DNA from: Mustelus asterias
Lineage: Eukaryota
Direction of reading: 5' to 3'
NCBI RefSeq assembly: GCF_964213995.1
Contig: NC_135819.1
Span: 46,996,001 to 47,060,000, forward strand
Length of the DNA stretch: 64,000 bases
Shown: one piece after another, positions 1 through 64,000 of the stretch
Layout: the number at the start of each line of letters is the position of its first letter
Position numbering within the stretch: the stretch's first letter is position 1
Program-made: the position numbers and the translations under genes
The notes under the pieces: generated by a model
The model's database searches: none
The model's input: only the letters and a program-made list of their open reading frames with translations
Told to the model about the DNA's origin: nothing

Positions 1-507
1 TGCGTAGAATATTTGTAGAGTATGTATACACTACATTAATAAAACAGATAATAATTCCAATATCTGATGTTTACCTTGTGCATTAGACCACCCGTGAGTT
101 TTACATAACCAACCAAACTCTTAATCCTTTTTTCCCCAGAAAACCATCCAATTGTCTGTTGAACTTATTTATATATTTTCCGCTTCAGTGGTGCAGCCTG
201 GCAACTTACTTGACAGTTCTATTGTGTGCCTGTTGTGTCTGACTTCCCTGTTTACTCTAGACTTTTGAATTTCACATTGTTCCTCCTAATATTTGACCAT
301 TCGTAATTTGTCAAATTTTGTTGATCTTATAAACTTGATATTCACAAGGCCTGTTTCAAAGAACATAAATCCAATTTCCCCAACCTTTTCCAAACTCAAG
401 AGTTTCTGATGCCTGGATTTGCCTTTGTTTTCCTCTGTATACACTAATAGGCTCTGATATTCAAAACTAATCTTAATTGCCTTAACCATTTTTTAAAGTG
501 CGTGCTT

Positions 508-810
508 AAAGTTTATTTATTAATGTTACAAGTAGGCTTACATTAACACTGCAAAAAAGTTAGCGTGAAAATTCCCTAGTTGCCACACTCCAGCATCTGT
601 TCGGTTATACTGAGAGAGAATTTACCATGACCAATGCACCTAACCAGCACTTTCAAACTGTGGGAAGAAACCAAAGCACCCAGAGGAAACCCACACAGAC
701 ACGGGGAGAACGTGCAGACTCCATACAGACAGTGACCCAAACTGGGAATCGAATCCGGGTCCCTGGCACTATGAGGCAGCATTGCTAACCACTATGCCAG
801 CGTGCTACCC
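508..810 (-). mobile_element. tRNA-derived V-SINE (HE1-like head/core), tail type B
   Basis: On the minus strand: A/B boxes (tagtggttagca...ggattcgattccc), V-domain (tgcacgttctccccgtgtctgtgtgggtttcctc) and tail ...gtaagcctacttgtaacattaataaataaact. Confidence 0.85.
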
Positions 811-1319
811 CACAGTGCAGTACAGTAGTGACATTTTCCATTTTTCAAATAAATGATCCTCTAGCTCCTGAAGGAAATTACTAGTTCTTGTTAGTTTTTC
901 ATTGCTGCATACAAATTGAATAGAGACAGATTAAGCCTTACAGGAAAAAGACAGATGATCCCATCAATGTGGGCTGGATTTCAAACCAGTATCCAATCCA
1001 TTATGTCAGTCTCCTAACCTGCTGATGCCCTTTTATTTCTAAAGCCCCCCCCCCCCCGGAGCCTTGGAATTATCCTACTTGTTTGTATTCTTTCCTCTTT
1101 TTCTGACCTGTCTTTTTTCCCCAGCGCCAAGAAGGGATTTGTTGAAATTAATTTTTTCATGTGAGTGCGAATGAACAATTTTTAAATTAAAGGCTCTATA
1201 CTATAAACTGGTCTAATTGATTTTTTTTTGATTGGAGAAATCTGTGCCTAAAGGAAGAATAGATTTGAATGTAAACTTACATTAGATGTGGGAAGTAATA
1301 AAATATAAACAATACTGTT

Positions 1320-1735
1320 CACCATGTCCTCACCTTCCACCCGACCAGCCTGCACGTTCAACATGTCATCCTACAATATTTCTGTCGTCATCTGGCATGT
1401 CACCACAACGAAACACATCCTCCCCACCACTCCTGTTTTGGCATTCTGAGGAGATTTTTCAATCTGCAATACCCTAACCCATTCTTCAATCATTCCCAGC
1501 ATACCTCTATGTCCCACGGCACCTTCCTTTGTAAGTGCTGAAGATACAAACCTGTCCTTTACCATCTCCTTTCTCAAGTCCCCAAATAGCCTTTTGCGAT
1601 GAAACGATGATTTACTTGTACTTTTGAAATACTGTTTTTAGTCATATTACAGTCTCCTCTACTTTTGAAAAGACGAAACCCGGATTGGATGAATGCTTTG
1701 CAGAATACCTTTGTTCTGTCTGCTGTCTTTATTTA
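1320..1735 (+). mobile_element. Old degraded Penelope-like element fragment (GIY-YIG region)
   Basis: Decayed similarity to PLE endonuclease-coding sequence (ggcaccttcc...tttacttgtac...ctctac...gaaacccggattggatgaatgctttgcagaa). No open frame. Confidence 0.45.
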
Positions 1736-2259
1736 TCCATGTCATATGACCTGAGCCAGGACACACATCCTAGTATTACTGAGTGGGCATAAAGAGGAAG
1801 CTGTCGTTTGGTGATTCCATTGCCACTGTTGGTTATAAACAGTATTCTTCAATGGTTGCTGTACCTCCCCAAATTAACTGAGGAAATTTGCTATCTTTTT
1901 GATACTGGCGTAGATCTTGATATATTCCCTGTTGGCTCAGGCCTGGTGTTTCTGTCTCCGCACCTGAACTCTTTACCCTGCAATGTATGATGCACAGTGA
2001 CATCCTCAAACCCACCCCATTGTAAATTGGTTTTGCATTGTCTATCCAAAGTGTTGAATAATCCAAACAACTAGATTAGTCACATCTAACCCAGAAGTGC
2101 GAATTTGGCAAAGATTATTAATCAAAGTGGGGGGAAATTGAAAGGGCAGAAGAAACAAGAATTTCTACTGTTTAATTTTGCAAAACTCCTTAAAATGTTC
2201 TTAAAGATCCCCAGGGATATTTTCTGGCTCTAAGCAGTTTCCATAATTAATGGTAGGAA

Positions 2260-2535
2260 GCACAGTGGCTAGCACCCCTGGTTAGCCAGGGACCCGGGTT
2301 CGATTCCCGGCTTGGGTCACTGTCTGTACATGTTCTCCCCGTGATTGCATGGGTTTCCTCTGGGTGCTCCAGTTTCCTCCCACAGTCTGAAGGGCGTGCT
2401 GGTTAGGTTCATTGGCCATGCTAAATTCTGCCTCAGTGTACCCAAACAAGCACTGAAATGTGGCGATTCGGGGATTTTCGCAGTAACTTCATTGATTGCA
2501 GTGTTAGTGTAAGCCTACTTGTGACACAATAAACT
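2260..2535 (+). mobile_element. V-SINE, tail type B, internally deleted
   Basis: gggttcgattccc B box, V-domain and the same tail as 508-810. Confidence 0.85.
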
Positions 2536-3499
2536 AAGTTTCATAGGAGGTTTGCTTTCCACCAAACACCCAACACACAATTTGTTTTTTGTTAAGAAAA
2601 TGAATAAAGAAACACAAAGTTTTCTATGTAGTCAAAACTTTCCAGGAAAATCTTACCAGAACCATAAATGTTTTCAACCTCTTGATTAACCTTTCCACAA
2701 AGTTTGAATCTCCAGACTTATAGAGTCAATTGTTCAAAAGGTTAATTGCTAGTATTTCCTTTTTGGTTGGATTTTGTAGCCTTAAAGAAACGCATGTCTT
2801 TGCTTCAGCAGAAGAAAAATGCATTATGCTTTATACTGTACAATGTTTCTGTCCTCAGAAAAGTTTTACCATGAATTGCACTACAGGGAATATAGTCGGA
2901 GAGTAGTATTAAAAATGGTATATCAGCATAAATAGATATTGCTTTTAAGCAATATTACATTAGCGAAGCCTGTAACAAGTCTACAAGCGGATATAGGCGT
3001 CCTGTATGACATCAATTTATAAATTCTTGTATTTTCTCTAAGTACAGTTCCTTTTTTAAAATAAACACACACAAGCCATCTTAGCATGGCTGTAATGATG
3101 AGTTGCTTCAGGCCACTCAAGCAGTGACATGGGAGATTAAATATATAAAAGTGTTGTGCCTCATATCTGTATTACCCTTGATAACATCACACTTGTGTAC
3201 CAGAACAAAAAGCTCATGCCTTTAAATATAAAAAAATGTCCTGCAGCTAAAACAAAACATCATTGGGTGCCAAATCAAAGAAAGAGATAACGTGGAGCTT
3301 AAAGAAACTTGATTGGAGGTTGGTTTAAGGGAACACCTTAAAAAAAGATAAGTAGATCAAAGAGGAAGTGCCAAAGTTTGGGGGAAGGGGGATGCATAAG
3401 AATTCAGATGTGGAGATGCCGGCGTTGGACTGGGGTAAACACAGTTAAATGTCTAACAATACCAGGTTAAAGTCCAACAGGTTTATTAGGTAGCAAATG

Positions 3500-3536
3500 C
3501 CACTAGCTTTCAGAGCGCTGCCCCTTCATCAGGTGG
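3500..3536 (-). ncRNA. Minimal type I hammerhead ribozyme, second copy
   Basis: Reverse complement reads CCAC-CTGATGA-A-GGGGC-AGC-GCTCT-GAA-AGCT-A-GTGG. Confidence 0.7.
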
Positions 3537-4532
3537 AGTGGGAGATGTGCTCACAAACAGGGCATACAGAGACACAAACTCAATTTACAGAATAATGATT
3601 GGAATGCTGATCAAGCTAATCAATGCTAATACAGCTAATCAAGTCTTCAAGGTACAGACAATGTGAGTGGAGAGAGAGCATTAAGCACAGGTTAAAGAGA
3701 TGTGTATTGTCTCCAGACAGGGCAGCTGGTGAGATTTTGCAAGTCCAGGCAAGTTGTGGGGGTTACAGATAGTGTGACATGAACCCAGGATCCCGGTTGA
3801 GGCTGTTTTCATGTGTGCGGAACTTGGCTATCAGTTTCTGCTCAGCGACCCTGCGGTGTCGTGTGTCATGAAGGCCGCCTTGGAGAGCGCTTACCCGAAG
3901 ATCAGAGGCTGAATGCCCGTGACCGCTGAAGTGCTCCCCAACCGGGAAGAGAACAGTCTTGCCTGGTGATTGTCGAGCGGTGTAAACCATGCAGACGGTA
4001 CGACAACGGATGATACGCTGCAGGAAAGGATGTCCGGAGGCATGGTACATTGGGGAAACCATGCCGACGCTACGACAACGGATGAATGAACACCGCTCGA
4101 CAATCACCAGGCAAGACTGTTCTCTTCCTGTTGGGGAGCACTTCAGCGGTCACGGGCATTCAGCCTCTGATCTTCGGGTAAGCGTTCTCCAAGGCGGCCT
4201 TCATGACACACGACACCGCAGGGTCGCTGAGCAGAAACTGATAGCCAAGTTCCGCACACATGAGGACGGCTCAACCGGGATCCTGGGTTCATGTCACACT
4301 ATCTGTAACCCCCACAACTTGCCTGGACTTGCAAAATCTCACTAGCTGTCCTGTCTGGAGACAATACACATCTCTTTAAGCTGTGCTTAATGCTCTCTCC
4401 ACTCACATTGTCTGTACCTTTAAGACTTGATTAGCTGTATTAGCATTGATTAGCTTGATTAGCATTTCAATCATTATACTGTAAATTGAGTTTGTGTCTC
4501 TGTATGCCCTGTTTGTGAGCACATCTCCCACT

Positions 4533-4569
4533 CCACCTGACGAAGGGGCAGCGCTCCGAAAGCTAGTGG
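4533..4569 (+). ncRNA. Minimal type I hammerhead ribozyme (Penelope-associated)
   Basis: CCAC-CTGACGA-A-GGGGC-AGC-GCTCC-GAA-AGCT-A-GTGG: stem I CCAC/GTGG, intact core, 5-bp stem II and palindromic AGCT helix III. Confidence 0.75.
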
Positions 4570-4639
4570 CATTTGCTACTAAATAAACCTGTTGGACTTT
4601 AACCTGGTGTTGTTCGACTTCTTACTAAGAATTCAGAGG

Positions 4640-5460
4640 CAGAGAAACAGTGAATTTGGAGTGGGATTTGTTGTACTGAAAGAGGTTGCAAAGGGGGAAT
4701 AGCTGAGGCTTCTTAGGAATGTAAAGACAAGAATGATAATTTAAATTTGAGGCACTGGAGGAGTGAGAGTCATTATACATCAGTATGCACAGGACTGATG
4801 GGCAAGCAGCTCTTGTGGGCAACAGTTTGGATGAGCTAAAATTTACAAAGGATGAAAGATGGAAGGCAGCTTGGTGAGTGAGGCTGATGGCACTTATGAT
4901 GGAGAAAATATGAGCTGGAAGGTCACGTAGGAATCTAATATAATGCTGCGGGAGCAGTCCGGTTCAACCTGAGACAGTGCCTGAGGAGAGTGATGTTCAT
5001 AATGGGAGAAAAAAACAATGGCTTCATTCATCCCTATAGTTAACTGAATGTTGGATAAGGTATCACTGGATGTAATCAGCATACATTACTAAAGGAGTTG
5101 CTATGTCTTTAGATCTTGCCAAGAGGCTACATGTGAATGAGGTTTAGGAGAGAAGTATGGATGGGATCCCGAGAGGAGTACCTGAAGTAAATATGAAGAT
5201 GTGCATAGATAAACCATTGGTAGAGATGGTGTTGCTGCTAATGAATAGGTAACAGACAGACCAGCTGAGGTTGACAATGGAGGAAAAGCATTGGAGAAGG
5301 ACAATGAAGGTGTTCATGTCAAAAGCTGCAGCGTGGGTGGGAGATCGTGCACCACAATAATCAAGAATGCTGTTTGCAACTTATTGGGGCAATTTAGGAC
5401 TTTGAGAAGGATGGGAAACTGGATTGGAAGAATTAAAAAGTGAATTGTCCTATTTAAAGG
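4640..5460 (-). mobile_element. Old L2-clade LINE fragment (continues from ~3240-3395, interrupted by the Penelope insertion)
   Basis: Decayed RT-like sequence (rc ctgcagcttttgaca..., DLSAAFD-type region). Resembles 30020-30800. Confidence 0.5.
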
Positions 5461-6372
5461 ACAAAACTTTGATAGCGATAGTAGACTTATTCACTGGTGT
5501 GAGGTAGGTAAAATTCCTGCAGAAAATTGTTATCTTAATGTATGAAACAATTCCTAAGGTGTTTTATAGAGTTGGACATTTAATCATATGACTTCCGTCT
5601 CCAGTTGCGCAGGCAAACATCCTCTTTTCCCATGATTAAGAGAAAATTATTCAATAAAAAGAGACAATTTTTTTCAAATGTTTGTGTTCTCCTGGATTGC
5701 TCATAACAGCATCTAGGGCTTTAATCCCTGAAGGCTAGGATAATCCCTGGAGAGTTGGTGAACCTAGGTAATGTAACAATTTACTTTGGTTAGAGGGAAC
5801 CTATTTAAGGTGATGGCTTTAGTAAAATCAGGCAGTAAATTCTGCTGCAAGAAAGAATCAGGCAGTAAATTCTGCTGCCAGTTCCTGGACTCAACAACAC
5901 GAGGCTAGTACATAACTGATTTTGTGCAAATTGTCTCCTTGATCTTGAGGACTACGCCATTAGCATGTTTAGTATTGATTGTTGCTGCTTTCAGGAAGCC
6001 AAATAATCTAGTCCTATTTGGGCAAAATGCTTATTTCATGAGGATATGTATGATAGGCTTGTATTGATAGACAGAGCACAACTAGAGATCAAAATAAGAT
6101 AGACACCAAGAAATCTAATAGGAATTCAGAGGAAATTTCTTTACCCACAATGTGGTGAACATGTGGAATTTGCTGTCAGAGTGATTGAAGCGAATACTAA
6201 AGCTGCATTTAAAGGGAAGCTGGATGGATACAAGGGTGAAGGGAGGGTTACATTGATAGATGAGGAAAAATGGGAGGAGGCTGGAGTGGAGCAAGTCTTG
6301 CTGGACCAAATGGCATGTTTCTGTGCAGTATATCCTATGTAATCCTACATAATATGCATTAGGGATTTAGCA

Positions 6373-6866
6373 TTATTACCTCCACAACTGAATGAGGGTG
6401 GAATAATGTTTTCAGCCCTATTTGTAAACAGTTTTTCTCTGGACAGATTTCAACAAACTTGGTATACAGTTATATTATGACCCAAGGAAGAACTGATTAG
6501 TTTTTGGTGAAAATTCAGATCCTGAAATTTCTTTAAGGATTTGATAACTTCGATTTTTAAAAAATGTTGTGGGTTGCTTATTTAGAATGTTGATAATTAA
6601 TTTAGAATGTTGTGAATTGCGTCAGCTGCTGTGTTAGAATTTGTCACAATTGTCAAAATGTGAACAGTGGTTTCAGAGCAGGTTGTTGGATGTGGATTGG
6701 TCTGAAGCTTCCTCAGTGAGATTGAAGCTCTTCATAAAAAGTTTTTTTAAAGCTTTGTCATTACAGAGCATCAGCCAGACAGTGAACAGCAAGGAGCTGC
6801 ATCACTAATAATGTTGAATTAACACCATGGCAGAGGAATATGCTCTACTGAGTGTCCTTTTCAATT
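6373..6866 (+). mobile_element. Probable non-autonomous Helentron-associated element (HINE/DINE-like)
   Basis: 5' ttattacctccaca...; 3' subterminal inverted copy tggcagagga, then a short hairpin tgctc-tact-gagtg and T-rich end. Architecture recognised from recall of fish HINEs. Confidence 0.5.
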
Positions 6867-7016
6867 GTTTGAACATATCACCCAATGAGCAACTTGAAAA
6901 TCATACCAAAATAGCTATTGCGCATCCAAGTATTAAGTCGTATGTTTTCAATGAAAAGTAAATCATAATGTATGTCATGCTATTGTGGTTTCTCTTGGTA
7001 GGTTTCAACAAGTACA

Positions 7017-7108
7017 ATGACATTGCAGTGGGTTGCAGTTGCGTCTTTCTTGTATGCAGAAATAGGCTTCGTTTTGTTTCTATGTTTACCGTTCATCTCT
7101 CCTCGAAG
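7017..7108 (+). CDS. BCAP29: BCAP29 coding exon 1 (MTLQWVAVASFLYAEIGFVLFLCLPFISPR)
   Basis: Manual translation matches the BAP29/BAP31 N-terminus (human BAP29 MTLQWAAVATFLYAEIG). Acceptor ttggtag ends at 7001, so the exon starts at 7002 and a non-coding exon lies upstream. Donor AG|gtaggt at 7109. 92 coding nt. Confidence 0.95.
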
Positions 7109-7682
7109 GTAGGTTTGCAGAGCAAAATTGGGTAATTATGTTAATTTAAGTGGGGTTTATTTTTTAGTTCAGAGTATACATCAAAATTCACATGTGTACA
7201 TGCAGTCTGAATTACATTGGAGATGCAGGATATATAAAACTTAAAGAAATTTGAACTTCCAGTTAGTAGCTGAAAGAATGACAGCAATATTTCACACTTA
7301 CAGTAACAGACTAAAAGTACTATTGCCTAAACCCTATTTTTGGTAGACAACTCATAGTTTAAAGTACAGAGCAGAACTTTCTCCTTTTATTGCTAACACA
7401 ACTGAAAAATCTTACTTGACAGGTTTACGTTACTCTGTCCTTTAAGTGGACATTCAATTCTCCTGTAACCAGTCCAAAATGATTCTTATTTCCCAAGTGT
7501 TTACTTCCATCGTTTTCTTTCTCAGCCTAGTAAGCTTTAATCCCAGAACTGTCCTTCAGTGAAAATTTTCCTGGAGATTCTCTCACTCACGTCAACTAGA
7601 TGAATCTTCCAGCCTCATTTTAGCGCCTCATGAGTTTGCTCTTTTTAATCTGAGCGCAAACTTCCTCCTACATTCCTACACG

Positions 7683-8342
7683 GTGAAGGCAAATGGGATG
7701 TTGGCCTATATCGCGAGGGGGATAGAATATAAAAGCAGAGATGTCTTGATGCACCTGTACAGGGCATTGGTGAGGCCGCAGCTGGAATACTGTGTGCAGT
7801 ATTGGTCCCCTTATATGAGGAAGGATATATTGGCATTGGAGGGAGTGCAGAAAAGGTTCACCAGGTTGATACCGGAGATGAGGGGTTTGGATTATGAGGA
7901 GAGGCTGAGGAGATTGGGTTTGTACTCGTTGGAGTTTAGAAGGATGAGGGGGGATCTTATGGAGACTTATAAGATAATGCGGGGGCTGGATAGGGTGGAG
8001 GCGGAGAGATTCTTTCCACTTAGTAAGGAAGTTAAAACTAGAGGACACAGCCTCAAAATAAAGGGGGGTCGGTTTAAGACAGAGTTGAGGAGGAACTTCT
8101 TCTCCCAGAGGGTGGTGAATCTCTGGAATTCTCTGCCCACTGAGGTGGTGGAGGCTACCTCGCTGAATATGTTTAAAGCGCGGATGGATGGATTCCTGAT
8201 CGGTAAGGGAATTAAGGGTTATGGGGATCAGGCGGGTAAGTGGTACTGATCCACGTCAGATCAGCCATGATCTTATTGAATGGCGGGGCAGGCTCGAGGG
8301 GCTAGATGGCCTACTCCTGCTCCTATTTCTTATGTTCTTATG
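7683..8342 (+). mobile_element. CR1 LINE 3' fragment, young (open 188-aa ORF2 C-terminus)
   Basis: LYRALVRPQLEYCVQYWSP...RRNFFSQRVVNLWNSLP. 3' tail tcttatgttcttatg. Confidence 0.95.
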
Positions 8343-8727
8343 AACCATAGAGACTTTCAGTATCTACTTGCTCTGTCTCTCCCAGATCCACTTCACAAAA
8401 ATAATATAAAGGCACTGGAGAAGATGCAAAGAATTATGCCAGAATAGAAATTAAGAGTAGGAGTAGCCATTCCATGTGATCATGGCTGATCCTCTATCTC
8501 AAAACAGTACTTCCATGCTCTCCCCATACCCTTTGACACAGAATGATGAACTATCAAGAAAGAGTGAACATGCTGGGCTCTGTTCTGTAGAGAAGAGAAC
8601 ATGGTGACCCAGTGAAGGTCTTTAAAATTGTGAAGTGGTTCAGTAGGATTGACTTAGAGAAAATAATTCCCCCTTTGAGGAATCCAAAACTAATAGAATA
8701 GTCAGAAAAATTAGATAGTCACTAACA

Positions 8728-9095
8728 AGGGGAGGTGATGGCCTAGTGATATTATTGCGAGACTATTAATCCAGAAAGTCAGCTAATGTTTTGGGGACCA
8801 GGTTCAAATCCCACCACGGCAGATGGTGGAATTTGAATTCTATAAAAAATATCTGGAATTAAGAATCTACTGATGAAATCATTGTCAGAAAAACCCATCT
8901 GGTTCACTAACGTCCCTGAGGGAAGGAAATCTGCCATCCTTACCTGGTCTGGCCTACATGTGACTCCAGAGCCACAGTAATGTGGTTAACTCTCAACTGC
9001 CCTCTGAAATGACCTAGCAAGCCACTCAGTTCAAGGGCAATAAATGCTGAACAGCCAGCGATGCCCATGTCCCACGAATGAATAAAAGAAAAAAC
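8728..9095 (+). mobile_element. tRNA-derived SINE family 2
   Basis: tggcctagtg A box, ggttcaaatccc B box, core agggaaggaaatctgccatccttacctggtctggcctacatgtgactccaga, tail cccatgtcccacgaatgaataaaa. Inserted in an old CR1 3' fragment (8400-9300). Confidence 0.8.
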
Positions 9096-9429
9096 AAATC
9101 CAATAGGTAATTCAGGAGAAACCTCTTTACCCAGAAAATGGTTAAAATGTGGACTTTCTACACAGGGATTGGTTGAGATAAATAGCATGGGTGCCATTTT
9201 AAGGGCAAGCTAGATAACTGCATGATGGAGAAAGGAATAGATAAACATGCTGATATGGTGGAAGGAGATTCATTTCTGCTGAATGGCCTCTTTCAATGCT
9301 GTGTGTAATGTGTAACAATCTTAATACATTTTTTAAAATTGTCTCTCCGTTCTTCTGGTGGTGTTCTTACAATGCATAACTAGAGAGTTTACATTTATTT
9401 CAATATTGTGATTTGTATTTGTGTTTCAG

Positions 9430-9530
9430 ATGGTTGAAAATTTTCAATTTCCGTTTATGGGAAAAAATTGCATCGTACTGGAATAGAGCATTCCTCACAA
9501 TCATTATAGTTTTGGTTGTTTTGTTCTTCG
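9430..9530 (+). CDS. BCAP29: BCAP29 coding exon 2 (WLKIFNFRLWEKIASYWNRAFLTIIIVLVVLFF)
   Basis: tttcag| acceptor and G|gtaggt donor. 101 nt, in phase with exon 1. WxKIAxxWNxAFLTIII resembles BAP29 rather than BAP31. Confidence 0.95.
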
Positions 9531-10384
9531 GTAGGTGGGGCATTTCAGAGAAATACATTTTCAGAATTTTTTTAAAGCAATTATAAGGTCTGTGTAACCT
9601 GTACATATATTGAAGCAAAAATAGCTTACTGCTTTCTATTTATGATCTAATTTTCTTGCATTTTTATTGAACTCCAGTTTTTTAAAGGTTGTTTTCTATA
9701 TGCCTGCGTATTAGGATTTATCAGAACCATGTGCAAAATTTAAATTTGTTTTCCTATTCATTTTCATGATCTCAAAAGGTTTTTACTAACGGAACTTGGT
9801 TTTCTGATTTAGGACCTAGTCTCCATTGAGACAACAGCACTAAAATCAAAACTCTAGTCAACAATATTCAAACAGGACAAACCAGCAAACAAATAAAAAC
9901 AGAAAATGCTGGTAAAACTCTGCAGGTCCGGTTTATTTATAAGTGTCACAAGGATGCTTACATTAACACTGCACTGAAGTTACTGTGAAAATCTCTACGG
10001 AGAAGGAAAATGAATGAACTGTTGCAAGTCGAACTGCCTCTTTTCAGAATATGTACAACTAGGACTTACTTGCCTCAGTCAGGGGTCACATCTACACTTA
10101 GGGCTATAAGTTGAGTGATCCTACTTTAAACGTAAAAGATCTAGGTAATTGGTGTTGAAAATGGCTTAAAATTACTAACAACACATGGATATTGTTGGGG
10201 AATGGAAGTAGTTGGAAACAAGACTGTTGACAGCTGTAATACTCAGAACGAGGAATGTAAAAGTGACTTGTGAGTGTTATGCTTTTATTTATTTCATTGG
10301 GACAGAGATGAGAAATTTCTTCACTCAGAGGGTTGTGAAGTTTGTAACTCTATAACCCAGGAGGTTGTGAAGTTTGTAACTCTA

Positions 10385-10518
10385 TAGGTGGGGCATTTCA
10401 GAGAAATACATTTTCAGAATTTTTTTAAAGCAATTATAAGGTCTGTGTAACCTGTACATATATTGAAGCAAAAATAGCTTACTGCTTTCTATTTATGATC
10501 TAATTTTCTTGCATTTTT
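10385..10518 (+). repeat. Exact 134-bp duplicate of 9532-9665 (5' end of the intron after coding exon 2)
   Basis: Base-by-base comparison shows identity from taggtggggcatttcagag to ttttcttgcattttt. Confidence 0.95.
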
Positions 10519-10535
10519 TACATTCTTACATTCAT

Positions 10536-10878
10536 GGCGGCACGGTAGCATAGTGGTTAGCACTGCTGCTTCACAGCTCCTGGGTCCCAGGTTCGATTCC
10601 CGGCTCGGGTCACTGTCTGTGTGGAGTTTGCACATTCTCCTCGTGTCTGCGTGGGTTTCCTCCGGGTGCTCCGGTTTCCTCCCACAGTCCAAAGATGTGC
10701 AGGTTAGGTTGATTGGCCAGGTTAAAAATTGCCCCTTAGAGTCCTGGGATGTGTAGGTTAGAGGGATTAGCGGGTAAAATATGTGGGGGTAGGGCCTGGG
10801 TGGGATTGTGGTCGGTGCAGACTCGATGGGCCGAATGGCCTCCTTCTGCACTGTAGGGTTTCTATGAATTTCTATGAA
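10536..10878 (+). mobile_element. Full-length HE1-like V-SINE, CR1/HER1-type tail
   Basis: ggcggcacggtagcatagtggttagc, ggttcgattccc, V-domain, tail gatgggccgaatggcctccttctgcactgtaggg(tttctatgaa)2. Confidence 0.92.
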
Positions 10879-10919
10879 TAACCCAGGAGGTTGTGGATGC
10901 TCAGTCATTCAGTATATTA

Positions 10920-11290
10920 TGGGGGAGAAAATGGTGTAATGATGATGTCACTGAACTTGCAATTCAGAGACCCAGGCTAATGCTCTGGGGACATGGGTTC
11001 AAATCCCACCACGACAGCTGTGGAATTTAAACTCCATAATATGGAACTTAAAGCTAGTCTAGTCACATTAATGGTGACTCTGATAGCTATCATAAAAGCC
11101 CAACTGGTTCACTAATGCCCTTTAAGGAAAGAAATACTCTTTGGCCAACATGACGGCAGACCAACAGTAATGTGGTTGGCTCTTAATTGCCCTCTGAATT
11201 GGTACATCAAGCCACTCAGCTCCAAAACAATTAGGAATGCTGGCTTTACCAGTGATGCCCACCTCCCATAAAAGAATAATTTTTAAAAAT
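10920..11290 (+). mobile_element. SINE family 2, diverged copy
   Basis: Homologous to 8728-9095. Confidence 0.7.
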
Positions 11291-11588
11291 CAAGATTGAG
11301 ACAAATAGATTTTTAAATATTAAAGGGAATCAAAGAATATGGGTGGGGATCAGGTAAGAAAAAGGAGTTGACAAACCAGATCGGGTATAGTCTTAATGGC
11401 AGAATAGGCTTGAGGGACTGTATGGCCTCCTTATGCTCTGATTTTCTATGTTGTGTATTAAGAAAAGGAATTGAAATGCAAAAAAAAAAGAAAGCCTCTC
11501 CTCCAGCTGGTTTAATAAATGCCACAAAGTCTTAACAGTCCCCCTTGGAGACTTGAGAGCGGGAACTGCAGAGTTGTGATTTGAGGAG

Positions 11589-13583
11589 CATAAGACCATA
11601 AGACCATAAGACATAGGAGCGGAAGTAAGGCCATTCGGCCCATCGAGTCCACTCCACCATTCAATCATGGTTGATTTCAACTCCATTTACCCGCTCTCTC
11701 CCCATAGCCCTTAATTCCTCGAGAAATCAAGAATTTATCAATTTCTGTCTTGAAGACGCTCAACGTCTCGGCCTCCACAGCCCTCTGTGGCAATGAATTC
11801 CACAGACCCACCACTCTCTGGCTGAAGAAATTTCTCCTCATCTCTGTTCTAAAGTGACTCCCTTTTATTCTAAGGCTGTGCCCCCGCGTCCTAGTCTCCC
11901 CTGTTAATGGAAACAACTTCCCTACGTCCATCCTATCTAAGCCGTTCATTATCTTGTAAGTTTCTATCAGATCTCCCCTCAACCTCCTAAACTCCAATGA
12001 ATATAATCCCACGATCCTCAGACGTTCATCGTATGTCAGGCCTACCATTCCTGGGATCATCCGTGTGAATCTCCGCTGGACCCGCTCCAGTGCCAGTATG
12101 TCCTTCCTGAGGTGTGGGGCCCAAAATTGCTCACAGTACTCCAAATGGGGCCTAACCAGTGCTTTATAAAGCCTCAGAAGTACATCCCTGCTTTTGTATT
12201 CCAAGCCTCTTGAGATAAATGACAACATTACATTTGCTTTCTTAATTACGGACTCAACCTGCAAGTTTACCTTTAGAGAATCCTGGACTAGGACTCCCAA
12301 GTCCCTTTGCACTTTAGCATTATGAATTTTGTCACCGTTTAGAAAATAGTCCATGCCTCTATTCTTTTTTCCAAAGTGTACGACCTCGCACTTGCCCACG
12401 TTGAATTTCATCAGCCACTTCTTGGACCACTCTCCTAAACTGTCTAAATCTTTCTGCAGCCTCCCCACCTCCTCAATACTACCTGCCCCTCCACCTATCT
12501 TTGTATCATCGGCAAACTTGGCCAGAATGCTCCCAGTCCCGTCATCTAGATCGTTAATATATAAAGAGAACAGCTGTGGCCCCAACACTGAACCCTGCGG
12601 GACACCACTTGTCACCGGTTGCCATTCTGAGAAAGAACCTTTTATCCCAACTCTCTGCCTTCTGTCTGACAGCCAATCGTCAATCCATGTTAGTACCTTG
12701 CCTCGAATACCATGGGCCCTTATTTTACTCAGCAGTCTCCCGTGAGGCACCTTGTCAAAGGCCTTTTGGAAGTCAAGATAGATAACATCCATTGGCTCTC
12801 CTTGGTCTAACCTATTTGTTATCTCTTCAAAGAACTCTAACAGGTTTGTCAGGCACGACCTCCCCTTACTAAATCCATGCTGACTTGTCTTAATCCGACC
12901 CTGCACTTCCAAGAATTTAGAAATCTCATCCTTAACGATGGATTCTAGAATTTTGCCAACAACTGAGGTTAGGCTAATTGGCCTATAATTTTCCATCTTT
13001 TTTCTTGTTCCCTTCTTGAACAGTGGGGTTACAACAGCGATTTTCCAATCCTCTGGGACTTTCCCTGACTCCAGTGACTTTTGAAAGATCATAACTAACG
13101 CCTCCACTATTTCTTCAGCTATCTCCTTTAGAACTCTAGGATGTAGCCCATCTGGGCCCGGAGATTTATCAATTTTCAGACCTTTTAGTTTCTCTAGCAC
13201 TTTCTCCTTTGTGATGGCAACCATATTCAACTCTGCCCCCTGACTTTCCTGAATTGTTGGGATATTACTCATGTCTTCTACTGTGAAGACTGACGCAAAG
13301 TACTTATTAAGTTCCTCAGCTATTTCCTTGTCTCCCATCACTAGATTACCAGCGTCATTTTGGAGCGGCCCAATGTCTACTTTTGCCTCCCGTTTGTTTT
13401 TAATGTATTTAAAGAAACTTTTACTATCATTCCTAATGTTACTGGCTAGCCTACCTTCATATTTGATCCTCTCCTTCCTTATTTCTCTCTTTGTTATCCT
13501 CTGTTTGTTTTTATAGCCTTCCCAATCTTCTGACTTCCCACTACTCTTTGCCACATTATAGGCTCTCTCTTTTGCCTTGATGC
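11589..13583 (-). mobile_element. CR1 LINE, 5'-truncated, with uninterrupted 625-aa ORF2 (RT domain) at 11677..13554
   Basis: KSPGPDG, NYRPISLTS, QHGF, DFQKAFDKV, GVPQGSVLGP and FADD motifs. (cataagac)n tail at 11589-11612. Confidence 0.97.
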
Positions 13584-16500
13584 AAGCACAGGAGACAGAG
13601 CTGCTCCTCCATTAACAGATTCTGTGTCACACGAATGCTGCTTCAGTTCTTCCAATCACAGGTTCCTTTTCCCCCACTCTTGTAGCTCCTTCAGGGACAG
13701 AATCTATAATTGGAGGAGCAGCAAGGGTGAAAGGGAAGGAACCTGTGATTGGAGATCCAAGAGCAGTTATTCTGGCTGGTCCTGCAGCCTCCATGCAGGC
13801 GACTTGCTCCCAATTCACTTTTCATCCAGCTGCTGGACAATAAGTCCATTGGCCTAACATCCTCCAGGAGACTGAGGCAAAGAAACATAAAATGAAAAAA
13901 AACAATCTTGGCTAGTGATGGAGCAGGCCCACAGGAGCCACTACTTAGCCTCACACCAGCACAGACCTGGCTGCCATTCCTGCCAATGGGACTGGGGTTC
14001 TAGGTGACCTTTTTGCAATGACAATGCAAATGCAGGATATTGTTTTGAGGGGAGGTGAGAAATGGAGAAAATTAGCTCATAAAGGAGTAGCCAATTATTG
14101 GAAGTGTGTCCAGGTTCTTATAAGGAAGCCCCCGTGCTATAGCTTCAATTAGAGTGCAAGAGCCCTGTGGGCAGCTTGTCTGGAGAGACTCGAACAGCTC
14201 CATGAATTTCTCATCCTCGGCTCTTGGTGCAGCTGGGTTCTTGACAATTATTATTTCCATTTTGGGCAGTCAACATTAAATAATTTTACATTTCCAAGTC
14301 TTATGCCTTTCAGACAGTTTGGATACCAGTAATGTTTTTGGTTGTGAGGGAGGCTATGAGCTGGAGTATCAGGTCTTTTTAGACCTTGCTGTGTAATTTG
14401 GGTTTGCTGTTCTGATGATTGTGTTTAATGTTAACGTCTCTGAGAGCCAAGCTTTCCTACACATTGGACAAGTTACTATTTACAATTCAGCTGTTGCCAG
14501 TTCAGATTAATACCATGATTCTCAAAACATTGATGTTCGTCAGCTCCTGCAATCAGCTGTGAGATATTCCTAGTAGCTGACAGTATTATATAATTTGGTT
14601 TGTCCACGTATCTCTTTCTGTTCATTTGGATCTGCTTGCCATTCCAATTTGCTACATAAAATACTGTTTAGTTATCTTGAATCATCCCTGTAAATGACGT
14701 AGTCTGAGTCACATAACTGTGCTCTTATCAGAATTACTACAAGGCAGATTTTTTTGTGGATTTAAGGATAACTCTCCTGCTAATTTGGTCTGCTATTAAA
14801 TACAAATAAAAGATGGCAAAATATGTAAGAAAAGCATATCCAAACAACATTACACTTGCTTTTGATTTCTTTCCCACGTCCAAGGATAATTGGGTGTGAA
14901 CCCCAGATTTTAACCCAATTTATAAACTATGACCATCTCCATTTCACAAGCGATTCATATATTCCCAGCAGCATGTTTCATATAGTATTTGATCCTTCAT
15001 GTCTTTATTTTTATTGTTTACAATCTCTCCATACAGTTTATCAAAATGTTTAATTAACACAACATCAAATATTTTGTGAGCAAAAATGATCATTGTGTTC
15101 TGTGATAGCAATTTTTTGATACTCTGGTTACATTATTGATGCCTTTCCGGATATTTTTTAACGATCTAAATTATGCCATCTCTCAATTTTCAAGCAATGA
15201 TAAAGAAATTTCAGTTCAGTTATTTATATCAATAGTGTGCTATCAGTTGGAACTGTTCAGAACTAATTAACACAAGATAAAGGAGAAAAACTGCACATCT
15301 CTGAAAAGCACTTTTTGTCTACATTAAAGGTATTGATGCAATATTTGTTCTTGAGTGGCATGATGGATTTGAATTGCTCCATTTGTATCTAGGAACGGCT
15401 AAATGGCAAAACCAAACCAGTCAGTTGGAACACTAAAATTTTGATACTGAAAGATTTATGAATAAATTTTCAAGGTCATGTTCTGTTGTTAACAGACTCC
15501 ACCCTGTATTCGATGAATTAATTGCATTGAATGCTAAAATGCTGAGGTCACTTTGGTGATTTCGTACAAATATTTAGATCCACTGTCTTGAAGATAAACA
15601 GGTTAAAGGGGGGTAATGACTTGAGGGGATAGGTTGTTGGGAGTGCCTCCTTTGGCCACAGAGGACCCCAAAGGAGGTCCCTCCCCCCCCCCCCCCCCCC
15701 CCCCCACCTGCACAGCACTGCTCCACGCAATAAAAGCTGCCGTAATACCCACTTGGAATGGGTCTCCCCATGTGTGGGTAAGAGGCAGACTAAGACGCGT
15801 AAGGTGGCATTATTCGGCTATTTGAGGGCACAAGGGCCCGAAGGGTGGGCAGGATCCATGATGCCTCTACCCCCTGCAAAATGGGAAACAGGTTGTTGCA
15901 AAGACTGCACACTGCATTTTACGCATCTCTTGCCTAAAGGCACTCTGGCGAGGGGGGGGGGTCATAAAATCCAGCCCAGTGTTTCTATCCATTTGAAGTC
16001 TTAATAATTCCAGCCATTTGAAGTGGTCTGAAAGTATTGCATACGTACAAATTATATGAAGTGCTATAATTACATGGTGCCTTGTCACAAATTTTGTCTT
16101 TGGCCACTGATCCCTGGATAATGTCGATTTTTTTTTGTAGAGAGTCCAGAACAACAGGACATTATCTTAGAGCTAGGCTACAGTTGATGTCAGGAAGTGC
16201 TACTTCGTGCAAAGGGTAGTGGAAATCTGGAACTTTCTCCTCAAAAGCTATTGAGTAAGGTAAATTTAAAATTTGGGATCAGTAGACTTTTGTTAGGTAA
16301 GTGCTGTGGAACCGAGGCAGAAAGTTGGAGTTGAGATATAAATTAACCATTATCTGATCAAATGAAAGAACAGGCTTAAGGGGCTGAATGGTCGACTTTG
16401 TTCCAACAGAGGAGAGTATCAGTGCAGTCCTGAGATCTGGATTAGCTGATAGTTTCTACGCAAAACAATTTGGCCCTGATGCATAAACAAGCATGTTTAT

Positions 16501-17059
16501 GAATCTTTTTCAAGCAACGTGAACAGGAATTTTAGTTGAGACTGATAAACTGTATTTGAACTTTCAACTATTTGGTGGCATGAGATGGTTAAACTGATGC
16601 TCATTTTACGTTTTATTTCCCCCTTCTCATGCCAACAATTTCTGCCACTTGTTATATGGTTTCATGTCCCTCAACAAGGGAGCATTATTCATCTGTGAGT
16701 CTTGACACTGACTTTCAGTACTCCATAGTACCACATCAATATTTGTCTGATATTTACATATGCCAATGCTGCAGTGCCCTGGTTAACTCATGCTGTGGTT
16801 TCTTTAATAATAATTCTTCCTCTAACGGAACAGATGCATTATCGTGTCTACCTTCCCTGATTGGCCTGGGGACCCAGCAGCAGGAGGCCAGTGTTACAGC
16901 CCTGAGAAAGTGATTCAGCTAAGCCCAGACCTTCACCATTCAGGTTCCCAACCCGCAAATGGTCCTGTAATTCCGGCAAAGAATGGGTTGATAACATTCT
17001 GCACTTTTATTAAGTTTATAGCATTTGAATTAGCTTAGGCTATCACTAATGTTGGCTCA

Positions 17060-17620
17060 AGAGGGTTCAGCACTAGTTCATATGCTCTGGAGACAGGAAA
17101 GGATATTGGCTCAAACAACATCCTGGCTGTAGTGATGAAAACATCTCTGGAGCTAGCTGCCTCTCTGGCCAATCTGTTCCAGGACAACTTCAACACAGAC
17201 AAATTGAAGCATTGTCAATGCGTGTCTGTCCACAAGAAGCAGGACAAATCCAATTCTGCCAATTATCACCCAATCAGCATACTCTCATTCATCAGAATAA
17301 TGATGGAAGTTGTTACTGACGAGTAAATGCTGCTTCGTAGGGAGTGGGTACCCATCCCTAGGTACCCTATGAAAAGATGTTGAGCTGGCTTCTTGAACCG
17401 CTATCGAACATTGATGTAGGTGTACCTAAAATGTTGTTTAGGTCAGGAGTTCCAGGACTTTGACCCAGCAACAATGAGAGTACAGCAGTATGGTTCCAAG
17501 TCAGGATGGTGTCTGACTTGGGGAACTTGCAGGTGACATTACCCCTACGACCCTGTTGTTTGAAGTGGTACAGGTTGCAGGTTTGGAAAATCCTGGTCAA
17601 GGGCAACTCTGGATGGATTA
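17060..17620. mobile_element. Old non-LTR retroelement fragments (RT piece on +, 17060-17320; 3' piece on -, 17325-17620)
   Basis: ORF 17132..17326 has VHKKQDKSNSANYHPIS (NYRPIS-like). A related fragment lies at 21865-22028. Confidence 0.55.
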
Positions 17621-17755
17621 TATATGCGGGCATTTAACATTGAATATTTTTCCATTTTGCGTGTGCCAAATTCTTACTGAAGGCATGCAAATCAAGTATG
17701 ATATAGTGAAGCTCCCTCTACTTTTTTGCTACAACATGTCTTATTCCAAACTTTT

Positions 17756-18054
17756 GGCACATTGGTTAGCACTGCTGCCTCACAGCGTCAGGGACCCAGG
17801 TTCGATTCCCAGCTTGGATCACTGTCTGTGTGGAGTTTGCACATTCTCCCAGTGTCTGCGTGGGTTTTCTCCAGATGCTCCAGTTTCCTGCCACAGTCCA
17901 AAGATGTGCGGATTAAGTAGATTGGCCAGGCTAAATTGCCCCTTAGTGTCAGGGTAAATGCATAAGGTTATGGGGGTAGGGCCTGGGTGGGATTGTGGTC
18001 GGTGCAGACTCGATGGGCCAAATGGCCACCTCCTGCACTGTAGGGATTCTATGA
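17756..18054 (+). mobile_element. HE1-like V-SINE
   Basis: Homologous to 10536-10878. Confidence 0.9.
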
Positions 18055-19747
18055 AACTTTATTATCCCTAAATTTCCTGTCTTTCTCTCTGTTCAGTTGT
18101 AAGATTGCCGCCAGGCTTCCACTTTCCATTCCTGATACATGTCATCCAATGACCCTTTCTGAGAAATGTACATTTGTGGATATTGGGTGAAGACAGAATG
18201 GGTTCTCCATTTTTGAGTACCTTGAAAATCCTCAACATTGTGCATCAACATAAGTTAGCAGAGCCCAGCACCATGAACTGTACTCCAATTAGAGTTGACA
18301 ACTTCAACAGGAGAAAGAATAAAACATTTAAGAATTTTGATATTTAATGTTAATTAAAGATACAAATCACAGGGAACCTTACTCATTAAGCAGATAACTA
18401 CGTATATCTGAACAGTATGCGGGTTATCTCCAGTTTCAGAGTGAGTCTGCATTTATTATGCATCAATTGTGATCTTCATTTTGATACCAAATTCAAAGGT
18501 GGAGTTGCTGTTTTGGCCCAAAATATTAAGAGCAACAAATATTTTCGCTTGTTCTTGGACTTTGTTCACATGCATTCTGAAAGTGGCATCCTGTTCTGGC
18601 ACATTCTTTGTTGTTATGCCAACATTGATATTTAAGATTGTGCATTTTTCTTTTGTTTGTTTTTACTAATGTTTCAACATAAGATTCCATGCTGTCTTCA
18701 TGGGATAACAAAATTCCAAACTGTCTTTAATTACTGCTGTTTCTTGTGGTCAGTTTGCTTTCCTCACTGCTCACTACATTTGTCTGGAGTTTTCTTTTGT
18801 GTTTGAGTATGCTTATATACTAAACTTTGGTTTGACCGTCTGATTAGCCTGCAAAAAAAGGAAGCACTTTAACACATGTTCAAAATTATATTTTTAGTTT
18901 ATAAGGTAGAGCAAATCCATTTTCTAATAGAATGTACTAACATTGCATTGAAAACACATATATTGTATAATGCAAGTTGAATTGCATTGTGGCCACCTGA
19001 CTTTGGCAGACAAGTTCCATCCCTACCACACAATTCTTGTTTTTACTTGCCCAATCCAGTGGCTACTTGCATCACTTTTCTATTCACCAAGGTCAAAGCA
19101 GAGACCTTATTCATACTGGTTCGTTGCCTTTTTAAAAGACAAGTTCTGCAGAAATCTGAGCCACGACTGAGCAACTGGTAAAAACAGAGTATAACTCAGT
19201 TGGACAGATCAGATGAGATCCAGATCTGATTCTTGAGCTGCACAAAGTTTTCTGATGTTTGTTTTTAATACACCTGGGTTAGGGTAGTGAAATTCTACCA
19301 GGATTAACATCCTCCAGATTGTTATCCAATCACCCCAGCTAGAAAGTGGCTTGCTTACGGATGTTGGGTGAAGACGGTGTTGAACCCTGCAATGATGTCC
19401 CTAAGTTGAATAACCTGCAAACTCACCTTCTCAGTCCACAGTTAAAAGAACGCAAGGAATCATTAGATGGGCAATGTCCATGGAACCAAGAAAGTAGGAC
19501 ATGTAAAATTTATTGACAATTAAATAACGTATGGCATTGCATTATACAATTTTCTCTCATACACAAAATTTTCAGAAATGCAATCTTTAATTGTTTTAGT
19601 GGTCATAAAAATTCAGTTATTCTTTTTTAAATACTGCCTCAAAAAGACAACCATTCAACTATTATTTAAATCTTAAAATGGTTGCTATTATTCTCTGGAG
19701 CTCGTTCCGTATGATCCCCAAGAGATTTATATTAGGGCCATTACTAT

Positions 19748-21850
19748 TAGAACATAGAAAAGCTACAGCACAAACAGGCCCTTCAGCCAACAAGTTACGC
19801 CAAACATGTCCCTACCTACTAGGCTTACCTATAACCCTCTATCTTACTAACTTCCATTAACTTATCCAAAAGTCTCTTAAAAGACCCTATCGAATCCACC
19901 TCCATCACCACTACCGGCAGCCGATTCCACGCACCCACCAGCCTCTGAGTGAAAAACTTGCCTCTAACATCTCCTCTGTACCTACTCCCCAGCACCCTAA
20001 ATCTGTGACCTCTTGTGGCAACCATTACAGCCCTGGGTAAAAGCCTCTGAGAATCCACTCTATCAATACCTCTCAACATCTTATACACCTCTCATCCTTC
20101 GCCTCTCCAAGGAGAATAGACCTAGCTCTCTCAACCTATCCTCATAAGGCATACCACTTAATCCCGGCAACATCCTCGTAATTCTCCTCTGCACCCTTTC
20201 TATGGCTTCCACATCCTTTCTGTAATGAGGCGACCAGAACTGGGCACAGTACTCCAGGTGGGGTCTGACCAGGGTCCTATACAGCTGCAGCATTATCTCC
20301 CGATTTCTAAACTCAATTCCTCTATTGATGAAGGCCAGTATTCCATATACCTTCTTAACCACAGCCTCCACCTGCGATGCTGTTTTGAGCGTCCTATGAA
20401 CCCAGACCCCAAGATCCTTCTGATCTTCCACACTGCCAAGCGTCTTACCCTTAATATTATATTCTTTCATCCTATTCGACCTGCCAAATGAACCACCACA
20501 CACTTATCTGGGTTGAAGTCCATCTGCCACTTCTCCACCCAGTCTTGCATCTTATCTATGTCTTGTTGCAACTGCTGACATCCCTCTACACTATCCACAA
20601 CCCCACCAACCTTTGTGTCATCAGCAAACTTGCCAACCCATCCTTCCACTTCCTCATCCAGGTCATTTATAAAAATCACAAAGAGCAAGGGTCCCAGAAC
20701 AGATCCCTGGGGCACTCCACTGGTGACCGACCTCCATGCTGAAAAAGACCCATCTATAACCACTCTTTGCCTTCTGTGGGCAAGCCAGTTCTGAATCCAC
20801 AAAGCAATGTCCCCTTGTATCCCATGCCCCTTCACTTTCCCAATGAGCCTTGCATGGGGCACCTTATCAAACGCCTTGCTGAAATCCATATAAACTACAT
20901 CTACTGTCCTTCCCTCGTCTATGTGTCTAGTTACATGTTCAAAAAATTCAATTAGGCTCGTAAGGCATGACCTGCCTTGGACAAAGCCGTGCTGGCTATT
21001 TCTGATCATACTATTCCTCTCCAGATGTTCATAAATCCTGCCTCTCAGGATCTTCTCCATCAACTTACCAACCACTGAGATTAGACTCACCGGCCTATAA
21101 TTTCCCGGGCTATCTCCTCCCTTTCTTGAATAACGGAATCACATCCGCAATCCTCCGGAACCTCTCCCATCTCCATTGACGACGCAAAGATCATCACCAG
21201 AGGCTCAGCAATCTCTTCCCTCGCCTCCCACAGTAACCTGGGGTACATCCCATCCGGTCCCGGCGACTTATCTAACTTGATGCTTTTCAAAAGCTCCAAC
21301 ACATCCTCTTTCCTAATGTCCACATGCTCAATCTTCTCAGTCCACTGCAAGTCTGCACTGCAACTACCAAGATCCTTTTCCACTGTGAATACTGAAGCAA
21401 GTATTCATCGAGTACCTCTGCCATTTCTACTGGTTCTATACAGACTTTCCCACCATCACATTTGATAGGTCCTACTCCTTCACATCTTATCCTCTTGCTT
21501 TTAACATACTTGTAGAATGCCTTGGGGTTTTCCTTTATCCTGTCTGCCAAAGCTTTCTCATGACCCCTTCCAGCTCTTCTAATTTCCCTCTTAAGTTCCT
21601 TCCTACTAGTCATATACTCTTCTAGATTTCTAACATTACCTGAACCTTTCGTAGGCTTTTCTTTTCTTCTTGACTAAATTCGTGACAGCTTTCGTGCACC
21701 ATAGTTCCTGTGACCTACCATAACTCCCCAGCCTCATTGGAACGTTGCTGTGTAGAGCTCCAGACAAATTTTCCTTGAAAATCTGCCACATTTCTTCTGT
21801 ACATGTCCCTGAGAAAACCTCCTTCCAATTTATGCCTCTAATATTCTTGA
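19748..21850 (-). mobile_element. CR1 LINE, 5'-truncated, frameshifted
   Basis: ORFs 19825-21890 are consecutive RT pieces (DFSKAFDKV, FADD). tagaacatagaa tail. Confidence 0.95.
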
Positions 21851-22779
21851 TATATACTTGATAAATGCTGTGGCTACCAGAGTAGGTCAACGGTTAGGAA
21901 TCCTGTGGCAAGTAACTCGCCTCCTGACCCTCCAAAGCCTGTCCAGTCCACCATCCACAAGTCAAGGAGTGTAACGGAATACTCTCCACTTGCCTGGCTG
22001 AGTGCAGCTCCAACAACACTCAAGAAGTGGAAAAGTTAAAGATCATCTGCTTCGGATCTGAGACAGATTGGAATATTTTTTTAGTGGTGGAAGACTCCGA
22101 GGAGGGATAAAAGGGTTTTGGTGTCCATGTACACACATAGCTAAAAGCTGGTACATAAATACAAAACTAATCAAAACAGCTAATAGAATATTGGCCAGCA
22201 TCTCAAGTGACTCGTCAAAGCAGCTGCCTATGATTAGCATCATAAAGGAACAGAAAGATGGTTAGAAGTTGTAGGAAATCATTAGAATTAAGAAAAGTGA
22301 TAGAGGAAGTTGGTTTCCTCTCCTTACATGTGGAATTCTTCTATAAAGTGCATTGAATTGAGCTTTTACGTATTTTATGCTTTAAAACATGTATTCCCTC
22401 GTGAAAAAACATCAATTAATCATTGGATATTCTCTTGTAATTCAGGAAATAATTTTAAAACTGAGAAATTGAAAAGAAAATCCTCTTTTTCAAGAGCCTA
22501 CCAAAATTTTTATTGGTTTACCAAGTAAGTCAGGAAACTAAACTAGTCATGGAAGGAATTCAGGATTCAGAACTTTCAAATGTTTTAGTGGCATCACAGT
22601 TCATTATGTTTTCTTTTTGTTCAACCACTGATGTTCCTTACAACATTTTCTTTTTTTAATTCAGGAATGGATTTTGTGAGACTAGCCAAATATTTGTGTA
22701 CTTTGAAGTTTGAAAATTTAAGATTTACCATTTTGATATGATCAGTTGCAAATTTCTAATAAACTGCCTCTGCTTGTAG

Positions 22780-22930
22780 ATGCCGTTAGAGAAGTGAGGA
22801 AATATTCACTGAACGAAGGGATTGGAAAAAATGAAAAGCTGCTTCCAAATATGTATGATCATCTCAACATGAAGCTTTTTAGAGCACAAAGGAATCTTTA
22901 CATATCTGGATTTTCACTGTTCCTCTGGCT
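22780..22930 (+). CDS. BCAP29: BCAP29 coding exon 3 (DAVREVRKYS...MKLFRAQRNLYISGFSLFLWL)
   Basis: ORF 22746..22934 carries the Bap31-family motif KLFRAQRNLYISGF. ttgtag| acceptor, |gtaagt donor. 151 nt. Confidence 0.97.
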
Positions 22931-23039
22931 GTAAGTATAAATGGTAAATAAAATGTTGTACTTTTAACTTCAACAAAAAGATAACTGGACCATTATCAAA
23001 CAATTTGAGAGTAGGGTGAAGGGCAGAAGAAATTTAGAT

Positions 23040-23380
23040 GGAGATTGTGGCATAGTGGTAATGTCACAGGAATAGTAATCCAGAGACCCAGGCTATTGCT
23101 CTGGGGCCATGGGTTCAAATCCCACTATGGTAACTGGTGGAATTTGAATTCAATTCATATATCAGGAATATAAAACTAATCTTGACAATGGTAACCATGG
23201 TTTATTAATGTCCTTTAGGGGAGGAAATCTCCCATCCTTACCTACATGTGACTCCAGATCTAAAATATAGTTGACTCTTAACAGCCCTCTAAAATGATCT
23301 AGCAAGGCACTCTGTTCAAGGGCAAGTAGGGATGGGTGGTAAATGCTTGCTTTGTAAAACTCATATCCCATAACAAAAAT
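23040..23380 (+). mobile_element. SINE family 2
   Basis: Homologous to 8728-9095. Confidence 0.75.
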
Positions 23381-23487
23381 CACTACCTACTCATCAGTTT
23401 GCTATTCTGCAGTATAGGTTCTGTTCTGCAAGAGTAACTTATTCTTCTTCTGAACATTCATGATTTTCACTGGGGTCTTTAGTCTCT

Positions 23488-23933
23488 TAGAGTCATAGAG
23501 GTTTACAGCATGGAAACAGGCCCTTCGGCCCAACTTGTCCATGCCGCCCTTATTTTTTTTTTAAACTCCTAAGCTAATCCCAATTGCCCGCATTTGGCCC
23601 AAATCCCTCTATACCCATCGTACCCATGTAACTGTCTAAATGCTTTTTAAAAGATAAAATTGTACCCGCCTCTACTACTACCTCTGGCAGCTTGTTCCAG
23701 ACACTCACCACCCTCTGTGTGAAAAAACTGCCCCTCTGGACACTTTTGTATCTCTCCCCTCTCACCTTAAACCTATGCCCTCTAGTTTTAGACTCCCCTA
23801 CCTTTGGGAAAAGATATTGACTATCTCCCTTGTCTATGCCCCTCATTATTTTATAGACCTCTATAAGGTCACCCCTCAGCCTCCTATGCTCCAGAGAAAA
23901 AAGTCCCAGTCTATTCAGCCTCTCCTTATAACT
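23488..23933 (-). mobile_element. CR1 LINE 3' fragment
   Basis: ORF 23574..23846 TRGHRFK...FFTQRVVSVWNKLP. tagagtcatagag tail. Confidence 0.92.
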
Positions 23934-26900
23934 CTGTAAACATTATGTCTAAGTTTGGATATTGAAACTTAGTTTAAGTAATTTTACCAAATCTAAAGCA
24001 TCTATCTTTCAGCCCAGAACACTTCAGGTGAAGTCTGACTTGGTCATCACTTATTGTTTTAAAATTCTCCAACTTTACTCAATGACGAAAATGCAGAATT
24101 CACTACACACTGAGTAGTTGAGGTGAAGATCATCAATGCATTTAAGGGAAGCTATATCAATACATGAGGGAGAAAGGAATAGTGGCTATGTTGATAGGGT
24201 ATGATCAAATATACTGAGAGAAAGCTTGTATGGAGCATAAATACTGGCATCGACCTGCTGAGTTTCTGATAATTTTTAATTAATCTCTGGTTATCAATAC
24301 AACACAGTGACTATAGCACCATGAAAAGTGCTTGTGTTATCTGAAAACACAAAATTTCCAGAACCACCCTTAGATCAACATTGAGCCTTTAAAAAGTGCT
24401 GAATTTATTAGAAATAACTTCTCCAAATTGATACTTGGGGCAAAAATGTTCTGAGTTCCAGCTCGGCAATTATATACAACCATGTTAAGACAATAGCGTA
24501 AAACCTGTGGCTGCTGTAAAGAATGCTCCGAATTGACTGCATTGATCAGTTGAATGTTATGACAGCTCAGAAAGCTTTGCAATTCTGCAGGATTCTATCA
24601 ACTTTCTTCAGCTTAAATCTTGTACATTAACTAATAGTAGGTCATTTGCTAACTCAGACCAGCGTAAAAATTTATAAAGGTATCAAATCATCATTGTTAA
24701 CTAGTATTCTGTAACTGCACCTCAGTCTGCTCAATTTAGACTAGTTTTGGAGACTGGGTTGACTTGAACAATAAACTCAACCTGTTTGCACTGAATTTTG
24801 TACCAGAACTGTATTTCTAGGTCAGGCATTTTGCTGACAATCATAAGCAACTAATTTTGCTTTCCTCCCAATGTGTTCATGGTTAATTATTCGGGGCATA
24901 TGAAAGCTTTTATCAATTTAACAAGTTCCTGCCAGTTATAAAACATTGAAGAAACAAAAAGGTTGATCTCTAATGCTCTTAAGCCACAGATTCCATGTAA
25001 AGACCATAAATAGGAAATTCAATGCAAGCAGGGGATAGCAGTAGCCATAAATTTACTTTCAGCATCCAGCCAGCAGTTAATGAACATCCTTACTAACACC
25101 TATCTAATTACACAGTGGAGTATTTATATTACTCTTTAGGCCAATGCTAAAATGATTGCATCCCTTGCGGGAGAGCTTAAAAGGTGGATGACAGAGGTGG
25201 TTAGCATTTCCATGCAATCAAATGCAAACATTTTTGTCTTATTAAAAACTGCTCCTAATTAGCCTTATCAAAAGTTGAGAGATTTGGATATCCTTTTCTA
25301 TTTTAGTTGTTTTGCAACAGCGTACAAAACAAGGAAAAACTGTTGTATTAAAAAAAACACTTGTATAAATAGCAAGAATCCATCATAATGTTTAAACCAA
25401 TATTAATGAATATTCTAGAGCAGAAAGGAGAAACTTCAACTGATTAACCAAATTTAATTCCAACCAATCTTGTGCTTTTGAAATTATTTACATTTTTAAT
25501 GCTGTGCTTGCATTTTAATTTGGCTCATGTGGTTACTATTATCCATGCTCTTAAAGCAGACCCACCTTGTTTCATATGGCACCAGGCTATTAAACTGGAA
25601 ATTCAGGTTTATATTCAGGTATACATCTTTGTCAAGAAATTTTGCATGCATACTTCTCAGAAGTAAGTATTGCCATAGGGCAGAGTGAGATAATTATTTA
25701 ATTTGCCTGAGAAATTTAGGTAAAACCTAACAAATCTCTTTTGTTAAGTGAGCTGCACAATGCATTTGCTGCTGTCACATTCTGGACCAATTTGCAACCA
25801 TCTTTCTGTAAAGCAACAATATGATATAATTCATGTGGTCTTTTTGGATCATTACTGTCTTAAGTCTGGCAAGTCATGATTACAAATAGTTGGGTGATGC
25901 ATTGTTTCAGGTCACGCTCACCATTGTCGAACAATGAACTGTTCCAGTACACCCTTTTGCAATTATTAATACGTTTCCGTTCCTAAAATCTGAAAGACCT
26001 GATTGGTTATCATAAGAAAAGCAATGCTATCATTGAAAGAAAATATTTTTTCTGCATGTGGATCTTCTAGTTAGCAAATAGAAAACTAAAAAGAGTAGAA
26101 TATAAAATTACCGTATGTTACAGACAAATGTATGTATGCACTGTCCAAGCAAGAACAAATCTGACAACTTTTCTTGGAGATCCATCAGGGAGGTTAGTTT
26201 GAAAAACCTATGTTGCAAGTGATAATATCTTCTTACTATTGTCATAATTGACACGTCTGTGGAGATTAAAATGAGAAAGAATGTCTGTTATCCATGGTAT
26301 CCCTCAATAAATCAACTCCTGAACTCTACCACCTCGTTCCTTCACACCCTAAACCACACAAACAAGCTCCCTGTTTGCATTATAACTGTATCAACTTTTT
26401 TTGCTGCCTTTGGGAAAGAAAGTATTTCAAAATAATGTAAGAACTGAGACTTAGTTGGGCAAGAATTTAAAGAAACTGCTAAAAGCTGTCACATGGACTG
26501 CATGGTTAATCATTTTGGAGATAGTGTTGATGAAAACAGGATTGCCCGTCACAATATATACACAGCACTAAATTCTTAAACAATGAAACCCAAGCCCTTT
26601 GAATTATTTTCACAGCAATGATCATAGATATATGGATTAAGTTGCTGAAAAAGCATACCAGGCCAGGAGTGCATTAACCTACTTATTCCTTTCATCATGG
26701 CTCTTAAACTCCAGGCAAGCATGAAGACTGGATAATACACCAATACTTTTATTCATAACAATAGCATAAGAAACTTGTGATTTTGCACATAATTTAGATA
26801 GATTAATGTCTTGTATTATTTAAATTCATCATGATTCAGTGGTAGCACTTTCACCTCTGAGTCAGAGGTATAAGTTCAGCCATGCTCCAGACACTGAAAC

Positions 26901-27099
26901 CCACAATCTCGGCCAGCAGCATTTCAGAAATATCCAGTCTCCCCTTTAAATTAATGCTAGATGTCATTTGCAAATCGACAGAAAGCATGTTCCCAACTAT
27001 AGAAGCTTAGAACTTGATTTCCTCACTGTATAAAATTGATTGACTCTTTTAAAATATGTTTGTAATTTGACCGATTGAACTAAATATTGAAAAACGGAA

Positions 27100-27810
27100 T
27101 CATTGTTTTCAGCCCCTGCTCAGTTAACTCTTATTACCTATCAACTTCAGCCTTCTCCCTGGCGATAGCCTGAGATTAAGCCAGTCTACTCTCAACTTTT
27201 GTGTCACATTTGATTCCAGGATGAGCTCATATTTATGCCTTCTCTAAAACCAATTATTTCCACTTCTGTAGCATCACTCAATTTTACCCATCACAGCTCT
27301 GAAAACCTGTCCATGCCTTTGCTACTTCTAAACTTGATTATTCCAGTGTAAATCTGACTAGTTCCACTCACTGTATACTTGAGGTCATCCAACTGCTGAC
27401 CGCGTCTTAACTTGCAACAATTATCTTGTGTTGTCTGATCTAAATTGGCTCCTGATCAAGCAATGTCTTGATTTTTAAAATGATCATCCTTGTTCCTTAC
27501 ACGGCCTTTGCCCCTTCCTTTCTCTCCTCCAACCCCACAACCCTCCAAGATATCTGCATCCTTCTAATTCTGGCCTCTTGCACGTTCCTGATCATCAACC
27601 CCATCATTGGTGGCTGTGCCTTTGGTTGCCTCGGCCCCAGGCTCTAGAATTTCCTCCCTACACCTCTCTCTCTACCTGGCTTTCCTTCTTTAAAATATGC
27701 AAAACCAAGCCTCTTTGACCAAGCTTTTGGCCATTTACCTAATTTCTCCTTATGTTGCTTAGTGTCATGCTTTGACCTATAATGCTTCTGGTTTCATTAC
27801 GTTAAGGGAA
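27100..27810 (+). mobile_element. Old L2-clade LINE 3' fragment
   Basis: Decayed HAFxTSxLDYxN-type coding (ccatgcctttgctacttctaaacttgattattcc) and L2-like 3' end. Confidence 0.6.
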
Positions 27811-28294
27811 GGCTTTCCAACAGTAATTTAATTATGATTGGGTAACTAGTTGAAGTATAAGAGGAAATTAAATAGTACAAAAAATTTCATGTAGTTTAAG
27901 AAACCACAAGCTTGTCTTTACTTGAATGATTTATTTAAACTGATGCTGAATTTGAAAGAATTAAAACACAAAAAATATTCTTTCACCACTTCTCTTACCT
28001 CTACATTACAACATTCAGTTGGTTCTGTACAGTATACAGAGAACTCAATTGTCAGCTATGGAGCTAATCCAAGAGAACTATACGGATGTAGCCTGGATAA
28101 ACATATGTGCTTGATTTAACTTTGTTAGCACGTTTTTCCCATTGGCGCTTCTCTCATTACCCAGATCCTGCTTCCTATGACGTACTCTTGCCTTAAAACA
28201 ATGTTTATTTCATTGAACTGTGAAAGCTTTCTACAATATGTACATTATAACAATTTCTTACAATGGCATACTATTTATAGAATTTTTTTTATAG

Positions 28295-28430
28295 TGTTCT
28301 TAGACGTATGATCACACTTATCTCAGAACTGGCAACTGCAATGGGAGAAAATCAGGCACTTAAAGTTCAAACAGATAATACCAATGATGCAGCCAAAAGG
28401 TACTTGGAGGAAAATGAAGAACTGAAAAAG
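28295..28430 (+). CDS. BCAP29: BCAP29 coding exon 4 (VLRRMITLISELATAMGENQALKVQTDNTNDAAKRYLEENEELKK)
   Basis: Poly-T + atag| acceptor, AAG|gtaatg donor. 136 nt, phase-consistent. Homologous to human VLRRLVTLITQLA...AAKKFMEENEKLK. Confidence 0.95.
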
Positions 28431-28639
28431 GTAATGCCTTGTTAAGATCTTTACCTCTTTTGATCAAGTGTTTATTCCATGTACTTCAAGGTACAGGTTG
28501 CATTTTTGTATTTATAAGCTATTTAGTAACTTTGAAATTCATGCCTGACCATTGCACTGCAAACCCACAAATATAAATTCCTACCTACATTAATTGATCC
28601 AGATTTGTAGTTCTTAATTTGGGATATTGAAAAACTAGT

Positions 28640-29220
28640 GGACAAATACTAAAAATAGTTAAAATGTTAACTATTATCTCAAGCAGGCTGGAATACAATG
28701 GGGTAGAAGTTTTGATGCATCTGTACATGGTTCTAGTTGGACCCATCTGGAGTATTGTGTTCAGACCTGGACACCGTACTTCAAAAGGGATATTGACATG
28801 GGTGCACACATACACCAGAATGATATTGCGGTTTAAAAGGTTATAGTATGAGGACAGGTTGCATAGACTAGAATTGTATTCCCTTGAGGGTAGAAGATGA
28901 AGCGATGATTTATTTGTATTGCTGAAGTTGGATAAAAGATTTGGGAGAATAGATAGAAACTTTTTTCCTCTGATGGGAGGTGAATCCAGAACAAGGGGGC
29001 ATAATGTAAAATTAAAGCACGATGATATCACAAAGCATTATGGAAACCTGGAACTCTGAAAAAGCTGTTATCGCTGGGTCAATTAGAAATATCAAAACTG
29101 AGATTAATACCGTTTTGTTAGGCAAGGATATAAAAAGTTACAAAACCAAGGCAGGTGGGCTTAGTTAAGATAGAAGTCAGTGATCTAATTGAATAGTGAA
29201 CTGAATAGCCTGCCATGTCC
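28640..29220 (+). mobile_element. Old CR1 3' fragment
   Basis: RLEYNGVEVLMHLYMVLV remnant and acaagggggcata (TRGH) motif. Confidence 0.7.
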
Positions 29221-29817
29221 TTTAAAACTTAACAACTACATTGAATTGAGAATATTCATTCAGCTGTATTTTTCCTGCTTATTTCTCCAGTCTCCAGTTC
29301 TAAAAGTACCAGATGGTGCATGGTTCCACAGCTGCCAACAGCATCCTGTACATTGCCCAAATGGCAGCTTTGTGTGCAAGCCAAGTCAATAAATGCATGC
29401 AAGAACCTTTATATGGGAGGTAGCACAGTCAAAAACCTGATCCCACCTTTGCCCTAAGTATACACACACAAACAAGGACATGTAACCCTGTCTTCCAGAG
29501 GCGTTGTTACTAAATTCTGGTATCCCCTTGCTCAAGTCTGATAATATCACAGCAAATCTGGCTTTTTTTAAGTTCAGTCTCACAAGTTGGGGTTTGCCCT
29601 CACTCCAAAATAATCAGCTATTAGACTTGACACCCTGTAGTTCCTTGTTCTGCATTGTAGATAGTCCCCGCTGCAAAATTGAATCAAAGATCCAGAATGA
29701 ATGGAGCATGACCCACGTCACCACTCGATCAATAATTTGTTTTTTAGAAGATGTATAATGCAAAATATTTTCATTACATTTCAGTAAAGCTGTAATATTC
29801 TATTTCTTTATCAATAG

Positions 29818-29926
29818 GCTTTAAATAGAGGTAAAGGTGATGGAAATAAGAAACTGGAAGAAAAAAATGAGCAGCTGAATAAAGAAACAGAGAGACTAAA
29901 AGTGGAACTGAAGAAAACCACAGAAG
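29818..29926 (+). CDS. BCAP29: BCAP29 coding exon 5 (ALNRGKGDGNKKLEEKNEQLNKETERLKVELKKTTE), coiled coil
   Basis: caatag| acceptor, G|gtaggt donor. 109 nt, phase-consistent. Similar to human EKLKTELRKTSD. Confidence 0.9.
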
Positions 29927-30019
29927 GTAGGTCATTAAAAATTGTTGTAGTATAAATAATACATTGTATCTTGAACTTTTTAACCAATTTTCCAAAATTA
30001 TACAAATTTGCACGGTGCC

Positions 30020-31040
30020 TTTAACATAGTAAAACACCCCAAGACATTTTACAGGAGCGTGATCAAACAAAGTTTGACACCAAGCACATAAGGAGGTCTT
30101 AGGAAAGACGAACAAAAGCTTGGTCAAGCTTTAGAAACATAATGGAGGAGGAAAGAGAACTAGAAAAATTGAGAAATGTATGGAGGCCATTCCAAAGCTT
30201 GGGGCCTATGATGCCAGTGGTGGAGCATTTAAAATCCGGGGTGCCCATGAGGCTAAAAAGAGAGAAAAAGTGAAGAAATCTCAGCAATTATGGAGCTGGA
30301 GGAGATTACAGAGATAGAGATGTTTGAGGCCATGGAGGGATTTGAAAGCAAGGATGAGAATTTTAAAATCAAAGCATTGCTTATCCAGGGGGTCTGCGAA
30401 CACTAGAGTGATAGATGAATGAAACCTTGATGCCATTTAGGATATGAGCAGCAGAGTTTCGGATGAACTGAAATTTATGGAGGAAGAAGTCTGGGGGGCC
30501 GGCCAGGAGAGCATTGAAATAGTCAAATAACAATGGCACAATAACAGTTTCAGCAGGATAAGCTGAGGCAGAAGATGGAAATGTGATACATGATGCTGAA
30601 GATATGGTCTGACATATGTTCTGTCAACTTGGGACCAAATACAACAATAAGATTGTGAATGGTCTCATTTTAACTTCAGACAGTTGCTATCCTAACTTAC
30701 ACCAGGTCCCATCACCCATGTGTTCACTGACCTCATGGTTAAGCAATTCCTCGATTTTTAAAATGCTCAACCTTTCAAAACCCTCCATGACATAAACCTT
30801 CTCTATCTTTGTGGTCCCTTCCAACTGTGAGATTTCTTTTGGGGGGAGGGATGATGTTGTTGGCTCAGGAGCAGAGTTTGTGGCAGGAACTAGACAGTGG
30901 CTTCAGTCTTCTTACTATTTAGTTGGAGGAAGTTTTTGTTCATTGAATAGTGGATGACTCTCGGGCAGTCTGAAAATTTGGAGACAGTTGAGGGATCAAG
31001 AAAGGCAATGTCATTAGATACACATCAAATTTGATGTGTT
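30020..31040 (-). mobile_element. Old L2-clade LINE fragments
   Basis: Reverse complement similar to 27100-27810. Confidence 0.55.
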
Positions 31041-31044
31041 TCAG

Positions 31045-34000
31045 GCAGGAGGGCATTCTGGAGGGGGAGGGTGAATAGCCAGCTGTCACAGTGCATATAG
31101 GCACCAACGATATAGGTACAAAATGGGATGAGGTCCTACAAGCTGAATTTAGGGAGTTAAGAGTTTAGGACCTCAAAGGTAGTAATCTCAGGTTGGCTAC
31201 CAGTGCCACATGCCAGTCAGAGCAGGAATGTCAGGATAGCTAAAATGAATATGTGGCTTGAGGGATGGGGCAAGAGAGAGGGATTCAAGTTCCTGGGACA
31301 TTGGAACTGGTTCTGGGGAGGTGGAACCAGTACAAATCAGACATCTATATTTGGGCAGGACTGGAACCAATGTCCTGGGGCGTGTTTGCTAATGCAGTTG
31401 AGGAGGCTTTAAACTAATGTGGCAGGGAGATGGGAACCGAGTGAAGTAAAGTGGGAACAGAAACAAAAGGCAGAGAAACCGAAGACAAAAGTCAAAAAGG
31501 GCCACAGAAGAGAGTGCAGAGAGTGTGGAGAATTCAGTGAATGGGTCCAGTAAGGGTAAGAGAAATAAAACACAGGGAGAATGTACAAAACGTGACCAGA
31601 CAGATGGTCTGAGGTGTGTCTGCTTTAACTCAAGGAGTATGATAGGTAGGTGGATGAACTTAAAGCTTGGATTACTATATGGAACTATGATATTGTGGCA
31701 ATTATGGAATACTAAGCTGCCAGTCCTGCGGCTTAGTATTAGATGAAAGAAGAGCTGGACTTAGTATTCCAGGATTTGGATGTTTCAGATGAGATAGAGA
31801 GGGTGATAAAAGAGGTGGGGGTGTTGCCTTACTGATTAGGGAGAATGTCACAGCTATACAGAGGGAGGACACTTTGGTGAGATCATGCAGTGAGGCCACG
31901 TGGGTAGAACTCAGGAACAGGAGCAGTGCAATCACAATGTTGGGGTTGTACTACAGATCTCCCAACAGCCAGCGTGAAGTGGAGGAACTGATATGTCAGC
32001 AGATTATGGGAAGATGTAAAAACAACAGGGTTGTTGTGATGGGTGATTTTAACTTCCCCAATATAGACTGGGATTCCTTTAGTGCCAGGGGCTTGGACGG
32101 GGCAGAGATTGTTCAGTGTGTCCAAGAGTGCTTCATTGAGACAATATGTAGATAGTTCAACTCGGGAAGAGGCTATCTTAGACCTGGTTCTGGGAAACGA
32201 GCCTGGACAGGTGTTTGATGTCTCAATGGGGGACTATTTTGGGAACAGTCTGTAAGCTTCAAGATACTCGTAGAAAAGGGTAGAAGTAGTCCCAGAGTGC
32301 AAGTACTAAACTGAGGGGAGGCTAACTACAACAGTATTGGGCAGGAGCTAGAGAATGTAGACTGGGGGGTGGGGGGGGGGGGGGCTGTTTGAGGGTAAAT
32401 CCACATCTGATATGTGGGAGTCTTTTAAAAGTCAGTTGTCACAATTCAGGACAAGAATGTCCCTGTAAAAAAGGATAAAGATGACAAGATTCGGGAACTC
32501 TGGATGACAAGAGAGATTGTGAGCTTAGTGAAAAAGGAGGAGGAGGCATGCATAAATTTCAGGAAATTGAAAACGGATAAGGCTCTTGAGGAATACAAAG
32601 ATAGCCGGAAAGAGCTTAAACAGGGACTAAGGAGAGCAAAAAGGGACCATGAAATGTCCTTGGCAGGCAGGATTAAGGAGAATCCCAAGGCTTTTTATGC
32701 ATATGTAAAGAGGAAGAGGGGGGCTAAGGAAAGGGTAGGTCCACTCAAGGACATAAGAGGGAATTTGTGTGTGGAGCCAGATGAGATGGGTGAGGTCCTT
32801 AATAAGTACTTGCATCAGTATTCACAAAGGAGAATGATGTGGTGGATGGTGAGTGTAGAAAGGACGATGTTCACGTTCTAGGACATGTTAAGATAAAAAG
32901 GGAGCAGGTATTGGAGGTTTTGAAAAACATTAAGGTGGAGCTAAGGGTCTATGACAGAGTACTGGGAGAAGCGAGGGAAGAAATTGCCGAGGGCTTGGCC
33001 AAAATCTTTGCATCCTCTTTAGCCACGGGCGAGATACCGGAGGATTGGAGAGTAGCTAACATTGTTACTCTGTTTAAGAAGGGCAGAAAAGACAATTGAG
33101 GAAATTACAGGCCTGTGAGCCTTACATCAGTGGTGGTGAAATTATTGGAGAAGGATGTACTCACATCTGGAAGAGAATAGGCTTATTAGCAATAGGCTGC
33201 ATGGTTTTGTGAAGGGGAGGTCGTGTGTGTGTCTCTCAAACTTGATTGAGTTCTTTGAGGAAGTGACAAGAAAAATTGGGCAGGGCAGTGGATGTTGTAG
33301 AAATGGACTTTAGTAAAGCTTTCAATATGGTTCCTCATGGCAGGCTGATACAGAAGGTGAAGTCATATGGGATCTGAGGTGATCTGGTAAGATGGATAAA
33401 AAACTGGTTTGGGCATAGGAAGCAGAGAGTAGCAATGGAAGGGTACTTTTTCTAACTGGAGGTCTGTTACAAGCAGTGTTCCACAAGAATTAGTGCTGGG
33501 GCCTCTGTTGTGTATATATATAAATGATTTGGTGGAAAATGTAGGTGGTTTGATTAGTAAATTTGCAGATGATACAAAAATTGGGGGAGTAGCGGATAAT
33601 GAGGAGGATAGTCAGAGAATACAGCAGGATATGGGCCGAAAGATGGCAGATGGAATTTAACCTGGACAAATGTGAAGTGTTGCGATTTGGAAGGTCTACT
33701 GCAGAAGTATACAGTAAATGGTAGAGTCCTTAGAAATATTAGCATACGGAGGGATCTAGGTGTAGATACCTGAAGGTGGCAACTCAGGCGGACAAGGTGA
33801 TCAAGAAGGCATATGGCATGCTGGCCTTCATTGGTCGGGGCGTTGAATATAGGAATTGGAAAATCATTTTTCAGTCGTATAAAACTTTGATTAGGTCGCA
33901 TTTGAAATATTATGTACAGTTCTGGCTGCCACACTACCGGAAGGATGTTGATGCATTGGAAAGGGTGCAGAAGAGATTTACCAGGATATTGTCTGGTTTG

Positions 34001-34400
34001 AAGGATATGGACTATGAAGAAAGGTTGAACAAACTTGAATTGTTTCCGGAGGAGGATGAGGGGGGACCTGATAGAGGTTTACAAGATTATGACAGACTTG
34101 GATGGAGTGGATAGACAATCTTTTTCCCTCGGTCGAAGGGTCAATTATTTAGGGGCATAGGTTAAAAGTGAGAGGAGCAAGTTTAAAAGAGACATAAGGA
34201 ACAAGTTTTTCACACAGAGGATGATGAATGCCTGGAACATGCTGCCGGAAGAGGTGGTGGAAGCAGATTCTATAACATTCGAGAGGCATCTGGATGGATA
34301 CATGAATAGGCAGGGAATAGAGGGATTTGGACCATGTAGAGGTAAGAAAATATTAGATCAGAGAGGCATCTGTGTTGTTCCTCTGCTGTACTGTTCTTTT
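31045..34400 (+). mobile_element. CR1 LINE, long degraded copy (ORF1 esterase end, endonuclease, RT, 3' end)
   Basis: ORF pieces WLEGW..EGFKFLGHW, YYRSPNS..MGDFNFPNIDW, IKENPKAF, LIRSHLKYYVQFW. Confidence 0.93.
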
Positions 34401-37039
34401 GTTTGTTTCCAGATGTTGTCACTGAGGGACATTATATAGATGAGAATTGGGGGGAGCTAAGGAGAGATCCTTGGGAGGCACCAAAAGTATATTTGGGAAT
34501 GGGAAGAGAAACCATCAAAAAAAAAGAGGTGTTGGCATCAAAAGTTGAAAACTAGTCAAGAAGGACAAGGAACGATATTTTACGTTTGTCACAATCACAC
34601 AATGAGTATAATTGGGAGTTTAGTTAACAGGAGAGAGGAGAGTTCAGAGATTAAGCTGGTCGTCTCCATTTACTGTGAATTTTGCAGGGGGACAGACATG
34701 TTCAGGCAGAGACTGCTAATCAATGCAAGGAGGAAGCAGTTTAATTTCGTATGAAAACTGGCCTAAGGTTGGATAGCTGATCAGAATCCTTAGTGATTTT
34801 ACAACCTGTTAAATGGGCTGTTAGTCCATTTTTATTATTTAACAGGGAGACTGGAATAAAGTTGTTTTGGGTATGGTTTGCTGTATCTATTATTCAGTAC
34901 ATTCACTTCTGTTTGTAAAATAAAACAGTTTATCAATGCGTATTTGGTCTTTCTTCAGCTGAAGTGTTCATCAGTCTGCCTTTCGGAAAATTGGAGCGTT
35001 ATGATATTCAGTTCACCTAACAAGGGGGATCTTGTTGTAACACATCCTTCTCATTGGTTACACTCTTGTACAGCTGGATATTAGTAAAAGTAGCTTTCTG
35101 TTTGTGAGGATTGCCAATTCACAGGAACTGGTGACTCTACTCATAAGGAATAACAAAGCCAGACCTTGGAATTTGTAAAATTATTATAAAAATATATAAC
35201 TTGCACTGTCGCATTTTGTGAATTCAAGATTAATTTAACCTGAATGTCTGACTAAGAATTCAGACAGTTTTCTTCAATTAATCTCACTTCCCAAATGGCA
35301 CTGAAACCAATTACAGTGCTTAGTGCCATCTCAGGCTAAGACCAGTTAACTCAACAGAGCCTGGAGACCAAACCCCCGAGATCTTCGTTATTTGTATTGC
35401 TTAGCTTGAATAAACTCACTGAACCATAAAAGGAACCCTTGAAAAAAGTATTTTGTTGCACTTTTACAGATGTTAATGGCCGGCCAATTGTTCAGCTGCC
35501 AATTATTTGAAAAACTGAAAATGCTTGGTTATTCTGACTTCTATTGTTCATTGGCCAATAGCAGTGGGGATCAATTAAAATCTTGAGTTAAATACATTTT
35601 TCTTCGAAATTTGGACTGCTTTGTCTTAAACTATCCTGGCAAAGTTTCAAATGCCGACCTTTGTTTTGGAATAGGGAATGCCATAAATAAAATGTGCAAT
35701 AATAAAGGCTTAAATAAAACCTCAAAATATACTGATTAAAACACTAATTGCCTAGAATAACAAGACTGGTTTATGCTTTTGAGAAAAAAAAAGATTTTTG
35801 GGCAAAGTAAAGTTTTGAATTGGCTGCAGGCATTTGTTTAGGGATCAACAATTCAAGTAACATGTAGTTACTACTTGTTCGCAGATGTGAGCAAAAATTG
35901 TGAGTTACGTATGATCTTGTTTGTGTTGCATAGATACAATGATTTTCTTGAGATAACAGCATTTTATCCTTCAGAAGGTCAAATATTATCAGTTATTTCA
36001 TTCTCGTCAGTAATGAGTATGAATGTATGTCCAAGATGACTTTTCTTCAGAACTGGGATCTGACTCAGTGTTAACTCATCTACAGATACTCCAGACCTGC
36101 TGGGTTTTTACAGCATTTTCTGTTTTTCTTTAAATACTTTCAGCATCTGCTGTATTTTGTTTTATTTCAGGTCATTGTACCTGTATTAGCTGTTTGAAAG
36201 AGTTATCCAATTAATTCTACTTCTCTGCTCTTTACCCACGGCTTGCTATTTTTCCTTTTCAAGTATATATCCTCTTTGAAAGTTATAACTGCTGCTTCCA
36301 CCACTTTTTCAGGCATTGCATTCCATACCAACATAACTCAGTGCATTCAAAAAAGATCAACTCCTTTTTTGATAAGTACCTTAACATTGGTGTCCTTTGG
36401 TTACTGATTAGTGAATATAGTTTCACTTTATTTACTCAAAATTTTGAACACCTCTGCTAACTGTCCCCATTACGTTCTCTCTTCTAAGGAGAAGACTCAG
36501 CTTATGTAGTTTCCCTGCACAGCTGAAGTTCCTCGTCCCTGGTACCAGTCTGTTAAATCACATCTGCATCTTCATGAAGGCCTTGACATTGTACCATTGG
36601 CAACTAGGGATGGGTAATAAATGCTGGCCAACCAGCGATGCCCATGTCCCACGAATGAATAAAAAAAACCTAAAGTGTGGTGCCCAGAATTGGACACCAC
36701 ACTCCAACTGAGGCATAACACTCACATATAAAGGTTCAGCGTAACTTTGCCTCTGTACAATATGCCTCTATTTATAAATTACAGGATCTATGTATGCTTT
36801 TAACAACATTGTCAACTTGTCACCATAAGATTTTTGAGAAATGTAGCTTGCCAGCTTTTTTCTGGAAGCACAAGCGTTATTAGCCTGTACCTTCCGGCTC
36901 CAGGGCAGCATAACTTGGGGGATACCCCAGAAATGCGCTGGGTACCCAGCCCCTGCCCCAGCAGTCTCCAGGTAAGGATTCAGGAAGTTCACACTTCTGT
37001 TGGGCAATTGCCTTGCAACCAGAACCATCCGAGAGTATG

Positions 37040-38604
37040 ATTTAAATTACAAAAGGAAGGAAATCAAGTTCAATAAATAAATCAAGATGGCTCTTCAGAA
37101 GTGAGTTGAATAAGTATTTTGCATCAGTCTTCACTACTGAGGATACAAGTAACATCCCGACAAAGCATAATAAGTCAGGAAATGGAAGGGAGGGGGAACT
37201 CAGGAAAATTATTATCACCAGAGAAGTGGTATTGAGTAAGTTGTTGGGGATACAGAGTGACAAATGCCTAGGTCTTGATGGACTTCATCCTAGAGTCTTA
37301 AAAGATGTGGCTAGTAAGATAGTTGATGCATTGTTCATAATTTTCCAAAGCTCCCTAGAATCGGGGAAGGTCTCGTTTGATTAGATTAGATTAGGAAATG
37401 TAATTCCATTATTCAGAAAGGAAGGGAGACAAAGCAGGAAACTACAGGCCAGTTACCTTAACATCTGTCATAAGGAAAATGTTAGAAGCTATTATTAAAG
37501 AAGCTAAGTTCAAGATAATCAGGCAGAGTCAACATGGTTTTTTGAAAGGGAAATCATGTTTAACCAATTTATTGAAGTTCTTTGAGGAAATAATCTGTGC
37601 TTTGGATAAAGGGGAACTGGTAGATGTACTGTACTTGGATTCCCAGAAAACAATTGATAAAGTGTCACATCAAAAGCTATTGCTGAAAGTAAAAGCTCAT
37701 GGTATAGAGGGTAACAGATTGGCATGGATAGATGATTGTCTGGCTTACAGGAGGCAGAAAGTGAGAATTTTCTTTTTCAAATTGGCAAGATGTAATGAGT
37801 GGTGTGCCACAGGGAGCAGTGCTGGGTCCTCAACTGTTTACAATTTATATAAATTACTTGGATGAAGGGATGGCTGGGATGGTTGCCAAATTTGCTGATG
37901 ACACAAAGATAGAAAACCAAGTTGTGAAGAAGACATGACATAGGTTAAATAAGTGGGCAAAGACCTGACAAATGGAGTACAATGTGGGGAAAATGAAAGT
38001 GTCCACTTTGGCAGGAATGGTGAGAGATTGCAGAGCTTTTGAGATGCAGAGGGATCTGGGCGTCTTAGTGCATGAATCACAAAAGGCTAGAATGCAGGTT
38101 CAGCGAGTAATTAGAAAGCTAATAGAATATCATTTATTGTGAGGGGAATTGAATATAAAAGTAGGAAGATTTTGCCTCAGTTACACAGAGCACTAGTGAG
38201 ACCACATGTGAAGTACTGTGTACAGTATTGGTCACCTTATTTAAGGAAAGATATGAAAGTATTGGAAGCAGTTCAGAGGTTTATTACCTGGAATGGGTGA
38301 GTTGTCTTGTAAGGAAAGGTTGAACAGGCTAGACTAGCATCTGCTCGAATTTAGCAAAGAGATGACTTGATTGAAACAAGATCCAGAAAGGTCTTGGCAG
38401 GGTGAATGTGGAGAGGATGTTTTGTCTTGTGGGAGAATCGAGAACTCGGGATCACTGTTTAACAATAAGGGGTTGCTCAGTTAAAACTGAGGTAGGGAGA
38501 ATTTTTTCCTGAGGGTCATGAGTCTTTGGAAATCTCTTCCTGAAAAGTTGATGGAAGCAGTCTTTGAATATTTTGAAGGCAGAGGTGGATAGATTCTTGG
38601 TAAG
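37040..38604 (+). mobile_element. Degraded CR1 LINE, interrupted by the 38605-40732 element; its 3' end resumes at ~40736-40850
   Basis: NKYFASVFT, LHPRVLK, QHGFLKGKSCLTNLL. The tail agatcagccatgatc...gaggctgaatggtcc follows the nested element. Confidence 0.88.
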
Positions 38605-40732
38605 CATAGAACATAGGACATTACAGTGCAGTACAGGCCCTTCAGCCCTCGATGTTGCACCGACCAGTGAAACCAATCTAAAGCCCATCTAACCTACACT
38701 ATTCCAGTATCATCCATATGTTTAGCCAATGACCATTTAAATGCCCTTAATGTTGGCGAGTCCACTACTGCTGCAGGCAGGGCATTCCACGTCCTTACTA
38801 CTCTCCGAGTGAAGAACCTACCTCTGACATCTGTCCTATGTCTATCACCCCTCAATTTAAAGCTATGTCCCCTCGTGCTAGCTATCACCATCCGAGGAAA
38901 AAGGCTCTCACTATCCACCCTGTCTAATCCTCTGATCATCTTGTATGCCTCTATTAAGTCACCTCTTAACCACCTTCTCTCTAACGAAAACAACCTCAAG
39001 TCCCTCAGCCTTTCCTCCTAAGACCTTCCCACCATGCCAGGTAACATCCTGGTAAATCTCCTCTGCACCCTTTCCAATGCTTCCACATCCTTCCTATAAT
39101 GCGGCGACCAGAACTGTACGCAATACTCCAAGTGCGGCCGCACCAGAGTTTTGTACAGCTGCAACATGACCTCCACCAATAAAAGCTAACACTCCGTACG
39201 CCTTCTTAACAACCCTATCAACTTGGGTGCCAACTTTCAGGGATCTATGCACATGCACATCAAGATCTCTCTGTTCATCCACACTACCAAGTATCTTACC
39301 ATTAGCCCAGTACTCTGTAATCCTGTTACTCCTTCCAAAGTGAATCACCTCACACTTTTCCGCATTGAACTCCATTTGCCACCTCTCAGCCCAGCGCTGC
39401 AGCTTATCTGTGTCCCTCTGTAACCTGCAACAACCTTCCGCACTGTCCACAACTCCACCGACTTTAGTGTCATCCGCAAATTTACTAACCCATCCTTCTA
39501 CGCCCTCATCCAGGTCATTTATAAAAATGACAAACAGCAGTGGCCCCAAAACAGATCCTTGCAGTACACCACTAGTAACTGAATTCCAGGATGAACATTT
39601 CCCATCAACCACCACCCTCTGTCTTCTTACAGCTAGCCAATTCCTGATCCAAACCGCTAAATCACCCTCAATCCCATGCCTCCGTATCTTCTGCAATAGC
39701 TTACCGTGGGGAACCTTATCAAATGCTTTACTGAAATCCATATACACCACATCAACTGCTTTACCCTCAACTACCGCTTTGGTCACCTTCTCAAAGAACT
39801 CAATAAGGTTTGTGAGGCACGACCTACCCTTCACAAAACCGTGTTGACTATCCCTAATCAAATTATTCCTTTCTCGATGATTATAAATCCTATCTCTTAT
39901 AATCCTTTCCAAAACTTTGCCCACAACAGAAGTAAGGCTCACTGGTCTATAATTACCAGGGTTGTCTCTACTCCCCTTCTTGAACAAGGGGACACCATTT
40001 GCTATCCTCCAGTCTTCTGGCACTATTCCTGTAGACAATGACAACATAAAGATCAAAGCCAAAGGCTCTGCAATCTCCTCCCTCGCCTCCCAGAGAATCC
40101 TAGGATAAATCCCATTCAGCCCAGGGGACTTATCTATTTTCACACTTTCCAGAATTGCTAACACCTCCTCCTTATTAACCTCAATCCCGTCTAGTCCAAT
40201 GGCCTGTATCTCAGTATTCTCCTCGACAACATTGTCTTTTTCCTGCGTGAATACTGATGAAAAATATTCATTTAGCGCCTCTCCTTTCTCTTCAGGCTCC
40301 ACGCACAACTTCCCACTACTGTCCTTGACTGGCCCTAATCTTACCCGAGTCATTCTTTTATTCCTGACATACCTATAGAAAGCTTTAGGGTTTTCCTTGA
40401 TCCTACCTGCCAAAGACTTCTCATGTCCCCTCCTGGCTCTTCTTAACTCTCTCTTTAGGTCCTTCCTGACTAACTTGTAACTCTCAAGCGCCCTAACTGA
40501 GCCTTCACGTCTCATCTTTACACAAGTCTCCTTCTTCCTCTTCACAAGAGATTCAACGTCTTTTGTAAACCACGGTTCCCTCACTCAACCACTTTCTCCC
40601 TGCCTGACAGGTACATACTTATCAAGGACACGCAGTAGCTGTTCCTTGAACAAGCTCCACATTTCAATTGTGCCCATCCCCTGCAGTTTCCTTCCCCAAC
40701 CTATGCATCCTAAATCTCGCCTAATCGCATCA
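38605..40732 (-). mobile_element. CR1 LINE nested in an older CR1 (496-aa ORF2 piece, then a frameshifting deletion)
   Basis: ORFs 39094..40584 and 38694..38999. catagaacatag tail. Confidence 0.96.
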
Positions 40733-41138
40733 CAGACAGATAATTTATCGGAGATAGGTGGGATGCAGATTTAAGATTACTATCAGATCAGCCATGATCA
40801 TCTTAAATGGCAGAGTCGGCTCAAGAGGCTGAATGGTCCAATCCTGGTTGGCATGTGTCAGTATGTGGTTGGACCAGGGTATTTAATCTATTTGCAGAAA
40901 TAACTGGCAAGGGATAAAGGTAAGCTTCAACTCCAGCACTGTTACATGTTCCATGGAATGCAATATCAGAGAAAAATGCTGGAGTTGCATCATCTTTGAC
41001 AATTGGTGCAACTTATTGAAGATTTCCTAAATAACATTAAGCAACAGTGCAGTTTGTATTGTTTCCAGTTAGAAATCAGATGGCAATTTTCATTCTGTGA
41101 TTTAATTAAACTTTTTCTGTTTCCTTTCTGTGGCAAAG

Positions 41139-41239
41139 CCTATGAGAAATCAAAGATTGAACTGGCTTCAATCAAAAAACAAAGTGATGGACTGGCGAGG
41201 GAATATGATCGTCTTCTGCAGGAGCATGAAAAGATACAG
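41139..41239 (+). CDS. BCAP29: BCAP29 coding exon 6 (AYEKSKIELASIKKQSDGLAREYDRLLQEHEKIQ)
   Basis: Lies within ORF 41003..41332. QSxGLxxEYDRLLxEH motif. Pyrimidine tract + aag| acceptor, CAG|gtaaga donor. 101 nt. Confidence 0.93.
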
Positions 41240-41407
41240 GTAAGAAAACTTGCCCACCTAAGTTGCTATTACTCTTTCTCTTTGCCATTTTTACTATTAG
41301 GGGTCACAGAGTACACCGTCATATTTAAATAAAAAGAATATGCATGATCCTCAATGAGTGGGGAGGATGGGTGGTTGTTAAAATGAACAGTTAAAGATGG
41401 AATAGAA

Positions 41408-41512
41408 GGGGTGGGATTTTCCGTCCACGCTCGCCCCAAAACGGAAAATCCCACCTGAGGTCAACAGACCTTTGTATGGTCCATGGTGGGCGGGTTGGGA
41501 AAATTCCCTCCC
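41408..41512. mobile_element. Short MITE-like hairpin element in the last BCAP29 intron
   Basis: GGTGGGATTTTCCGT (41410-41424) pairs with ACGGAAAATCCCACC (41441-41455). Terminal aaaattccctccc. Homologous to 52226-52352. Confidence 0.7.
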
Positions 41513-41576
41513 ATGGTTTATAAGTGTTTATTACTGTTAACTGACTAAATATTAAAAACTTATTGTACTCTTTCAG

Positions 41577-41612
41577 GGTCTTGTTGACACACATGATAAG
41601 AAGGAGGAATAA
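41577..41612 (+). CDS. BCAP29: BCAP29 last coding exon (GLVDTHDKKEE*), KKxx ER-retrieval signal
   Basis: tttcag| acceptor, TAA at 41610-41612. Total CDS is 726 nt = 241 aa + stop. Confidence 0.92.
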   Translation, partial: GLVDTHDKKEE

Positions 41613-43206
41613 CCTGCAAAAGGTTTTTCCTTGTGCCTTTGGATATCATCTGCAACAACAGAAACTTATTTTCTTATCTGCAAAATGAAGCTAAAAGTGA
41701 AGTGAGTCACTGTTCACAAGAAATTAAGTTGATAACTGTTTTCACATACATGAAAGTTCAGTTTGTCATGCTTCAATCATTTATATACCAAAAATGGGAA
41801 TCTAAATAACAAGTAGGTTGGAACATGGCTCTTTCTGCTTTGATGTCTGCTAGAAGCTGAATAGATGAACCACATGTGAGTGCATTCACATGGCAGATTT
41901 CCAAGTAACAATTTCATACAGCTTTTATCCCAAGTTTTGAGCATCCTTATCAGCTATTTGGTATGCCAAACTTCAAATTCTAAATATCCAAATACAATGC
42001 TATACAATGGCCTCAATCCAACTCTTCATGCAAGAGGTTTTGACCAACAATTGCACCTGCCATTATGCCAATTCCCTCCAGATTGTTTGGATCCACATCT
42101 TGCTTTGAAACTTTTCTTTCATTAAAGAAAGATGAAGGTACTTTTTGTCCCGTCTCTCAGTGGTTCCATGGAACTGTATCAAAGCAATAGTCAGCATCCA
42201 TTAGAACCCCTGAGTACCACTGTGAATCAATTAGTTGGGATATACGTGTCTTCCATTTTCCAGTCAGTACCTTGCGAATGTCTACTTGAGCATAGCAAAG
42301 TCTTAATATTCCACTTGGAGTATTTGCCTGATATCTTGCCATAGCCTTATCCGTGTTGTATCCAGTATGTTCAAGAATGTTATGTAAAGCAAAAGGTAAT
42401 ATGCTCTTTTGTTCCTAAAATCTTAAGTTCTGTTTACAATTAAATTTCCATTATCCCCAGAATAGAAAGAGGCCTTTGGCTGATGATGGAAATTGACAAA
42501 TAAATGAGTTTGAATACAAATTGTCTTGCATGTATGGTACCAGAAAACGCTAGGCATACATGAAAATATGTACAATATGAATAGCTTAAAATGAAAACAA
42601 TCTTTCTTGGACTGAGTAGTTGTTTAACGTTAGTCGGGCTGACATGGTTGTTTAATGGTCTGTGTGTTGAAGCAGATCCTTGCGCTAGGCTTTATCCTGA
42701 AAATTTTGGCAGGATAATTGTGAAAATTGTTTTTGAGTTCAGTCTGTTGAAAACAATAATGTAATAACACTTAGTTATCCCATTCTATGTATGACTTTAA
42801 AATCTTTGCAAATCCCATTAATTAATTTTACTTTCATCGGAATTCAAGAAGTCATAGGGGAATTTTTATTTAGTAAATTCATTTTGGGCTCCCTGTTGAC
42901 TGTATATATGAGCTAAATGAAGAGACGGTGCTGAAAAGTTCTTTACCACCACATACTTATTCTGATTCCATTCTCTGTTTTTCACTTCCTTAAATTGACG
43001 TCCCCGCATCTTCCAATCACAGACTGTAACATAACGGGTGAAAAAAAACTGTGCTGCTTTGTTTGAAATATAAAACTTAAAATTTTGTAGTCTTCTCATG
43101 ATCACTGTAGTAGATATACAAACGTCCAGTAATAGTGTCTGCATGTCAATTTACTTGAGTTTTTTTTACAAACTGCATTTTTTTGTCAAAGATCTTATGC
43201 TTGTAC

Positions 43207-43226
43207 AATAAAAATCTAAAATTAAA
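43207..43226 (+). terminator. Probable BCAP29 polyadenylation signals (AATAAA 43207-43212, ATTAAA 43221-43226), implying a ~1.6 kb 3'UTR
   Basis: Two hexamers close a repeat-free AT-rich stretch after the stop codon and are followed by GT-rich sequence. Confidence 0.6.
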
Positions 43227-44309
43227 CTTTTAATGGTGTCTTATTGCAAGATCCCATAGGTTCTGGTGAGTGCTACTCCCTTTTCTTCACTCCCCCACCC
43301 ACCTTTCTTTATTATTTGTACCTCAGGATCATTTCACTGGTATGAACCCATGCTTATATCAGTCACTAGGAAATGATGGAAGTTTCAACTAAGATTTTCT
43401 ACTTCCCCATATACAAAGTGAATGAACAAACTCAAACAATATATTCATGAGAAAGAAGAAAAACATTGGAATGAATAGGCAATATGAATGATTAATTAGA
43501 TAATAGGCAGAACTGCATCTCTTATTACCTTTCTCCACATTTTTAGGTCTACAAAATGTTATATCTTACATTATTTTAATTCCTTTCTGGAATACATGTT
43601 CACTTCCACCATAGGTGTCTACTACTTCCCATATTGCCTCCCCTCACATATTGTGTGTCAGCCACAAAGCAATGGCTATGATGGTAAGCTTGGGCAGCTT
43701 GATTTTAATCACTGGCAATGCTGCCTTTACCTATACAATCCACAATGGTAAAATCAATCTCCATTTTAAAGCCTCATTTTCATTTTCACGCTGGGTTCCA
43801 ATAGACATTTTCGGTTAGAAGCTGGTTTTTAAACTAGCGAATGTACCTCAAGTGTGAGAGATGCAGTCTGTACCCAGAGCTGCAAGCAAGAAAGCTCACA
43901 ATCTTTCAACAAGAGGTTTGGTTGAATGTGCCATGTCTCGACCAAACTTGCCTGCTATCTTAATGCCAACTGGTGGTTTACCAATGGGCACCATCTGATG
44001 GCTACCTCTTCAAGTGCAGCTTGTGATTGGTAGACACTGTTGTCAAACTCCTGTCATCGCTTGGAAGCTGTTTGCCTTCCAATTCCAGATGCTGATGAGA
44101 AGGATTTCTGCACGAGTGGAAGCAACCCATGCAGCCAGGGTGAGGGGGTTTTTGGGGGTTTGCCAACAGTGAATAGAATGCAAGTGGCTAGTTAAAGGAT
44201 AAGACACTTGGGGGAAGCTGAAAACTGGGACATTTGAGCAATTAAGAGAAAACTGTCAGGATGTTTAGTTAAAAACCCAGACTGTCTTGGCTAAACTGGA
44301 GCATCTCAG

Positions 44310-44886
44310 AGTTATAGTGTTTTACAGCACAAAAAGAGGCCCTGTGGCCCATTGTGTCTGCGCCGGCCATCAAGCACATGTCTATTCTAATTCTATTTTC
44401 CAGCACTTGGTCCATAGCCTTGTATGCTATGGCATTTTAAGTACTTCTGAAATGTTCAGGATTAGCACCTTTACCACCCTTTCAGGCAGTGAGTTCCAGA
44501 TTCTCACCATCTCTGGACGAAAAAGCTTTTCCTCAAATCCCCTCTAAATCTTCTGTCCCTTATGTTAATTCCTGGTTATTGACATCTCTACTCCAGGGAA
44601 AAGTTAATTCCTATCTATTCGATCTATGTCCCTCATAATTTTGTACACCTCGTTCATGTCCCCCCTCAGTCCAGCCAGCCTCTCCTCATAGCTGAAACGC
44701 TTCAACCCAGGTAACATAGTGGTGAATCTACTCTGCACCTCTCTAGTGCAATCACGTCCTTCCTATGGTGTGGCGACCAGAACTGCATGCAGTACTCCAG
44801 CTGTGGCCTAACAAGCATTTTATGCAGCTCCATCATAAACTCCCTGCTCTTGTATTCTATGCTTCAGCTAATAAAGGCAAGTATCT
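44310..44886 (-). mobile_element. CR1 3' fragment
   Basis: rc of LVRPQLEYCMQFWSPH coding and a CR1 tail. Confidence 0.85.
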
Positions 44887-44970
44887 AGTCATCCACAATT
44901 AAAATGCCCACTGCCCATTCTCTGACTATGTTTCCTGAACACTGGATCTTCTCCCAAATTTGTGTATTGC

Positions 44971-47065
44971 AAAGAACAAAGAACAGTACAGCACAGGAAT
45001 AGGCCCTCCCACCCTCCAGGCTACACTGATCACATTGTCCTATCTAGACCAACCCCTTATATCCCTCTATTCCCCGTCTGTTCATGTGTCTATCCAGATA
45101 TGTCTTAAATGTCGCTAACGTATCTGCCTCAACCTCATTTGGCAGTGCGTTCCAGGCCCCCACCACTCACTGTGTAAAAACCTCCCCCGCACATCTCCAC
45201 TGAATCTTTCCCCCCCTTACCTTGAATTTGTGCCCCCTTGTAATTGTCATTTCTGCCCTGGGAAAAAGCTTCCAACTGTTCACCCTATCCATACTCCTCA
45301 ATTTTATAAACGTCTACAGGTTGCCCCTCAGCCTCTGTCTTTCCAGGGAGAATAATCCCAGTTTATTCAATCTCCCCTCATAGCTAATACCCTCCATACC
45401 AAGGCGACATTCTGGTAAACCTTTCTGTACTCTCTCCAAAGCCTCCAAATCCTTCTAATAGTGTGGTGACCAGAATTGGACACACCGTTCCAAATGTGGC
45501 CTAACCAACGTTTTAAATAACTGTAACATAATTTGCCAACTTTTGTACTCGATGCCCCGTCCGATGAAAACAAGCATGCCATATGCTTTCTTCACCATCT
45601 TTTCCATCTGTGCTGCCACATTTAAGGATCTGTGGACCTGCATGCCCAGATCTGTGTCTCTATGCTCCTGATGGTTCTGCCATTTATTTTATAGCTGCCA
45701 TCTGAATTGGATCTCCCAAAATGCATCACCTCACATTTGTCCAGATTAAATTTCATCTGCCATTTCTCCACCCAATTTTCCAGCCTATCTATATCCTGCT
45801 GTATTCTCTGACAATCTTCATCACTATCTGCAACTCCGCCAATCTTAGTATCATCCACAAACTTGCTAATCAGACCAGCTACGTTTTCTTCCAAGTCATT
45901 TATATATATTACAAACAGCAGAGGTCCCAGCACTGATCCCTGCGGAACACCAGTAGTTACAGACCTCCATTCAGAAAAACAGCCTTCCACTGCTATCCTC
46001 TGTCTTATATGGCCAAGCCAGTTCTGAATCCATCTAGCTAGTTCACCCCTGATCCCATGAGATTTAATCTTTTGCACTAGCCTGCCATGAGGGATCTTGT
46101 CAAAGCTTTACTAAAGTCCATGTAGACAACATCCATGGCCCTTCCCTCATCAATCATTTTTGTCACCGTCTCAAAAAACGCAACTAGATTAGTGAGACAT
46201 GACATCCCTCATGTAAAACCATACGGTCTGTTGATAACAAGACCATTCAGTTCCAAATGTGTATAGATCCTATCGCTAAGAATCTTCTTCAACAATTTCA
46301 CTATTACTGACGTCAAGCTCACTGGCCTATAATTGTACGGGTTATCCTTGCTACCCTTCTTAAATAACGGGACAACATTGGCTATCCTCCAATCTTCTGG
46401 GACTTCACCAATGGCCAACGAGGAAACAAGGATTTCTGTTAGAGGCCCAGCAATTTCCTCTCTTGTCTCCCTCAGTAATCTGGGATAGATGCCATCTGGC
46501 CCTGGGGATTTCTCTACCTTAATACTTTTTAATTCACCAACATTTCCTCCCTCATAATGATGACTTGTTCTAAAGGGTTTACACACCCCTCCGAGACACC
46601 ATCAATCGACATGTCCTTCTCCCTTGTGAATACCGATGCAAAGTACTCATTAAAGTACTTCCTTTGGTTCTACACATAATTTCTCTCCTTTGTCCTTGAG
46701 TGGACCAACTCTTTCTCTAGCTATCCTCTTTTTCCAAATATATGCATAAAATGCCTTGGGATGCTCCTTAATCCTGTCTGCCAAGGACATTTTGTGACCC
46801 CTTTTTTGCCCTCCTAACTCCCTGTTTGAGCTCTTTTCCAATTTCCTTGTATTCTTCAAATGCTTCATCTGTTTTTCGTTTCCCAGACCTCATGTATGCT
46901 TCCTTTTTCTTTTTGACTAGACTCTCAATTTCCCTGGTCATCCTCAGTTCCTGAATCCTGCCTTTCCTATCCTTCCTTTTCATAGGCACATGCCTGTCCT
47001 GCACTCTGATCAACTGCTCCTTAAAAGACTCCCACATGCCAAATGTGGATTTACCCTCCAACATT
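44971..47065 (-). mobile_element. CR1 LINE, 5'-truncated, frameshifted
   Basis: ORFs 45367-47076 are RT pieces. (aaagaac)n tail. Confidence 0.94.
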
Positions 47066-47106
47066 ACTCCAGACAAGACTCAAATTTTGCACCAGACTAC
47101 ACTGTA

Positions 47107-50100
47107 AAAGAACAAACAAAGAACAAAGAAAATTACAGCACAAGAACAGGCCCTTCGACCCTCCAAGCCTGCACTGATCATCTGCCCGACTTAACTAAAA
47201 CCCCCTACCCTTCCGGGGACCATATCCCTCGATTCCCATCCTATTCATGTATTTGTCCAGACGCCTCTTAAAAGTCACTATCGTCTCTGCTTCCACTACC
47301 TCCCCCGGCAGCGAATTCCAGACACCCACTACCCTCTATGTAAAAAGCCTGCCTCGTACATCTCCTTTAAACCTTGCCCCTCACACCTTAAACCTATGCC
47401 TCCAAGTAATTGACTCTTCCATCTTGGGAAAAAGCTTCTGACTATCGACTCTGTCCGTGCTTCTCATAATCTTGTCGACTTCTATCAGGTCGCCCCTCAA
47501 CCTCCATCGTTCCAGTGAGAACAAACCAAGTTTCTCCAACCTCTCCTCATAGCTAATGCCCTCCTTACCAGGCAATATCCTGGTAAATCTTTTCTGTACC
47601 CTCTCCAAAGCCTCCATATCCTTCTGGTAGTATGGTGAGCAGAATTGAACACTATATTCCAAGTGTGGCCTAACTAAGGTTCTATAAAGCTGCAACATTA
47701 CTTGCCAATTTTTAAACTCAATGCCCCGGCCGATGAAGGCAAGCATGCCGTATGCTTTCTTGACTACCTTCTCCACCTGCATTGCCACTTTCAGTGACCT
47801 GTGTACCTGTACACCCAGATCCCTTTGCCTATCAATAATCTTAAGGGTTCTGCCATTTACTATATATTTCCTATTTGTATTAGGCCTTCCAAAATGCATT
47901 ACCTCACATTTGTCCGGATTAAACTCCATCTGCCATCTCTCCGCCCAAGTCTCCAACCGATCTATATCCTGCTGTATCCTCTGGTGGTCCTCATCGCTAT
48001 CCGCAAATCCACCAACGTTTGTGTTGTCCGCAAACTTACTAATCAAACCAATTACATTTGCCTCCAAATTATTTATATATATGACAAATAACAAAGGTCC
48101 CAGCACTGATCCCTGAGGAATGCCACTTGTCACAGCCCTCCATTCAGAAACGCACCCTTCCACTGCTACCCTCTGTCTTCAATGACCGAGCCAGTTCTGT
48201 ATCCACCTTGCCAGCTCATCTCTGATCCTGTATGACTTCACCTTCTGCACCAGTCTGCCATGAGGGATCATGTCAAAGGCCTTACTGAAGTCCATGTAGA
48301 CAACATCCACTGCCCTATCCTTATCAATCATCTTCGTCACTTCCTCGAAAAATTAGATCAAGTTAGTGAGACACGACTTCCCCTTCACAAAACCATGCTG
48401 CCTCTCGCTACTACGTCCACTTGTTTCCAAGTGGGAATAAATCCTGTCGTGAAGAATCCTCTCCAATAATTTCCCTACCACTGATGTAAGGCTCACCGGC
48501 CTGTAATTACCTGGATTATTCTTGCTACCCTTCTAAAACAAAGGAACAACATTGGCTATCCTCCAATCCTCTGGGACCTCCCCTGTAAGAAGTCTCACAA
48601 CACCAAGTCAAAGTCCAACAGGTTCCTGTTGGACGTTAACCTGGTGTGAGACTTATTACTGTGCTTACCCCAGTCCAACACTGGCATCTCCACATCATGA
48701 CCTCCCCTGTAGTCAGTGAGGATACAAAGATTTCTCTCAAGGCCCCAGCAATTTCCTCCCTTGCCTCTCTCAGTATTTCAGGGTATATCCCATCAGGCCC
48801 TGGGGATTTGTCTACTTAAATGTTTCTCAAGAACCCAATACCTCTTCCTTTTTGATCTCAACATGACTCAAACTATCTACACACCCTTTCCCAGCCTCAT
48901 CATCCACCAAGTCCTTCGCTTTGGTGAATACTGGCGCAAAGTATTCATTTAATACCTCGCCCATTTCCTCTGGCTCCACGCATAGATTCCCTCCCTTGTC
49001 CTTGAGTGGGCCAACCCACTCCCTGGCTACCCTCTTGCTCTTTATATGTGTATAGAAAACCTTGGGATTTTCCTTAATCCTGCTGGCCAAAGCTTTTTCG
49101 TGACCCTTTTAGCCCTCCTTACTCCTTGCTTAAGTTTCTTTCTGCTTTCCTTGTATTTCACACTTGCTTCGTGTGTTCCCAACCTCCTAGCTTTGACAAA
49201 TGCTTCCTTTTACTCTTTGAATAGGCTCACAATATCTCTCATTATCCAAGGTTCCCAAAACTTGCCATACTTATCCTTCATTCTTATATGGATGTGCCGG
49301 TCCTGAATCCCTATCAACTTGCACTTGAAAGCCTCCCACATGCCAGATGTTGATTTGCCCTCAAACAACTGCCCCAATCTACATTCTTCAGTTCCTGCCT
49401 AATATTGTTGTAATTAGCCTTCCCCCAATTTAGCACCTTCACTTGAGGACTACACTTATCTTTATCCATCAGTACCTTAAAGCTTACTGAATTGTGGTCA
49501 CTGTTCCCGAACTGCACCCCTATTGAAACATCAACCACCTGGCCGGGCTCATTCCCCACTACCAGGTCCAGTATGGCCCCCTTCCCTAGTTGGACTATCT
49601 ACATACGGTTTCAAGAAGCCCTCCTGGATGCTTGTTAAAACTCTGCCCCATCCAAGCCCCTAGCACTAAGTGAGTCCCAGTCAATATAGGGGAAGTTAAA
49701 ATCTCCCACCACAACAACCCTGTTACTTTTACACCTTGCTAAAATCTGCCTACATATCTGTTCCTCTATCTCCTGCTGGCAGTTGGGTGGCCTATAGTAA
49801 ACCCCCTACATTGTGACTACACCCTTCCTATTCCTGAGCTCTACCCATATTGCCTCACTATATGAGCCCTCCGAGGTTTCCTCCCGCAGTGCAGCTGTGA
49901 TATTCTCCTTAACCAGTAGTGCAACTCCCCCCACCCCTTTTACATCCCCCTCTATCCCACCTGAAACATCTGTATGCTGGAATGTTAAGCTGCCAATCCT
50001 GTCATTCTCTTAACCAAGTCTCTGTAATGGCAACAACATCATAGTTCCTAGTACTAATCCAAGCTCTAAATTCATCTGCCTTACCTGTTACACTTCTTGC

Positions 50101-51245
50101 ATTGAAATAAATGCACTTCAATCCACCAGACCCTCTTTGATTAGCAACCACACCCTGCCTGTCCTTTCTCCGAGTCTTACTGGCCCTCGTCTCTGGTTCC
50201 CCTTCAGCTAATTCACCTTTGCTTTGGTTCCCACCCCCCTGCCAAACTAGTTTAAATCTCCCATGTGACATTAGCAAACCTCCCGGCCAGAATATTTATG
50301 CCCTTCCAGTTTAGATGCAACCCATCCTTTTTGTACAGATCCCATCTGTCCCAGAAGAGACCCCAATGGTCCAGATATCTGAAACCCTCCCTCCAAGACC
50401 AGCTGTTGAGCCACATGTTGAGCTGCACTATCTTCCTATTCCTAGCCTCACTAGCACGTGGCACAGGGAGTAATCCTGAGATTACAACCTTAGAGGTCCT
50501 GCTTTTTAACTTTCTACCTAACTCCCTAAACTGCTGCTACACGACCTCATCACTCTTCCTATGTCGTTAGTACCAATATGTACCACGATCTTTGGCTGTT
50601 CACCCTCTCCTTTCAGAATGCTTTACGCCCTTACAGAGACATCCTGGACCCTGGCACCAGGGAGGCAACATACCATCCTGGAGTTTCTTTCACATCCACA
50701 GAAGCGCCTATCTGCACCTCTAACTATAGAGCCCTAAAACGATTGCTCTAGTGCTCTTTGTCCCTCCCTGCTTAACAACAGAGCCAGCCGTGGTGCCACT
50801 GCTTTGGCTGCTGCTGCTGTCATCCCCTGATAGGCCATCCCCCCCAACAGTATTCAAAACGGTGTACTTGTTAGAGAGGGGGACGACCACTGGGGTTTCC
50901 TGTACTGACTGCCTGCCTCTTCTAGCAGTCACCCATCTATCTGCCTGCACCTTGGGTATGGCCACGTCTCTAAAGCTCCTATCTATGATGCTTTCCGCAA
51001 CCTTGATGCTCCTAAGTACATCCAACTGCTGCTCCAACCTATCCATGCGGTCTGTAGGGAGCTGCAAAAGGGTGCACTTCCTGCAGACGTAATCGCCCGA
51101 GACACTGGCAGTGTCACAGATCTCCCACATCTCACAAGTGCAGCACTTAACCCCACTGACCAACATTTAGAGCACCAATTAAATTATTTATATAAAATTC
51201 TTATCTTCACTTTTACCTTCTCACAGTGGCCTTTTTTTTTGGTTA
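47107..51245 (-). mobile_element. Near full-length CR1 LINE (ORF1 zinc-finger/leucine-zipper + esterase; ORF2 EN+RT), disrupted
   Basis: 50720..51166 CCTCEMW...YVCRKC..LEQQL; 50252..50464 KDGLHLN; 50002..50277 YFNARS..VAITETWL; RT 47381..48163. Confidence 0.95.
48588..48698. mobile_element. 111-bp palindromic mini-Penelope insertion within the CR1, 13-bp TSD
   Basis: GACCTCCCCTGTA at 48575-48587 and 48699-48711. The insert matches the outer ends of the 3409-4625 element. Confidence 0.88.
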
Positions 51246-52225
51246 GAGGAGGAGGGATCTTCCTACTTCTTAGTAGATGTTGCTGGTCCGACTTCTCTCA
51301 GAATGCACCAGTGAAATCCCTCAGCTGCCTCTACTGTAAGACTCAGCTGCTGCGTCTTAGGTCTGCTGTTCAGTTGCTTAAATTTGAAATAACTTTGTCT
51401 TGTTTACAGCTCATCCATCACAGGTGATGTTACCTGCTGAGCATGTGATTGCCCAATTGGTATTCCATCTTCGCTCAGTCTGGAATCTGGTCAGAATATC
51501 ATCCTCCTGGGCTGAAACCCATTTCTTCACCAGTTCTGGATCTTATAGTGACTGCCGTTTTACAGTCCTACGATCGATCCTCCACACCACCTGACTCTTC
51601 ATTCTCATGGAAATACCTCCTGCAATGCATTCACCAATAATCCATCCTTCAAATACTTTCAGACTCTCTTGTCCTCCCCACACCTGTCTCTGATCCTGGA
51701 CATCAATTCGGCAAGCTGACTCTTGTGAACAACATCTATTTTATCCCTCCATAGAACCTCTGACTTTAATTCTGGGCCCTCTCACATTGTCCCTTCTGTC
51801 TCTGCCCTGTTCATTGCCAGAATAAATGTATCATAATCATGCAATGTAATCAGACCAATATAATCTGAGTGGCCACATGTCCATTTTCATCTGTTTCTTG
51901 GCTGCTTTTTCTCCTCCCCCCCCCCTTAAGACTCATCCCTGCTGTCCTGTCTCCTTTCATTTCTTCCACCACGATACTCTGCCCTCTTAAATCCCTACCC
52001 CAATGCTTCAGCACCCCTCGCAGAATGGTTACAACAGAAGGCGGCCATTGAGCCCGTCGTGTCTGTGTCGGTTCTCAGAAGGAGCAATTCACCTCCGCCA
52101 CTCATCCCTGTAGCCTTGCATAGTCTTCCTTTTCAGATCGTAATCCAATTATCTGCTGAATGGCTCAGTTGAATCTGCCTCCACCACACTCTCAGGCAGC
52201 GCATTCCAGATCCTAACCACTCACT

Positions 52226-52352
52226 GGGCGGGATTTTACGGTCTCGCGCGTCCTGAAACCGTAAAATCCCGCCCAAAGTCAACAAACCTTTCCATGGTCT
52301 GCCTCTCGCCCGCTCCGATTCCTATGGTGGGAGCAATGGTAAAATTCCGGCC
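52226..52352. mobile_element. MITE-like hairpin element
   Basis: Perfect 17-bp stem GGGCGGGATTTTACGGT/ACCGTAAAATCCCGCCC. Terminal gtaaaattccggcc. Interrupts CR1 sequence. Confidence 0.75.
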
Positions 52353-54258
52353 ATGTGAGGAAAAGCTTTTCCTCCTGTTGCCATTGCTTCTTTTGCTAAT
52401 TACCCTAACTCTATGCCCTCTTGTTCTCGATCCTTCCACCAATGGGAACAGTTTTTCCTTATCATAGGAACACACGAATTAGGAGTGGGATTAAACAATT
52501 CAGTCCTTCAAGTCCACTTAACATGATCATGGCTGATTTTATCCTGGTCTCAACTCCACTTTCCTGCCTGCTCCCTATAAGCCCTTTATTCCATTTTTCA
52601 TCAGAAACATATCTTTCTCTTTCTTGAATCTATGATTGATTCTGCCTCCACTGCACTCTGGGGCAATGAGTTCCACATATTCACAACCCTTTGAGAGAAG
52701 TAGTTTCTCCTCATCTCAGTTTTGAACCTACCCCCTCTCACTCTATATCTATGACCTCTTGTTCTAGACTGTCCCACAAGGGGGAACATCTGTTCAACAG
52801 CCACCTTATCAATCCCCTTTAGCATTTTATATACCTCAATCAGTTCCCCCCCCCTCATTCTTTTGAACTCCAGTGAGTACAAGCCCAAGCTATTCAACCA
52901 CTGATCATACGACAGCCCTTTTATCCCTGGAATCAATCTGGTGAACCTCCTCTAAACTGCCTCTAGTGCCACCACATCCTTCCTCAAGTAAGGAGACCTA
53001 AACTGGACACAATACTCCAGGTGCGGTCTCATCAACACCTTATACAACTATAACAACACTACTTTTAAAATCTAATCCTTTTGCAATAAATGCCAAGATT
53101 CAATTTCCTTTTTATTATATGCTACATACATTCGTGCACAAGGACACCCAAATCCCTCTACACTGATGCACTTTGAATCTGCTTCCCATTTAAATAATAA
53201 TTTGCCCTTTTATTTATCTGGCAAAAAGGATAACATTGCACTTAGCCACATTAAACTCCATCTGCTAGATTCCGGCCCATTCTCCTAGCCTATCAACATC
53301 CATCTGCAACTCATTATCTCCTCATCACACCCATTTTAGTATCATCCACATTTTTTTCCTCTGTTACACTCTGTCCCTGCTTGCAGATCATGTATTCTGC
53401 CCAGACCACTCATGATTTTGAATACAACTATCAAATCTCTCATATTTGTCTTTCGCAAGGTAAAGTCCTAACTTTTCCAATCTGTCTTCATAACTGGAGT
53501 TCCTCATCCCTGGAACCATTTCCATCAGTCTTTTCTGCACTCTCTCCAATGCTTTCATATCTTTCATAAAGTGTGGTGCCCAGAACTGGATGTAATACTT
53601 CTGATGAAGCCAAATTGGTATTCTGTACAAGTTTTTAACATGACTTCCTTGCTTTTGTTCACTATGGTCCTAGGATGTTGCATGCTATATTACTCACTCT
53701 TTCAACCTGTCCTGCCACTGTCAATAATTTATACACATATACACCAGGTCCCTCTGCACCTATAACCCCTTAAGGATTGTAGTCTATTATATAGTCTCTA
53801 CACATTCTTCCAACCAAAATGAATCACTTCACACTTCTTTGAATTATATTTCATCTGCCACTTGTCTGCCGATTCCACAATCTGTCAATATCCTTATGAA
53901 GTTCTACACTATCCTCCTCACAGTTCGCAATACTTTCAAGTTTTGTATTGTTGAATATTTTAAAAGGCCATATTTTTATATATATATCTGTTTCCTGCCA
54001 CTCAGCTAATATTGGACTCATGTTGCTACTGTTCCTTTTATTCCACGAGCTCCATGTTTGACCACAAGTTTGTTGTTTGGCACTTCATCAAATGCATTTT
54101 GGAAGTCCATGTATATCACAAGAACAACATTATTCTCACCAATCTTCTGCTACCTCATCAAAAAACTTAGCAAGTTAGTCAAACATGATTTGCCCTTAAC
54201 AAATTCATGCTTGCTTTCCTTACATTCACCTAAGTGTCTATTAATTTTGTCCTGATTT

Positions 54259-54553
54259 AGGGCAGCACTGTGGCACAGTGTCAGGGGCCCGGGTTCAGTT
54301 CTGGCCTTGGGTGACTGTCTGTGTGGAGTTTGCACATTCTCCCCGTGTCTGCGTGGGTTTCCTCTGGATGCGCCGGTTCCCTCCCACAGTCCAAAGATGT
54401 GCGAGTTAGGTTGATTGACCATGCTAAATTGCCCTTTAGTATCAGGGGCACAAGCAGGGTAAATATGTGGGGCTATGGGGAATAGGGCCTGGGTGGGACT
54501 GTTGTCGATGCAGGCTTGATGGCCTCCTTCTGCAGTGTAGGGATTCTATGATT
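54259..54553 (+). mobile_element. HE1-like V-SINE
   Basis: V-domain and tail gtagggattctatgattcta. Confidence 0.88.
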
Positions 54554-56714
54554 CTATCTTTTTCTAGAAGTTTCCCAACTACTGAGGTTAAAGTGACAGA
54601 CCTGCAGATACTAGGCTTGCATCATTGTTCAAAAAAAGGATTTAAAGATAACATTTGCAATTCTGCAGTCCTCTGGCACCACCCTTGAATCTAAGGAAAA
54701 TTGGAAAATTATTTCCAATTTCCACTCTATCTTTCCTCAGCATCCTTGGGTGTGTCTCATTCAGTCCTGGTTCCTTAGCAACTTTACTACAGACAGCCTA
54801 TACTCAACATTCCTATTCTCCTGCTACTGATTGGTGCTTATTTCCCTCACAGAAAAATGAACAGGTCTTACTTCTGTGCCTCTCCTGGCATCCATTGAAG
54901 GGTCCAGTGAGACACTTTTTACTGCCATCTTATGGGTAGCAACCTCAACTGCCCCATTCTATTCACTTGCAGACCTTCCCTCTCCACACTTCTCTCAATA
55001 CTGACCCTGTGGACTCTGCCACTAAATCAGCTTTCATTTAAAATTCTCATTCTGTACACCAGCACCCCACCCCAACACAAAAATATCATGCTAATTATCT
55101 CATTGGATATCTTTTTTCTCCCTCAATCTCCACATTGGGCAACTTCTCACCCTTAATGATTTCAACCGCCATCTGAACTCTCAGTTCACTGCCGGTCTAT
55201 TATCCCTTAACCTCTCCCAACATGCACACTTGCCTACCCATTTTTGTGGCCCCCTCCTTGACCTAGCCATCTCAGGTGGCCTTGCTGTCAATAACGGAGA
55301 AAGCCAACTCTGATCACTTCTTTATATCAGCTACTATCCTCACCAACCCTACTTCCTTCTGTGTCCAACCCTGGAAAAAAGCTCTCTCCCAATTTACTTA
55401 AAATTGCAGTTTAAATTTCTCAGGCCATCTAGCCTTTGGCCCTTCATTCACCAGGACATTTCTATAACTACCAATCTGCTCAACCAAACCCTCACCCCCA
55501 CCTTTGATGGCTTGATCCCCATTAAAATCAATATTCTAACTTGAGTCATTGCCCCCATGTATGGCCCTCACCTCAACTCCCTGAAGTCCAATGGACACAG
55601 ACTTGTTTATGGCAGAAAACACGGCCAGTCTCTTTGAAAAATGTCAAATTTGACAAAATATATACCAGCAAGACAATATTAAATGCATATATTTTCCTTT
55701 CAGGCCGCTTATTTGGACAGTGTGTTATTGTTTCCATGACATTGAAACTATATGGCTCTTTCATAGGTTTCAAAGTGCCCCATGCAAAAATTTCAATGCA
55801 GCTATCATTTGACTGATCAAATCAGTGTCCAGATCTACAGTAAACAAGCCACAGACCTCAGAATGTCTGTCTGCTGACACAGCACTGTTTACAGATGAGA
55901 AAAATCACTTGATCCATATTAATTTATCTAACCAGAAAGTTTCCAAAGTTCCCCCATTGCAGCATTCAATTATTTTATAAATTATTCTAGGAAGATTGCC
56001 TCCACAACTCTATCTGGATGTCTAATCTCTGTGCTTTTTTGGAAAAACAACTGGTTAATTAAAGGGCTAAATTTCTTTTACTAGTCTGAACTTCTGTTCC
56101 CTTATCGGAGCCTCACAATTTAGTTTCAAATACTTTTCTGAATTTATCTTTATCATACCATTTATTATTTTACCTGTGCAAGATTACCTCTTAGATCACC
56201 TTTCAACACTGGAAAGCCCAAGTACTCCCAGTTTTATTTTTGTCAAAATTCTGCAGTCTTATGATTCCCTGAATATCTAAATGATTCCAAAGGACCTATG
56301 TCATATTGACCCTGGTTCAACTGAACTCAACAAGCCCAACATCAGTTTAGGTACAACACTCTATTTTTGTAACTCTGTTCCCTCCCCTCTACTTCCATGG
56401 CGTCTCAGTGTCCAAAATTGAGTATTGTACTGGACACAAGTGCAGTATATCAGAACACAATTGTGGTCTGTTTCTAGTTGTCAATCCTTGTTGTGTCCAG
56501 ATCCATATGAAGTAGATCAGGGTTTCCCAAAGTTTCCCAGCCACAGAACCCTTTTGACTCCCAAGAGCACTGACAGAACCCCTGTGAAACATTCTTATTG
56601 TGATAAAGAGTTCAACCACAAAAAATGATTGTTTTCATGCAATAGCTACAAACATGCAAAATTCTAACTTAGAGAAGGATTTTCAATTTCTGGTATGCTT
56701 ATTATAATTAAAAA

Positions 56715-57050
56715 GCTGGTGGAATTTGAATTCAGTTAATACATCTGGAGTATAAATCTAGTCTCAGTAATGGTGATCACAAAACTATCATCGATTGTTG
56801 TAAAAATCCATCTGGTTCAACGTTGCCCCTTTAGGGAAAGGAAATCTACCACCCTTATCTGGTCTGGCCTACATGTGACTCCAGATCCACAGCAGTGTGG
56901 TAGACTTTGAACAGCATTCTGAAATGGCCTATAAAACCATTGAGTCCCTTTTTTTGTGTATGTGTGTGTAAGTAAGGGGGGGGGGGGGCGGCGGGGGGGT
57001 GGAGGACAAAGGTTGGCCTTGCCAGCAATTCCTATGAAGGAATAAAGAAA
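56715..57050 (+). mobile_element. SINE family 2, 5'-truncated
   Basis: Core homologous to 8820-9020. Confidence 0.65.
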
Positions 57051-57164
57051 ACAAAAGTCCCAACTGGCTCACGAATGTCCTCACTAACGTTCTTTTACAA
57101 AACGAACACTGTTTCTGTCCTGGATTTTGCCAAAATGTAACTATCGTGTGTATACTGGAGATCT

Positions 57165-57388
57165 GAAAGTGCTTGAAAAACATCGACAAGTCTGGCAGTA
57201 TCAATGGAGAGGGAAACAGAGTTAAGGTTTTGAACGCAGTATGACTCTTCTTCAGAACCCTCTTAGTTCAGTCTGATCAGTTCTGAAGCAGAGTCATACC
57301 TGTATTTGATTCAAAGTGTTAACTTTGTTTCTCGCTCCACAGATGCTGCTGGATCTACTGAATTTTTTCAGCACCTGCTGTTTTTATT
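57165..57388. mobile_element. Old inverted pair of Penelope-type terminal repeats with decayed hammerhead cores
   Basis: tatgactcttcttcagaac (57240-57258) pairs with gttctgaagcagagtcata (57280-57298). The arms extend imperfectly for ~90-105 bp. Confidence 0.6.
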
Positions 57389-59852
57389 CCACTATAATGC
57401 AGTTTACTCTACAACATCCTTCTAACGTAAGCTGACACATCCTATCAAAACTGTTACAAAAAAAAAATCCACATGGACTGCAGCAGTTCATGAAAGCAGT
57501 TTATCACCATCTTCTAAATCAGGGATGGGCAATAGATGCTGGTTTTGTTCACGTGGTCACATTGCGTGAACAAATTAAGTTAATGCCAGATTGATCCTTG
57601 ATTACCAGAATCGGCAAACAAGGAGGGATACTTGACTTGGGGGTGTGTCAACCAGAAAGGCAATGACTTTGAGGCTAATTTACTCTCTTCTATTAAAAAA
57701 GGCAGAGCACTTTCAGAGAAAAAAAATTCAAGATTTTCATTCTTGGTTAAATATGTTTTAAAGAAATTAGTCTGCTTAAACTGGATATTAGAAACAGTCT
57801 TTGGAAGCTTGTGGGAATTGTCCATAAGAAATGAGCAACACAGCCTTAATTCTTATTTCTGGTACTCAGAAACCCATTCTTCTTATTCATCATCATTAGC
57901 AAGCACAATCCATTGAATAGATTTGTCAACTATGTTGTTATCCAAACCTGCCTTCTCACAAGCTACTTTTATCCATCCGCACATTTTGGTGAGAGACAAA
58001 AGGAGGTTCTCATACTGGTGGAAGAGTTAATGGCCCAAAGAGGTTCAAGCCAAAGAATGTTGCTGAACCAGTTTAGGATATAGTGATTGCACCAGTGGAA
58101 TTCCTAAAAATAGATCCACCCCTTCTTGAAAAAGTAAGATTCTGTTGTCTTCCTCAACTTTACAAAGATATAGTGTTACAAGCTCCTTATTCTTCCGTCT
58201 TAGCTTACTGAAGAAAGAGTTGGAGTAGATGAGCAACCCTAGGCACCAAGGTGTCTGCATATTATGTCAACCCTGGAACAACTGAATTCAGCAAGTCTAA
58301 CATCAGTTTAAGGTACAACACTCTATACTTTTGTAACTTTGTTCCCTCCCCTCTACTTCCATGGTTGACTGAAGAGCATCATTAAGCATCAAAACTGAAA
58401 TTTGAGGACAGTGTTTGTGTATATATATATTATACATATTTGGAAGTCACACAATAATGTGTTATTTTTCAAGACTCTCTTGCACTCCTGATTTGCAGTG
58501 ATGTAGGTTATGAGAGGAAACTACCTGTGTGCTGCAAATCAACAGACTCTGTGTTTGCTTCTGCTAAATTTTATTCTATTCATTTAATTTCAGAGCAAAT
58601 AAATACTCTGAAATTTATATGGACCAGACAGTCGCTGCATTACATTACGGTGACTCCACAGACAGTCAAGGTACAGTCATGTTATTTATATGGTTTGATA
58701 ACGGGGGTTGTGCTTTTATTGTTACTTTACCTGCCATGTAAGCAACTAAAATAAAACTGACCCCTACTCTTGGATTATCTAAATATTGTGCTGAAAATTA
58801 ATTTAATGTAAATAAGATAGATAATTTTGAAATTATTTGCTATTATTTTTTGTGGCCCTGTTTAAAAAAAGCACATTAAAGATAGTGCACATGTATAGAC
58901 ATGTGCTCATCAATTGTTTCAATACTTTACTTGCACAGATACACATAATGCTATCAACTAAGAAATTGAAAATATTTGATGCTCTAAATTAAGAATGTTT
59001 TAATGTTTTGTATTGAAGGGTGAATTGTTAAGACAATACAGCATGTCTCTCCATCTGTAAAACAAAAACATGATTTTTTTAAACTTTGGTTTTCCAAACT
59101 TCTTCTTTTTATTGGAGGTGCTAATTCTAGGTTAAATAACTCCCAATATGTCACCGCAGCTATTTGAGTTTAGGCAGTAAATTTGACAGGCAAATTCTGT
59201 GATCCTCTTTTCACCTGACAACTACACATTTCAGTAAAGGTTACTGAATTGCAATCAGGATTGGGAAATTGCTGGTTAACTTTCTTCTCTTCCCTGGTCC
59301 ATTGTCGCTGCATGAGGCAACTTGTTTTGATTCAACTGCTACCCCTGCCTGCTGAAATCATTAAATGCTGCACATGACAAGGATTCAGGTTCGGAGCTTC
59401 TCAAATGGGCTAATGCTACACGTGGAGAGGCTTAAGGGCAGATTAAGGCACTGCGCCAAGGACTCCCTACCAAATATGCAATTATGTCTAATTTTATCCG
59501 AAAATATTGTGACATACTTTGTTTTATTATTAATGCAGTGCACAATCATTCCAGTGGCCTACTTGTGCATTTTACTATACATTTATGTTTTAATGGGTTG
59601 AGAGAGAGATTTGTTTGGGGACATGTGGAAGGGCCCCAAATATTCTTGGTGCCCAGGACTCCAAGAATTCTTAATCTGCCTCTGTAAATGCCCTTACCTA
59701 CGAGCCAATGGGGGAATTTGTTTTGTTTTAACTTCTGTTTATTTCTGGCAATCGGTATTGTACCCAACCTGGGTCAGAACAGCTACACCGTACTTTCAAG
59801 ATGCAAACACAAATTATTTGCATTGTAAGATCTATAGCATGGAATTTAAAAA

Positions 59853-60147
59853 CTAAGATCAAGTGTAGTATTGACATGCTGTGCTTGGTTGAAGTCATTA
59901 GGTTACATTTTAGCTTCATTGGAAGCAATTTTTAAAAGCGGTATCTCAACCTTTAGGCTAAGATGCAAATGAGATCAAGCCTTGGAGGAGGAGCTATGCC
60001 TACTCCAATCAGCTTGGATCATGTAGATCAAGCCCAAGACAGGAGGTGAGAGCCCTGTCTTGTCAGCTTGGATCGGGAATGTCTCAACTTGTTGAGACTC
60101 TGAATTGGACTTGATTTGATTGAATTGGAATAAAAATACAAAAAAAA
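59853..60147 (+). other. U2 snRNA-headed, structured, A-tailed element (candidate SINE/ncRNA retrocopy)
   Basis: CTAAGATCAAGTGTAGTAT equals U2 nt 21-39. A second U2-like segment lies at 59944-59964. Hairpins at 59972-60098, A-rich tail at 60129-60147. Confidence 0.7.
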
Positions 60148-60293
60148 GTATGCAATCATACAACAACAATGTACATTTATAATGCACTTCATTTATGCAG
60201 AGGTTGTCAGAGGACTTTACAATAAGGCCAAGTAAGAACATAGAGAATAGGTGAGGAAAATGGAGAGGTGAGGAGTTCTTGAAAGTGGAGTGA

Positions 60294-60664
60294 GGGGGGA
60301 GTTGATGGTCTACTGGTATTATTGCTAGACTATTAATCCAGAAACACAGCTAACGTTTGGGGGACCTGGTTTCGAATTCTACTGTGGCAGATGGTGGAAT
60401 TTAATTTCAAATGAAAAAAAAAATCTGGAATTAGGAATCTACTGATGACATGAAACCACTGTTGATTGACAGAAAAACCCATTAGTTTCACTAATGTCCT
60501 TTAGGGAAGAAAATCTGCCGTCCTTATCCAGTCTAGCCCACATGTGACTCCAGACCCACAGCAATATGATTGATTCTCAATTGACCTCCAAGGGCGACTA
60601 GAGATGGGCAATAAATGCTAGCCAGCCAGTGGTGCCCATATCCCATGAACGAATAAAACAAAAG
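60294..60664 (+). mobile_element. SINE family 2
   Basis: Full-length homologue of 8728-9095. Confidence 0.8.
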
Positions 60665-61485
60665 TGGACAGAAGGGGCTGGGTAGAAAATCCCATGTGGC
60701 ATCAGCATTATAGGTGAACAAATTTCAACCCCAGATCTCTACTTTGGTGCCTCACTTATTGTGATAAAATACGATGAGTTATTAAAGCATAAAATTCAGC
60801 AGCACTCTTGTTTTGCTTTGAAATAGGCCTTTTAAGAACTTCCCCTTGCTTTCCTTCCCTGAAGAGCGAAAGAGGGCAATGTAACCATGTTGATTGCTGG
60901 TAACTGGCATTGGCAACTTTAACCCAATCATTTATTTCAAATGTCCTAGTCAGTTATGTTTTCTCATTAAAATGGGAAGCAGTAAATATTGCACCAGTCC
61001 ACAAGAGGAAATCTCGAAGTCAAACTTTAATGTCAATGGACCAATCCAGATACGAATACCTATAATAACATGTATATTCCAAGCCTTTTAGAATTGTTGC
61101 AACATCTCAGTCATAGCTACTGGACATCGGATTGTCAATTTAGTTTTGGAATAAATCGTTCAACCTTTGACACTTTCAAACTCATGCCCTTTTGTGAAGT
61201 AATTCTTTTAATGCCAGCATGAACTGGGTAACAATAACTTGCATTTTCACAGCAAGTTTTTAGGCAGAAAATTAACCTATGCTGAACAATAAAGCACAGG
61301 AATAATTTCCGTTTTTTCTTTGAATAGTGTCTTATCCACCTAAGTAGGCTCACTGTGCTTCCATCTCACATCTCATTCAAAAGGTGGCACCTCCCACAGT
61401 GTGATACTTCCTCAGTTCTGCACTGAATTTTTCACCTAACTTATGTGCTCAAGTCCTTGTTGGGAATTGGGTTTGGCATGAGAAT

Positions 61486-61739
61486 TGTGATAACCCCCGG
61501 ACTTGGGTGGGGAATCACTGACTGACCTTCTTCTCCTAGAATGCGAGTTCCCTGGTGATTGCTAATTACCTTACCAGGTGGAGCTCGTACACCAAGCCCT
61601 TTATAAAGCAAGCCCCTCATTGGGTCCATTGTTGTATTGTCTCGGTTGGGACCTGTTTGTGTTCACCACAGGCTTCTGGTTACTTTATTTTGTGCAATAA
61701 AGCATTGTTCCTTTACAGCTGACTCCTGGAGTTATTGTA
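61486..61739 (+). mobile_element. Probable solo LTR
   Basis: Starts TGTGA. TATAAA at 61602-61607, AATAAA at 61696-61701. Flanked by agaat/agagt (imperfect 5-bp TSD). The 3' end lacks the canonical CA. Confidence 0.5.
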
Positions 61740-62906
61740 AGAGTAAAAATGCTGAAAATGATCAGCAGGCAGTGGAAAGATTGACCACAAATAAAGCTCT
61801 TCCTGCTTCCTAAAACCTGACAGCGTTGATATGAAAGTTCATTATCTTTTCTCTAATTATCTTAACATTTAATTGGTTTGACGTTGCCATGACTTTTTCC
61901 CTTTTACTTTGCCTTCCCTGTTATTCTTTTCAGTCACTATGGACCTTCTTCTCTCAATGAAAGAAAACAACACCAATAAGAATCCAAAAAATATTTTTAG
62001 CTATAATAGACCAGATAGATTTTTCAGGAAAATGTCTTGGGAAACGAGACAACTGAAGATCAAAATTGTGTCTGATGTGTTAAATATATATCTACATATC
62101 AGCCTTCTCAAATGGCCACATTACATTTCCAGTTAGTCATATTGTCTCAGAAATTTCTTAACAAGAAGACACCATTAAAATGTTTATGAAGAGATTTGTA
62201 AATAAAGTGTCCACAAATCATGAAAAGATTTACTTTTGCATTTATAAGAAAGTAGCAAGGAAACACGGACCTCTGCTGCACCAAGAACGCGCAAGCCATA
62301 CTAGTGGACTAGTGAATATTAACTTGATATTCAAAGGGAGATATAAAACTGCTTGATTTATATGACATGACTATAAGGCCAGAAGGAATAGTTGGCTTGG
62401 CTTCAGAAGGATAGTTAATTCCTCACAAATTTATAGAGTCCTGCCACAGACACAATGGCTGGATGGCCTCCTCCTGTGCTTTAAATCACTCAATGTTTCT
62501 ATGACAGCTATCCAGTCAGTCTAATTTGCTTGAGGTTTCAGGGAGCAGGGATAACAATTCTGTATTATAAAGGTTATGGTTCCTAAATTAATTGAAAATT
62601 AGCTAGTTAAATTGGAAACTCTATTGGTAATAGAAAATGAATAAAGCTCTTTCTCACTAGCGTGCGGACTTGCTCCAGAGTTTGGTTATGACAATTGCAT
62701 CAGTTGTTGAGCAGAGTTACTTCTAATTGTATAACCTTTATCAGTGACAGCCAACTATGTAACTAGGTGACAAATATAAAGGAAATAAGCAGCAACAAAA
62801 TGATCTTGTACTTCAGAATTTGACAGAGTCTAATCTTGACTTATTAAGGACTGGATTTATTGGGGATTATTAATAAGAATAGTGTTTAAAGTTTAAAGAT
62901 TTTTAA

Positions 62907-63304
62907 AAGTTTATTTATTAGTGTCACAAGTAGGCTTACATTAACACTGCAAAGAAGTTACTGTGAAAATCTCCTAGTCGCCACACTCCGGTGCCTGTTC
63001 GGGTATACTAAGGGAGAATTTAGCATGGCCAACGCATCTAACCACCACATCTTTAAGATGGTGGGAGGAAACCGGAGCACCCGAAGGAAACTCACGCAGG
63101 CACGGGGAGAATACAGACTCTGCACAAGGTTGAGCGAGACTGGACAATCTCACCCGAGGTCAATAGACCTTCCCATTGTCCGCCCCTCGCCCATTCCAAT
63201 TCCATGGCAGTCAGGGTGGTAGAATTCCAATAAGTGACACAAGGCGGGAATCGAACCCAGGTCCCTGGCACTATGAGGCAGCAGTGCTAACCACTGTGCT
63301 GCCT
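62907..63304 (-). mobile_element. V-SINE tail type B with a partial MITE inserted at ~63140-63230
   Basis: Homologous to 508-810. The insert gaggtcaatagacct...ccatgg...gtagaattcc matches 41408-41512 and 52226-52352. Confidence 0.82.
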
Positions 63305-64000
63305 AATGTGTAGTATTGTGGAGCACTGCAGCTTACATTCCTAAAGACTCCTCTAAAAACAACCAAATTCACTTAGTGATTTTTACCCAGTTTTATACGG
63401 AACACTGGACATGATGAAAGAAAACAAGGTTATTCGTGGAAAGGGACAGATTAAATTACACCATACAGGGTGCAGTGGCAGGCAGAACTTACTAAAACAC
63501 ATCAAATAAAGACATTTTTACAATAATTGTGAACTGCATGATTGTCCTACTGTTGATGACACCTATAAATATAAAGCAAATAATCTCTGAAATTCCAACA
63601 GTATGAAACGTATGTTTTTAAAGTCTTGTGATCTGCCTTTGGATTAGGATCCTCTGCACTTGGACATTGCCAATTTTGGGCACCTACAAATATACATCGT
63701 GATGTCATTTCACAAGCATACGTACAGACAAACCAGTTTCACATCAATTCAAGGGCCTTATGAAATGCACAGAATCTTTTTTTGGGCATTTGCATGCATG
63801 CATTAAGGTGTCATGATACAAGCATACATACAGACAAAACCAGTTCCACATCAATTCAAGAGTCACCTACCTTACAATTATGATGATATGGTTCACAATT
63901 ACTTCATGCTGCCCAATGTCTCCCCATACGTCATGTCCATAGAGATAGAGTGAAAGAACTTCTCCATTAGAAGTAAGTCTGGTCATAATACAAGTTGTTG

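What the first reader, a model, noticed from the sequence alone, without database searches (positions are those of the whole stretch)
10352..10895. Chimeric SINE insertion that captured the 5' end of its own host intron
Seen: an 18-bp direct repeat ATAACCCAGGAGGTTGTG (10352-10369, 10878-10895) brackets, in order, a short copy of adjacent flank (aagtttgtaactctata), an exact 134-nt copy of 9532-9665, a ~17-nt filler and a full-length V-SINE, all in gene sense. The copied segment begins at position +2 of this intron (donor G at 9531). Inference: during target-primed reverse transcription the CR1 RT jumped from SINE RNA to local BCAP29 intron RNA and stopped at the 2'-5' branched G+1 of the lariat. 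That would be a fossil of germline lariat retro-copying at the site of transcription. Perfect identity implies a very recent event.
Basis: partly seen in the sequence, partly recalled or inferred. Interest (0 to 1): 0.72.

Follow-up and report, generated by a model that had tools for sequence, protein, structure and literature searches.

The report
SINE insertion with locally copied extras
A short jumping element landed in a gene's intron and, while its front end was being patched in, picked up copies of three nearby bits of sequence; one copy starts almost exactly at the beginning of the intron, which is more likely a repair coincidence than the proposed trace of a spliced-out intron RNA, though that idea is not excluded.

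Summary
The anatomy is real. An 18-nt direct repeat brackets a 508-nt insert in a 13.2-kb intron of a Bap31/Bap29-family gene. The insert holds a 17-nt flank copy, an exact 134-nt copy of 9532-9665, a 17-nt filler and a full-length tRNA-headed SINE. The lariat reading is weaker than stated. A 2-nt microhomology makes the copy's start +2, +3 or +4, and G+1 is missing. The filler matches the antisense strand 90 nt upstream (10/10 nt, P about 0.7-2%), which intron RNA cannot supply, so not every piece is in gene sense. The flank copy ends at the inferred nick. An RNase H-less retroviral RT reads through 2'-5' links, and the long LINE ORF here shows no RNase H. Best reading (0.58): one TPRT insertion whose 5' junction was patched by repeated priming on local DNA, a known class of 5' extra nucleotides. 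The nearness to the donor is still unlikely by chance (about 0.1-2%), so an excised-intron RNA template stays open (about 0.2; the 2'-5' branch stop itself about 0.1). 'Very recent' is unproven: zero mismatches allow up to 1.8% divergence.

The parts
9430..9530 (+). Coding exon of a Bap31/Bap29-family gene (second coding exon; 101 nt, AG before, GT after)
   Evidence: Pfam PF05529 E 1e-3; splices in frame with 7017-7108 and 22780-22931, which hit PF05529 at 6.5e-9 and 4.1e-15
9531..22779 (+). Host intron, 13,249 nt with the insertion; donor G at 9531
9532..9665 (+). Source of the 134-nt copy (intron +2..+135; 29% GC; ends in a 5-T run)
10253..10262 (-). Candidate antisense template of the filler (10-nt exact match, 90 nt upstream of the target)
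10323..10354 (+). Upstream imperfect repeat (12 of 15 nt like the end of the duplicated target, last 7 exact) and template of the flank copy; ends at the inferred first-strand nick
10301..10901 (+). Old LINE fragment into which the SINE inserted; the reconstructed empty site is colinear with the copy at 8078-8156 (72% over 79 nt across the junction)
10352..10369 (+). Left target-site duplication (16-18 nt)
10370..10386 (+). Copy of flank 10338-10354, entered through a 7-nt microhomology
10385..10518 (+). Exact 134-nt copy of the intron 5' end; 2-nt microhomology on the left, 3-nt T-run overlap on the right
10519..10535 (+). 17-nt filler: two tandem 8-nt units (with the T-run, 10516-10525 and 10526-10533) matching the minus strand at 10253-10262, plus 2 unassigned nt
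10536..10877 (+). Full-length tRNA-headed SINE (A-box-like 10546-10556 and B-box-like 10590-10600 by recalled consensus), 3' stem-loop and 10-nt tail repeats; HE1/V-SINE-like by recall
   Evidence: related copies in the window are 77-83% identical
10878..10895 (+). Right target-site duplication
38605..38666 (-). 3' end of an RT-encoding LINE copy whose 3' UTR resembles the SINE tail (76% over 68 nt): candidate partner family, not part of the insertion

Best explanation
A LINE-mobilised SINE inserted by target-primed reverse transcription into an old LINE fragment, 820 nt into the intron, and left a 16-18-nt duplication. Shown: the duplication, the 2-nt 3' microhomology, and the tail shared with LINE 3' ends. 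Before the 5' end was sealed, the free 3' end(s) primed several short rounds of synthesis on nearby genomic DNA through tiny microhomologies. This gave three pieces: a slip of the target overhang 32 nt back, ending at the nick (17 nt); a copy of 9532-9665 (134 nt); and a twice-copied 8-10-nt piece from the opposite strand 90 nt upstream. Shown: the sequence matches and the microhomologies. Inferred: that DNA was the template, the order of steps, and the enzyme (the LINE RT by template jumping or a host end-joining polymerase). On this reading the start near the donor is chance. The insert probably has no function: it does not recreate the true donor, only the weaker GT at +5 already present in the source.
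For: Antisense 10-nt match of the filler 90 nt from the target. It is one of three 10-nt matches in the 64 kb and the only one within 1.5 kb. Sliding-window null: 8 of 1176 (100 nt radius) to 20 of 1170 (250 nt). Shuffle null: 48 to 94 of 3000. The flank copy ends at 10352-10354 and the nick lies after 10351-10353; a nick means something on DNA and nothing on RNA. Three of the five internal joints carry microhomology (7, 2 and 3 nt). G+1 is missing. Precedent: about 40% of genomic ZfL2-2 copies carry 5' extra nucleotides (PMC2666801). A large share of ZfL2-2 extras is copied from flanking sequence (PMC4245944; PMC4760211). [quoted passage not shown]
Against: A start within +1..+4 of a donor has a uniform chance of only 0.1-0.8%, or about 1.8% for either end near any splice site within 1 kb, and this model must call it chance. 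The 134-nt template lies 690-820 nt from the nick, far beyond the other two (0-100 nt), and is entered with only 2-3 nt of microhomology. The filler match weakens as the radius grows (7-14% at 1 kb). Its sliding windows overlap. The filler could instead be untemplated slippage or a leader from the source element. The joint between the two filler units and the joint to the SINE show no microhomology that I could identify. Local precursor-mRNA co-insertion has been reported once for L1 (PMC10191854).
Confidence: 0.58

Rival explanations
1. Excised intron RNA as template. After the SINE RNA, the RT jumped to the U-run at +135 of the spliced-out host intron near its locus and copied to, or nearly to, its 5' end. 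The cDNA end then annealed by TA at the nick, losing G+1. The RNA could be a lariat (stop at the 2'-5' link, about 0.1) or a debranched or trimmed linear intron (about 0.1).
For: Start at +2..+4 and gene-sense orientation, with chance 0.1-2%. My rough likelihood ratio for this boundary is some tens to about a hundred in favour of an RNA end; this is an estimate, not a tool result. A 3-5-nt A/U pairing is available at +135. RT switching to other RNAs is documented for L1 and R2 (PMC13174262; PMC11331408; PMC10191854).
Against: G+1 is not copied. In the in vitro study the marker for the stop at the 2'-5' link was the cDNA of the 2'-arm itself, which I read as copying up to G+1, and the RNase H-less RT read through efficiently (PMC5399748 section 21; a retroviral RT, not a LINE RT). 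The 644-aa LINE ORF in this window, running to its stop codon, gave only RVT_1 and no RNase H at E<=0.01. The piece made just before it in cDNA order is antisense. Entry at +135 of a 13-kb intron, next to the target, is itself a coincidence under this model. I found no described case in the searches (listings only), so the prior is low.
Confidence: 0.21
2. Transcription-shaped template without a lariat. Either nascent unspliced pre-mRNA was copied and the switch near the donor is chance, or an R-loop beginning at the G cluster at 9530-9540 exposed the sense DNA strand, and copying stopped at the loop's left edge.
For: Sense orientation; a precedent for co-insertion of local precursor mRNA (PMC10191854); the G run at the intron start.
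Against: Nascent RNA gives no reason to stop at +2..+4. The segment is only 29% GC, which by recalled R-loop rules is poor for a stable loop. The antisense filler stays unexplained.
Confidence: 0.13
3. Two or more separate events: a local duplication and a SINE insertion at different times.
For: It cannot be excluded without population data.
Against: One duplication brackets all the pieces. The SINE alone has no repeat longer than 2 nt between its 25-nt flanks. The empty site is colinear with a paralogous LINE fragment.
Confidence: 0.05
4. Assembly or library artefact.
For: Perfect identity of a 134-nt repeat 853 nt apart; no reads were available.
Against: The coherent TSD, 3' tail microhomology, nick-bounded slip and antisense filler are not what a collapsed or expanded repeat would give (inference). 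The window has no N.
Confidence: 0.03

Closest known systems
5' extra nucleotides (EX) of zebrafish ZfL2/CR1-type LINE inserts, 'annealing' pathway (PMC4245944, PMC4760211, PMC2666801; the primary analysis, Kajikawa et al. 2012 Gene, not read)
   Same: Extras between the TSD and the element's 5' end, copied from flanking sequence through short annealing; 3' microhomology.
   Different: Here the element is a SINE in a germline genome, not a reporter insert. The TSD is 16-18 nt, against about 5 bp for ZfL2-1 and 10-15 bp for Nimb-2. The extras total 166 nt from three templates, one 690-820 nt away. I saw no length or distance distribution for EX, so I cannot say how unusual that is.
L1 insertions with sequence templated from nearby genomic DNA (PMC11702581) and 5' foldback inversions (PMC10191854)
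   Same: TPRT hallmarks plus locally templated pieces at the 5' side; 52-220 bp of extra DNA synthesis is reported.
   Different: Human L1, somatic or cultured cells. The Fig. S10 details (distances, orientation) were in a supplement I could not open.
L1 insertion co-inserted with local precursor mRNA (PMC10191854, Extended Data Fig. 9g; one case in an adenoma clone)
   Same: A local transcript proposed as second template by RT strand switching.
   Different: The passage I read mentions no splice-donor boundary or lariat. Here the RNA origin is unproven because the copy crosses no splice junction.
U6/L1 and mRNA/L1 5' chimeras (PMC13174262); R2 'snap-back' and 'extra template' junctions (PMC11331408)
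   Same: A second sequence fused 5' of the element inside one TSD.
   Different: Those partners are abundant RNAs or exons that END at donors. Here the piece is intronic, local, and BEGINS just after a donor. 'lariat' occurs 0 times in the main text of PMC13174262.
HE1 V-SINE of sharks and rays with partner LINE HER1 (listed in PMC3747384 and PMC4824008)
   Same: tRNA-like head, central domain resembling the V domain (recalled), and a 3' end shared with a LINE 3' UTR in the same window.

Membership tests
TPRT insertion of a LINE-mobilised SINE | Target-site duplication around the whole insert | tested here: met
   16-18 nt exact; empty site colinear with a paralogue
TPRT insertion of a LINE-mobilised SINE | 3' end shared with a LINE 3' UTR, ending in short repeats | tested here: met
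   76% over 68 nt to 38605-38666(-) and 22 of 22 nt to 11628-11649(-), both downstream of RVT_1 ORFs
TPRT insertion of a LINE-mobilised SINE | tRNA-derived head with A and B boxes | tested here: inconclusive
   Boxes recognised by recalled consensus and conserved among window copies; ARAGORN and Rfam gave no tRNA hit
V-SINE / HE1 | About 80-bp central V domain matching the published consensus | not testable with these tools
   No repeat library; supplements searched gave 0 hits (one file was not searchable); the resemblance is recalled
CR1-clade partner LINE | RT phylogeny placing the partner in CR1 | not tested
   Only Pfam RVT_1 was shown; the clade name is recalled
Flank-templated 5' extra nucleotides | Non-element sequence between the 5' TSD and the element | tested here: met
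   10370-10535, 166 nt
Flank-templated 5' extra nucleotides | Extras match sequence near the target | tested here: met
   17 nt and 134 nt exact; filler 10-nt antisense match, P about 0.7-2%
Flank-templated 5' extra nucleotides | Template was DNA, not RNA | tested here: inconclusive
   Favoured for the flank copy and the filler; undecidable for the 134-nt piece, which crosses no splice junction
Lariat-templated chimera (proposed) | Copy reaches the first intron nucleotide G+1 | tested here: not met
   10384 is A and 9531 is G; the start is +2..+4
Lariat-templated chimera (proposed) | Read-through into branch-point sequence, or another RNA-only mark | tested here: not met
   The 17 nt 5' of the copy are an exact copy of 10338-10354, so no branch-site sequence from the intron's 3' end is needed; no splice junction in the copy
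Lariat-templated chimera (proposed) | Captured piece in gene sense and close to the donor | tested here: met
   Sense; within 4 nt; chance 0.1-2%
Lariat-templated chimera (proposed) | Genome-wide enrichment of such boundaries at donors | not testable with these tools
   No eukaryotic genome collection is on hand; the two other copies with a 3' tail in the window show no TSD or comparable extras

The most novel reading that the evidence does not exclude
During germline SINE insertion, the partner LINE's reverse transcriptase jumped onto the freshly excised intron RNA of the very gene it was inserting into and copied it to its 5' end (lariat branch or debranched end). The result would be a genomic fossil of a spliceosomal intron product, and a route by which intron 5' ends are duplicated in cis.
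Probability: 0.2. Interest if true: 0.72.

Novelty: new member of a known kind. Interest (0 to 1): 0.34.

Why it matters
On the likely reading it is a clean natural example, in a probably cartilaginous-fish germline, of a known by-product of retrotransposon 5' joining. Its three templates and nick-bounded slip can be read base by base, which is useful but not surprising. If the excised-intron reading held, LINE RTs would be shown to use spliceosomal intron RNA at its own locus as a template in vivo. Genomes would then hold a countable record of where excised introns linger, which bears on intron-derived duplications and RNA-templated repair. The finding's main value is that it defines a cheap genome-wide test: count where locally copied 5' extras begin relative to splice donors.

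Tried and rejected
ARAGORN on the whole window found 0 genes. Rfam on 9000-12000 gave 3 weak matches, all far below the gathering scores, none within the insert. The intron 5' segment folds less well than shuffles (z +2.2); its two ends can form a G-U-rich helix, which I rejected as an explanation of the boundaries. The V-domain could not be checked: 0 hits in the supplements of two papers, one file not searchable. The window offered no sister cases: of six other copies with the SINE head or body (77-83% identical), I tested for TSDs the two that have a 3' tail; one gave a single 7-nt match overlapping the element ends, the other none. A SINE-only TSD was rejected (best 2 nt). The exon coordinates in the first lines were wrong (my offset) and were replaced; the null tests do not depend on them. 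The self-comparison filter hid the long inverted repeat later found. The genome contigs, phage, plasmid and E. coli collections were not searched because they hold no vertebrate genomes, so orthologous empty alleles stayed unchecked. No structure or complex prediction was run, as no protein is in question. Supplements not seen that may bear on the claims: Fig. S10 of PMC11702581 and the junction tables of PMC4245944 and PMC2666801. Kajikawa 2012 (Gene) and Ogiwara 1999/2002 were seen only as reference-list entries.

Full report
OBSERVATION. The structure described is in the sequence. The 18-nt direct repeat at 10352-10369 and 10878-10895 is exact and cannot be extended. Between the copies lie 508 nt: a copy of flank 10338-10354 (10370-10386), an exact 134-nt copy of 9532-9665 (10385-10518), a 17-nt filler (10519-10535) and a SINE (10536-10877). 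Only 2 exact direct repeats of 40 nt or more exist in the 64 kb; the other is 49 nt shared by two SINE copies. Removing the insert and one repeat gives a site colinear with an old LINE fragment at 8078-8156 (72% over 79 nt, across the junction), which independently supports the TSD.

HOST GENE. The exon 9430-9530 has AG before and GT after it and matches Pfam Bap31 weakly (E 1e-3, 19.4 bits, cut-off 22.7). Exons 7017-7108 and 22780-22931 match above the cut-off, and the three splice in frame. The donor G is 9531 and the intron is 13,249 nt long. That the gene is BCAP29 rather than BCAP31, and that the host is a shark or ray, is my recall and was not tested.

THE SINE. Six other copies with its head or body occur in the window, at 77-83% identity. 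Their 5' ends place the head at about 10536, so the element is full length and the filler lies outside it. Its 3' end matches the 3' UTRs of RT-encoding LINE copies in the window: 76% over 68 nt at 38605-38666(-) and 22 of 22 nt at 11628-11649(-). The tail unit of 10 nt runs 2 nt into the right repeat, so the TSD is 16-18 nt and the first-strand nick falls after 10351, 10352 or 10353. HE1 with partner HER1 is the listed V-SINE of sharks and rays (PMC3747384, table passage; PMC4824008, passages). I could not compare sequences, so 'V-SINE' and 'CR1' remain recalled labels.

THE JUNCTIONS. (1) TSD to flank copy: the last 15 nt of the target match the sequence 32 nt upstream at 12 positions, the last 7 exactly. 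This is a slip between natural imperfect repeats of the old LINE fragment. The copy then ends at 10352-10354, which coincides with the inferred nick. The chance of that is roughly 4-5 in 32, so the evidence is modest, but only DNA of the broken target gives it a reason. (2) Flank copy to intron copy: TA belongs to both templates, so the switch is at +2, +3 or +4. G+1 is absent in all readings. There are 76 TA sites in the kilobase upstream, so the microhomology does not single out this site. (3) Intron copy to filler: the 6-T run is 5 T of the source overlapping 4 T of a second template. That template reads on for 10 nt on the minus strand at 10253-10262, and the next 8 nt (10526-10533) repeat the same site. 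Three 10-nt matches to the filler exist in the whole window, and this is the only one within 1.5 kb. Sliding controls reach 10 nt in 8 of 1176 windows at radius 100, 20 of 1170 at 250 and 80 of 1140 at 1000. Shuffled fillers do so in 48, 94 and 422 of 3000. The windows overlap and the radius was chosen after the fact, so this is suggestive (about 1-2%), not proof. If real, this piece cannot come from the gene's RNA.

THE DONOR COINCIDENCE. It is the finding's real point and it survives. A uniform start falls in +1..+4 with probability 0.1-0.2% (both strands, both sides, 0.5-1 kb) or 0.4-0.8% (sense, upstream only). Either end near any splice site has about 1.8% (simple arithmetic, uniform null). 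It is one case, picked from a genome scan because it looked striking. My rough likelihood ratio favours an RNA end by some tens to about a hundred. The verdict therefore turns on the prior rate of excised-intron templates against DNA templates, which I take to be of the order of 1% or less because I found none described. Searches listed 4, 13, 3, 1 and 4 papers. I saw only their titles and abstract openings, apart from PMC13174262 and PMC5399748, and none described lariat capture at a SINE or LINE 5' junction. The library lacks most subscription journals.

THE BRANCH STOP. In PMC5399748 (abstract and sections 18, 21, 23 read), the stop at a 2'-5' link was marked against the cDNA of the 2'-arm itself. 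I read that as copying up to the G+1 equivalent. The same section concludes that absence of RNase H lets the RT read through 2'-5' links efficiently; this is a retroviral enzyme. The 644-aa LINE ORF at 11680-13611(-), which runs to its stop, gave RVT_1 only, in line with my recall that this LINE group lacks RNase H. A lariat also offers no free 3' end at +135, and end-to-end jumping is the recalled preference of R2-type RTs. A debranched or trimmed intron would give the same boundary with no branch. So the exact mechanism proposed is the less likely half of a minority reading.

PRECEDENT. About 40% of genomic ZfL2-2 copies carry 5' extras (PMC2666801, passages). A large share of ZfL2-2 extras is copied from flanking sequence by annealing (PMC4245944, parts 2-3 of 5 read; PMC4760211, passages). 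Of full-length Alu insertions, 12.4% have 5' extras (PMC2912911, passages). L1 insertions with nearby genomic DNA templates numbered three in one long-read study (PMC11702581, passages). One L1 insertion co-inserted local precursor mRNA, and four had 5' foldbacks (PMC10191854, passages). R2 junction classes include snap-back and extra-template (PMC11331408, passages). L1 chimeras with RNAs are catalogued without mention of lariats (PMC13174262, passages). PMC5499810 and PMC6887750 (passages) added nothing decisive. Both DNA-templated extras and local RNA capture are thus known. Only the excised-intron boundary would be new.

MECHANISM. Shown: one TSD around all pieces, the templates of two pieces, the probable template of the third, and the microhomologies. 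Inferred: a nick after 10351-10353, TPRT of the full SINE, then repeated priming before ligation. Two directions fit. The target's 3' overhang could have slipped back, run off at the nick, copied 134 nt, snapped back on its own strand for the filler, and joined the cDNA; then +2 is a start and no stop is needed. Or the cDNA end could have done the copying leftwards and finally annealed to the overhang. The sequence cannot tell these apart, nor DNA from RNA for the 134-nt piece. I give DNA-templated patching 0.58, excised intron RNA 0.21 (branch stop about 0.1), nascent RNA or an R-loop edge 0.13, separate events 0.05 and artefact 0.03.

AGE. Zero mismatches in 167 paired positions bound the divergence at 1.8% (95%). 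At 7e-10 per base per generation, measured in the epaulette shark (PMC10587355, passages), that allows up to about 13 million generations, and the median wait for a first difference is about 3 million (my arithmetic; the host is inferred). The event is young compared with the other copies in the window, but 'very recent' is not shown.

CONSEQUENCE AND VERDICT. The copy lacks the true donor and carries only the weaker GT at +5, so no effect on splicing is expected (inference). This is a new, legible member of a known kind, with an unexplained 0.1-2% coincidence that one genome-wide count could settle. Interest 0.34; novel reading probability 0.2, interest 0.72 if true.

Noticed in passing
window 3443-3983 and 4090-4626: Long inverted repeat: arms of about 540 nt, 95% complementary, with a spacer of about 105 nt that itself holds a 30-nt direct repeat (3984-4013 / 4056-4085). 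It looks like a foldback duplication or a palindromic non-autonomous element.
   Followed up: partly
window 11680-13611 (-): Open 644-codon RT-encoding LINE ORF with its 3' UTR and tail at 11590-11680; its stem-loop is identical to the SINE's over 22 nt.
   Followed up: partly
window 38570-40584 (-): LINE copy with RVT_1 whose 3' UTR is the closest LINE match to the SINE tail in the window; candidate partner family.
   Followed up: partly
window 10784-10832 and 17971-18019: An exact 49-nt match in the 3' part between this SINE and the copy at 17757, although the two are about 83% identical overall: a conserved LINE-derived tail, or a mosaic subfamily.
   Followed up: no
window 63008-63303 (-): A SINE copy interrupted by about 100 nt of unrelated sequence in the middle of its body.
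   Followed up: no
window 8801-9041 and 10996-11231: Two copies, about 80% identical and 2.2 kb apart, of another interspersed repeat flanking the exon and the insertion.
   Followed up: no
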